Below, piece after piece: positions 1 to 64,000 of a stretch of 64,000 nucleotides of DNA. Below the pieces are notes generated by a model. It searched no databases. It saw nothing but the letters and a program-made list of their open reading frames with translations, and was not told where the DNA came from. This DNA comes from an uncultured Clostridia bacterium (GTDB taxonomy: Bacteria; Bacillota; Clostridia; TANB77; CAG-508), in NCBI GenBank assembly GCA_947623465.1, contig CANQGU010000002.1, forward strand, positions 42,818 to 106,817, read 5' to 3'. Each line of letters begins with the position of its first letter. Position 1 is the first letter of the stretch. The position numbers were made by a program, and so were the translations under genes.

Positions 1-3000
1 ATTGTCCTCCATTTTCTCTAACTCCTGGTAAATATGCCTTTATATATCCCGGATTTAGTTCACCATTTGCAAAAGGTGGGTCAAGCAGTTTTATAATTCC
101 ATTTTCTTTATCTACTAAGTGATTTTCTAAACTTTCCATCGCCTGTAATTTTTTATCTTCATCTCCTGCATTTGATATTACTGACCAACTTTGAGCTATG
201 CTATCTATCCTACATTCTTCGTTTTCAATGCTTCCTAAAATACTTCCATTATCCATATATGCGCGTCTAAACCATCTTCCGTCCCAGCCCTTAGAATTTA
301 ATGCTATTTTTAAATCTTGAAGTATTTTTCTATATTTTTGTACTCTATCTGCTTCTCCTCTTTCTTCAATATATGGTAAAAATCTATCTATTATTGTATA
401 TAAGAAAAATCCAAGCCAAACACTTTCTCCTTTTCCTTTATTTCCAACTTCACTAAAGCCATCATTCCAGTCTCCTGTTCCAATTTTAGGAAGTCCATTT
501 TCACCAAAATTTAAAGATTTTTCTATAGCTCTAATAATGTGTTCATAAATTGTCTCTGTAATATTTGATTTTGTAAATTTATCATATCTTTCTTCTTCAT
601 TGTCTTTTAATACTTCACCTTGTAAATATGGAGTTTTTATATTTAAAATTTCTTTATCATTTGTTATATCTATATATTCTAAACATAAATATGCAAGCCA
701 TAACAAATCGTCTGAAAACCTTGTTCTTATTCCTCTTTCTGTTTCATCATGCCACCAGTGTTCTACATCTCCTTCAATAAATTGATGCTCAGAATGCTTT
801 ATTATTTGATTTTTTATCATTTCAGGATTTATATATTTTAAACACAAAGTATCTTGAAGTTGGTCTCTAAAGCCATATGCACCACCTGATTGATAAAATC
901 CTGTTCTTGCATATAATCTACTTGCAATTGTTTGATACAAAGCCCACCCATTTAGCATTATATTTATAGATTCTATTGGAGTATATACTTGGACTTTTTC
1001 TAAAATATCTTTCCATTTTCTTTTTACATTTTCAAGCTCTTGCTTGCAGTTTTGAATTTTGCTATATTTATAGCTAATATTTTTTCCATCTATTATATTA
1101 TTTGTTGCCCCTAAATTTAGCACTATTTCTTTTGAAGACATACTATCTAGCTCAACTTCTATTTGAATTGCAATACAAGATTTTGAGTCAAATCCTAAGT
1201 TATTATTTAATCTTACCTTTTTTAATCCATCTGGATTACTTAAACCACCATTTCCTAAAAAGAATTTTTTATCTCCTGTAAAACTTTTTATTTTTTCACT
1301 ACTTGATACATATACTTTACTTTTAAAATCTGATTCATAAAGATTTTCTGCAAATACCATATTAGCATTATCATCATAATTTATTTTTATCTTGCCATCT
1401 GATTTTACCTCTTCTTCACCAAGTACAGGCTTTACATAGTAAACTATTTTTAATTTTTTGCGTTCTAATGTGTTATTACTTAATTTCAATATATTTACTT
1501 TTAAAGTATCTTCATTTGGAACAAATATTTCTAACTCTTGAGTTATTCCTTGACTTTCATGAATATATTTTGAATAACCAAATCCATAAATTATACTATA
1601 ATCATTTTCATCTGGCATTGGATTTAATCCCATTGACCATCTTTTACCTGTTTTTAAATCTTCCATATATATTACTTCTGATGGAATATCTAAATGTGGT
1701 TTATTTGACCAACTTGAAATTCTATTCAACCTACAATTTTTATGCCACGTGTAGCCTCCCATACTTTCTGTAACTAAAGTTCCAAAATTTTCATTTGCTA
1801 AAACATGTGACCATACAGTTGGTAAACGTTTTTCTTTATTTACTTTAATCAAATATTCTTTTCCATTAGGTGAAAATGCACCATAATCATTAAAATACTT
1901 TATTTCTTCATTATTTAAAATATCTATTTGAGGTTTAAATTCTTCTTCTATAGATGTTTCAAAATCTTCTTCTGGAATATTTTGAAAGCTTCCCATATAT
2001 TCTTCTTCTAAATCTGAAACTAAGTGACTTAAATCCCCTAAATGTGCATCTACTGTAAAACATGAAACAAAGTTTAATACATCCCAATCCTTCTTAGATA
2101 ATTCATTTTTAGAAAGTAAAAAGATTCCGACCTTGTTTGTTCATCATAAATCCTAAGTGCCTATCAAGTATTTTAGCCTCTATTTCTTGCCTTACATAAT
2201 TTTCATAGCTGTGTTTTTCTTCATCTAAAAAAACTAAATCTACTTGTACATCTTTACTTCTAAAAAATTCATACATCTTTAAAATTTGTTTTACTACATA
2301 TACATCATTTATATCTTTTATTTTAACTAATATTATTGGTAAATCTCCTGAAATACCATTTTTCCATAAATCACTTTGTGAATATATAGAATTATTTAAG
2401 TTCTTTATTTGCTTGCATCTTAAAGGATTATCAAAAAATATATATCCTAAAATCTTTTGATATAATTCTATATCTTTTGCTTTTGTTTCTAAATACCTAC
2501 TTTCAGCCTCTGCTTTTGCTTTAGATATTTCAAATGCTCTTTTAACATTTTCTATATTTTTATATTTTTTTAGATTATCTATTGCAAAATCTCTATTTCT
2601 AGATACAGAAATAATTAAATTGATATGCTTTATGTCTTTAGGTGCAATTTTTATTGTTTTTCTTTGAACAGCTATAGGCTCAGTAACTAGACCAATTTTT
2701 TTAGAAAGTGGAATAGATTTTTCTACAGCTAGTGGCAAATTTAAATTTCCTCTTTCATCAAATTTTTCTTTATCTATTTCAAACTCATTATCAACAATTG
2801 TTTCACTATCTGTGTAAAATGCTGTTTCTAAAAATACTTCTTGTTCTGAATTGCTCCTTTTTTTGCGTTTTATTTCTAAAATATTTTCATCTACATCATA
2901 GTCAAAAATTAAAAATAAATTATTAAATGCAGGATGAGCGTAATCTTGCTCTTTGCTTGAAAGTATTGGCTCAAATGTTGATGTAATTTCAAGTTCCACA

Positions 3001-6000
3001 TCTTCATTTGATAAGTTTTCTATTTCTAAACATCTTATTTCAACCGCTTCTTCTGGATCTATTGTTATTTTTAAATTTGTTTTTATATTTTCATCCTTTT
3101 TTTCAAAACCAATTTGGTCAGGCATAAATGAAACTAAAGAGCCTTCTTCTCCCATTTTTATAACTTTATTAGAATTAATGTCTTTTACATATAAAAATAT
3201 ACCTTGATTGTAATCGTCTGTTGGTTTAAATCTATTTACATATATATTTCCACATTTACTAAATCCTTGTGACTTCTGGTTTATACCTATTGTGTATATT
3301 CCATTTGATATTACATTTGACCTAATTAATCTTTCATCAATTTTTTTGTAACTTACAACTGAATAATTTTCATAATCTTTGTATTTTCCTTTTTCTGGTT
3401 TTTCTTTTTCCTCTTTTGTTACAATAAATGTTTCTGGCATCCTTTCTTGCAATAATATTTCTACTGCTTTTGCTTCAGGGTTTTTAATAAAACGAGTCTG
3501 AAATATATTATTGTTTATTAAGTTATTTATAGAAAGCAAAATCAAAGCTTGATGGTGTGCCATATAGGTTTTAACTGCATTTGAAGTTTCATTTGAGCGT
3601 AGTCTTTGGTATGAAAAATCCAAGCTTTCATAAAAACCATATTTATTAAACATACCATATTTTTCTAGGTTTTTTAGATTTTTTACAACCTCTTTAGGCT
3701 TATCTGTAATAGCAAGTACACTTGCATAACTTGAAATTACAATTTCATCTGCTAAGCCTCGCTTCAATCCAAGCCATGGTATTCCAAATGCTTTATATTG
3801 GTAATTTGAGTGTAAATCTTTAACATTAAATGCTGATTCTGAAATTCCCCATGGAGTACCCAAAAATTTTGCATATTCTATTTGACTCATAATTGCAAAT
3901 CTAATAGATTCATCTATTAAGCTTCCTTTATATCTTGGAATATTTATATTTGGCATTAAATATTCAAATGCCGTTCCAGACCATGAAATCAAACCTTTTT
4001 TATTATTTAAAATTGTAAGTGTTCTACTTAAAGCATTCCAATGTTTTACATCAACATCTCTTTTTATAATTGCAATTAAACTTGCTTGCCTTGCTTCTGA
4101 TGCTAACAAATCATAATATGAATCTGTTAATTTATTTTCTTCAATATTAAATCCTATAGAAAATAGTCGGTGTTCTTTACTATATAATTTTGAAAAATCA
4201 GTATTTTCTATCATAGAAGTTATTTCATTAATTGTATCTGCTAAATCCTCCCTATTTTGCTCTTCTAAAAACATTTTTGTTACATATAAATACCCCACAA
4301 AATTTCCGCTATCTACTGTTGAAATATATCTTGGATTTAGTGGTTTCATAGTTTTTATATTGTACCAATTATATAAATGTCCATTCCATTTATCTAACTT
4401 CATTATTGTATTTATAATATTTTTTAAAATGTTTATTCCGCTCTTCTTTTTCAATGTAATTTAAATCAATTCCTGCTTGAATACTAAGTAAAGATAACCC
4501 AATATTTGTAGATGATGTTCTATCTACATATTTATATTTTCTATCTTCTTGGTAATTATCTGGAATTAAATAATTATTTTCTTTATTTATATTATCATAG
4601 AAAAATTCAAATGTTCTTCTTCCTATTTCTTTAACATAGCTAATTTCTTCTGTATTTAATACTGATTTTGCTTGTTTTTCTTCAATTTCTTTACTAATAT
4701 AACACATTATACTTGGTGCAATTACCCAAAGTGCTCCTAAGAAAATACCTAAAATACTTCTATTTAAAATAAAATAAATTATTGTAATTACACCAAATAA
4801 AATATTAAATACCATTGCTTTATTGTAGCTTAATAAATCACCTTTGGAATTTTTCTCTGCTTCTTCTGATGTCATCCATTCAAGCATGTGCTTTTTTGTA
4901 AATATTGTTCTATACAATGTTTTACAAATTGCTTTTAAACTAGTCCATGCTTTATATGGAATAACTGCTATTGTTAAAAATCCTCTACATATTGCTGCAA
5001 GTTTTCCATCTATTTTTGGGGTAAAATTATTTTGTTTTTGTTCTCCTTCTCTTTTAAAAATTATTGAATTTATAATTTCTAAAATATATGGCAAAACAGT
5101 TATAACAGCCAAAAGCGTAATAGGAAAAGTTACATTTATATTAAATATTTTTCCAACTACTAAAAAATAGATTCCGGAAACTATAGTCGCTATCTCAAAT
5201 AAGCTTCTTCTTAAATTATCAAAAATTTTATATTTAGAAAGTAAATTTAATTTTTTACTTTTAAGCCACCTAATTATTTGCCAGTCTCCTCTAATCCACC
5301 TAGAAAGCCTAGACATAAAGCTTGTGTATTTTGTTGGATACCCATCCATTATTAAAATATCTGATGCTAAACCACATCTTAAATAACTTCCCTCTAATAA
5401 ATCATGGCTTAAAACTGTATTTTCAGGAATTTCGTTTTTTAATATTTTTGTATATAATTTTAAATCAAATATTCCCTTACCTGTAAAAATTCCTTCTCCA
5501 AAATTATCTTGGTATATATCTGAAATAGCATTTGAATAACTATCTACTCCGCCACTTCCTGCAAATATTTTTGTAAATAATGATTTATAAGAAATATCTA
5601 AATTGATTCCTACTCTTGGCTGAATCAAACCATATCCATTTACTACTTTATTTTCTTCTACCTCTGGTTTATTTAAAATGTGAGCCATACTTCCTACCAA
5701 TTCAAAAGCTGAATTTAAACTCAAATCTGTGTCTGCATCTAATGTAATTATATATTTAATATTTGGCAACCTACTTTTAAAATTGTTTATTGTATTTATA
5801 TTAAATTTTCTTTGTTCTTCTGCATCATCCATATTTCCTTGTAGAAATTCTGTAAAATCAAGAATTGCTCCTCTTTTTCTTTCCCAACCTAGGTATGAAC
5901 CTTCACTTTTATTATACATACGCTTTCTATATATAAAGTGAAATATAGGAAACTTTTGATTTGGATATTTTTTATTTAATTTTTCCGTTTCTTCTAATCC

Positions 6001-7452
6001 TGCTCTTATAACTTGTGAATCAAAGTTTTCTATTTCTTTAGAGGATTCTTTGCAATCTCCAAGTAAACAAAAATATAGATTATCTGATTTATTTGCTAAA
6101 TAATCTACTTCCAAATTTTTAAACATTTCTTGTACTTTTTGTTTTGTACTTACTATTGTTGGAATTATAACAAAAGTTGCTTCGTTATTTGGAATTCCAT
6201 CATTAAAATCAAGTTTGGGAATTAATTTTGGTTTAACAAATTTACTTAATATATATTGAGCAATTTGTATTATAAATTCTGAAATTGGTATTAATAAAAG
6301 CAAAAATGAAACAAGGTTTATCCACATATTTTGCATACTTTGTGGATAAAAAGCTGCAATACCACCTGAAATTATAATACTTAAAACAAGAACCCAACTA
6401 ATATACATTTTTACTTTTTTGTTTGTACTTAAAATTTTTTCATTTTTATATTGAACTTTATCATATAAAATATTTACATTTTTATCTAATAAATAATATC
6501 CAATATGTGATTTTTTAGAGCCTATATCTCCTTCTTGTGCAAGCTCAAGCAATTTTTTTGCAATATACATTTCCGATATTTTAGTTTTTTTAGAAATTTC
6601 TTTTATTTTATTTCTGTAATCTTCTTTTGTTCTATAATCCATCTTATCATATACTTTTGCGGGGTCTTTTCTTAAAATTTCTTCAACACTATTTATTTTT
6701 TCAAATATCTCTAAAAAGTTTATAATTTGAATCTTTTTTAAAGATGTAATTGAATTTCCTATAGAAATTTTTTTAACAGCAATATCAAAATGCTCTCTTT
6801 TAATTATCTCTGAAACCGAGCTTCCTGTTTTTTCAACTTCTTCTTCTAAAACTCTTAAAAAACTTTCTGTCTTTTTCCCATATTTTTTTAGCTTATATGA
6901 CATGTATTCTACATAAGGATATTTTATATCATATAAATTTATTTTTATTTTTCCATTAGTCTTAAAATAACTAAAATTTTGCTCTGATTTTGGCTTATTT
7001 TCAACTAATCTTTCTATTACAGATTCAACCTTGTATTTTTCCATTTGAGATACAAAAATGCTTTCTGCAATTTGTCTTATATTTTCTATTATTGCAATTT
7101 GCATAAATATTCCTATGTTCCATATCTCGTCCATGCTTAAGTTCTTTTTTGTTTGATATGCTCTTAAGCTTTCTTCTAATATTTTACTTGTTATTTTGTT
7201 ATCTGTATAATTTACAATTTCTGAAGCAAGTACATATATTCTTGCAAACCCTTGGTACTTACCATTTGCAAGCCCTACAAAATTTTTGTATTTTTTTAAA
7301 GGCATCTGTTTTTCTATTGATTTTGTTATTTCTTCTATGGCATAAAAATTATCTAAAAGCCACTCTCCTGCAGGATGAATAGTAATTTTAGATTTTACAT
7401 TTTCATTTAATAAATTATATACTTCTTTTATAACACTATAATTTTCTAGCAT
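1..7452 (-). CDS. Cyclic beta-1,2-glucan synthase-like giant protein (N-terminal multi-TM + GT84/GT2-like domain, C-terminal GH94 cellobiose-phosphorylase-like domain). Its 3' end runs beyond the window start. The reading frame is broken twice, at ~4439 and ~2128; ORF-track pieces 4390-7452 and 2109-4454 plus an open frame 1-2140 are one gene.
   Basis: 1020-aa N-terminal ORF has 6+ TM helices and a GT2-like DxD region (ITLDADTDL). The middle ORF carries the PWGISESAFN motif. Hand translation of the minus strand 2140..1 gives GH94 motifs (YGFRDQLQD, EHWWH, KGWDGRWFRRAY, NPGYIKAYLPGVRENGGQ). Deleting one C at each junction fuses the three frames. Confidence 0.75.
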
Positions 7453-7587
7453 TCTTGGTATTGGGTAGGTATTTTTATCTGAATTTTGTTTTATATTATG
7501 AGTGCTTGCTACCTTTTCTAAATGCCCGCATGAGCTCTTGCTTGTTTAATAATGCTCCTTCAATATTTAATATTTTTGTATTCATAA

Positions 7588-7632
7588 AAATAATTCCCCC
7601 AAATTTGCAATTTTGTTTATTATTTGCAAATT
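7588..7632. terminator. Strong hairpin (15-bp stem, cccccaaatttgcaa / ttgcaaatttggggg) with flanking T-run; likely terminator of the minus-strand TA operon.
   Basis: Perfect inverted repeat read directly; lies between the antitoxin stop (7657) and the glucan synthase start (7452). Confidence 0.6.
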
Positions 7633-7656
7633 TGGGGGATGTTATTCATTAATATT

Positions 7657-8673
7657 TTATTTGATTATTTTCAAATCACTTGCATATTCAAAAGATATCT
7701 TTTCGTATTTTTTAGTTTTTTTCCATCCATCTTCTTCATGTGACATATTTGATATTTCATTCACATTTTTATTTTTTAATCTTTTAATTATTTTATCTAT
7801 TATTTCTATTTCTTTTTTATTTAATTTTGATAAATCATAATTATTATTACTTGTTATATATGTCTTAGTGCCAGTTTCATCTTCATATTCGTTTCTTGTA
7901 TACTTTTCATCTAATAATGATATTTCATTATATTTTTGTTCCATTATAGTAGGACCAAATTGTTGATTTTGATATGTTAACCCAGTGATTGAAACTCCTC
8001 TCTCTTTAAATGATAACATATCTATAAACCATAAATATTTATTTATACTTGTAATAGTAAAATTGCTCACTTTACTTGCAATGTATGAAATTATATTTTC
8101 AACTTTTTCTAAATCAAATATCTTGTATCCATTGTATATATCTGGTCTCCTATTTAATTTGCTATTTATATATTTTCTATATAATTCTTGAATATCATCT
8201 TTACTTACATCATTTTCTTCGTTATATGAGACAATTTTATTATATGTTTTTTTACTTATATTATTTTTTTCATATGCTTCTTTTACTTTATTCATAAATT
8301 CATTTTCATTATTTATTAATAGCTTTATATAATCACTTTGAGATTTTGTTGGAACTCCCCCTCTTTCATATCTATTAATGGTCATTTTTCCAAGTCCCAA
8401 AATAGATGTTAGTTCTCTTTGAGACAAATCATATTTCTCTCTTAATTTGATTATATCTTGTGGTTTAATAATATTTGCTTTTTTTCTATAAATCTCATAT
8501 ATTCTTTGAGTATTTTTATTTTCGATTTCATTAATATACAAATCTTCGTTACATTCTTTGCATATAGCAACATTTTCGTATGAGTTTATTTCTACACCTC
8601 TAAACATTTTAATATCTCTTTTTTCAATTTTATATTCTACTTCTTTTTTACAATATGGACAATATACTTTCAT
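7657..8673 (-). CDS. MqsA-like antitoxin: N-terminal YgiT/MqsA-type zinc ribbon (CPYC...CKEC), XRE-type HTH, plus an unusually long ~200-aa C-terminal extension (possibly DUF4065/Panacea-like).
   Basis: Zn-ribbon motif CPYCKKEV...CKECNEDL followed by the HTH LSQRELTSILGLGKMTINRYERG. The likely start is the internal Met (MKVYCPYC), preceded by a GGGGGA RBS and overlapping the toxin stop. The ORF-track N-terminal extension contains an in-frame CGG and is probably not translated. Confidence 0.6.
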   Translation of the reverse strand: MKVYCPYCKKEVEYKIEKRDIKMFRGVEINSYENVAICKECNEDLYINEIENKNTQRIYEIYRKKANIIKPQDIIKLREKYDLSQRELTSILGLGKMTINRYERGGVPTKSQSDYIKLLINNENEFMNKVKEAYEKNNISKKTYNKIVSYNEENDVSKDDIQELYRKYINSKLNRRPDIYNGYKIFDLEKVENIISYIASKVSNFTITSINKYLWFIDMLSFKERGVSITGLTYQNQQFGPTIMEQKYNEISLLDEKYTRNEYEDETGTKTYITSNNNYDLSKLNKKEIEIIDKIIKRLKNKNVNEISNMSHEEDGWKKTKKYEKISFEYASDLKIIK

Positions 8674-8674
8674 C

Positions 8675-9031
8675 TTAAATTCCCCCATCATATTTACCAA
8701 ATTCATGTACTGACAAACAAACCGATTTTTCTGAACTTTCAATTCTTATTTTAATATATAATTTTGTATTTTCAAATAAAGGATTAAATTTAAATATCCA
8801 TCCCTTATATTTCGAATCTCTATCCTTCTCTGGACCAGAATAACAATCCTCTATTGAAAGACCTCTTATGATATCTTTTACATCTTCATTATTTAGATTA
8901 TACTCCCTCATGAAATTTATATTCTTTTTTGTTCTTACAATAATAAATTTATCGCCATTATTATCTTGGTCTATAATTTTTTTGATTTTAAGTAAATTAC
9001 TACTCTGTATTTGGTCTTCTATTGTGTTCAT
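8675..9031 (-). CDS. MqsR-like mRNA interferase toxin (type II TA toxin)
   Basis: Local similarity to E. coli MqsR: IIRGLSIEDCYSG vs IIGLSESDFYKS, and LYIKIRI vs VYLKITV. Toxin-first order, with its stop overlapping the antitoxin start, matches the mqsRA arrangement. Confidence 0.55.
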   Translation of the reverse strand: MNTIEDQIQSSNLLKIKKIIDQDNNGDKFIIVRTKKNINFMREYNLNNEDVKDIIRGLSIEDCYSGPEKDRDSKYKGWIFKFNPLFENTKLYIKIRIESSEKSVCLSVHEFGKYDGGI

Positions 9032-9039
9032 TTGTCATC

Positions 9040-9068
9040 TCCTTTGATAAAGTGCCATTTTTTAGTGG
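9040..9068. promoter_or_regulatory. Palindrome aagtgccat-N-atggcactt immediately upstream of the toxin start; candidate TA operator.
   Basis: Inverted repeat seen in sequence, 10-35 nt upstream of the ATG at 9031. Confidence 0.3.
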
Positions 9069-9153
9069 CACTTTTTTATTTTATCACATAAATTATTAAA
9101 AAGCAATACTTTTTATCAATTTTGTATTAAAAATCATTTTTAATTTTAAAGGC

Positions 9154-9185
9154 AAAAGCTGTAATGCGTTCGCATTACAGCTTTT
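9154..9185. terminator. Hairpin terminator downstream of rbr (aaaagctgtaatgcg ttc cgcattacagctttt)
   Basis: Perfect 15-bp inverted repeat with flanking A/T runs. Confidence 0.5.
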
Positions 9186-9223
9186 AAATTCATTATTTTA
9201 GTAATTTTTATGCCATTTATTTT

Positions 9224-9757
9224 TTAATAATTTTCAGCTTTTATTTCGAAATATGCTTGTGGGTGGCTACATACTGGGCAAACTTCTGGTGCACTAGTTC
9301 CAACTACTATATGACCACAGTTTCTACATTTCCATATTTTAACTTCTCCTGCTGAAAATACTGTTCCATTTTCAACATTTTCTAATAATTTTTTATATCT
9401 TTCTTCATGTTCTTTTTCTATTTTTGCAACAGCTTCAAATAAATAAGCTATTCTATCAAATCCTTCTTCTTTAGCTGTTTTTGCAAAGTCTTGATACATA
9501 TCTGTCCACTCAAAATTTTCTCCTTCTGCAGCAGCTTTTAAGTTTTCTGCAGTTGTACCAATTCCATTTAATTCTTTAAACCACATTTTTGCATGTTCTT
9601 TTTCGTTGTCTGCTGTTTCTTGGAAAATAGCAGCTATTTGTTCATATCCTTCTTTTTTAGCTTTACTTGCAAAATATGTGTATTTATTTCTTGCTTGTGA
9701 TTCTCCTGCAAATGCAGCCATTAAATTAGCTTCTGTTTTTGATCCTTTTAATTCCAT
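9224..9757 (-). CDS. rbr: Rubrerythrin
   Basis: Ferritin-like di-iron E..EXXH motifs plus a C-terminal rubredoxin-like CxxC...CxxC (CRNCGH...CPVCSHP). Confidence 0.9.
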
Positions 9758-9877
9758 TTTTATTCCTCCTAATTATAAATTTCTTTCTTCGTATTATATC
9801 ACATTTTCATAATAATTCAAGAATTTTAAGCAATATTTTCTTTATTTAAAGTTAGTATAATATTCCTTAATTTCTTA

Positions 9878-11833
9878 TCATTGCTCATTAATTAATTCAA
9901 AATCGATTTGCCTTAAAATTTTATTTGCTGTCTTTACTCTTATATTCACTATATCCCCTATTTTATAAGTCTTTTTTGTGTGTTCTCCAATTAAAATTTT
10001 ATTATTTTCATCATAAATAAAATATTCATTTCCAAGGTCACGGAAACCTACTAAGCCTTCTACTGTATTTTCTAGCTCAACAAACATACCAAATGATGTT
10101 ATGCTTGAAACTACTCCTTCATACTCTTCACCTATATGTTTTTCCATATATTCAGCTTTTTTAATTTTCTCTGCTTCTCTTTCTGTTGTAGTTGCAATTT
10201 TTTCTCTTTCAGAAGAATTAATTGCAGCTTGATTGGCTATTGTTTTATATTTTTGTTTAAACTCTTCGGTTACATCATAGTCATTTTCTAGATATTTTGA
10301 TATTATTCTATGAATAAATAAGTCCGGATATCTTCTAATTGGTGAAGTAAAGTGGGCATAATATTTACTTGCTATTCCAAAATGACCTAAGTTTTCGTCA
10401 CTATATCTTGCAAGTTTAAGTGTTCTAAGTAATAAATTTGAAACTACTCTTTCTTCTTCTTTGCCTTTGACTTCATCTAAAACTAAAGCAAATGCTTTTG
10501 AGTGTATGTTATCTTTATTTGCTTTTATTTTTAAATCCATATTATATAAAAATTTATTTGCCTCTTTTATCTTGTCTATATCAGGCACTTCATGAATTCT
10601 ATAAATAAATGGTGCATCTAGCCAATAAAATTTTTCTGCTATAGTTTCATTTGCTGTTAGCATAAATTGCTCTATTATCTCATGAGAAAAATAAGTTTCA
10701 TATTTCTTTACATTTATTGCAAAACCTTCTTCATCAAGCTCTATTTTGCTTTCTGGTATATCTAAATTTAAGTAACCATTTTCTATTCTTCTTTGTTTTA
10801 GAATTTGTGCAAGCTCACTCATTTTTTCGAATTCAGGAATATATTTTTCATATCTTTTTAATACTTCTTCATCTGACTTATCTAAAATACTTTGTACATC
10901 TTTATAGTTCATCCTTTCAGTTACTCTTATAACTGCTTTATAAACTTTAGAATCTATTACTTCTCCTTTATTATTTATTTTCATTGAGCAACTTAAAGTA
11001 AATCTATCTTCTCCTTGATTTAAACTACATATTCCATTTGAAAGTTCTCTTGGTAGCATTGGAATTACTCTACCTAGCATATATATAGATGTACCTCTTA
11101 AATATGCTTCTTTGTCTAGTAAAGAATCCTGCTCTACATAGTGACTTACATCTGCTATATGGACATCTAAGCAAAAGTTTCCATCATCTAATTTTTGAAC
11201 TCTTACTGCATCATCTAAGTCTTTGGCATCTTCTCCATCTATTGTAAAAATAATATCATTTCTTAAATCTACTCTTGTTCCTATTTTACTTTCATCTATT
11301 TTGTTTCCTTTTGATTTTGCTTCATTTACAACTGCATCTGGAAATGTAGATGGCAGACCATATTCTTTTATTAAACTTAACATATCTACACCTGCTTCAT
11401 TTGGTCTACCTAGAACTTCTATTATTTTACCTTCTGCATTTTTATTTTTTTCTGGATATTTTAAAATTTCTACTAATACTTTATGGTTATTTCTTGCTTT
11501 TCCAAAATTTGATTTTGAAATAAATATATCTGTTCCAAAACTTGAATCATCTGGCACTACAAAGCCAAAATTTTTGTTATTTTGAAATGTCCCAACTATT
11601 GTATTTTTATTGTGTGAAAGTATTTTTAAAACTTTACCTTCTTTACTTTTTCCATTACCTTCTTTTTCTAAAATTTTTATTAATACTTTATCTCCGTTTA
11701 AAGCATGCATTGAGCGTTCTTTTGAAATATATATTTCTTCTTCGTCGTCTTCTATTTTTACAAATCCAAATCCTTTTGAGTTTCTTCTATATATTCCCTC
11801 AAATATTCTTTCTTCCATTTTATTTTTCTCCAA
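9878..11833 (-). CDS. rnr: Ribonuclease R (RNB-family 3'-5' exoribonuclease with S1/CSD domains)
   Basis: RNB catalytic motifs (RVDLR...FTIDGEDAKDLDDAV), N-terminal cold-shock-like domain and C-terminal S1 domain. Confidence 0.85.
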   Translation of the reverse strand: MEKNKMEERIFEGIYRRNSKGFGFVKIEDDEEEIYISKERSMHALNGDKVLIKILEKEGNGKSKEGKVLKILSHNKNTIVGTFQNNKNFGFVVPDDSSFGTDIFISKSNFGKARNNHKVLVEILKYPEKNKNAEGKIIEVLGRPNEAGVDMLSLIKEYGLPSTFPDAVVNEAKSKGNKIDESKIGTRVDLRNDIIFTIDGEDAKDLDDAVRVQKLDDGNFCLDVHIADVSHYVEQDSLLDKEAYLRGTSIYMLGRVIPMLPRELSNGICSLNQGEDRFTLSCSMKINNKGEVIDSKVYKAVIRVTERMNYKDVQSILDKSDEEVLKRYEKYIPEFEKMSELAQILKQRRIENGYLNLDIPESKIELDEEGFAINVKKYETYFSHEIIEQFMLTANETIAEKFYWLDAPFIYRIHEVPDIDKIKEANKFLYNMDLKIKANKDNIHSKAFALVLDEVKGKEEERVVSNLLLRTLKLARYSDENLGHFGIASKYYAHFTSPIRRYPDLFIHRIISKYLENDYDVTEEFKQKYKTIANQAAINSSEREKIATTTEREAEKIKKAEYMEKHIGEEYEGVVSSITSFGMFVELENTVEGLVGFRDLGNEYFIYDENNKILIGEHTKKTYKIGDIVNIRVKTANKILRQIDFELINEQ

Positions 11834-12034
11834 TCTTTGTTGTTATTAATATTATAACACGAGCTATAAGTTTTAATACCAATATGCAAGTTTTAAAAAT
11901 GAATTTATTAATTTAGTTTGTTCTTCTAATTCATCTTTGCTTGCAACATTATAATTCTCCCTACTTTCCATTGCTATTTTACAATGTTTTTGTTAATTTA
12001 TCAATTAATTTTAAAAATTTTTATAAAATTATAT

Positions 12035-12072
12035 TTTAAACAAAAAGACAGAACTTAATTTGTTCTGCCTTT
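12035..12072. terminator. Hairpin gacagaac-ttaatttg-ttctgcc with A/T runs on both sides, downstream of dnaJ.
   Basis: Imperfect inverted repeat directly after the dnaJ stop. Confidence 0.4.
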
Positions 12073-12073
12073 T

Positions 12074-13231
12074 TTATCCAAAGAATCCTTTTTTCTTTAC
12101 AGGTGGTTGTTCGTTCATAGTTTTTGCAAGAGCAATAAACAAATCTCTTTGCTCTTTTGTTAATCTTTTTGGTGTTTGAACTACGATTTTAAATATAAAA
12201 TTACCTCTAGAGCTTGAATTTATACTGCTAAATCCTTTACCTCTAATTGTAAATTCTGTACCTGTTTGTGTTCCTTCTGGAATTTTATATTTTTCTTTTG
12301 TTCCATCTACCATTGGAATTTCAAGGTCTGTACCTAATGCCGCTTGAGTCATTGTAATTGGTATATTACAATAAACATTATTTCCTTCTCTTGTATAAAT
12401 AGAGCTTTTTCTTACTCTAACTGTTATGTATAAATCTCCTGAAGGTCCTCCTTTTATTCCCGGATTTCCTTCTCCTTTAAGTACTACTGTTTGATTATTG
12501 TTTATTCCTGCTGGAATTTTTACTTTTACCTTTGGTGTTTTTCTAACTGTTCCTTTTCCATGACAATTTTCACATGGTTCTTTAATTATTTCTCCTGTTC
12601 CACGACATTCATTACATGTTCTTGTTGTTTGTACTCTACCTAGTATTGTGTTTTGGAAAGTTGTAACTTGCCCTGTTCCATTGCATGTTGGACATTTAAC
12701 AGGTGAAGTTCCTGCTTTAGCACCTGTTCCATGACAAATACCACATGTTTCTTGCCTTGTAATTGTTATTTCTTTTTCTACTCCTAAAAATGATTCTTCA
12801 AAAGAAATATCTATATTTAAATTTAAATCTTCACCTTTACGAGGTCCATTGTTTCTTCTTGAACTTGCTCTTTGACCTCCAAATCCACCACCAAAAAAGC
12901 TTGAAAATATATCTCCTAAATCTCCAAAATCCCCAAAGTCTGATGAAGTATATTGGTAGTAACCATTTCCACCAAATGGTCCTCCTCCAAATCCTGCCCC
13001 ACTTGGGTCTGCTGTTCCAAATTGGTCATACATTCTTCTTTTTTGAGGGTCAGACAATGTTTCATATGCTTCATTTACTTCTTTAAATTTAGCTTCTGCT
13101 TCTTTTTTATTATCTGGATTAGCATCAGGGTGGTATTTTTTCGCAAGTTTACGATATGCTTTTTTTAGCTCATCATCTGTTGCATTTTTATTTACTCCTA
13201 ATACCTCGTAATAATCTTTTTTATTTGGCAT
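12074..13231 (-). CDS. dnaJ: Molecular chaperone DnaJ
   Basis: J-domain HPD motif (KKYHPD), G/F-rich region and four CxxCxGxG zinc-finger repeats. Confidence 0.95.
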
Positions 13232-13340
13232 TTTTTCCTCCCATTAGTCTAAAAAACAAACTTTAAAATTTGTTTGTATATAATATTTATTAAAGTTTAA
13301 GGTTGGACTTGCATTTTGCCCTTCCAACCTTTTAAAAGTT

Positions 13341-15257
<1,917 letters not shown>

Positions 15258-15275
15258 TTACATAATTAACATTTT

Positions 15276-15794
15276 TTATTGATTAACTACCACCATTGAG
15301 TGGCGAATAACTTTACTTCCTATTTTATAACCTTTTCTGAATTCTTGTACAATTTCTTGGCTTTCTTTTGTAGCATCTTGTACACTACTTACTGCCTCAT
15401 GAAGTCCTGGGTCGAAAGTTTCCCCAACTGTTGGAATTTCTTCTACATTGTGTTTTTTTAGAAATTCCTTAAATTGTTTTTCTACAAGTTCTACTCCTTG
15501 CTTGTAACTTTCATCTTTGCATTCTGCCTTTACAGCATTTTCTAAATTATCTATTGCAGGAAGCATTCCTAATATTATATCCCCTAAAACTAAATTATAT
15601 AAGCCTTCTCTTTCTTTTTGGCTTCTTTTTTTGAAATTTTCAAATTCTGCCAAGATTCTTTTATATCTGTCATTTAGTTCTTCATATTCTGCTTTTACTT
15701 CTGCATTAGTTTTTTCTTTTTCGTCTTTTATTTCTTCTTTTATATCATTTGTTTCTTCATTTTCTATCTCTTGCTTTTCCTCTTTTTCTCCCAT
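15276..15794 (-). CDS. grpE: Nucleotide exchange factor GrpE
   Basis: Acidic coiled-coil N-terminus and conserved GrpE C-terminal beta domain; positioned between hrcA and dnaK. Confidence 0.9.
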   Translation of the reverse strand: MGEKEEKQEIENEETNDIKEEIKDEKEKTNAEVKAEYEELNDRYKRILAEFENFKKRSQKEREGLYNLVLGDIILGMLPAIDNLENAVKAECKDESYKQGVELVEKQFKEFLKKHNVEEIPTVGETFDPGLHEAVSSVQDATKESQEIVQEFRKGYKIGSKVIRHSMVVVNQ

Positions 15795-15874
15795 ACAGAC
15801 TCCTTTCTTCCTACTTTACATTTTAGCAGTTTATTTGTGTCTTTGCTAAATCTTTATATATAATATAACTTTAT

Positions 15875-15901
15875 TTAGCACTTGTCAAGTGTTTTTGCTA
15901 A
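15875..15901. promoter_or_regulatory. Degenerate CIRCE (HrcA operator), TTAGCACTT-N9-TTTTGCTAA, between hrcA and grpE. The -35 TTGACA sits inside the element, with a TATTAT -10 17 nt downstream on the minus strand.
   Basis: Matches the CIRCE consensus TTAGCACTC-N9-GAGTGCTAA at 8/9 + 6/9 positions. Confidence 0.55.
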
Positions 15902-15924
15902 TTTTTTTATTATATAAAAATGTC

Positions 15925-15974
15925 AAAAAAGCACGTCCCAAATGACATCAAAAAAGGACGTCCCAAATAACACG
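15925..15974. repeat. Two tandem 25-nt direct repeats (aaaaaagcacgtcccaaatgacatc / aaaaaaggacgtcccaaataacacg) with a palindromic GGACGTCC core, just downstream of the hrcA stop and upstream of the CIRCE/grpE promoter.
   Basis: 21/25 identity between adjacent copies, read directly. Confidence 0.5.
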
Positions 15975-15976
15975 CC

Positions 15977-16993
15977 CTATTTTCCTTCATTAAGTTTTTT
16001 GCTTATATATTTCATAACAGAAATAACTTTAGAATAGTCCATCCTTTTTGGACCGATTATTCCTATTGTTCCCATATCCTTGTTGCCTACTTTGTGTTTA
16101 AAAGTAATTACACTAAAATCTTGTAGCTCTTCTTTTTCGTCTTCTCCACCTATATACACATTTATATCTTCGGCAAAGCCTGAATTTAACATATCTGCAA
16201 TTAACTCTTTTTCATCTAAAATATTTACAAAGTTTTTTGCAACTTGAAGACTATTAAATTCTGGTAAATCAAGTTCTTTTCTCGCTCCATGTAAATGAAT
16301 TTCTGAATCTTCAAATAAAACTTTTTTTATTTGAGTTATAATTGGTTTTATTACCCTTACCATATCAGACATTTCTTTATATAAATATTCTTCTAAAGGT
16401 ACATCTATGGTTTCTATTGGCTGTTTTTTTAACTTATTGTTAAACATATAGTTTATTGTTTCTACTTGCTTTTCTGTTATATCTTCATCAAATTTTATTA
16501 TTGTTTCTTTTACCATACCACTATCTGTCATTATAACTGCAAGTAGCATCCTTGATCCAAGTAAAACAAATTTTATTTCTTGAATTATTTGTTCATTTGC
16601 TTTTGGTCCTATTGTAACTGTTGTGTAATGAGTAATTTCTGAAATTGTATTTGCTGTAATTTTAGTTAAATCCTCTATTTCATTTACTTTTGTTTCTAGT
16701 TTGTCACTTATATATTTAACTTCTTCTAAACTTATATTATCATCTTTTAGAAGTTCATCAACATAGTATCTGTAACCTTTTGCAGATGGCACTCTTCCGC
16801 TAGATGTATGCATTTTATCTAGCAGACCTTTTTTTTCAAGGTCTGCCATTTCATTTCTTATTGTTGCACTACTACAGTTTAAATCATATTTAGTTATTAA
16901 AGCATTTGAACTTACTGGCTCTGCTGTATTTATATATTCTTCTACAATAGCTTGTAATACTTTCTTTTTTCTACCATCTAACATTTTATTCAC
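15977..16993 (-). CDS. hrcA: Heat-inducible transcription repressor HrcA
   Basis: N-terminal wHTH (RKKKVLQAIVEEYINTAEPVSSNAL) and HrcA C-terminal domain; adjacent to grpE-dnaK-dnaJ. Confidence 0.9.
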   Translation of the reverse strand: MNKMLDGRKKKVLQAIVEEYINTAEPVSSNALITKYDLNCSSATIRNEMADLEKKGLLDKMHTSSGRVPSAKGYRYYVDELLKDDNISLEEVKYISDKLETKVNEIEDLTKITANTISEITHYTTVTIGPKANEQIIQEIKFVLLGSRMLLAVIMTDSGMVKETIIKFDEDITEKQVETINYMFNNKLKKQPIETIDVPLEEYLYKEMSDMVRVIKPIITQIKKVLFEDSEIHLHGARKELDLPEFNSLQVAKNFVNILDEKELIADMLNSGFAEDINVYIGGEDEKEELQDFSVITFKHKVGNKDMGTIGIIGPKRMDYSKVISVMKYISKKLNEGK

Positions 16994-17019
16994 ATTCCTT
17001 CTTTTGGTTAGAAAATAAG

Positions 17020-19320
17020 TTATTTTAATTCATTTACTTCTATATTTCTAACTATAATTTCAGAAAAATCATCTTCAGTATCTTCAAATTCTAATTTATT
17101 TAACCTTTTTTTATTTTTTTCTTTTATATCTAGTTTAGATAAATCAATTAATATTTTTGAAGATAAATTCATTCCAACAGGTAAAGTCATATTTTTATTA
17201 TCATAAAATATAATATTTGTAAATGCTATAAAATTCATACCTTTAGGTAATTTTATTTTGTATAAATAAATTTTTTCATTTAATTTATTTGTTTTTAAAA
17301 ATTGATTTAATTCTTTTTCTGGATCTAGTGATACAGTCTCAAATGTATTGAATTCCATATTTGAAGAAGTTGCTTTATATACATACATATCTTCTTTTAA
17401 TGCATTTTTCTTCATTGCAGTTTTTAAATTTTTTATTACATCTTCTAAATGTTTTTTTAATTCTACACCTTTTGAGCCTTTTTCTATTTCCAATATTGCA
17501 AACTTATCTCTTGGTGCTTCTCTATGTGTTTTGTTTCCAATTGTCCTTTCTTTATTACTTGTTTGTTTTATTCTTCCAAAGATGTTGAAAGCTTCGTCAT
17601 CATCATCTTCTTCGTCATCATCTTTTGCTTTAGATAATTTAATTTTTTTAAGTGCTTCAGAAATATCCTTATTTTCTGCAACTTTTAAGTTTATTTTGTT
17701 TATAATAGATAAAATACTTGTAGTTGCAATAAAGCTACTATCTAATTCACTATCTGTAAATTTCTTTCTCTGATTTTTATCTGCTGATGCACCAAATTTT
17801 TCAAAATCATCTTCATAATTGAAAACTTTTTCTATTTTCTTTACATTAAGTTCTTCTTCTTCGCCCTCATCTAGTGTTGCAACAGAATCTTTATTTGAAT
17901 ATTTCCAAAATTCAAATATGCTCTTTTTGTGTTTATTTATTTCTTCAATATATTTGCTTGCATTTTCTATCTTCTTTTTTAAGTTTTTATTTTTTAATTT
18001 TAGAGCATTAATGTCCATAACTTTGTTTTTTATTAGTTCTTCTTTTTCGTCTAGTTCTTTATAACTTTGTTCTAGCTCATAAAGTGTATAATTTCTTTCT
18101 TCAAGTTTAAATCTTTCTTTTTTATGTTTTTCTTGATGTTCATTAATGTCTTCTTGTATTTCTTCATCATTATATTTCTCATCTTTTGCTTTTTTAGTTT
18201 TGCCTAATTTAAAGAAGTATTTTACTTTACCAAAAAAAGTTTTTTTACATTCTAAATATGTTGTTATTTGTTTTTCTTTTGCAACATATTCCTTTTCTAA
18301 ACTACTTGCTTCTTTTTGTAAATTTGTTAGTTTTGTATCTAATTCTTCTAAATCTGTTACAGCTTTATTTTTTAAACTAACAGATTTTGAATACTGCTCC
18401 ATAATAAAATCTGGTAGAAGCTCATATTTTATATTAGTTTTATCTAAGTAAAATTGAATCTCAGCATTTCTATTTATATTTGTTTGAAATTGGTAGTAAT
18501 GTGGTATTTCAGTTTGCATTATGAATAAAGCTTTTAATAATTTATAAAATTTATCTCCTTCTTTAGGAGTAGATAATTTAACTTTATACATAGTTTTTAT
18601 TTTCTCGTATATTTCGGTTTCTCCTATAATATTTAAAGTTACATCTCCTACTTTATCATACACTTCATATATTAAAGGATAATCTTTAGTAAATAGCCAT
18701 AAATAATTTTCTAAATCTTTTATTTCATCTCTACCTAAAATTTTTCCCTCATAATCTACAACACTTACAGGCACAAATATTCTATTACTTTTTTTATTTT
18801 CTATTTTCTTTTTTAATAAATAGAAAAATGTAGAATAGTCAGAATCTTCTGTTGGAACAAGCATGAAGTATTTATTTGATACTTCTGAATAATATATTTG
18901 CCATAAATAATTTCCTGTAAATTTTACTTTAAATGGAATTTGCCTTGAAAGTTCTTTTTGTTCCTTTTCTACTGCTTCTATTGCTGGAATACTTGTTTTA
19001 TTTAACATACTTAAAAATGTAGTATGATTTAATATGTTTTCTTCGTTATTACTATCTAAATAAAAACATAAAGGTTCCGCATTTTCATATTTTTCTTTTA
19101 TTGAATCCATCCTGTTTGTTGGTGATAGTAAAATTTCAATATCACTTACATTTATATATCTGTATTGCTTATATTTCTTTTCATTATATCCTTTTACTGT
19201 TCTAAAATTTATTTTTGTGTATTCTTTTAAATTATCTGGAATTTTATTTAAATCCAATCCTATATAATCTAATAATTCTTGTATTTTAGAATCAATAACT
19301 ACTTTCTTTTTTCTAGGCAA
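17020..19320 (-). CDS. Large hypothetical protein (766 aa), coiled-coil/Lys-Glu-rich with an acidic DDDEEDDDDE tract; no recognisable catalytic motif.
   Basis: Long ORF with consistent codon usage, immediately upstream of hrcA with a 26-nt gap, so likely co-transcribed. Confidence 0.5.
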   Translation of the reverse strand: MPRKKKVVIDSKIQELLDYIGLDLNKIPDNLKEYTKINFRTVKGYNEKKYKQYRYINVSDIEILLSPTNRMDSIKEKYENAEPLCFYLDSNNEENILNHTTFLSMLNKTSIPAIEAVEKEQKELSRQIPFKVKFTGNYLWQIYYSEVSNKYFMLVPTEDSDYSTFFYLLKKKIENKKSNRIFVPVSVVDYEGKILGRDEIKDLENYLWLFTKDYPLIYEVYDKVGDVTLNIIGETEIYEKIKTMYKVKLSTPKEGDKFYKLLKALFIMQTEIPHYYQFQTNINRNAEIQFYLDKTNIKYELLPDFIMEQYSKSVSLKNKAVTDLEELDTKLTNLQKEASSLEKEYVAKEKQITTYLECKKTFFGKVKYFFKLGKTKKAKDEKYNDEEIQEDINEHQEKHKKERFKLEERNYTLYELEQSYKELDEKEELIKNKVMDINALKLKNKNLKKKIENASKYIEEINKHKKSIFEFWKYSNKDSVATLDEGEEEELNVKKIEKVFNYEDDFEKFGASADKNQRKKFTDSELDSSFIATTSILSIINKINLKVAENKDISEALKKIKLSKAKDDDEEDDDDEAFNIFGRIKQTSNKERTIGNKTHREAPRDKFAILEIEKGSKGVELKKHLEDVIKNLKTAMKKNALKEDMYVYKATSSNMEFNTFETVSLDPEKELNQFLKTNKLNEKIYLYKIKLPKGMNFIAFTNIIFYDNKNMTLPVGMNLSSKILIDLSKLDIKEKNKKRLNKLEFEDTEDDFSEIIVRNIEVNELK

Positions 19321-19407
19321 TTTACTTACTTCCTTTCTTTATGTTATTTTCTCCCAATATTTTTATATACTTTTTTATAAAAATTTTTTTCATTATGTAT
19401 TTCTATT

Positions 19408-21843
19408 TTACTTTTTTATTACTTTAAATGCAATTACACTCATATCATCTTTTACTTTTCCATACGAATTGTCTATTGCTTCATTTAAAATAATATCTGA
19501 AATTTTTTGCGGATTTGTATTTTCCATATCTTCAAGTAGATATTTTACCCATAATTCTTTATTTTTATATTCTACATTTGAATCTAAAATACCATCACTT
19601 ATCATTACAATTATGTCATTATTTTCAATATCTTTATCAAAAACATCTGCACTTGCTTCTTTTACTACACCTGTAGGTAATGTTAATGATTTTATTATGT
19701 GTATTTTCTTTTTGTTTTTTATGTATGTAGGGCAAGCCCCATTTTTTATAAATTCTATATTTCCTTTATATAAGTCTACTATTGCTATATCTAATGTTGC
19801 ATATACATCTTCTGAAATATTTAATAAATTAGAATTTATTAAATCTACTGATGTATCTCTTTCAAAACCTGAGTCTAATAATCTTTTTAACATACTTATT
19901 ACTACTTGGCTACTTTTTTTAGCATCAGGTCCTGAGCCCATTCCATCACTTATTGCAATTAAGTATTTTCCATCTTTTAATTTTGTTTGAATTATACTAT
20001 CACCTGAAACAGGCATTTCGTCTTTTATTGCAATACTGTGTCCAATATCTAGTAAGTATTTATTATCAGATAATATATCATATCTTATAACATTTTCTTC
20101 TTTTATTTCTTCGTATTTTGTAATTATAACTTTTTCTTCTAAGATTTTATCTAATATATTTAAAATTGTTTCTTCTACATCTTCTTTTTCTGTTTTTTCA
20201 ATGTATAATTTTATTTTATATGGTTCATTTTCTTTTTTATTATTAATAGAAATTTCTTGTACTAAAATTTCTTTTTGTTTTAATAACTTAATAATTTGTT
20301 CTTTAACTTCTTTATTTAAATCTTCGTTTTTTATTTCTTCATCTATGTTGCTTGCAATGTCTGAAATTGCTTTTGATACCCCATTTAATTGTGATTCGAA
20401 ATTCTTTTTTTCTTCATTTAATCTAATACTCCATATAAAATTCATTTTGCTTACTCTATATGCTGAATTTATGCTACTTGTCATTTTTTCTACATCTCTT
20501 GTAATTTTTTCTTCACTTTCTTTAAATCCTATAACATAATTATTGTTATCAGCCATAATTTTTATTAAGTCTTTTTCTTTAATAAACTGTTTATCCATAA
20601 GTAGTGAAAAAATATCGTCAACTATTTTTCCTTCAACATCTTCTATATTATCGTATAAAATATTATCTTGCATATACTCTATATTATTTAATAGTTCTGT
20701 TATAAATGTTTGTTTGTTTTTTTCTCTTATATCTTCATCACTTATTACTGTTGCAGCTACATTTTTGTAACTATCTGCCATATCTTTTACTGCTTTAGAT
20801 ACATTATTTAGTTGCATTACTGTTTCTTTGCTTGAATTTAAATTTCTAGATGTACTAAATGGTAAAAATTTATTGTTTCCTATTATACTTTCTATATTTA
20901 AATTAATATTTTTTGGTACTACAAGAAGTGCAATTCCAGCAATTAATATTTCTCTAAATAAAATAAGATTTTGTATTAAGCCATTTGCTACATAAGAAAG
21001 TATTACATTTCCTAAAACAAATCCACCAATTACTCCTATTTTTCCAAATTTGTTTAAAATACCTGCAATCATTCCTGAGATTGCGTATGACGCAACAACT
21101 ATTGGCTCATTATTTGCTATAATTCCAAGAGTAACACCAATTGTTGCCCCTGCCGTTGTTCCAACAAGTATTCCATTTTTCCATCCTAAAACTAATACAA
21201 TAAATATTGAAAGGACATTTCTTATAGAAAATCCAAAAATACTTAAGTCTCCAAATGCACATAATGCTATTGATAGAAGTAAACTCATCCCTAAAACTTC
21301 TTCTATAGAAAATGCCATTTTTTCATTGTAATTTACAATTACTGTTAAGGAATTTGCAAATATTTTGTAAAAAATAACTGTTATTATTGACATTGATATT
21401 CCTGTTAATAAATCAAATAATAAAAATTGGTTTATAAAAATTTTTACTATATTTACTATTAAACTTGCAAAAAATATTCGTTTTGCAAGCATTACTTTTT
21501 CGTTTCTAGTTACATCATTGTATCTTGGTTCTTTTATAAAAATACTTGCAAAAAATATTAATAAAGTAACAATATAACTTATAGTGCCAGACATCCCTGA
21601 ACATATAGCGTTTCCTATTAATGATAAAACCAAAATTGCAATTATTGGAATTTCGTTGCTTATTGCTGCTACAACTATTGCTAAACTAAACGGAGATACT
21701 CCATACCCCATATTTACCATAGACACCATAAATACTACTATGTATAAAATTATATACTTCTTTTTAATTACATTTGACAATATATTTTTTGTATTGCCTA
21801 TATTCTCATTTGTTCTTTCTGTTCCACTTAAATTTTGAAACAT
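19408..21843 (-). CDS. spoIIE: Stage II sporulation protein E (multi-TM N-terminus + PP2C serine phosphatase)
   Basis: About 10 predicted TM helices, then PP2C motifs (IAISDGMGSG...DIAIVDL...MISDGILD). Confidence 0.85.
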   Translation of the reverse strand: MFQNLSGTERTNENIGNTKNILSNVIKKKYIILYIVVFMVSMVNMGYGVSPFSLAIVVAAISNEIPIIAILVLSLIGNAICSGMSGTISYIVTLLIFFASIFIKEPRYNDVTRNEKVMLAKRIFFASLIVNIVKIFINQFLLFDLLTGISMSIITVIFYKIFANSLTVIVNYNEKMAFSIEEVLGMSLLLSIALCAFGDLSIFGFSIRNVLSIFIVLVLGWKNGILVGTTAGATIGVTLGIIANNEPIVVASYAISGMIAGILNKFGKIGVIGGFVLGNVILSYVANGLIQNLILFREILIAGIALLVVPKNINLNIESIIGNNKFLPFSTSRNLNSSKETVMQLNNVSKAVKDMADSYKNVAATVISDEDIREKNKQTFITELLNNIEYMQDNILYDNIEDVEGKIVDDIFSLLMDKQFIKEKDLIKIMADNNNYVIGFKESEEKITRDVEKMTSSINSAYRVSKMNFIWSIRLNEEKKNFESQLNGVSKAISDIASNIDEEIKNEDLNKEVKEQIIKLLKQKEILVQEISINNKKENEPYKIKLYIEKTEKEDVEETILNILDKILEEKVIITKYEEIKEENVIRYDILSDNKYLLDIGHSIAIKDEMPVSGDSIIQTKLKDGKYLIAISDGMGSGPDAKKSSQVVISMLKRLLDSGFERDTSVDLINSNLLNISEDVYATLDIAIVDLYKGNIEFIKNGACPTYIKNKKKIHIIKSLTLPTGVVKEASADVFDKDIENNDIIVMISDGILDSNVEYKNKELWVKYLLEDMENTNPQKISDIILNEAIDNSYGKVKDDMSVIAFKVIKK

Positions 21844-22084
21844 TTATATCACCTCATCTTTTTTTAATAACATTTTACTACTTGTCCTTTGCTTATTTTT
21901 GTCATATTTAGTATGCTAGTTAAAAAAAGTTTTCTACATATATTGCCTTTTTTATACTACCCTTCTCTCTTTTGTATATTTTATGTCTTTTATTTTATTA
22001 TAATTTGTCGAAAAATACAATATTTTTTTGAAAAAAATATTAAAGATTATTTTTTTATAAATAAATACTTGTAGTTATTTATTT

Positions 22085-22190
22085 TTAGAGCTTTGGTGTC
22101 GCAACTTTTATATTTAAAAAATATTAATATGAAAGTTGCTCCATGCGCCCTTCACTTCGTTTCGGTTGGTCGCTTACGCAGCTCTTGCAA
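22085..22190. other. GC-rich (~55% vs ~27% background) structured island in the spoIIE upstream region. It contains the hairpin gcaacttt/aaagttgc and a TGTCGCA 0A-box-like heptamer. Function unknown: possible small RNA or regulatory leader.
   Basis: Compositional outlier with internal inverted repeats read from the sequence. Confidence 0.25.
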
Positions 22191-22239
22191 ATAAATAACT
22201 ACAAGCATTTTCTTATTTTATAATTAAATTCTTTAACTT

Positions 22240-22611
22240 TTATTCAAAATATTTCCCTTTATATTTATCTAAAAATTCTTTTATGCTTCCATTTACTAAT
22301 CTACTAAATGATATTCCCGTTTTCTCTTTTATTTTTATTAACTCATCATAAAACTCTTTTCTAAATAAAATTGAACGATATATAGAATCTACTTTATAAG
22401 GCTTTTTATAAAATTTTATATTATCTTTATTTTGTAGTAATGTTTCTACACAAATATTTACTATTTTGCTAATAGAAGTATCAAATACATTATCACAAAT
22501 ATCTTGTAATTTTAAATATAAATCTTCATCTATATGTAAACTTCTTGTAATTATTTCATCTTTTTTATATAGTCTTTGAATTGGTTCCATATTGTACCTC
22601 CTATTATACAT
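22240..22611 (-). CDS. Hypothetical small protein (123 aa); two internal segments resemble ribbon-helix-helix (CopG/Arc-like) folds.
   Basis: ORF with plausible codon usage; weak RHH-like pattern (SFSRLVNGSIKEFL). Confidence 0.4.
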   Translation of the reverse strand: MYNRRYNMEPIQRLYKKDEIITRSLHIDEDLYLKLQDICDNVFDTSISKIVNICVETLLQNKDNIKFYKKPYKVDSIYRSILFRKEFYDELIKIKEKTGISFSRLVNGSIKEFLDKYKGKYFE

Positions 22612-22780
22612 TATTATATGAAAAATTATATAAGATTAACTTATGTAATTATACTAACTTGTTTAGTACATATATGTATAATAAATGGTTTATATTTTCA
22701 TATACCTTATGTCTAAAAAACAAATTATTATATCGATAGAAAAAATAAGCCACAGGCGTTTTTACCTGTGGTTATTCTCA

Positions 22781-23122
22781 TTATTCTGTTTCAGTACTTG
22801 TAGCTTCTTCGTCTGTATTTTCACCTTCTGTACTGTTTTCATTATCTGTTGTTTCTCCTTCTGTTCCTTCTTCTGTTGTATTTTCTTCTGAAGCTTCTTC
22901 TTCTCCTTCAGTGTTTTCATCTGATGTTTCTTCTTCACTATCTGTTTCTTCTGTATTTTCATCTTCTCCTTCTTGCTCTGATTCAGTTGCTTCAACTTCG
23001 TTTGTAGTATTACTTGTGTCTTCTCTATTCATCCAAACAATTCCTATAATTAATAATATTAAAATTACTACCATTGCTAGAATTTTTAATAATTCAATTT
23101 TTGTGTCTTTATCCATTTTCAT
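22781..23122 (-). CDS. Small membrane-anchored protein with a highly acidic E/T/D-rich tail
   Basis: One N-terminal TM helix followed by low-complexity acidic repeats. Confidence 0.4.
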   Translation of the reverse strand: MKMDKDTKIELLKILAMVVILILLIIGIVWMNREDTSNTTNEVEATESEQEGEDENTEETDSEEETSDENTEGEEEASEENTTEEGTEGETTDNENSTEGENTDEEATSTETE

Positions 23123-23245
23123 TCCTCTTTTCTTAATTTTTTCTTAATTCTAACATAAAGTATTATTTTTGGCAAGTGGTATTTTTAGTTTTCACATAAT
23201 ATTTACATTTGTGCATATAAAACATTAAATAATATGCAATAATAT

Positions 23246-23286
23246 TGACTATCTGCATAAAAAGTGTTAAAATATATGCAGATAAG
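23246..23286 (+). promoter_or_regulatory. Sigma-A-like promoter TTGACT-17-TAAAAT overlapped by the palindrome TATCTGCATA-N15-TATGCAGATA. The TATGCAnATAA motif recurs about 5 times across 23200-23310.
   Basis: Hexamers and inverted repeat read directly; ~80 nt upstream of the Fic start. Confidence 0.45.
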
Positions 23287-23364
23287 ACAGAATATATGCA
23301 TATAAAAATTTAAAGAAGGGAGTGTATGATTATTTAAGTTATTAAATATATCATATAAAAAATT

Positions 23365-24426
23365 ATGAGAAAATTTGATTATTCTTTTTTAGATAATGGA
23401 TTATTACCAACAAATTTAATAAATTTAACATCAGTAATATATTCATTAAAAACAGCTTCTAATATTAGAAAAGATGAATTTCAAAAAATATTTACCGAAC
23501 TTGAAAAAATTGCAAAAGTTCAATCTGTTAAAAGCTCTAATGCAATTGAAGGTATTATTACAAGTGATAAACGTATAGCAGAAATTGTAAATCAAAGTAG
23601 TAAACCTTTAAATCATAATGAGGCTGAAATTGCAGGATATAGAGATGCTCTTAATAAAATTCACTTAGAATATAATGATTTAGATTTTACTGAAGATACT
23701 ATATTAAAACTGCATGAAATTATGATGAATTATACAGCTTATGAATTTGCAGGAAAATATAAACAAAATAATAACTATATTATAGAAGAAGATAAAGAAG
23801 GTAATAGAAAGGTTAGATTCACACCGACTTCAGCTAAAGAAACACCTGAAGCTGTAAAGCAATTAGTTCTTGCCTATATGGAAGCAAGAGGAAATTCAAA
23901 TATTAATCAATTACTACTTATCCCCTGTGTTATTTTAGATTTTTTGTGTATTCATCCGTTTAGCGATGGAAATGGTCGTTTATCAAGATTATTATCATTG
24001 CTTCTTTTATATAAAAATGGATTTGATGCAGGAAAATATATATCTTTTGAAGAACAAATAAATAATATGAAGGGATATTATTATGATTCACTAGAGCAAT
24101 CATCTATTGGTTGGGAAGAAAACAAAAATAACTATGTTCCTTTTATAGAAAACTTTTTATCTACACTTTATATGTGTTATAAAGAATTAGATAAAAGATT
24201 TAATGTAGTAAATAGCAAAAAAATTACCAAAACAGCAAGAATTGAAGCAACTATTTTGAATAGTGTTGTTCCTATATCTAAAGCTGAAATTTGCAAAATT
24301 CTTCCTGATGTCAGTCCTACTACTGTTGAGGCTGTTCTTGGTAAAATGATAAAAGAAGGAAGTATTATTCGTATTGGAGAAGCTAGAAGTAGTAAGTATT
24401 TAAAAAAGGAAAGGAAAGATAAATAA
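23365..24426 (+). CDS. Fic family protein (AMPylase-type Fido domain, C-terminal wHTH)
   Basis: Canonical Fic motif HPFSDGNGRLSR; N-terminal MRKFDYS... is typical of this ~350-aa Fic subfamily. Confidence 0.85.
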   Translation: MRKFDYSFLDNGLLPTNLINLTSVIYSLKTASNIRKDEFQKIFTELEKIAKVQSVKSSNAIEGIITSDKRIAEIVNQSSKPLNHNEAEIAGYRDALNKIHLEYNDLDFTEDTILKLHEIMMNYTAYEFAGKYKQNNNYIIEEDKEGNRKVRFTPTSAKETPEAVKQLVLAYMEARGNSNINQLLLIPCVILDFLCIHPFSDGNGRLSRLLSLLLLYKNGFDAGKYISFEEQINNMKGYYYDSLEQSSIGWEENKNNYVPFIENFLSTLYMCYKELDKRFNVVNSKKITKTARIEATILNSVVPISKAEICKILPDVSPTTVEAVLGKMIKEGSIIRIGEARSSKYLKKERKDK

Positions 24427-24439
24427 TAGGAGGCACCGT

Positions 24440-24916
24440 ATGAAAAATGGTCTAAAAAAATTATTAAAATTTTTTTGTGTTTTTATATTAATAATATTAA
24501 CTATATTATTGATAAATATACTATTGTCACATGATAGAAGAATTTTAAAAGGATACTATAAAAAAGACGATTATAGTGAACAACACCCTTATAGAGGTTA
24601 TGTTGATTATTATAAATATTATTATACTGAAAATAATGATACTGATTTCCAAAATTCAAAATTATATACAAAAGTTGGGAGCGAGAATATTGAAAAACTA
24701 AAATTATATTTTGAAGATTTTAAAGGTTGGATGGAAGCAAGTAAAAGATTATCAGATTATGATTTTGATACATCAATTATAGATGAAAATGATTATTTTG
24801 TACTTAGTTCTGATACCCCAAATGATAATATGGGACCTGAAAAGCTTTATCAATATAACATTGCATTTTATGATATAAATTCACATATTTTATATATAAT
24901 TAGCTTTAAAAATTAA
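24440..24916 (+). CDS. Hypothetical membrane-anchored protein (158 aa)
   Basis: N-terminal TM helix; RBS AGGAGG 7 nt upstream; follows Fic in the same orientation. Confidence 0.45.
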   Translation: MKNGLKKLLKFFCVFILIILTILLINILLSHDRRILKGYYKKDDYSEQHPYRGYVDYYKYYYTENNDTDFQNSKLYTKVGSENIEKLKLYFEDFKGWMEASKRLSDYDFDTSIIDENDYFVLSSDTPNDNMGPEKLYQYNIAFYDINSHILYIISFKN

Positions 24917-24940
24917 AAAATTATTTATTATATAAACTAT

Positions 24941-24980
24941 ATTTCGACCATTTTTTCAATATCGATAAAATGGTCGAAAT
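24941..24980. terminator. Bidirectional hairpin terminator (atttcgaccatttt ... aaaatggtcgaaat) between convergent genes
   Basis: 14-bp perfect inverted repeat. Confidence 0.55.
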
Positions 24981-24988
24981 TAATTATA

Positions 24989-27548
24989 TTAAATAAACTT
25001 TTTATAAACCTCCATAACAATTAACAATGGTATAGTATACAAAAACAACATCCCTGCATTTTCAAGTGAAATTGTTGTAAGATTAAAAAAGCTTGCTAAT
25101 GCACCTTTTGTTACTATTATTAGTTGTATAAGAGAAGTCACAACTATTGAAATAATTAAAAACCTGTTATTTAGTCCTGATATTTCAAATATTGATTTTG
25201 TTTCAGATCTACAATTAAAAATTTGTATATTTTCCATAAATACCATAAGTGTTAAAAGAAAAGTTCTTGTTAAAATAATATCAAACCCTTTTATTTTATA
25301 TAAATACAAATAAAAAATGAATTCAATAATTGCCATTAAAATAGATGATATTGCAATTTCTTGTATCATTAATTTATCAAACACTTTTTGTCCTTTTATT
25401 TTCTTTTTCATTACATTTTCTGTGTCTTTTTCAAATGCTAAAGCATCTCCTTGAATACCATTTGTTATTAAATTTAGCCATAAAAGCTGAATTGCAGTTA
25501 ATGGAATTGGCAAATTAAATATTATAGATAATACAAATAATATTATTTCAGAAAACCCTGTTGAAAGAAGTAAATATATTACTTTTCTTATATTGTTAAA
25601 AGCCCTTCTACCTTCTTCTACACCTTTTACAATTGTAGAAAAATTGTCATCTGCAATTATCATATTTCCTGTTTCTTTTGCTATATCTGTTCCGCTTCCC
25701 ATTGCAATTCCTATATTTGCAGCCTTTAAGGCAGGACTATCATTTACTCCATCTCCTGTAACTGCAACAAACTCTTTCTTTTGTTTTAAGCTATTTACAA
25801 TATCTAATTTTTCCATTGGTGTAACTCTTGAATAAATTTTATTTATTCCTATTCTTTCTCCTATAACTTCAGCTGTGCTTTTTTGGTCTCCTGTTATCAT
25901 TATTGTTGTTATTCCTGCTGTTTTACACATATTTACTGCATCTGTTACACCTTCTCTTATAGGGTCAACAAATCCTACTAAACCTAAAAAGGTAAGTTCT
26001 TTTAAATCTTTTTCTTCATATTCTTTTTTATCTTTTAAAAATTTATTTTTAGAACTTGCAAGACCAATTACTCTAAATCCATCTTTTGCAAGCTGTTCAT
26101 TTTGTTTTAATATTTTTTCTTTATCTAATTTTTCTTGTTTTCCATTTATATTCATGTATTTGCAAAACTCTAAAATCCTCTCAGGTGCTCCTTTTACAGT
26201 TGCATTTATTTTTTCATTTTCTTTATAAAATACTGCTGAATATTTTAAAGATGGTTCATATTGAATTCTATATTCTATTTTTGATGTATCTTTAATTGGC
26301 ATTTTCATACCTAAAGCCAAAAATGCTATATCTATTGCATCTCCTGAGTGAAACCATTTATTGTCTTCAAATTTTAAAATAGCTTCATTATTTATAAATC
26401 CCATTTTTGTAATTTCTCTTATTTCATTTTCATCTTCTTTATCATACTTAATTTCTCCTAAGTCATTGTAGCCAATTCCTCTTACATATGCTTGTTTATC
26501 ATTTGGCAAAACAATTTTTTTAGCTGTTTGTTCATTTGCAGTTAAAGTTCCTGTTTTATCTGTTGCAATTACTGTACAACTTCCTAAACTTTCTACTGCA
26601 TTTAATTTTTTTACAATAACTTTTTTCTTAGCCATTTTATTTGATGCAATAGAAAGTACTATTGTCATTGCAATAGTTAAGCCCTCTGGAATTGCTGATA
26701 CAGTAAGTGCTATTACACTTGAAAATATATCTGAAATTGTATAATTTTTTATATAAAGTATTATTGATAATATAATTGCTAAAAAAACAAAACCTATACT
26801 TATTTGTTTAGAAAACTTCTCCATTTTTATAACTAATGGAGATTTTGTATTTTCTGAAAGAAGCACATTTTCTGCGACTTTTCCAAATTCTGTGTGTTTT
26901 CCTATTCCTATAACTACTCCTTTTCCTCTACCATTTGTTACAACTGTTCCTGCATATGCTATATTTGCTCTTTCTGCTAATTCTGTATCTTTGTTTAAAG
27001 TTTCAGTATTTTTATTTTTAGAGTTTGTTTCTCCGAGTTAATATAGATTCATCTATTTGTAATTTTTTTGCATCTATTAATCTTAAATCTGCAGGAATTT
27101 TACAGCCTGATTCTAAATCTACAATATCTCCTATTACTACTTCTTCTGAAGGAATTTCTTGAATTACTCCATCTCTTAAAACCTTGGTTTTTATTTTTAT
27201 CATATTTTGCAATTTCTCTGCACTTTTTTCTGAGCTCCATTCTTGGTATGTTCCAATAATTGCATTTATAAATATAACAATTAATATAAATGTACAATCT
27301 GCTTTGCTATTTGTTAATATTGCAAAAACTGCTGCTATTATTAAAATAAGTATAATTGGGCTTTTAAATTGATCTATAAAAATATTCAAAATTGTTTTTT
27401 TCTTAAATTTTGGAATTTCATTTTTACCATTTGACAATAACCTTTGATTGGCTTCTTTAGAACTCAGTCCATCTTTACTTGTATTAAATTTTTTTAATAC
27501 ATTTTCTATATTTTGGTCCCACATAAAAAATCTCCTATACTTTCTCAT
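24989..27548 (-). CDS. P-type cation-transporting ATPase (Ca2+/PMCA-SERCA-like, P2 type); reading frame broken at ~27034 inside the TGES actuator motif. ORF-track pieces 27018-27548 and 24989-26866 are one gene.
   Basis: DKTGTLT phosphorylation motif, GDGVNDSPALK hinge and N-terminal cation-ATPase domain. The upstream piece ends ESILTRRNKL*, whereas deleting one C restores ESILTGETNSKN... running into the downstream ORF. Confidence 0.8.
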
Positions 27549-27641
27549 AACACAGATTTTTTATATGTTTAGCACAAATAAAAAATCTCCTTTTTGCTTA
27601 TTATCTACAAAAAAGAGATTTTTATAACTTTTATTATTAAC

Positions 27642-28697
27642 TTAATTTATAACCCATTCCCCATTTTTCTTTCCGTTTTTTCTTTCTATTAAACCCTTTT
27701 CTTGCATCTGCATCATATATGTTTTTACTGTTCTTAAGGATTTATTAATTTGAAGCGCTATTTCTTCTTGGGTTGTTGCGGGATTTGTTTTTAATATATT
27801 TAAAATAACTTGTTCTTCTAAAGTGCAATTTTTGCACTTTAAATTTGCATTATCTGCACTTTGAATATTATCTATATGTGTGTATCTATTTTTTAATTCA
27901 TTATTAGCATTTGTTAGTAAATTATAAAAAAATTTTTCTAAAAAAGATGTATCTTCAAATATGTTCTTTTCAAAGTTTTTATAATTAGCTCTTACTAAGG
28001 AATTTCTAAAATACCATGAATTTTCAGCAAATACTTCATCATTTATATTAAATCCAAAAGTTCTTAAATATTTTATAATAAAAACTGCTGTAGTTCTTGT
28101 ATTTCCCTCACAAAATGGATGTATTTGCCATATGTTGGATGTAAATCTACATAAGTGTTTTATCGCTTCATCTATACTTAAATCTTTATATGAAAAATTT
28201 TTTTCTTGTTCTAAATCATATTCTATAGTTTCTTTTATAGTCTCAAATGGTGCATATATTACTGTATCTCCATTTAATACCCATTCTTTTTTAGTAAAAT
28301 TATAATCTCTATATACTCCTGCTCCATCAAATATATCTCTAAATAATCTTTTATGAATATTTAATAGCTCTGCCTCTGAAAAATTAAATGCTTTTTCATT
28401 TAATATTTCTGCTATTCTTACTGCAACTTTATCTGCTTCTTCATTTTCTTTTTCGAAATTTTTTCTACTGTCTTGAACTTCATAATATTCATCTATTCTT
28501 ATTTTTACTTCTTTAATATCGATACTTCCTTCGATATGTTCTTTAGCAGTTTTTATTAGATATTTTGAAGGTTTTAATCCATCTACATCTTGCAAACCAA
28601 TTGCTGTTTCCCAAGTTTTAGCTTTCTCTTGTTGATTTGGTTCGCCTTGTTTAATGTACTCTGATAATTCTAAATTCCAATTATTTTTATTATCCAT
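27642..28697 (-). CDS. Fic/Fido-domain protein with C-terminal winged-HTH DNA-binding domain
   Basis: Fic motif variant HPFCEGNTRTTAVF; C-terminal HTH (LRTVKTYMMQMQEKGLIERK). Confidence 0.75.
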   Translation of the reverse strand: MDNKNNWNLELSEYIKQGEPNQQEKAKTWETAIGLQDVDGLKPSKYLIKTAKEHIEGSIDIKEVKIRIDEYYEVQDSRKNFEKENEEADKVAVRIAEILNEKAFNFSEAELLNIHKRLFRDIFDGAGVYRDYNFTKKEWVLNGDTVIYAPFETIKETIEYDLEQEKNFSYKDLSIDEAIKHLCRFTSNIWQIHPFCEGNTRTTAVFIIKYLRTFGFNINDEVFAENSWYFRNSLVRANYKNFEKNIFEDTSFLEKFFYNLLTNANNELKNRYTHIDNIQSADNANLKCKNCTLEEQVILNILKTNPATTQEEIALQINKSLRTVKTYMMQMQEKGLIERKNGKKNGEWVIN

Positions 28698-28752
28698 TAG
28701 AAATACCTCCTACATTTCTATTATACCACTTATAAGATATAATATCAATATT

Positions 28753-28777
28753 TAAAGTGCAATTTTTGCACTTTAAA
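28753..28777. promoter_or_regulatory. Palindrome TAAAGTGCAATTTTTGCACTTTAAA directly upstream of the -35 (TTGATA-17-TATAAT) of the second Fic gene. The identical 25-mer also occurs inside that gene's coding sequence at 27819-27843.
   Basis: Exact repeat read in both places. Confidence 0.4.
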
Positions 28778-28806
28778 AGGTGAAAATTGCACTTTAAATA
28801 CTTTAA

Positions 28807-28947
28807 TTATTCTTCTATTGCTTCAAATTGAGTTTTATCTACTCCACATACTGGGCAAACCCAATTTTCTGGTAAATCTTCAAATGCTACTCCATCATTT
28901 TCTGCTGGGTCATAAATGTGACCACATATTATACATTTATATTTCAT
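28807..28947 (-). CDS. Rubredoxin (46 aa; below the ORF-track size cutoff)
   Basis: Hand translation gives [46 protein letters not shown] with two CxxCG knuckles; AGGAGGTG RBS 8 nt upstream. Confidence 0.85.
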
Positions 28948-28965
28948 ATTTTTCACCTCCTATTA

Positions 28966-29898
28966 CTACAAACTCATATTAATCCCCCTTGCTACAATAC
29001 TTGACATATTATCAATTAGCTCATCTATTTCTTTAGGTGTTACTATTATATTGTAATCATTTGGGTTTAATGCTTCTTTTATTTCTTCATAATTGTCTTG
29101 ATCTTTAAGTTTATTTAAATAATCATTTGATTTTGCTTCATTTTGTAATTTTTCTATAAATAAATCTAAACAGTCATTTACCAAAACTGCACTTTCAACT
29201 ACTGTTGGAATTCCAATTGCAACTACTGGAATATTTAATGTCCTTTGAGATAGCTCTTTTCTTGTATTTCCAACACCGGCACCTGGCACGATTCCTGTAT
29301 CTGAAATTTGTATTGTGCTACTTATTCTTTCTATACTTCTTGAAGCTAAGGCATCAATTACAATTAAAAGTTTTGGTTTTATATTATTTACAATTCCTTC
29401 TAAAATTTCTAAAGTTTCAATACCTGTAGTTCCTAATACTCCTGGAGATATTGCACTTACAGGTCTTGCATTTTCGTCTATATATTGTGGTAGATATTTA
29501 ATAATATGTCTTGTTACATCAATATCATTTATAACCTTTGGTCCTAACGAATCTGGTGTAACATACATGTTTCCAAGACCTACTACTAAAACATCATCTT
29601 TAGACTGAACATGTTTATTTATTACCTCTTTAAGTTCTGTAGATAAAACTTCTGCAGATTTTTGAATTTCATCTTCTTCTGCAATTCTTAATTTTTTAAT
29701 ATCTATTGTAATATAATCCCCAATTGGCTTTCCTATGGCTTGTTCTCCATTTTGATTTGTAATTTTTACTTTAGATACTTTTAAATTTTCGTCTATTTCT
29801 TTATTTTCTGTTTCAACTCCATCAATTTCATCTAAGTTATTATTTTTCTTAAAAATGTCTCGTCTTTCTAAAGCTAAATCTGTTCTAAAATTATACAT
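28966..29898 (-). CDS. gpr: Germination protease (spore endopeptidase Gpr)
   Basis: N-terminal MxxRTDLALE motif and Gpr/HybD-like fold signatures (LVVGLGN...GIVPGAGVGNTR). Confidence 0.85.
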   Translation of the reverse strand: MYNFRTDLALERRDIFKKNNNLDEIDGVETENKEIDENLKVSKVKITNQNGEQAIGKPIGDYITIDIKKLRIAEEDEIQKSAEVLSTELKEVINKHVQSKDDVLVVGLGNMYVTPDSLGPKVINDIDVTRHIIKYLPQYIDENARPVSAISPGVLGTTGIETLEILEGIVNNIKPKLLIVIDALASRSIERISSTIQISDTGIVPGAGVGNTRKELSQRTLNIPVVAIGIPTVVESAVLVNDCLDLFIEKLQNEAKSNDYLNKLKDQDNYEEIKEALNPNDYNIIVTPKEIDELIDNMSSIVARGINMSL

Positions 29899-30014
29899 AT
29901 CAAATCCTCCTTAAAAGTATTATCTCTTTAATTTGGATTTTTTATGCAATTTTAAATTGATGATTTTTGGCTAGCAAATTACAATATTTATATCTTTCTC
30001 CTCCAAAATATTCA

Positions 30015-31676
30015 TTAAAATATTCCAACTACATTTCCATCATCATCTATATAAATATCTTCTGCTGCCGGTTTTTTTGGAAGTCCTGGCATTGTCATAA
30101 TCTTACCTAACATTACTACAACAAAACCTGCTCCATTTTTTAAAGCTACATCTCTTACTGTTATTTTAAATGGTTCTTTACATTCCAAGTTTTTTGAGTC
30201 ATCTGATAACGAATATTGTGTTTTTGCTATACATATTGGTAAAGCAGATTTTCCAAGGTCTTCTATTTGTTTTATATGTTCGTCTGCTTCAGCTAAATAT
30301 TCTACATCTTCTGCACCATATATTTTTGTTGCAACTTTTTGAATTTTCGTTTTTATAGAGTCATTATCTTCATATATAAATTTAAAGTTTTCTGGCTGTT
30401 TTGATAATTGTTCTATTTTTTGAGCAATGTCAATTGCTCCTTCTCCACCTTTCGCCCATCCTTCAACTAAGCTCATTTCTACATTTTTTTCTTCAAGTTT
30501 ACTTTTTACAAATTCTATTTCTTCATTTAAATCTGTATTAAATTTGTTTAACGCAACTATTACATTTAGTCCGAATTCATTTTTTAAATTATGTATATGT
30601 TTATATAAGTTTTCCATTCCATCATTTAATGCTTTATCATTTTGTTTAAATATGTCTTCTTTGGTAGATCCGCCATGATATTTTAATGCTTTTATTGTTG
30701 CAACTATTACTACAACATCTGGCTTTAAATCTGCTTTTCTACATTTTATGTTTAAGAATTTTTCTGCACCTAGGTCTGAGCCGAAACCTGCTTCTGTTAC
30801 AACATAATCTCCTAATTTTAAAGCTAATTTTGTTGCTCTTATTGAGTTACATCCATGTGCAATATTTGCAAAAGGTCCTCCATGAACTATAGCTGGCGTA
30901 TGCTCTAATGTTTGAACTAAATTTGGTTGTATTGCATCTTTTAAAAGAACTGTCATAGCACCTTGTGCCTTTAAATCTCTTGCATATATTGGTTTATCGT
31001 CTTCATTATAACCAATTATTATATCTCCAAGCTTTTTGTTTAAATCTTTAATATCTTTGGATAAGCATAAAATTGCCATTATTTCAGATGCAACAGTTAT
31101 ATCAAAACCATCTTCTCTAGGAGCTATTTTTGCTTCTCCAGATAAACCTGTATTTACTTGTCTTAATTGTCTATCATTTAAATCTAAACATCTTTTCCAA
31201 GTTACTCTTTTTATTTTTAATTCATTTCCAAAGTATATGTGATTATCTATCATTGCTGATAATAAATTATTTGCAGCAGTAATTGCATGAATATCCCCTG
31301 TAAAATGCAAATTTATATCTTCCATTGGAGCTACTTGTACTTTTCCTCCACCTGTTGCTCCACCTTTTATTCCAAATACAGGTCCTAATGATGGCTCTCT
31401 TAAAGCTAAAACTGCGTTTTTATTTAATTTGTTTAACCCATCAGCTATTGCTATTGAAACTGTCGTTTTTCCTTCTCCTAAAGGAGTTGGATTCATTGCT
31501 GTAACTAAAATTAATTTTCCATTTTCTTTGTTCTCTAATCTTTTAAATGCATCTTCATTAATTTTTGCTTTATATTTTCCATATTGTTCAATTTCGTTCT
31601 CATGTAATCCACATTTTGTTGCTATGGTGTTGATATTTTCAAGTTTTGTGTTTCTTGCAATTTCGATATCAGTCAC
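30015..31676 (-). CDS. fhs: Formate--tetrahydrofolate ligase
   Basis: FTHFS signatures (PTPLGEGKTT, characteristic length of 553 aa). Confidence 0.95.
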   Translation of the reverse strand: MTDIEIARNTKLENINTIATKCGLHENEIEQYGKYKAKINEDAFKRLENKENGKLILVTAMNPTPLGEGKTTVSIAIADGLNKLNKNAVLALREPSLGPVFGIKGGATGGGKVQVAPMEDINLHFTGDIHAITAANNLLSAMIDNHIYFGNELKIKRVTWKRCLDLNDRQLRQVNTGLSGEAKIAPREDGFDITVASEIMAILCLSKDIKDLNKKLGDIIIGYNEDDKPIYARDLKAQGAMTVLLKDAIQPNLVQTLEHTPAIVHGGPFANIAHGCNSIRATKLALKLGDYVVTEAGFGSDLGAEKFLNIKCRKADLKPDVVVIVATIKALKYHGGSTKEDIFKQNDKALNDGMENLYKHIHNLKNEFGLNVIVALNKFNTDLNEEIEFVKSKLEEKNVEMSLVEGWAKGGEGAIDIAQKIEQLSKQPENFKFIYEDNDSIKTKIQKVATKIYGAEDVEYLAEADEHIKQIEDLGKSALPICIAKTQYSLSDDSKNLECKEPFKITVRDVALKNGAGFVVVMLGKIMTMPGLPKKPAAEDIYIDDDGNVVGIF

Positions 31677-31846
31677 TGTAAATCACATCCTTCCATAAAT
31701 TGCTTAAAAAGAATTAAAAACTTCTTTTACTGCATTTTAAATTAATTTTTCTTTTCATATACTAACACAAAATGTCAAATTCTGCAATAATTTTTTTATC
31801 ACAAAATTTGACATTTGATTATAATTTATTTCTAAGTATTATATTT

Positions 31847-32944
31847 TTATATATTAGAATTTGAGTTACCTTGAGAATTATCATAATCTTCTTTAGAACT
31901 ATTTGAACCTGCTAGAGTATTACCTCCTTGAGTTTCATTATCAGGTTCTTTTTCCTCGCCACTTCCTGCACCCGTATTTCCTCCGGTTGTATTATTTTGA
32001 TTTACTTCTCCGCTATTTTCATTTCCTTTATTTGGTTCTACTGCACTTGGTGGATTAGAATTTCCATTTGATCCTGCAGTACTTCCTCCTGTTGGTGCAT
32101 TATTTGTTTCTGATTTACTACTTCCACTTGATTGATTAGTACTTGGTGCTGGTGCAGGTTCTTTATATGTACGCCATGGATTTCTTGAATCCGGATCTGT
32201 TGGATCCCAATTTCTACATTGTACATTTGATGCTATTTTTTTAGCAGATGGTTTTCCTAGTGGTCCCGGATTTGAAGATCCATAAAACTCTACCATTGTT
32301 CCACTTGGACAATTATTATAAATCCATATTGCATCTGCTGTTGTAAGTCTTATACATCCTGCTGATGCTTTTGTTCCTAATTTATCATACGCTACATATT
32401 TTAAACTATCTGGTGAAGCTTTTGAATATGGTACTGAATGGAATAAAATATGACCTGTAATTCTAGAACAGTATTGACCATAAACTCCTCCATTTAATTG
32501 ATGCCATCTATATTTTTGGCTCATTTTATATACTCCTGATCTTGGCGTGGCTATTCCTGTTGAACATATTATTGCTTTATATGGAACTGTATAGTTTCCT
32601 GAACTATCTTTTGTATATACGGTTATACAGTTTGCTGTATAATTTATTTTTATGTAATATGGAAAACTATTATCTTTTTTTTCTTCTTCAGTTACCTCTG
32701 TTTCTTCCGCTTCTTCGTCCCATGAAGTATCTAAGTCATTCATATCTGTATCTTGTTCTTCATTAACATCTATGTCTTCTATTTCTCCCTCAGCTACATC
32801 TGTCATATCAGAAAATGTTGCTTCTGTTGCAAAATTTTTTATATTGTTGTGTTTTACTATTGACATTCCAAAAATAGTTAAAGCTATAACGATTAATACT
32901 AGCAGAATTATTTGTACTTTTTTATAGTTACTTAAATTACTCAT
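31847..32944 (-). CDS. L,D-transpeptidase (YkuD-fold) with N-terminal TM anchor and long G/S/N-rich low-complexity C-terminal tail
   Basis: Catalytic motif HSVP...SAGCIRL; signal-anchor. Confidence 0.75.
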   Translation of the reverse strand: MSNLSNYKKVQIILLVLIVIALTIFGMSIVKHNNIKNFATEATFSDMTDVAEGEIEDIDVNEEQDTDMNDLDTSWDEEAEETEVTEEEKKDNSFPYYIKINYTANCITVYTKDSSGNYTVPYKAIICSTGIATPRSGVYKMSQKYRWHQLNGGVYGQYCSRITGHILFHSVPYSKASPDSLKYVAYDKLGTKASAGCIRLTTADAIWIYNNCPSGTMVEFYGSSNPGPLGKPSAKKIASNVQCRNWDPTDPDSRNPWRTYKEPAPAPSTNQSSGSSKSETNNAPTGGSTAGSNGNSNPPSAVEPNKGNENSGEVNQNNTTGGNTGAGSGEEKEPDNETQGGNTLAGSNSSKEDYDNSQGNSNSNI

Positions 32945-33118
32945 TTTTATCTTCCTTTTTTCTTTTTTAACATATCTATTTTACCATTTTTTTACTTTAT
33001 CGTCAATATATTATTATTTTTTTCATGCTTATTTACAAATCAAATTTTTTTAAGACATTTTCATTTACGAGTCACAATATTATTATTTTTTCATGCTTCT
33101 TTTTTTACAAAGAAAATA

Positions 33119-33979
33119 TTATGTAATTAAATTAGTTTCAATATACTTTTTAGCAATATCATAACCTTTTTTATACAAATATTCACTTTGACTTTTTTCA
33201 AGCAATCCTACCTTTTTAGTTGTTATTGTAATTAAATTGTCTATTCCTTGTAATTCATAATTTAGAAGTTCGTGTCCCATCAAATTAATTGACCTTACTG
33301 CTACTTCTATCATATTGTCACAATAGTTTTCTTTATTATTCTTAGTTTCAAAATTTATACCTAAAACTTTGTCTGCTCCAATTTGTTTTAATTCTCTCCA
33401 TGCAATATTTTCTCTTATCCCTCCATCAACTAGCTGATAATTTTTATAACTATATGGACAAAATACTCCGGGAAAGCCACAACTACTTCTTACTGCAACA
33501 TCTATTGGAGCATCAACTATATATTTTATTTCATCAGATATTGCTTTTCTTGTTTCTTTTGAAGAAAATATTATCACTTCTCCATTTTGAAGATTTACTG
33601 CAGGTATTACTATTGGCATTTTTATTTGATTCATTTTTTCTATATTATTTTCTTTGCATATATCTTTCATCGCTTTTGTTAAAATACTTCCACTATTTAG
33701 ACCATCTACAATTATTTTTCCTTTAAATATAAGACCATATATTATCTTAAATATGTTCTTTTTATCAATATATCTTAATTTATTTATGTATTTTTTTAAA
33801 ATCATATTCATTTCTTCACTTTTATACCCTAGCGCATACAAAACTGCAATTATACTTCCTGACGATGTTCCTGCAACCATATCAAATTTTATATTTTTTT
33901 CTTCCAATGCTTTTAATGCTCCTATATGTGCAAATGCTTTAATTCCTCCACCTGAAAAACATAATCCTCTTTTTGCCAT
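33119..33979 (-). CDS. Patatin-like phospholipase
   Basis: GGGxK oxyanion motif (FSGGGIKAFAHIG), GTSSG serine lipase motif and DGG catalytic Asp. Confidence 0.8.
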   Translation of the reverse strand: MAKRGLCFSGGGIKAFAHIGALKALEEKNIKFDMVAGTSSGSIIAVLYALGYKSEEMNMILKKYINKLRYIDKKNIFKIIYGLIFKGKIIVDGLNSGSILTKAMKDICKENNIEKMNQIKMPIVIPAVNLQNGEVIIFSSKETRKAISDEIKYIVDAPIDVAVRSSCGFPGVFCPYSYKNYQLVDGGIRENIAWRELKQIGADKVLGINFETKNNKENYCDNMIEVAVRSINLMGHELLNYELQGIDNLITITTKKVGLLEKSQSEYLYKKGYDIAKKYIETNLIT

Positions 33980-34069
33980 AATGTACCTCCAAAATACAAA
34001 ATTATTAATATTATATTAATTTTTTTATAATTTGGTGTATAAGAATAGTTGCAAACTTAAATTTTACTA

Positions 34070-34229
34070 AAAAGAGAGCGTATATTTATTATTTATGCTA
34101 AATCCTCCATAGCATGGTCATTGTCAAAACCTGTGGTCCCTCCCAATGAAGAATATCTTGGTTTTGACCCCTACGAAGTGATTGGAACTGTCGGATTTTA
34201 TTATAAATAATAAATATACGCTCTCTTTT
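34070..34229. repeat. 160-nt element bounded by perfect 27-bp terminal inverted repeats (aaaagagagcgtatatttattatttat / ataaataataaatatacgctctctttt) enclosing a 106-nt GC-richer core with further internal stems (gtcaaaacc/ggttttgac). Could be a MITE-like element or a structured RNA.
   Basis: Exact reverse-complement arms read directly; core composition differs from the surroundings. Confidence 0.5.
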
Positions 34230-34248
34230 AAGCTCATTTTTTACCTAA

Positions 34249-34686
34249 TTATAAATAACATTTTAGTTTTTCTACACTATCTTCTTGCATTTTTACGAAA
34301 TCATCAAGTAATGCATGAATATCTTGATTTATATCCGGATTTTGATTTAATAATCTTCTTCCTTCAATAATTCCCATATTTGTTCCATTAAGTAAAAGTT
34401 CAGATAAATTTGAATTACTTTTATCGTTCATAGCTTTCATTTGAACTCCCCACCATGTCATAACTTTATTCATAGCGCTTGTTTCATGTGGTTCTTTTTC
34501 ATAAGTGTAATTTTCGTATAAATCGTTTGCTCTCCTTGAAATATCTTTATACTTGTTGTATTCTAAGTCTAATGTCTTTTTAAAATTTTCATCTCCTACT
34601 TTTTTTACTATAAATTCTATAGCATCCATTCCCATTGTTGCACCTTTATTGACTTCATCTAATACATTTAAGTCATTTTCTTTCAT
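34249..34686 (-). CDS. Hypothetical protein (145 aa), predicted helical
   Basis: ORF with good RBS (AGGAGG); no recognisable motif. Confidence 0.4.
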   Translation of the reverse strand: MKENDLNVLDEVNKGATMGMDAIEFIVKKVGDENFKKTLDLEYNKYKDISRRANDLYENYTYEKEPHETSAMNKVMTWWGVQMKAMNDKSNSNLSELLLNGTNMGIIEGRRLLNQNPDINQDIHALLDDFVKMQEDSVEKLKCYL

Positions 34687-34809
34687 AGAAATTTCCTCCT
34701 TAAAATAATATTTTATAGTTATTGTTTACAATTTAAGGAAAAAAATACGCATTTAAAAATTTAATTAAACAAAATTTTAAAGAAATTTTCAAAAATTTGT
34801 TAAAAACTA

Positions 34810-34838
34810 TTGACAACTTAAGAAAAACATAGTATACT
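34810..34838 (+). promoter_or_regulatory. Consensus sigma-A promoter TTGACA-17-TATACT driving the tRNA cluster
   Basis: Hexamers with exact 17-nt spacing ~18 nt upstream of the first tRNA. Confidence 0.6.
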
Positions 34839-34855
34839 AACAAATGTTGATATTT

Positions 34856-34931
34856 GGTCGTTTAGCTCAGCTGGGAGAGCATCTGCCTTACAAGCAGGGG
34901 GTCATAGGTTCGAGCCCTATAACGACCACCA
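34856..34931 (+). tRNA. tRNA-Val (anticodon TAC)
   Basis: Cloverleaf with anticodon loop CTTACAA; near-identical to Bacillus tRNA-Val(UAC); 3' CCA encoded. Confidence 0.9.
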
Positions 34932-34940
34932 TATGTTTTT

Positions 34941-35017
34941 GGCCTGGTAGTTCAGTTGGTTAGAATGCCGCCCTGTCACGGCGGAGGTCGACGGTTCGAG
35001 CCCGTTCCAGGTCGCCA
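34941..35017 (+). tRNA. tRNA-Asp (anticodon GTC)
   Basis: Anticodon loop CTGTCAC; acceptor stem pairs; CCA encoded. Confidence 0.9.
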
Positions 35018-35037
35018 TTTTTTTATATACAAAATTT

Positions 35038-35113
<76 letters not shown>

Positions 35114-35123
35114 GAATTTTTAT

Positions 35124-35201
35124 GGTGGATGTAGCGCAGTTGGTTAGAGCGCCAGTTTGTGGCACTGGAGGTCGTGAGTTCGAGTCTCATCTTCCACCCC
35201 A
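35124..35201 (+). tRNA. tRNA-His (anticodon GTG) with extra 5' G(-1)
   Basis: Anticodon loop TTGTGGC; G-1 opposite discriminator C; CCA encoded. Confidence 0.8.
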
Positions 35202-35231
35202 TTTAATTTAACCAACTATTTAATTTTATAT

Positions 35232-35306
35232 TGGACTGTAGCCAAGCGGTAAGGCACCAGACTTTGACTCTGGCATGCGCTAGTTCGAATCTAGCCAGTC
35301 CAGCCA
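35232..35306 (+). tRNA. tRNA-Gln (anticodon TTG)
   Basis: Anticodon loop CTTTGAC; close to Bacillus tRNA-Gln(UUG); CCA encoded. Confidence 0.9.
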
Positions 35307-35313
35307 AAAAAAT

Positions 35314-35350
35314 CAAGGCTTTCAAGAAATTGAAAGTCTTATTTTTTTAT
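35314..35350 (+). terminator. Rho-independent terminator of the tRNA operon (ggctttcaa gaaat ttgaaagtc + T7)
   Basis: 9-bp stem followed by a TTTTTTT run. Confidence 0.6.
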
Positions 35351-35643
35351 TGATTTTTGCCTTACTTGTCCAAAACTTGTCCAAACTAAAAGAAAAACAT
35401 AGCAAAAAATAGAACTATACTATAGCGATTTTTAAGTAAATAAGTTATATATTTATAAAAGCAAAAAAAGGTAGACTAGAATTAACTAATTTACCTCTTT
35501 AATTTATTTATATGCATTAACATTTATATAAGCATATCTGTCTGTTTTAACAAGCTATCAAACTTCAATATTATACCATGTTTAGAGTGATGTTTTGTTT
35601 TTTATATTTCACCCTGAAGATAACAGTCTTAGTTATTTTTTTA

Positions 35644-35940
35644 TCAGTGATTAAAATAATTCGTAATTTGTTGTTGGCTATCTACAATAGAATTAGTATA
35701 TTTCTGTTGGCTATCTACTATTGAATCAGTAATTTGTTGTTGGCTATCTACCATAGAATTAGTAAGTTGCTGTTGAGTATCTACAATAGAATTAGTATAT
35801 TTCTGTTGGCTATCCACAACTGTTTCCGTCACAGTTTCCACAGTTTTCTTAGCGAATATTGTTCCCCAAATAAAAACCAATAAAGACCAAAGTAAATATA
35901 ATACTAATGCAACACCTAATACTTTAAGAAAATTCTTCAT
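35644..35940 (-). CDS. Small membrane-anchored protein (98 aa) carrying five tandem 11-aa repeats (VDSQQ[KQ][YIL]TNSI)
   Basis: N-terminal TM helix; the protein repeats correspond to the 5 x 33-nt DNA tandem repeats. Confidence 0.55.
   Translation of the reverse strand: MKNFLKVLGVALVLYLLWSLLVFIWGTIFAKKTVETVTETVVDSQQKYTNSIVDTQQQLTNSMVDSQQQITDSIVDSQQKYTNSIVDSQQQITNYFNH
35660..35825. repeat. Five tandem 33-nt repeats (consensus aatttgttgttggctatctacaatagaattagt) inside the small repeat-protein gene
   Basis: Read directly; ~80-90% identity between units. Confidence 0.7.
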
Positions 35941-36097
35941 ATTAGTTCACCTCCCCCACTTTTTTGTAAAACTTTATAATTATTATACTAATATTAAAAT
36001 TATTTTTCAAGTATTTTGTGATAAGTTCACTAAATATTACCTTAATAAATTCAAGTAATATCGTTATAATATCTTTAAATGGAAGGAGTCGCATAGT

Positions 36098-36448
36098 ATG
36101 GGTAAATCTAAAGGAAATAATAATATTTGGAAAATTATTGGTAATAATATAAGAACTATTAGATTATCAAAAGGATTTACACAGGAACAAATTGCTGAAA
36201 AACTTAATCGTTCTATAAATTTTGTTAGTCTTATTGAACTTGGTAAATCTGGTATGAGTATTGAAACTATTATTGCTATATGTAATATACTAGACATTAA
36301 TAGTGAAAGTGTTTTCAAAGGTTTAATTGATTATAACTTGAAAGAAATGGACAGATATATAATAGAAAGTATTTCTACTTTTAATAGCAGAGATAAACAA
36401 ATTGTAACAGACTTAATACAATATATCATAGAAAGCAAAAAATGCTGA
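36098..36448 (+). CDS. XRE-family HTH transcriptional regulator
   Basis: HTH_XRE motif (FTQEQIAEKLNRSINFVSLIELGKSGMSIETI); RBS GGAAGGAG. Confidence 0.75.
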   Translation: MGKSKGNNNIWKIIGNNIRTIRLSKGFTQEQIAEKLNRSINFVSLIELGKSGMSIETIIAICNILDINSESVFKGLIDYNLKEMDRYIIESISTFNSRDKQIVTDLIQYIIESKKC

Positions 36449-36553
36449 TTTTTTATAAAAAGAAAGAATAACTTTACTGCTTATTTCTAAAACTTAAACA
36501 GAAGCGGTTGTTGTAATAACTAGAACATAATAAATATAAGTTTCATAAAAAAT

Positions 36554-36590
36554 AGAAGATAACATTTTATTTGTTATCTTCTATTTTTAT
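36554..36590 (+). terminator. Hairpin terminator (agaagataac ... gttatcttct + T-run)
   Basis: 10-bp perfect inverted repeat followed by ATTTTTAT. Confidence 0.45.
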
Positions 36591-36754
36591 CATTTAAGTA
36601 TAACTAAAAATCCATTTCTTTCGATAGTTCATCGATAGTATAAACTTTTTTGTTTCCTTATCTACAAATTGAATTTCAAAATTACACACATTTAAAAACT
36701 TTTGAATTGTATCAAAATTTGAGTTCATTTCATTTACAAGGCTTTTTTATATTT

Positions 36755-36988
36755 TTATTTTTGAATTAACATATCAATAGTAACCTCAAGGGCAACCGAT
36801 ATTTTGTAAAGTGTTTCAAAAGAAAAACCACTTTTTGATTTTTCACTTTCCAATCTTCTCATATATTCGTCAGTAATACCTATTGAATTTGCAAGCTCTG
36901 CAGATGTTATTCCTTTTTGTCTTCTATATTTTTTTACATTGTTTCTGATATTATTATAAATACTTTTGCTAAAATAAACTCTTTTCAT
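36755..36988 (-). CDS. XRE-family HTH transcriptional regulator (77 aa)
   Basis: HTH_XRE motif (ITSAELANSIGITDEYMRRLESEKS). Confidence 0.7.
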   Translation of the reverse strand: MKRVYFSKSIYNNIRNNVKKYRRQKGITSAELANSIGITDEYMRRLESEKSKSGFSFETLYKISVALEVTIDMLIQK

Positions 36989-37165
36989 AGATCACTCCTT
37001 ATATAATAATTTTAAATTAATAATAAATTTATTTCTGTAATCTAATTGTTTACATTTTTACTAAAAAGTATTGATAAAATAATAATTGTATGATAATATT
37101 TCAAAAAACAAAATAATATACAAAATTTCGACAAAAAATTATAAAAGATAGGAGGTGTACTTTAT

Positions 37166-37927
37166 ATGTTAATAATATGTAGCAAATGTGGTAAAGAATA
37201 TTCAAACCAAGCAAAAAGTTGTCCTCATTGTGGAACTATAACATCTCAAAATAGATATATTTCAAACAATAATAATTATCAAGATAAAATGCATGCAAAT
37301 AATGGTATAAACAAAAGTACAGGTGGTAGTAGTTGTGGTGCTATATTAGCAATTGTTCTATTATTAGGATTATTCTTTATAGGATATAAATTATTTTTTG
37401 GTGCATTAGGAGAACTAGGAATTGAAAAAGATGATATAAAATCATCGCTTGAAGATGCATGGAATCATGATAGTAAGAAAAGTGAAACAAAGTCTTCATA
37501 TGAATATACAAAAACTTATAATATAGGGGATAAAATTACTACTAATAAATTTGAGATAACTGTTACAGATGTAACTGAAAGGTCAAAAGTAGGTACTCAA
37601 ATATTTAATGAATCAGCAAGTGATGGTAATACTTTTTTGTGCATTAGAATTAAAATCAAAAATATATCTAGTGAACCAATAAAAACATTTTCACAACCTA
37701 CTTTTGATTTAATAGATAGCAAAAATGTTACTTACAGCTCAGACATTTCTGCTTCAGCATATTATGCAACAGAAGTAAATACAACCGCTAACGCTCTAAG
37801 TGATCTAAATCCAGATGTATCAGTTACTGATGCTTATGTTTTTGAACTAGGAAAATCACATTATTTTCAAAATACTTTTAATTTAAAAATTAATGCTGAT
37901 AAAACCATATTAGTTAAAATAAAATAA
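37166..37927 (+). CDS. Zinc-ribbon + TM + DUF4352-domain protein
   Basis: N-terminal CxxC...CxxC ribbon (CSKCGKEY...CPHCGT), one TM helix and a DUF4352-like beta-sandwich region (ITVTDVTERSKVGTQ...FLCIRIKIKNIS). Confidence 0.6.
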   Translation: MLIICSKCGKEYSNQAKSCPHCGTITSQNRYISNNNNYQDKMHANNGINKSTGGSSCGAILAIVLLLGLFFIGYKLFFGALGELGIEKDDIKSSLEDAWNHDSKKSETKSSYEYTKTYNIGDKITTNKFEITVTDVTERSKVGTQIFNESASDGNTFLCIRIKIKNISSEPIKTFSQPTFDLIDSKNVTYSSDISASAYYATEVNTTANALSDLNPDVSVTDAYVFELGKSHYFQNTFNLKINADKTILVKIK

Positions 37928-37962
37928 TTATAAAAAATAACAAAAGATAGGAGAGATTTTAT

Positions 37963-38850
37963 ATGAAAAGTCAAAAAGGTGTAACTTTAATTGTACTTCT
38001 TATAATAATAATAGTTATTATGTTATTTGTAGCTTTTTTAATAAATAAATATTTACATATGAAGACTGATAAAATGGAAGCTGAATATGAAGCAAGATTT
38101 CACACTATAACTTTTGATACAGATGGAGGAAAAACAATATCTCCTAAAAAAGTACAAAGTTTTGCTGGTATTTCAAATGTAAATGCAGAAAAAAGCGGAT
38201 ATATATTTGAAGGATGGTTGTTAGATGGACAGCTTATCGATGTCAATAATTCTACTCCATTAACACAAGATGTAATTTTAAAAGCTAAATATAGAAAGAA
38301 AGTAGATAATGATAATAATACTAATAATTTTTCAAGTAGTTATAACAATCAACCTTCAAGCAATCCAAGTAATAATATAAATACTTCTAATAACAATAAA
38401 CCTTCAAACAATAATTCAAATATTCAAGCACAGCCTGAAGACAAAAAGACTTATAATGTTAATGTAAGAAAAACTCAAACAAATAATTGGGGAGATACAA
38501 TGTGTGCATTAACAGTCACAAATTATCAAACAGAATCATATAATTCTGAAGTAGGTAAAGTTGAAGAAGGACAAGAATGGGTAATAGTCAACATGAAATT
38601 CGAAAATATGTCAGACTCTACAATTATAATTGATAAAAGCGATTTTGAAATAGTAGATGGTGCTGGTAAATATGGATATGCCACATGGTACAAACATTTA
38701 AATACAGAACTTGGTACAAAAGAAATAAAAGCAGGTCAAACTGCCACATTTAGTGCAAGATTTGTCTATTATAAAAACAATGAAATGATTTTACGATTTT
38801 ATCATCCTTCAATAGTAACTGAGGTATACACAGATATAAAATTGAGATAA
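37963..38850 (+). CDS. TM-anchored protein with Listeria-Bacteroides (InlB B-type) repeat and C-terminal DUF4352-like domain; paralogue of the preceding gene
   Basis: FDTDGG...GYIFEGW repeat signature; N-rich linker; DUF4352-like C-terminus (EWVIVNMKFENMSDSTIIIDKSDFEIVDG). Confidence 0.6.
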   Translation: MKSQKGVTLIVLLIIIIVIMLFVAFLINKYLHMKTDKMEAEYEARFHTITFDTDGGKTISPKKVQSFAGISNVNAEKSGYIFEGWLLDGQLIDVNNSTPLTQDVILKAKYRKKVDNDNNTNNFSSSYNNQPSSNPSNNINTSNNNKPSNNNSNIQAQPEDKKTYNVNVRKTQTNNWGDTMCALTVTNYQTESYNSEVGKVEEGQEWVIVNMKFENMSDSTIIIDKSDFEIVDGAGKYGYATWYKHLNTELGTKEIKAGQTATFSARFVYYKNNEMILRFYHPSIVTEVYTDIKLR

Positions 38851-38969
38851 GTGGAAAAATTGTAATTACAATATATTACATTTACAACATTTAATTTTTT
38901 AAAGTGACGTTATAAAAAATCATATAGAAACATTGAAAACTCTATGTTTCGGCCAGTTCAGCCAATACA

Positions 38970-39009
38970 AAAATCCTAGAAAGCTTTATATATAAGCTTT
39001 CTAGGATTT
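38970..39009. terminator. Strong hairpin terminator (aatcctagaaagcttt atata taagctttctaggatt)
   Basis: 16-bp perfect inverted repeat, T-rich flank. Confidence 0.6.
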
Positions 39010-39048
39010 CATTTTATATTTTCAAGTATAATATCTAATTAAAAACTA

Positions 39049-39077
39049 TTGACATATAAAAAATATCTTGCTATAAT
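39049..39077 (+). promoter_or_regulatory. Consensus sigma-A promoter TTGACA-17-TATAAT
   Basis: Perfect hexamers with 17-nt spacer, 30 nt upstream of a small leader ORF. Confidence 0.6.
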
Positions 39078-39106
39078 ACTAATATATAAGTGAAAGAGGT
39101 AAAATT

Positions 39107-39163
39107 ATGAAATTAAGAGTATTTTTAAACAAACAATTACATCATCATCGTAGGAGCTTGTAA
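39107..39163 (+). CDS. Putative 18-codon leader peptide MKLRVFLNKQLHHHRRSL (three consecutive His codons followed by CGT-AGG Arg codons)
   Basis: AAGAGG RBS 7 nt upstream. It sits between a consensus promoter and a strong intrinsic terminator that precedes the GNAT/M20 operon. The CGTAGG hexamer recurs twice downstream and could pair with a following CCTACG. Confidence 0.35.
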   Translation: MKLRVFLNKQLHHHRRSL

Positions 39164-39237
39164 CTATTGCAGTAGAAAATGCGTAGGTACAGGCTAAAAG
39201 TGCTGTGCCTACGATAGTTTAAAAATACTTTTTTAAA

Positions 39238-39302
39238 GATATACAAAAAGACTATATGTAGGAAAAATCTATATATAGTCTTTTTTGTATATCTATTTTT
39301 TT
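39238..39302 (+). terminator. Leader terminator/attenuator: 20-bp stem (gatatacaaaaagactatat / atatagtcttttttgtatatc) + T8, ending 38 nt before the GNAT gene RBS
   Basis: Near-perfect inverted repeat followed by a TTTTTTTT run. Confidence 0.6.
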
Positions 39303-39340
39303 ACCTTTTTTGCTTAATTTATTATAGGAGGAAATTATAT

Positions 39341-39922
39341 ATGAAATGGAAAATTAAAATACTGAATAATTTAAATGATTTTAAAAAAGTATATAGGGTG
39401 TTTTCGGAGCCACCTTATAATGAAAAGTATACAGACGAAGAACTAGAAAATATTTTTATAGAGTATCAAGAAAAAGGATATATGTATGGTTCATATATTG
39501 ATGAAAAATGTGTTGGATTAATAGCATTAGAAAGAGGTGCAAAATCTGATCAGCCAGTTAAATTTCAAGATGAAGATGTTATGTATTTAGCAGATATTGC
39601 AGTATTGAATAATTATAGAAGAAAAGGGTTAGGAAATCAACTTATGTTATATGCTGTTATGCAATCAAAATTATTAGGATATAAAAAATTATATATGAGA
39701 ACTCTAAAAAATGGTTCTATGTCTTATGGTATTGCGTTAAGAATAGGATTCAAACAAATTCCGAATACTTTTCAAAGTGTTGAAAGAGAAAGAATAAACG
39801 GAAAAACAGAAACTATGCAAAACATATTTTTAGAAATTGATTTAAAAAATTTAAATAAAGAAGCCTTAAGACAAGGTATTAATATGTTAAATTATAGTAA
39901 AGGTAATGAAATAGGAGGTTAA
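39341..39922 (+). CDS. GNAT family N-acetyltransferase
   Basis: Acetyl-CoA binding motif A (RRKGLGNQLM); RBS AGGAGG. Confidence 0.8.
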   Translation: MKWKIKILNNLNDFKKVYRVFSEPPYNEKYTDEELENIFIEYQEKGYMYGSYIDEKCVGLIALERGAKSDQPVKFQDEDVMYLADIAVLNNYRRKGLGNQLMLYAVMQSKLLGYKKLYMRTLKNGSMSYGIALRIGFKQIPNTFQSVERERINGKTETMQNIFLEIDLKNLNKEALRQGINMLNYSKGNEIGG

Positions 39923-39924
39923 AA

Positions 39925-40950
39925 ATGTTAGATGTTGTAGAAATTTTAAAAAGATTAGTACAATTCAATACTATTAAGGATAAAGAAAATAAAGAAATAT
40001 TAGACTATATAGAAAATGCATTAATTCCGATGGGATTTAAAACAGAAAAAAGAGATAAATTTTTGATAATGTATAATAAGAAAGAAACATCCTTAGGATT
40101 TTTAGGACATACAGATACAGTTGATTTTACTAATGATTGGAAATATAAAAAATTTGATTTAACTAAGATTGAAAATAAAATATATGGATTAGGTATATGT
40201 GATATGAAATCAGGTATTGCAGCAATAATTTCTGCTATATCTCAGATTGATTTTAAAAATCTTAATAAGGGGATGAAATTATATTTTACATATGATGAAG
40301 AAATTGATTTTTCGGGAATTAAAGATGTTATAAATTATGAAAAAAATTTCCCTAGTACAATTATAATAGGAGAGCCTACTAATAATGAAATTATTACAGG
40401 AAGTAAAGGACTAATGGAATATAAAATTATTTTTAAAGGTATAAAAACACACTCTAGTACTCCTGAAAAAGGTAAAAGTGCAATCATGAGCGCAATATCA
40501 TTTATAAATGAATTAAATATTTTTTATGAAGATAAACTAAAAAAAGATTTAAACTTAAACTTTGAAATTCCTTATACTACTATGAATATTGGAAAAATAA
40601 ATGGAGGAAATGCAATTAACTCAGTTCCAGATTCATGTGAATTTTTTGTTGATTTTAGAACTACAGATAAAGAAAAAGAAAAAAGTATTATCAACATATT
40701 ACAAATATTAAAAGAAAAATATAAATGTGAAATAGAGGTATTAAATAAAATACCAGCTTTTATAAATAAAAGAAAAATATCTAATAAAACTTGTAATTTT
40801 ATTACAGAAGCAAGTTTTCTAAAAAATGATAGAATAATTTTAGGAGCAGGGCCTATAACAGCACATGAAGTAAATGAATATATTACAATTGAAAGTTTAT
40901 ACCATTTAGTTGAACAATATAAAGAGTTAATTAAAAAATATTGTTGCTAA
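39925..40950 (+). CDS. M20-family metallopeptidase / deacylase (ArgE/DapE-like)
   Basis: Metal-binding motifs GHTDTV and GLGICDMKSG; translationally coupled to the GNAT gene (2-nt gap). Confidence 0.8.
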   Translation: MLDVVEILKRLVQFNTIKDKENKEILDYIENALIPMGFKTEKRDKFLIMYNKKETSLGFLGHTDTVDFTNDWKYKKFDLTKIENKIYGLGICDMKSGIAAIISAISQIDFKNLNKGMKLYFTYDEEIDFSGIKDVINYEKNFPSTIIIGEPTNNEIITGSKGLMEYKIIFKGIKTHSSTPEKGKSAIMSAISFINELNIFYEDKLKKDLNLNFEIPYTTMNIGKINGGNAINSVPDSCEFFVDFRTTDKEKEKSIINILQILKEKYKCEIEVLNKIPAFINKRKISNKTCNFITEASFLKNDRIILGAGPITAHEVNEYITIESLYHLVEQYKELIKKYCC

Positions 40951-40995
40951 AAGTAAATTTAATGTTAAATTTAAAATATAAATTTATAAAATAAA

Positions 40996-41030
40996 AAATA
41001 AAAATCCCATAGTTTAGCTATGAGATTTTT
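40996..41030. terminator. Bidirectional hairpin terminator (aaaaatcccatag ttt agctatgagattttt)
   Basis: Inverted repeat between convergent genes. Confidence 0.5.
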
Positions 41031-41056
41031 ATTTATATTATATTATTATTTGTTTA

Positions 41057-41900
41057 TTAATACTCTTTCTTTTCAAAACCTTCTAAATTTGGTTTTTCTA
41101 TATCTTTGTCAGTTACAGTATTTATATCATATTTGTATCTAACATAATCAAATCCTTCTGGAGTTCCGTTCACTCTCATAAAACATATATAAGCATATCC
41201 CAGTGTCTTTTTCAATAAATTCGCCTCTATCATAAAATTTTAAATAATAACAATCCTTATCATCATATTTCTTTTCTTTAATAAATGTAGTCGGATTTAA
41301 TGCAAATAAAAATCTTTCCTTATTGTTCATTGAACTTGTCTCACTTGAAGTTAGACCACTATACATTGCTAAAGTTTCCATATATATTTTCGTTTTATTC
41401 CATACAAGTATACATTGCTCTGAGTCTCTATTTCCCCACTGAATTAAATATTCTTCTCCCTTTTTGGGCTTTATATTTTGCTTAATAACACCATCTTTTT
41501 CCCAACCTTCTCTGATTCCATCTAAAGTTTCAGAATAAAAATGCAAGTTTGTAAAATCTTTAAACGTATCTGATTCTTTTTTTATTTTGCACAATACATT
41601 ATATTTATATATAACTGTTAGCATATACACAAGTATAATTATAATTCCAATTAATATTAATATTTTTTTATATACTTGCAATTTTTTAATTTTTTCATTA
41701 ACTTTTTTCATGTAGTCCACCTCCTTATCATTAATTACATCATTAGTTTTAATAGTATCTGTCATATCTTTGAATATTTGTGTACAATTTTTGCATTGTT
41801 TTAGATGATTTTCAACAAATTCATTTGTTTCTGTAGATGTTACTTTTTCGATATAATTTGGTAATAAATCTTGAACTATTTTACAATTATCACTCATCAT
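41057..41900 (-). CDS. Anti-sigma factor (N-terminal zf-HC2 zinc finger, single TM, extracytoplasmic C-terminal domain); reading frame broken at ~41167. ORF-track piece 41148-41900 lacks the final ~30 aa.
   Basis: HxxxCxxC zinc-binding motif (ENHLKQCKNCTQ). The ORF ends YESERNSRRI*, and deleting one C gives YESEGTPEGFDYVRYKYDINTVTDKDIEKPNLEGFEKKEY*. Overlaps the upstream ECF sigma gene by 11 nt. Confidence 0.6.
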
Positions 41901-42381
41901 TTTTCATCTCCTTTATTTTTTGTTTTGCTCTATAAAAGTTAACTCTTGTCCAAATTTCGCTTTTGCCAATAACATCACCTATTTCTTTAAATGTCATATT
42001 TCCATATAATTTCATATAAAATATTTTTTGTATGTTTTCATCTAATTTTGTAATTTTTTTATACAACATCTGTATATCTTCTTTATTTAGTAATTTTTCT
42101 TCAAAATCGTGTTGAGTATATATTTCTATTGAATTAACATCAATAAAATTTATTTTTTTATTTTTTTTAAGTTCATTAAACCATAAATTTTTGGCAATTT
42201 CACATAACCACACAGACAACTTGCAATTACCTTTAAAGTCATCAATGTGTAGTATGGCTTTATAAAATGTTTCTTGAGTTAAATCTTCTGCTATCTCCGC
42301 ATTATGTGTTAAACAAATTAAAAACTTATATATAAGCATAAAATTTTCTTTATATATTTTTTCCAAATTTCCATTGTCCAT
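41890..42381 (-). CDS. ECF-type RNA polymerase sigma factor (sigma-70 regions 2 and 4)
   Basis: Region 2 (LTQETFYKAILHIDDF...SVWLCEIAKNLWFNE) and region 4 HTH (MTFKEIGDVIGKSEIWTRVNFYRAKQKIKE). Confidence 0.8.
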   Translation of the reverse strand: MDNGNLEKIYKENFMLIYKFLICLTHNAEIAEDLTQETFYKAILHIDDFKGNCKLSVWLCEIAKNLWFNELKKNKKINFIDVNSIEIYTQHDFEEKLLNKEDIQMLYKKITKLDENIQKIFYMKLYGNMTFKEIGDVIGKSEIWTRVNFYRAKQKIKEMKNDE

Positions 42382-42503
42382 CTTTTCTTCCTTTCTACTT
42401 ATATGACAATTTATTTCTTATTTCGTTACATTTTTTATATATTTTTTTACATTATCGACTTTTAAAATTTTATATATAAGTTATATTTAACATCATTATA
42501 TCT

Positions 42504-43586
42504 TTAAAGTTCTACATAAAACTCAATAAACTCTCCCTCATTTTCAACCCAAATTTTTCCACCATGCAAATTAATAATTTCCTTTGTAATTGCTAATCCC
42601 AATCCTGTTCCACCAGTACTACTTGTTCTTGATTCATCAGCTCTATAAAATTTTTCAAAAATTTTTTCTAATTTATATTCTGGAATTTTATCTCCCTTAT
42701 TTTTAAATACCATATTTATCTTGTCTTCGTTTTTAGTTACATCTATTTCAATAGTTGTATTTTCATAACTATAATTAATTGCATTTTTTATAAGATTTCC
42801 AAAGGCTCTAGCAAGCTTATCCCCATCTCCTTGAAAATAGACATGTTCCGGTTTATTTAAAACATATTTTAAATCTCTTGCTTGAAGCATTGGGTAAAAC
42901 TCATCTATTAATTGGTCTAGTAAAATTGATAAATCTATTTTATTTTTTGTAATTGGTGTTTCATGTAAATCATATCTTGTTATATCAAAAAATTGATTTG
43001 TTAGTTCTTCTAACCTTAATGATTTATCTAATGCAATTTTTATATATTTTTCTTGCATTGGTTTTGAAATCTCTTTTTCATCATTTAATAAACTTAAATA
43101 TCCTATAACAGATGTAAGTGGAGTTTTTAAGTCATGAGCCATATACATTATTAAATCATTTTTCTTCTCTGTTTCTTCTTTTGCTTTATTTTTATTTGTT
43201 ATTAAATTAATTCTTATGTTGTTTAATCTATTTTCTAGTATAAGCAAATCACTTGAAAGTTTTATATCTTTTTCAGGTTCTTTTAAAATACTATCCATTG
43301 CAGATATTACTTTTACCATATTATTGTTTGAATTTCTAATAACTATATAAGTGATAATTATAAAGATTATTAAATGCACAATTTCCATTAATAACATTTT
43401 ATTTGCCATACACCAAAAATAAAAACTTCTATTAAAGCTAGATATAGCTTTTGCTATTTGATCATTGTAAATACCATCAACAATAATTTTAAGTATAATA
43501 ATTGCAAGTATAGTATATAGAATTATTTTTAAAATACATTTTATTGCTATACTATTTTTTAATTTTGAAAATTCTTTACTATCCAA
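42504..43586 (-). CDS. Sensor histidine kinase (2 TM, HisKA + HATPase_c)
   Basis: H-box MAHDLKTPLTS; N, G1, G2 boxes (GGTGLGLAI). Confidence 0.85.
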   Translation of the reverse strand: MDSKEFSKLKNSIAIKCILKIILYTILAIIILKIIVDGIYNDQIAKAISSFNRSFYFWCMANKMLLMEIVHLIIFIIITYIVIRNSNNNMVKVISAMDSILKEPEKDIKLSSDLLILENRLNNIRINLITNKNKAKEETEKKNDLIMYMAHDLKTPLTSVIGYLSLLNDEKEISKPMQEKYIKIALDKSLRLEELTNQFFDITRYDLHETPITKNKIDLSILLDQLIDEFYPMLQARDLKYVLNKPEHVYFQGDGDKLARAFGNLIKNAINYSYENTTIEIDVTKNEDKINMVFKNKGDKIPEYKLEKIFEKFYRADESRTSSTGGTGLGLAITKEIINLHGGKIWVENEGEFIEFYVEL

Positions 43587-43664
43587 TTTTTCCTCCTACC
43601 TAACATATTTTTTAAAAAATATTTACAATTAATAATTAGTCTTTTTTCTTATAAATATTTATAA

Positions 43665-44345
43665 TTATTCTATCTTGTACCCTACTCCCCAAACTGTTTT
43701 TATAAACTTTGGATTTTTAGTGTCATCTTTTAGTTTTTCTCTTATTCTCCTTATATGTACCATAACTGTATTGTTATTTTCCAAATATTTTTCTTTCCAT
43801 ACCTTTTCAAATAATTCTTCTGAACTTACAACATTTCCTTTTGATGTTGCCAAATATAAAAGGATATCGAATTCTAATGGTGTTAATTCTATTTCTTTAT
43901 CATATAATAAGCATTTATGCTTCTCTTTATTAATTTCTAAGCCATTTATATATATTATATTTTCTTCGTTTGTCTTATTATATTTTGTATATCTTCTAAG
44001 TTGTGATTTAACTCTTGCAACTAGCTCAAGAGGGTTAAATGGTTTTGTTATATAATCATCTGCACCGATAGTTAGTCCTGTTATTTTATCATTATCTTCT
44101 ATTTTTGCAGTAAGCATTATTACAGGAAACTGAAATTTTTTTTCTCTAATTAATTTGCATATTTCAAATCCATTTTTTCCTTTAATCATTACATCTAATA
44201 TAGCTAAATCTAGCTTTACTGTATTTATACAATTTATTGCTTCTTCTGATGTATAAAATTTATATACATTATAATTTTCATTTTTTAAATACAATTCTAC
44301 TAAATCTGCAATTTCTTTTTCATCATCTAAAACTAAAATGTTCAT
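43665..44345 (-). CDS. OmpR-family response regulator
   Basis: Receiver domain (phospho-acceptor Asp in ILDVMI) and C-terminal winged helix (VHIRRIREKL). Confidence 0.9.
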   Translation of the reverse strand: MNILVLDDEKEIADLVELYLKNENYNVYKFYTSEEAINCINTVKLDLAILDVMIKGKNGFEICKLIREKKFQFPVIMLTAKIEDNDKITGLTIGADDYITKPFNPLELVARVKSQLRRYTKYNKTNEENIIYINGLEINKEKHKCLLYDKEIELTPLEFDILLYLATSKGNVVSSEELFEKVWKEKYLENNNTVMVHIRRIREKLKDDTKNPKFIKTVWGVGYKIE

Positions 44346-44639
44346 AGTTTGTTTATGTTAGACTTTTTATCTAACATCTCCTCCTTTGATTTTAATTATA
44401 ACATATATGTTTTTGTTTTTCATATAACTTACTTAATTGTAAGAAAAATTTAAGATTTTGTTAATCTTTTCTTAAAACTATTCTATTTAAATTGCTATAT
44501 AATTTCTTCATAAAGTAAAAAATTATGTTTATTTTATTAATGCTTATAAATAACACATGAAAGAAAATTTTAGTTTGAAAAAATAAAATTTTTCATAGCT
44601 ATATGTGCCTTTATTTGAAGCAAGAAAGGAAGTTCTCAT

Positions 44640-64000: not shown

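Follow-up and report, generated by a model that had tools for sequence, protein, structure and literature searches.

A probable MqsR:PanA toxin-antitoxin operon in accessory DNA of an uncultured Clostridia bacterium

Two adjacent genes on the reverse strand of the window (the whole stretch of 64,000 nucleotides analyzed here, from an uncultured Clostridia bacterium) encode a small MqsR-like toxin and, downstream of it, a three-domain antitoxin of the PanA type (Table 1). A preliminary interpretation made from the letters of the sequence (the sequence-only reading) had placed both open reading frames correctly but had described their stop and start codons as overlapping. The junction reads TAA-G-ATG, with one base between the two codons, and this arrangement points to translational coupling of toxin and antitoxin. 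The antitoxin was taken to start at the ATG at position 8673, and not at the TTG at position 8742 further upstream that is given by the listing of open reading frames, because its homologs all begin with MKVYCPYC and a GGGGGA Shine-Dalgarno motif lies 7 nt upstream of the ATG. The Shine-Dalgarno region of the toxin gene (AAGGAGAT) is kept across related loci. The terminator hairpin beyond the antitoxin gene has perfect arms (TCCCCCAAATTTGCAA and TTGCAAATTTGGGGGA) followed by a T-run; it lies outside the strain-variable cassette described below and is also present in a strain that lacks the toxin-antitoxin genes. Neighbors in the window include hrcA-grpE-dnaK-dnaJ and the genes for RNase R and rubrerythrin. 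The downstream gene, which had been described as cyclic beta-1,2-glucan synthase-like, does belong to the GH94/glucan-synthase-like type but is split across several reading frames and does not form a single one.

Table 1. Features of the toxin-antitoxin locus, in window coordinates
Feature	Position	Strand	Basis
Terminator hairpin, 16-nt perfect arms, then T-run	7595..7639	-	
Antitoxin gene, PanA-type, 338 aa, order ZBD-HTH-Panacea	7657..8673	-	
Strain-variable 1.55-kb segment with the whole toxin-antitoxin unit	7660..9214		Comparison with strain L086
Panacea (DUF4065, PF13274) domain, residues 211-318	7720..8043	-	72.5 bits
XRE-type helix-turn-helix (HTH) domain, residues 67-135	8269..8475	-	HTH_3, alignment to MqsA C-domain 3FMY
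Zinc-binding domain (ZBD), residues 1-47, predicted ligands C5, C8, C38, C41	8533..8673	-	MqsA match
Toxin gene, 118 aa, putative mRNA interferase (MqsR-like, RelE superfamily), with Y92, K94, and H109 conserved	8675..9031	-	
Shine-Dalgarno GGGGGA of antitoxin gene, within 3' end of toxin gene, 7 nt 5' of ATG	8681..8686	-	Read from sequence
Shine-Dalgarno AGGAG of toxin gene, 7 nt 5' of ATG	9039..9043	-	Read from sequence
Putative operator, inverted repeat AAAGTGCCA-N8-TGGCACTTT	9049..9074	-	9-nt arms, 100% complementary
Extended -10 element TGaTAAAAT, 17 nt after -35	9078..9086	-	
Candidate -35 hexamer TTGCTT	9101..9106	-	Read from sequence
Terminator-like hairpin, 15-nt perfect arms, 3' of rubrerythrin gene, within strain-variable segment	9154..9185	-	

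By profile, predicted fold, and conserved partnership, the toxin is MqsR-like, which upholds the resemblance proposed in the sequence-only reading. Its score against PF15723 (MqsR_toxin) was 22.7 bits (E = 1.3e-4), below the Pfam gathering score of 26.2 bits; the match spans residues 13 to 110 of the toxin and positions 6 to 95 of the 95 in the model. Among 66 diverse relatives of the toxin, 44 matched the same profile at E ≤ 1e-3 (best E = 8.4e-10), and a profile built from these 66 found MqsR (3HI2_B) as its top match in the PDB, aligned end to end (E = 0.0023). The AF2 model of the toxin (pLDDT 94.8) led by Foldseek to MqsR again, with chains 3HI2_D and 3HI2_B at the top of the list (probability 1.00 for both; TM 0.78 and 0.76; rmsd 2.7 and 2.4 over 94 to 95 columns) and with HigB2 and BrnT next but far weaker. 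MqsR was reached only through the family profile and the structure model, and not in a single-sequence phmmer search against the PDB, where the sole match, a Nuf2 coiled coil (E = 0.026), was rejected as spurious. The toxin had no match in NCBIfam, PHROGs, or PADLOC, and relatives of it that adjoin such antitoxins are labeled "hypothetical protein" in RefSeq records.

Active sites vary among members of the RelE superfamily, and the toxin departs from Escherichia coli MqsR at several positions. Of the residues required for the toxicity of E. coli MqsR (K56, Q68, Y81, and K96; PMC2791442), only Y81 is conserved, as Tyr92, a tyrosine in 65 of the 66 toxin sequences. K56 aligns to S65, at a position that is variable in the family (K, S, D, or R); no residue aligns to Q68; and K96 aligns to H109, which is His in 62 sequences and Lys in 4. 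The lysine of the YIK motif, K94, is invariant (66/66). Because only one of the four E. coli residues is conserved, the chemistry and cleavage specificity of the toxin may differ from those of E. coli MqsR. The absence of the other three, taken with the occurrence of orphan antitoxins and truncated toxins in related species, could also mean that the toxin is a decayed or noncatalytic relative of MqsR and that the pair now serves only as a transcription regulator. We consider this very improbable: six independent assemblies carry the open reading frame intact and with the same sequence, four members of the family have the E. coli residue, Lys, in place of His109, and a near-invariant set of residues (N37, G66-P67, D70, F82, Y92, K94, S107, and H109) persists across the 66 sequences at a mean column identity of 28%, which indicates purifying selection.

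The N-terminal 130 residues of the antitoxin are a full MqsA, comprising the zinc ribbon and the XRE HTH. Residues 5 to 130 matched TIGR03830 (MqsA) at 90.2 bits (cutoff, 61.8), and scores above the cutoffs were also obtained with PF15731 (48 bits; cutoff, 30) and HTH_3 (25.5 bits; cutoff, 23). The MqsA structure 3GN5 aligns to the same residues and was the top Foldseek match (probability 1.00), and the HTH region matched HigA2 and the C-terminal domain of MqsA at an rmsd of 1.3 to 2.4. Beyond the zinc ribbon and HTH, which had both been recognized in the sequence-only reading, the protein continues for about 200 residues more than E. coli MqsA. That reading had suggested that this extension might be Panacea/DUF4065-like, and residues 211 to 318 indeed matched positions 2 to 113 of the 113 in PF13274 (SocA_Panacea/DUF4065; 72.5 bits; gathering score, 25.7), so that the MqsA and the DUF4065 profiles both exceeded their curated cutoffs. 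The structure model of the antitoxin was of moderate quality (pLDDT 71) and worse in the Panacea part, for which Foldseek found no match in the PDB; the Panacea assignment therefore rests on the sequence profile. The description of the antitoxin as unusually extended is apt in relation to E. coli MqsA (338 residues against 131 to 133 for the chains in the PDB) but not otherwise, as over 1,500 relatives of the protein were returned and its architecture is a published one. All 120 of the relatives listed, each about 338 residues long, contain both the MqsA and the Panacea domain. Their names are inconsistent and include XRE regulator, DUF4065 protein, and MqsA family protein.

The Panacea domain is also found in SocA of the Caulobacter SocA/SocB (type VI) system. 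SocA, however, acts as a ClpXP adaptor for a toxin that blocks replication (PMC8832971), is without the ZBD and HTH, and is paired with a toxin unrelated to that in the window. The antitoxin scored 13.9 bits against the SocA model NF047745 (cutoff, 190) and is not a SocA, as only the Panacea domain is common to the two.

Several lines of evidence bear on which part of the antitoxin neutralizes the toxin. The four predicted zinc ligands form a CxxC/CxxC arrangement that is invariant in 76 of 76 species-level antitoxin homologs. Across the same homologs, conservation along the protein is highest in the HTH (mean pairwise column identity, 0.69), and the Panacea domain is as well conserved as the ZBD (0.59 versus 0.57), which argues that it is under selection. 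In the 349-residue PanA of Bacillus fungorum (ZBD-HTH, residues 1 to 174; Panacea, residues 175 to 349), the ZBD alone neutralizes the toxin, whereas the Panacea domain alone and the HTH-Panacea fragment do not, and the Panacea domain is dispensable (Ernits 2023, PNAS, PMC10440598). From these truncations and from the N-terminal domain of E. coli MqsA (PMC2791442), we infer that the ZBD is the toxin-neutralizing part; the HTH would be the dimerization and operator-binding part. A stand-alone Panacea domain does neutralize its toxin directly in the PanAT system of B. choladocola (PMC10440598), and the domain's conservation here would fit a similar role. It is nevertheless most unlikely that the Panacea domain, and not the zinc ribbon, is the direct neutralizer in the window. 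The B. fungorum protein is the only antitoxin of ZBD-HTH-Panacea order to have been dissected, and it gave the opposite result; the zinc ligands are retained throughout; and the ZBD accompanies a toxin of the MqsR fold, as in E. coli, where the N-terminal domain of MqsA binds MqsR (3HI2). In several species an intact antitoxin is found with a truncated toxin or with none, and for this reason the antitoxin may have a function independent of the toxin.

Upstream of the toxin gene, 53 aligned regions gave the consensus TTGAct-17 nt-TGnTAaAAT, in which TG.TAaAAT is at least 80% conserved across related loci. Related loci have TTGACT at the position aligned to TTGCTT in the window. A generic promoter scan missed this promoter, which is backed by the cross-species alignment; the -35 element was absent from its output because the hexamer in the window matches TTGACA at 3 of 6 bases. 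The scan is uninformative in this AT-rich DNA, since it returned fewer sites than did shuffled sequences (13 versus 16.6).

A palindrome begins 4 to 5 nt past the -10 element and thus overlaps the expected transcription start. Its arms are AAAGTGCCA (positions 9074 to 9066) and TGGCACTTT (positions 9057 to 9049, both on the reverse strand), separated by a spacer of 8 nt, and the 18-bp core shared by the family is TGCCA-N8-TGGCA. The sequence-only reading had reported this palindrome at the promoter; its location held and its conservation across species was found in addition, but the base that follows the left arm is C and not T as quoted. The segment delimited in that reading ended at position 9068, inside the palindrome. 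With at most one mismatch allowed, 66 of 80 loci have the core in the 150 nt that precede the operon, compared with 10 occurrences in the other 851 kb, and the block TGCCATCAAAAAgTGGCA is 80 to 99% conserved where its flanks are 30 to 60% conserved. Chance does not account for the palindrome, given this conserved placement of its core among related loci, and the palindrome is likely the operator of the antitoxin, to whose HTH it would bind.

The palindrome might instead act as RNA, either by forming a hairpin at the 5' end that stabilizes the mRNA or by terminating transcription of the opposite strand. The leader RNA has a folding energy of -12.1 kcal/mol (z = -4.1), and a generic scan rated the palindrome as terminator-like on the forward strand. 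In most related loci, however, complementarity extends over the 5- to 6-bp core only, and the core is invariant and does not covary. Conservation extends to the asymmetric spacer TCAAAAAG, and an invariant core with a conserved spacer fits sequence-specific recognition better than it does a stem-loop. The expected start, about 7 nt past the -10 element, lies inside the left arm, so that the stem would be truncated in the transcript. No convincing forward-strand gene reads into the palindrome, the only candidates being short open reading frames within reverse-strand genes, and the operon itself encodes a predicted HTH autorepressor. A role at the RNA level is therefore unlikely, and we retain the protein-bound operator as the working interpretation.

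Conservation of the toxin-antitoxin pair extends to about 70 species-level genomes. In most of 79 species-level loci, the gene directly upstream of the antitoxin encodes a toxin homolog, at a toxin identity of 34 to 83%. Within the host's own species the unit varies: in strain L086, which is 97.5 to 98% identical, 75 unrelated bases replace positions 7660 to 9214, on a contig of only 3 kb with about 2x coverage. The cassette, from the promoter through the antitoxin stop codon, is thus accessory DNA, since a strain about 98% identical is without the whole 1.55 kb. Nucleotide similarity to the cassettes of other species extends only from about position 9135 to position 7656, and those cassettes sit in unrelated neighborhoods. 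When synteny with the window's flanks (RNase R, rubrerythrin, and the GH94 gene) was sought at the toxin-antitoxin loci of other species, the sole echo was a rubrerythrin gene 1.6 kb from the locus in L038. With flanks that are not syntenic in other species, the cassette is not vertically fixed at this site. It carries no integrase, transposase, or attC-like element of its own, and a search of the indel edges for target-site duplications or terminal repeats returned only AAATAAA-like strings, which are meaningless in DNA of 23 to 26% GC. A foreign origin could not be argued from composition, the G+C contents of cassette (23.0%) and window (26.2%) being too close.

Taken as a whole, the locus is best explained as a self-contained type II MqsR:PanA toxin-antitoxin operon with the toxin gene first, an antitoxin of ZBD-HTH-Panacea order, and a location in accessory DNA, a reading to which we assign a probability of roughly 85%. 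The toxin would be an RelE-fold endoribonuclease of the MqsR family that arrests growth by cutting mRNA, as its homology suggests. The four-cysteine zinc ribbon of the antitoxin would bind and neutralize it, in the manner of the N-terminal domain of MqsA and the B. fungorum truncations, and the XRE HTH would dimerize and repress its own operon, presumably through the candidate TGCCA-N8-TGGCA operator over the transcription start. Both genes would be expressed from one promoter with coupled translation. The Panacea domain would not be the neutralizer; most likely it serves as a regulator or sensor that times toxin release, a published but unproven hypothesis.

The toxin gene comes first in the E. 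coli mqsRA operon, as it does here. The E. coli proteins (3HI2, 3GN5, and 3O9X) share the toxin fold (TM 0.76 to 0.78) at an identity of just 19 to 20%, and E. coli MqsA aligns over its whole length to the zinc ribbon and XRE HTH of the antitoxin. Each operon has a palindromic element in its own promoter, but the core is TGCCA-N8-TGGCA (candidate) in the window and AACCT-N3-AGGTT in E. coli (PMC4894380). The window antitoxin differs from MqsA by its additional residues, Panacea included, and the window toxin differs from MqsR by having His at the K96 position and no equivalents of K56 and Q68.

The pairing of a ZBD-HTH-Panacea PanA with MqsR has already been published (PMC8832971 and PMC10440598), and the cassette is an ordinary two-gene toxin-antitoxin unit of a kind already dissected in Bacillus. 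MqsR-like is the commonest known toxin domain among the partners of PanA (n = 90; Kurata 2022, PNAS, PMC8832971). The MqsR(D2):PanA pair of B. fungorum (WP_099686063.1 and WP_099686064.1) has, like that in the window, an MqsR-like toxin and the ZBD-HTH-Panacea order, an antitoxin of nearly equal length (349 versus 338 residues), and, from the consecutive accession numbers, probably the same toxin-antitoxin gene order. The window's host, in contrast, belongs to a lineage of gut Clostridia known from metagenome-assembled genomes, and similarity to Bacillus-type antitoxins is low (27 to 29% identity over residues 1 to 216). A B. cereus plasmid toxin encoded beside a Panacea antitoxin matched the toxin profile from the window with an hhalign probability of 96.9% (E = 1.3e-10). 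In this plasmid relative, the Tyr at residue 97 lies outside the YIK motif, and the protein differs from the B. fungorum toxin, in which Y97 is catalytic. The MqsR:PanA pair of Herbaspirillum frisingense likewise has an MqsR-like toxin adjoining a DUF4065/Panacea antitoxin; that toxin is toxic, yet in E. coli its PanA failed to neutralize it (Kurata 2022, PMC8832971).

It is possible that the pair serves abortive infection or phage defense, with the Panacea domain detecting a phage cue and then freeing or activating the MqsR-like RNase, rather than acting simply as an addiction or selfish element. Such a role would refine the type II operon reading and does not exclude it. A sensor role for the Panacea domain in multidomain PanAs has been proposed, and toxin-antitoxin networks have been tied to defense systems (Ernits 2023, PMC10440598); MqsR/MqsA is called a phage-defense system in a review (PMC13409141). 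The strain variability of the cassette is in keeping with such a role, as is the fact that the Panacea domain is as conserved as the ZBD though dispensable for neutralization in B. fungorum. On Clostridium plasmids, distant relatives have genes for an N-6 DNA methylase and AbiEi as neighbors, and a full-length family is represented in phages (phrog_10390). However, no PADLOC defense model was matched, the cassette in the window sits among housekeeping genes and not in a defense island, and Panacea domains have no known trigger. We therefore hold the defense role as tentative. More speculative still is a joint reading in which the Clostridia MqsR:PanA cassettes would be phage- or stress-sensing abortive modules with the Panacea domain as trigger sensor, the His-containing active site (Y92/K94/H109) would have a cleavage specificity unlike that of E. 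coli MqsR, the 18-bp TGCCATCAAAAAGTGGCA operator would represent a new MqsA-type DNA specificity, and the intact orphan antitoxins would be anti-addiction or cross-regulating factors.

The value of these results is mainly one of annotation. What they add to prior work is the conservation across about 70 genomes, the conserved candidate operator, a strain without the cassette, and a His-bearing toxin subfamily that scores below threshold. Many MqsR-like toxins of gut and rumen Clostridia have probably been missed, because the subfamily falls below the Pfam threshold and its members are "hypothetical" in RefSeq. The conserved candidate operator offers a ready test of MqsA-type DNA recognition beyond the Proteobacteria, and the abundance and conservation of the clade (more than 1,500 relatives) make it good material for asking what a nonneutralizing Panacea domain does. 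One avenue for testing the effect of the cassette on its host may be the use of the natural strains that carry it and those that do not.

The toxin and antitoxin genes are flanked by hairpins and a candidate promoter of their own and therefore form a compact transcription unit (see the table). The mechanical ORF list opens the antitoxin at a TTG at 8742, within the toxin gene; the start was placed at 8673 because all antitoxin homologues begin with MKVYCPYC and a GGGGGA Shine-Dalgarno sequence lies 7 nt 5' of this ATG. The sequence-only reading had described the pair correctly save in two details: the toxin stop and antitoxin start, which it gave as overlapping, are adjacent (TAA, one base, ATG), and the palindrome that it placed at the promoter is present as a perfect inverted repeat, with one of the quoted bases wrong.

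Features of the toxin-antitoxin transcription unit, in window coordinates
Feature	Position	Strand	Remarks
Hairpin closing the rubrerythrin gene	9154-9185		15-nt arms; upstream of toxin gene
Candidate promoter	9106-9078	-	TTGCTT, 17 nt, TGaTAAAAT; upstream of toxin gene
Perfect inverted repeat	9074-9049	-	AAAGTGCCA-N8-TGGCACTTT; upstream of toxin gene
Toxin ORF	8675-9031	-	118 aa; preceded by AGGAG ribosome-binding site; stop TAA
Antitoxin ORF	ATG 8673 to 7657	-	338 aa; opens one base past toxin TAA
Hairpin and T-run	7595-7639		16-nt arms; downstream of antitoxin gene

The toxin's match to the Pfam MqsR_toxin model (PF15723; 22.7 bits, E = 1.3e-4) falls below the gathering score of 26.2 and spans nearly the whole model; NCBIfam, PHROGs, and PADLOC gave no match. 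Exhaustive searching of 1.84 billion representatives with phmmer recovered 273 relatives, and the toxin alignment comprised 66 full-length relatives (mean column identity, 28%), 44 of which matched PF15723 (best E = 8.4e-10). In the PDB, the family profile matched E. coli MqsR best (3HI2_B), from end to end and with E = 0.0023. For the AlphaFold2 model built on this alignment (pLDDT 94.8), both MqsR chains of 3HI2 held the top Foldseek ranks (probability 1.00, TM 0.76 to 0.78, rmsd 2.4 to 2.7 A), with HigB2 and BrnT far behind. The MqsR likeness noticed earlier was thus borne out, and the assignment of the predicted structure to the MqsR fold is secure.

Toxicity of E. coli MqsR requires K56, Q68, Y81, and K96 (PMC2791442), a set that the predicted active site of the window subfamily appears to match only in part. 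The Y81 equivalent, Y92, is kept in 65 of the 66 sequences, and K94, two residues further on, is invariant. The K96 position holds His in 62 relatives and Lys in 4, that of K56 is variable (Ser in the window toxin), and no aligned counterpart of Q68 was found in the 66-sequence alignment. The subfamily has near-invariant residues of its own (N37, G66-P67, D70, F82, and S107), which makes a relic less likely than a working enzyme. The apparent His-for-Lys active-site variant in this under-annotated subfamily is a modest novelty.

Residues 5 to 130 of the antitoxin constitute a complete MqsA by profile, phmmer, and Foldseek. The protein scored 90.2 bits against TIGR03830 (cutoff, 61.8), 48 bits against PF15731, and 25.5 bits against HTH_3; phmmer aligned this region to full-length E. 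coli MqsA (3GN5; E = 2e-6), and MqsA was the top Foldseek match of the antitoxin model. These results uphold the proposed MqsA-type zinc ribbon and XRE-type helix-turn-helix (HTH). None of the four putative zinc ligands (C5, C8, C38, and C41) varies among 76 species-level homologues. The extension, tentatively likened to Panacea/DUF4065, does match that domain at residues 211 to 318 (PF13274; 72.5 bits versus 25.7), an assignment taken from the sequence profile because the whole-antitoxin AlphaFold model is moderate (pLDDT 71) and weakest in the Panacea part. SocA was rejected as an identity: its equivalog profile scored 13.9, far under the threshold of 190, and the antitoxin is therefore of the PanA (Panacea-containing) type.

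PanA antitoxins were defined by Kurata et al. 2022 (PMC8832971), who found an HTH at the N terminus of 343 and reported MqsR-like proteins as the commonest recognisable partner toxins (n = 90); the predicted DUF4065-MqsR link dates from 2013 (per PMC8832971). The B. fungorum MqsR:PanA pair was dissected by Ernits et al. 2023 (PMC10440598). Its 349-aa PanA shares the layout of the window antitoxin, a zinc-binding domain (ZBD) and HTH (1-174) followed by Panacea (175-349). Its toxin loses toxicity upon a Tyr substitution and is neutralised by ZBD or ZBD-HTH and not by Panacea alone or HTH-Panacea; Panacea was proposed to act as a sensor (PMC10440598). The window pair belongs to this published, experimentally dissected class, and the original observation was real and correctly interpreted. 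With 1,518 relatives retrieved by the antitoxin search, the MqsA-Panacea architecture is abundant; the 120 listed are all ~338 aa with both PF13274 and PF15731. A full-length PHROG family also matches (phrog_10390, E = 3.5e-31). Plasmids of Clostridium estertheticum and C. tagluense carry copies 45 to 46% identical, annotated "MqsA family protein," and the toxin profile matched a B. cereus plasmid toxin that adjoins a Panacea antitoxin (hhalign probability, 96.9%).

Aligned upstream regions of related loci share TTGAct, 17 nt, TG.TAaAAT, 4 to 5 nt, and then TGCCATCAAAAAgTGGCA, a block 80 to 99% conserved (neighbouring positions, 30 to 60%). In 66/80 loci the core TGCCA-N8-TGGCA (≤1 mismatch) lies no more than 150 nt upstream of the operon; there are 67 matches in the 12 kb upstream of operons versus 10 in the remaining 851 kb, at least 3 of which also lie beside an operon. 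Its overlap with the expected transcription start, together with the HTH protein encoded in the operon, leads us to read the element as a putative operator. The palindrome might instead act as an RNA hairpin, as the folding energy of the leader in the window strain (-12.1 kcal/mol, z = -4.1) would allow; however, the core is invariant, without covariation, the asymmetric spacer is conserved too, and the expected start falls within the left arm, which makes this less likely than an operator. The putative operator, a modest and apparently clade-specific novelty, is distinct from the AACCT-N3-AGGTT site of E. coli MqsA (PMC4894380). By analogy with characterised homologues, the HTH dimer would bind the palindrome and autorepress the operon, the toxin would be an mRNA-cleaving RNase, and the zinc ribbon would bind and neutralise it. 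We hypothesize that Panacea senses a trigger, possibly phage related, and controls toxin release. On the + strand, the palindrome followed by TTTATTTTAT is the sole terminator-like site scored in the 2-kb region, and no convincing + strand gene reads into it.

Contigs from several samples carry the exact toxin and antitoxin proteins in an unchanged gene neighbourhood (hrcA-grpE-dnaK-dnaJ, RNase R, rubrerythrin, the pair, and a GH94-like gene). In L086, a contig of a near-identical strain from another sample, rubrerythrin is identical and the DNA on both sides is 97.5 to 98% identical, but 75 unrelated bases join window 9215 to ~7659, so the whole cassette is missing. These natural plus/minus strains are also new, if modestly so. 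Nucleotide similarity to cassettes of other species (77 to 80%) spans only ~9135 (promoter) to 7656 (antitoxin stop). The latter is also the right-hand edge of the L086 indel. The promoter-to-stop unit therefore behaves as a mobile module; neither a recombinase nor meaningful terminal repeats were found for the cassette, and its setting in the window is no recognisable mobile-element or defence island. The cassette lies directly downstream of the heat-shock operon, RNase R, and rubrerythrin (9224-11833 and beyond, - strand). L086 (ERZ27249358 contig, 1-2605) has a YhcG/DUF1016 gene (PDDEXK nuclease family) beside rubrerythrin, in the position that RNase R occupies in the window, and a 75-bp filler with TTACGAAAA repeats in the cassette's place; with differences on both of its sides, the rubrerythrin gene seems to sit at a hotspot of strain-variable insertion.

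Scanning a single genome for each species gave 79 related loci, mostly in gut/rumen Clostridia MAGs and also in Clostridium sediminicola, C. beijerinckii, Romboutsia, Paraclostridium, Caloramator, and Thermoanaerobacter. Most have a toxin homologue directly upstream of the antitoxin; none of these species-level loci shares the window's flanking genes, apart from a rubrerythrin gene 1.6 kb away in L038. Decay of the pair is common in other species: five loci (L025, L031, L051, L061, and L083) hold intact orphan antitoxins of 336 to 340 aa without a toxin gene, L025 with a transposase fragment upstream, and frameshifted or truncated toxins adjoin full-length antitoxins in L019, L043, and L085, a pattern consistent with the toxin being lost while the antitoxin is kept. 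A more distant ZBD-HTH-Panacea clade (L074, L077, L079, L080, and L087; 45 to 46% identity) has the reversed order: antitoxin, a 112- to 115-aa MqsR-like "hypothetical" protein, and a ~640-aa N-6 DNA methylase, which may form a three-gene module. Near these genes, L087 (C. estertheticum plasmid pCF008-B, 2492-5988) also carries an AbiEi-family antitoxin gene.

The GH94/cyclic-beta-1,2-glucan-synthase-like gene downstream of the pair (2109-7590, - strand) is interrupted by frame changes: starting at ATG 7584, a 29-aa ORF runs on, in another frame, into a 1020-aa ORF (4390-7452), and a second frame change near 4440 precedes ORF 2109-4454. The breaks are real, since independent assemblies (L001, L002, and L005) split the gene identically (1020 + 764 + 827 aa) and the N-terminal break also occurs in L086, the strain lacking the cassette; the gene is probably a pseudogene. 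A Pfam search of the 1020-aa piece returned nothing. At the Rfam gathering level, nothing in the window matched except a five-tRNA cluster at 34856-35303 (+ strand).

Follow-up and report, generated by a model that had tools for sequence, protein, structure and literature searches.

The leader and the GNAT-M20 operon

The window, which is the whole 64,000-nucleotide stretch of DNA analysed, carries a two-gene operon encoding a GNAT acetyltransferase and an M20 deacylase, preceded by a leader composed of a promoter, a short open reading frame (uORF) and an intrinsic terminator (Table 1). The promoter scores 12/12 and is the top site within 6 kb in a promoter scan, and transcription probably starts near 39084. 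The three His codons of the uORF are directly followed by the Arg codons CGT (39149-51) and AGG (39152-54), and the hexamer CGTAGG has a second copy at 39182-87, which forms an 11-bp hairpin with CCTACG at 39208-13. The terminator has a 26-bp stem with one bulge (39237-39294), followed by an A and U7 (39296-39302), and is built in two tiers: a 12-bp core hairpin (39250-39280) with its own U6 at 39281-86, and a lower stem in which 39237-49 pairs with 39282-94, with the U7 tract on its 3' side. A further terminator-like site lies 3' of the M20 gene, at 40996-41034.

Table 1. Positions of the leader elements, pairing segments and genes, numbered from the first nucleotide of the window.
Feature	Position	Strand	Details
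Sigma-70 promoter	39049..39077	+	TTGACA 39049-54, 17-nt spacer, TG-extended TATAAT 39072-77
uORF Shine-Dalgarno (SD) sequence AAAGAGG	39093..39099	+	7 nt 5' of ATG; read from sequence
Leader peptide uORF, MKLRVFLNKQLHHHRRSL	39107..39163	+	18 codons + TAA; ATG 39107, TAA 39161-63
Segment A (uORF codons 4-8)	39116..39130	+	Partner D; base of the "rod"
CAT CAT CAT, three successive His codons	39140..39148	+	Proposed sensor; uORF alignment and ribosome modelling
Segment a', AUCGUAGG (end of His14 and codons for Arg15, Arg16)	39147..39154	+	Partner c (CCUACGAU)
Segment a, AGCUUGUAACUAU (across the stop codon)	39155..39167	+	Partner b, keeping b from c
Segment b, CGUAGGUACAGGCU	39182..39195	+	5' arm of b:c hairpin; alternative partner a
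Segment c, CUGUGCCUACGAUAGU	39203..39218	+	Contested; partners a', b or d (antiterminator)
Segment D, GUUUAAAAAUACUUU	39217..39231	+	Partner A
Two-tier intrinsic terminator	39237..39302	+	Folding energy, conservation, compensatory changes
Segment d, ACUAUAUGUAGG	39251..39262	+	Top of terminator 5' arm; c:d = antiterminator
GNAT SD and acetyltransferase gene	39326..39922	+	SD AGGAGG 39326-31; gene 39341-39922, 193 aa; PF00583, E = 2e-11
M20 (ArgE/DapE-like) deacylase gene	39925..40950	+	341 aa; second and final gene of the operon; PF01546, PF07687

The fold of the leader has a z of -10.3, and the arrangement as a whole is far above chance expectation; no second copy of the leader is found within the window. 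Rfam scans of the whole window at gathering scores and of 38850-39450 at E<=10 return tRNAs and noise only; T-boxes, the proteobacterial His leader and the riboswitches known to Rfam are thereby excluded. Most elements had been named in a preliminary description made from the sequence, and the promoter, the 18-codon uORF with its ribosome-binding site, the three His codons before CGT-AGG, the repeated CGTAGG with its alternative CCTACG partner, and the lack of a T-box consensus all hold. The strong terminator that it placed before the GNAT ribosome-binding site is likewise present, but with the dimensions given above and not with a 20-bp stem and T8.

The two proteins themselves are poorly covered by named families. 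The GNAT belongs to a small family, with 233 representatives at 50% clustering, and nothing named in NCBIfam or the PDB matches it above cutoff, the sole match in a PDB sequence search being the uncharacterised YlbP (E = 0.002). Longer, fused GNAT homologues of about 450 aa carry N-terminal parts without a Pfam domain and therefore give no functional clue. The M20 protein yields generic ArgE/DapE matches in the PDB; it scores 207 bits against TIGR01892 (acetylornithine deacetylase), below the 297.7-bit cutoff, and 194 bits against PRK05111, for which the cutoff is 460, and it is thus rejected as an ArgE equivalog. When the literature was searched for a bacterial acetyltransferase/deacetylase pair acting on N-acetylhistidine, only papers on vertebrate HisAT/NAT16 and carnosinase came up.

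Conservation of the leader and its reading frame

The complete leader is found 5' of GNAT-M20 at 27 genome loci and at eight further loci (35 besides the window), all of them in metagenome-assembled genomes (MAGs) of uncultured gut Clostridia. M20 follows GNAT in 27/27 genome loci, GNAT identity ranges from 58 to 85% across the leader-bearing loci, and the flanks are not syntenic. A matching promoter and an SD-like sequence are each present in 32/36 leaders. The nucleotide conservation of the leader exceeds the conservation of the proteins.

The uORF is present in 35/36 loci, L014 being the one without an in-frame start codon. Among the 31 distinct uORFs, 24 have 18 codons and seven have 17, and all indels are of 3 nt, so the frame is preserved. 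The Leu11 codon appears as TTA, TTG, CTT and CTA, being synonymous in five of six changes. The His run reads HHH in 30 of the 31 and DHH in the other (of 93 codons, CAT 90, CAC 2, GAT 1). After the run, Arg15 is Cys or Phe in 4/31, and Arg16 is Ile in one. Judged by these substitutions, the uORF behaves as a coding frame.

Mutually exclusive pairings

The segments of Table 1 and the terminator arms can be joined in helices that compete with one another; in what follows, pairing percentages give the paired cells across 27 aligned leaders. The A:D helix, which belongs to the minimum free energy (MFE) fold, is 94.2% paired, with three pairs altered on both sides. The a':c helix is 96.8% paired and changes from C-G to U-A in L009 and L015; a' is proposed to retain c for as long as no ribosome covers it. 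The a:b helix is 90.5% paired, with one conserved A.G mismatch and zero double changes, and has an energy of -11.2 kcal/mol, or -16.8 kcal/mol counting an adjacent mini-hairpin. The competing b:c hairpin (-18.2 kcal/mol) is 96.6% paired and shows double-sided changes in four pairs, a number equalled in 0/500 shuffles.

The antiterminator, c:d, consists of 11 bp with one bulge, has an energy of -8.2 kcal/mol and is 99.7% paired, with a compensatory C-G to U-A change in L004. For the terminator (-28.8 kcal/mol in total, -13.8 kcal/mol for the core), 88% of cells are paired and double-sided changes occur in seven pairs. The strong conservation of the leader leaves little covariation to be seen, and CCTACGATAGTT of segment c is nearly invariant across the leaders. 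Formation of c:d excludes the terminator, and c is contested in addition by a' and b. Pairing of c with d does not sequester the lower stem of the terminator (39237-49 with 39282-94), which might yet bring about termination at the second U tract.

A proposed switch sensing charged tRNA-His

The leader is read as a ribosome-mediated leader-peptide transcription attenuator that senses charged tRNA-His and controls the GNAT-M20 operon, a reading to which a probability of about 0.8 is given. It draws on the sequence and its comparison between loci, from which all the elements, all the pairings, the reading frame and the link to histidine genes are taken; the kinetic order of folding and the stalling of the ribosome are presumed. 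In a transcript begun near 39084, the contested box c, CCUACGAUAGU, would have three candidate partners, namely a' (AUCGUAGG) right after the His codons, b (CGUAGGUACAG) and d (ACUAUAUGUAGG). Boxes b and c would form a stable hairpin, and a could take b away from it.

Without a ribosome on the leader, a:b, a':c and A:D would stack as a rod, c would be held, the terminator would form and transcription would end. When His-tRNA is ample, the ribosome would reach the third His codon and go beyond it to the UAA, masking a, so that b is freed, the strong b:c hairpin is made and the terminator again follows. When His-tRNA is scarce, the ribosome would halt when its A site is occupied by the first or second His codon, a position in which a' is masked and a exposed. 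As a:b would persist in this stalled state, c would be left without an upstream partner and would pair with the newly made d, the core terminator hairpin could not nucleate, and RNA polymerase would enter GNAT-M20.

Modelling of ribosome positions agrees in part with this scheme. The ribosome was taken to cover P-12 to P+15, and, since the antiterminator did not appear in any equilibrium fold of the full leader under ribosome masks, the RNA was cut just before the terminator 3' arm and the antiterminator pairs were forced. The median cost of the antiterminator across 32 leaders is 0 kcal/mol with the first or second His codon in the A site and 4.3-8.4 kcal/mol at the third His, either Arg, Ser, Leu or the stop. 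Masking of a' begins at the first His codon, and only a ribosome whose A site lies at the first or second His codon covers a' and leaves a free. In two leaders, L010 and L016, the energetic switch is absent.

Energetics also indicate what the scheme would demand of kinetics. The full terminator (-28.8 kcal/mol) always outcompetes the antiterminator (-8.2 kcal/mol) at equilibrium, and the model therefore needs co-transcriptional kinetics. In constrained folding of the stalled state, a:b plus c:d is isoenergetic with b:c, with no preference between them. In the ribosome-free state many leaders have little or zero c:d penalty, so default termination depends on a':c forming first. Transcription and translation are reported to be uncoupled in at least one Firmicute, and under such conditions attenuation would require a pause of the polymerase.

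The comparison of alternative folds that the preliminary description proposed thus comes out divided: the antiterminator is free of cost at the first two His codons, but the terminator wins at equilibrium. Its reading of the leader as a ribosome-mediated His/Arg attenuator is supported for His by the frame, the helices and a homologous leader before his genes, and not supported for Arg, for which codon 15 is variable and a modelled stall favours the terminator.

Histidine neighbourhoods and sibling leaders

Several loci place the same genes or the same leader beside histidine genes. In L044, whose lineage differs from that of the window, a homologous leader, MEKKLKVINIELHHHYRSTCIA (nhmmer 23.9 bits, E = 3e-6), with a uORF containing …ELHHHYRS…, stands before hisZ-hisG-hisS-hisIE and after a tRNA-His gene, and a GNAT orthologue lies at the end of the his cluster. 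In L031 an M20 orthologue (46% identity) is immediately followed by HisRS, two tRNA-His genes adjoin, and upstream there is an unrelated uORF, MKKVVLMHVHHH (HHH), with a terminator. In L034 a second HisRS follows GNAT. Altogether, GNAT or M20 orthologues adjoin hisS, tRNA-His, hisZ/G/IE and a His-racemase-like gene, and these neighbourhoods point to histidine independently of the uORF codons.

A sibling leader with the same architecture and the same c/d/e boxes has the uORFs MSLIIIANCCCM and MNLVIVTNCCCM, with Cys-Cys-Cys, and precedes a CysK/CysM-family gene; here too the sensor codons agree with the downstream gene. Its absence from three more distant CysK loci (L046-L048) confines it to a narrow clade. 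When further uORFs combining a triplet codon run with a terminator were screened for, most of what emerged was noise, for example a candidate at 13057 of the window that lies inside an opposite-strand gene.

Alternative explanations

Leaders made of a uORF and a terminator are the usual route by which resistance genes are induced in Firmicutes. The leader could in that manner be a general translation-stress or antibiotic leader of the erm, cat, bmrCD or vmlR type, for which ermC is a cited example (PMC2965389), a drug stall inducing a drug-acetylating GNAT in a resistance operon. The GNAT does show faint similarity to Sat4, AAC(6') and ArsN1 models, but at 19-21 bits against cutoffs of 140-380, and these assignments are rejected. 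One relative has an S66 (MccF-family) peptidase and extra HisRS copies nearby, so a variant is conceivable in which a HisRS-directed antimetabolite is detoxified and its effect read via hungry His codons. A generic stall sensor would, however, need neither a near-invariant HHH nor exact spacing to a' and a, and the his biosynthesis genes under a homologous leader and the Cys codons in the sibling leader before cysteine synthase tell further against it; an antibiotic leader is considered very unlikely.

Arginine, alone or together with histidine, could also be the signal, with a stall at the rare CGU-AGG pair switching on arginine synthesis through an ArgA-like GNAT and a deacetylase resembling ArgE. 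The two rare Arg codons after the His run account for the appeal of this idea, as do the acetylornithine deacetylase models, which are the best NCBIfam matches of M20, the label "N-acetylglutamate synthase-like" given to a GNAT homologue in one source, and locus L033, where a uORF containing three Arg codons, and a terminator, stand before a different M20 gene. That M20, at only 25-30% identity, belongs to another subfamily, and the M20 of the window falls under the ArgE cutoff (207 vs 298 bits). The conservation of CGUAGG is accounted for by its covarying pairing with CCUACG, and all informative neighbourhoods indicate His, none Arg. Sensing of Arg is rejected on codon variability (the replacements at Arg15 and Arg16 described above) and on ribosome geometry, a ribosome at either Arg codon masking a and disfavouring the antiterminator by about 6-7 kcal/mol in the median and by 12-13 kcal/mol in the window; the idea is highly improbable.

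An RNA switch that binds a ligand or a protein (a riboswitch, or a HutP/TRAP-like protein on the UAG/GUAGG boxes), with an incidental uORF, would suit the highly stable fold (z = -10.3), the higher conservation of nucleotides than of protein and the five UAG-containing boxes in the leader, but is hardly credible given zero Rfam matches even at E<=10, a uORF that retains its SD, start, stop, frame and synonymous changes, boxes explained by mutually exclusive pairings, and CAUCAUCA, the sole conserved stretch without a pairing explanation, which reads as His codons. HutP requires 4-nt spacers between UAG boxes, a spacing that the leader seems not to fit, and a HutP-like reading is provisionally rejected on this ground.

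Relation to known regulatory leaders

The histidine-sensing attenuator favoured here has predicted counterparts in the phylum. Leader-peptide attenuators with 3-5 His codons have been predicted in the B. cereus group, Peptostreptococcaceae, Lutispora and Erysipelotrichales (PMC2965389, PMC9413887), and the preliminary description's remark that the mechanism is unusual in Firmicutes was thus overstated. The candidates 5' of hisZG... operons of Peptostreptococcaceae and Lutispora (Ashniev et al. 2022, PMC9413887, Additional file 6), which are computational predictions only, share with the leader of the window a Firmicutes/Clostridia host, 3-5 consecutive His codons in the leader peptide, and the order of His codons, a ..TTGTAA stop, a CATAGGTACAA.. 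hairpin arm, ..TTGTAGCTATGATGG and a terminator. Sequence similarity is weak (8-12 bits, compared with 24 bits for L044): in nhmmer searches the profile of the window's leader scores 12.5 bits against Lutispora and 8.2 bits against Terrisporobacter, colinear over about 150 nt. In the published leaders the c box has the His codons themselves as its partner, whereas in the window only the last two nt of the His run pair with it; the window has the extra A:D helix, and its leader regulates GNAT and M20 instead of histidine biosynthesis genes. The L044 leader is intermediate between the two. By these likenesses, the attenuator of the window appears to be of a known, computationally predicted kind, and what is new is its GNAT-M20 target.

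In the B. cereus group, His leader peptides lie 5' of hisS/hisZ paralogues (Naville & Gautheret 2010, PMC2965389), that is, a His-codon leader in a Firmicute over a HisRS-family gene, comparable to L031 (M20-hisS) and L044 (hisZ-hisG-hisS), although the lineage is another and the likeness is drawn from the description and not from the sequence. Enterobacterial hisL (RF00514) likewise has a translated tandem-His leader, exclusive antiterminator and terminator hairpins and read-through when His-tRNA is scarce. It differs in phylum and regulated genes, has seven His codons instead of three and a classical hairpin set instead of five or six interacting segments, and has no sequence or structure match in the window at gathering scores or in 38850-39450 at E<=10.

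The T-box(His), usual for his and hisS genes of Firmicutes, responds to the same signal, uncharged tRNA-His, by the same choice between terminator and antiterminator, but binds the tRNA directly; the window's leader, which has no specifier loop or T-box match, would sense it via the translating ribosome. In the ermC, bmrB-bmrCD and vmlR leaders, too, occupancy of a short uORF remodels the RNA before a terminator or an SD-sequestering hairpin. These respond to drug-stalled ribosomes with no amino-acid specificity and control resistance genes, whereas the window has His codons and relatives of its leader control his genes.

Possible role and significance

Presumably GNAT-M20 helps to restore the supply of histidine or His-tRNA, one conceivable way being to free His that is N-acylated or bound in peptides; the role is read from gene neighbourhoods only. 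A broader, tentative reading, given rather less than even odds, is that in gut Clostridia GNAT-M20 represents a branch, hitherto unrecognised, of the histidine-starvation regulon and that the leader is a modular attenuator cassette. As such a branch, the pair could recover histidine that is N-acylated, bound in peptides or in the D-form; by analogy with MccE/MccF, it could alternatively detoxify a HisRS-directed antimetabolite. As a cassette, the CCUAC/GUAGG switch with its terminator may be reused, with His codons before GNAT-M20 and hisZGS-IE and Cys codons before cysteine synthase. If so, ribosome-mediated attenuation would be a recurrent, evolvable form of control in a phylum credited with T-boxes and riboswitches.

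For a small GNAT family and its M20 partner, which are conserved as a pair in the gut Clostridia examined, the histidine link is the first indication of a function. Being strongly conserved and known from 36 loci, the leader also lengthens the short list of amino-acid leader-peptide attenuators predicted in Firmicutes, and it offers a clean system in which to follow attenuator function under what is considered loose coupling of transcription to translation. To judge from the His and Cys siblings, the switch could be retargeted by a swap of its sensor codons.

A conserved leader upstream of the GNAT-M20 operon

Comparative sequence evidence supports the reading of the leader upstream of the two-gene GNAT-M20 operon as a histidine-sensing attenuator. 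The elements named in the preliminary description are found in place, namely a sigma-70 promoter, which is the top-scoring site within the surrounding 6 kb, a uORF (an 18-codon leader peptide ORF in which three His codons, His12-14, precede Arg15 and Arg16) with its ribosome-binding site, and a repeated CGTAGG followed by CCTACG. The terminator is present too, but instead of the 20-bp stem then given it has a longer, two-tier and stronger one. The leader folds with z = -10.3 relative to shuffled sequences. Rfam, searched down to E<=10, matches it to no T-box, no riboswitch and no leader of a known family, in agreement with the absence of a T-box consensus claimed earlier.

Features of the leader and operon in the window
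Feature	Position	Strand	Remarks
Sigma-70 promoter	TTGACA at 39049, TATAAT ending 39077	+	17-nt spacer, TG-extended -10, 12/12 match
uORF SD	39093-99	+	AAAGAGG, 7 nt 5' of ATG
uORF	ATG 39107, TAA 39161-63	+	encodes MKLRVFLNKQLHHHRRSL
Segment A	39116-30	+	
Segment a'	39147-54	+	
CGTAGG copies	39149-54, 39182-87	+	first within uORF
Segment a	39155-67	+	
Segment b	39182-95	+	
Segment c	39203-18	+	
CCTACG	39208-13	+	
Segment D	39217-31	+	
Terminator, full	39237-39294	+	26-bp stem, one bulge, then A + U7
Terminator, inner tier	39250-80	+	12-bp hairpin, own U6 directly after
Segment d	39251-62	+	
Segment e		+	terminator 3' arm
GNAT gene	39341-39922	+	3' of leader
M20 ArgE/DapE-like deacylase gene	39925-40950	+	then terminator-like site

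Scanning one genome per species with a degenerate pattern, restricted to loci encoding a GNAT relative, returned 27 loci, all in MAGs of uncultured gut Clostridia sampled from humans, mice, rabbits and ruminants. All 27 carry the same leader and have the M20 gene after GNAT, with flanking genes that differ between loci. Eight further leader copies were obtained by look-up (L035) and by a metagenome scan with a c/d-box pattern. A TTGAC-N17-TAnAAT promoter is present in 32 of 36 leaders, as is an SD-like sequence (32/36), and the leader is more conserved in nucleotides than the proteins are in sequence (58-85% identical).

The pattern of substitutions marks the uORF, present at 35 of the 36 loci, as a genuine reading frame. 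The 31 distinct uORFs comprise 24 of 18 codons and 7 of 17, all length changes therefore being multiples of three, unlike those of the untranslated leader spacers, which vary by 1-3 nt. Codons 2-4 and 9-10 vary freely, while the His codons are CAT in 90/93 cases, CAC in 2/93 and GAT in 1/93. Leu11 is encoded by TTA in 25 uORFs and otherwise by TTG, CTT, CTA or, once, ATA; five of these six changes are synonymous, and CTT involves two substitutions. CAUCAUCA is the sole strongly conserved stretch for which RNA pairing does not account.

The exception is L014 (2752-3003), where the RNA boxes are kept and the consensus promoter and an in-frame start codon are absent, with a degenerate SD. Several MAG loci (L016, L019-L022, L024-L027) have split or truncated GNAT or M20 matches, the GNAT of L027 being reduced to 28 residues. 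Such cases could reflect frameshifts introduced in assembly or copies in decay.

Alternative helices and a model of switching

Segment c is a contested CCUAC box that pairs with a', b or d, c:d being the antiterminator, and A:D forms the base of a rod. The pair counts indicate that this single box is able to pair with three GUAGG boxes, and the sequences are such that segment b can pair with a or c. When the partner was shifted by 1-3 columns as a control, pairing fell to 13-65% for every helix.

Helices of the leader, with pair counts from a MAFFT alignment of 27 leaders (A2) fitted to no structure
Helix	Energy (kcal/mol)	Cells paired	Changes
A:D	-10.4	94.2%	3 pairs with both sides changed
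a':c	-8.1	96.8%	C-G to U-A in leaders L009, L015
a:b	-11.2 (-16.8 including mini-hairpin)	90.5%	one conserved mismatch, zero double changes
b:c	-18.2	96.6%	4 compensatory pairs; reached by 0/500 shuffles
c:d	-8.2	99.7%	CCUAC to CCUAU with GUAGG to AUAGG in leader L004
Terminator	-13.8 (core), -28.8 (full)	88%	7 compensatory pairs

The ribosome-free MFE structure consists of the rod (A:D, a':c, a:b) and the terminator, which wins in all cases at equilibrium, as would be expected of a kinetic switch. For this reason, constrained folding was done on RNA ending just before the terminator 3' arm, with the ribosome making P-12 to P+15 unpairable and the cost of forcing c:d as readout. In the window, this cost amounts to 0.0 kcal/mol when the A site holds His12 and 0.1 kcal/mol when it holds His13, against 10-15 kcal/mol at His14, Arg15, Arg16 and stop, and 6.6 kcal/mol with the ribosome absent. 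The median over 32 leaders is 0 through the second His codon and 4.3-8.4 kcal/mol from the third through stop; L010 and L016 show no switch. The alternative pairing suspected earlier is supported, in that the competing helices can form in the 27 aligned leaders.

A ribosome upstream of the His run would leave a' uncovered and able to capture c first, a' being covered only from A-site entry of His12 onward. Together with the rise in cost at the third His codon, this would make the first two His codons the only ones that mask a' yet spare a. A stall at either would keep a:b and leave c free, so that c:d may block the core terminator; at the Arg codons or stop, the ribosome would cover a, release b and lock c in the b:c hairpin. 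Sensing of arginine, one half of the His/Arg attenuator first proposed, is not supported, a modelled Arg-codon stall disfavouring c:d by that same 10-15 kcal/mol in the window; the histidine half is supported by the comparative evidence. The logic is that of the trp and his attenuators, to which the window leader adds one extra layer. The folding order is one that we infer; the stalled state ties with b:c in energy rather than beating it, and the lower terminator stem lies outside c:d coverage.

In roughly 18 of 27 loci, a semi-conserved UUUUAYCUUUUUU lies 3' of the terminator (window 39296-39312). Its sequence complements the uORF SD region (AAAGAGGUAAAA, 39093-39104), with which it pairs in the leader MFE, and it may act as a second U tract or as an SD mask within read-through RNA.

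Relation to known attenuators and a sibling leader with Cys codons

The mechanism had been called unusual in Firmicutes, a view not supported, given earlier predictions of His leaders for hisS/hisZ paralogues in bacilli (Naville & Gautheret, PMC2965389) and of attenuators with 3-5 His codons that precede his operons of the B. cereus group, Peptostreptococcaceae/Lutispora and Erysipelotrichales (Ashniev et al., PMC9413887). The Lutispora and Terrisporobacter leaders (PMC9413887, Additional file 6) have the same element order as the window leader, and the window-family profile aligns with them colinearly and weakly (12.5 and 8.2 bits), placing the element in this predicted clostridial type as a member or close sibling. 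The element is outside the Rfam His_leader and T-box families (no Rfam match). What is new is the regulatory target, GNAT-M20, and the interest lies in this new regulon member and in the sibling leaders with His and Cys codons, not in the mechanism itself.

A hallmark of amino-acid attenuators is a match between the sensor codons and the role of the gene that they precede. The metagenome scan found, at L038 (3711-3975, - strand), a leader 5' of a CysK/CysM-family cysteine synthase gene with the rod, c-box CCUACAAUAGUU, d-box AACUAUGUGUAGG and terminator layout of the window leader and a uORF, MSLIIIANCCCM, with three Cys codons. The uORF of L045 (~790-1000), MNLVIVTNCCCM, also has three Cys codons; its rod pairs covary, and its CysK is 86% identical. 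At three more distant CysK loci (L046-L048) the Cys leader was not found.

Histidine links of distant relatives and a probable role of GNAT-M20

Looking up distant members of the GNAT family gave four genomic contexts, the fourth from the metagenome scan. GNAT proteins 41-45% identical to that of the window are encoded in L044 (with L028-L030) and L034. In L044, a leader stands between a tRNA-His gene and hisZ-hisG-hisS-hisIE-M15, after which a separate promoter drives a CntK-type (histidine-racemase-like) gene and GNAT. The leader uORF encodes MEKKLKVINIELHHHYRSTCIA; TTACATCATCAT.ATAGGAGC, ..TAGGTACGAG.., ..GTGCCTACAATGATG.., GCTATGTAGG and the terminator are common to this leader and that of the window, whose family profile matches it with 23.9 bits (E = 3e-6). 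This histidine cluster (L044:4301-10546) is unusual. Of the steps of His synthesis, it encodes no more than the first three. L034 shares hisIE-M15-CntK-like-GNAT, followed by a second full-length HisRS and an S66 (MccF-family) peptidase; L034:968-8779 also carries a HisRS fragment.

In L031 and L032, GNAT is 36% and M20 46% identical to the window proteins, and GNAT has its own promoter, followed by a terminator and a new promoter. Two tRNA-His genes lie immediately 5' on the other strand (in L031 at 2584-2660 and 2765-2841, -). Between GNAT and M20-HisRS, both loci have a uORF unrelated to that of the window, MKKVVLMHVHHH (3693-3731 in L031), then alternative hairpins, a UGUAGGU/ACCUACA terminator (region 3600-3868 of L031), M20 and HisRS. 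The MKKVVLMHVHHH element has the appearance of an independent His leader that serves the M20 orthologue and hisS. L033 has the order RelA/SpoT, GNAT, YgjV, uORF MMYSMNIRRRF with terminator, M20 and NUDIX, the M20 belonging to another subfamily (25-30% identity). This uORF holds three Arg codons, with alternative hairpins and the terminator 5' of M20 (L033:3630-3800), and may be part of an Arg leader.

The most likely role of GNAT-M20 is to restore histidine or His-tRNA supply, for example with M20 freeing N-acylated or peptide-bound His, as we infer from the operon's predicted induction by hungry His codons and from the linkage of relatives to hisS, tRNA-His, his genes, a His-racemase-like gene and stringent-response genes. 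Alternatively, the pair may detoxify a HisRS-directed antimetabolite or convert D-His to L-His via an N-acetyl intermediate. The M20 protein does not reach the ArgE/DapE equivalog cutoffs, and family models and a PDB sequence search found no likeness of GNAT to any named acetyltransferase. With 233 representatives at 50% clustering, 7 of them <1e-30, the GNAT family is small. Its distant homologues P0136, P0166, P0190 and P0209 are ~450-aa fusions, whose N-terminal ~290 aa matched no Pfam family.

The operon's neighbours in the window (37166-38850, 41148-43586) are unrelated to it: two DUF4352 proteins are encoded upstream, whereas the downstream genes, which run on the opposite strand, specify a histidine kinase and an ECF-type sigma factor with its zf-HC2 anti-sigma factor. 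A five-tRNA cluster (Val, Asp, Phe, His, Gln; 34856-35306) lies ~4 kb 5' of the leader and includes tRNA-His at 35125-35201; in L031 and L044, tRNA-His genes directly adjoin His-regulated clusters.
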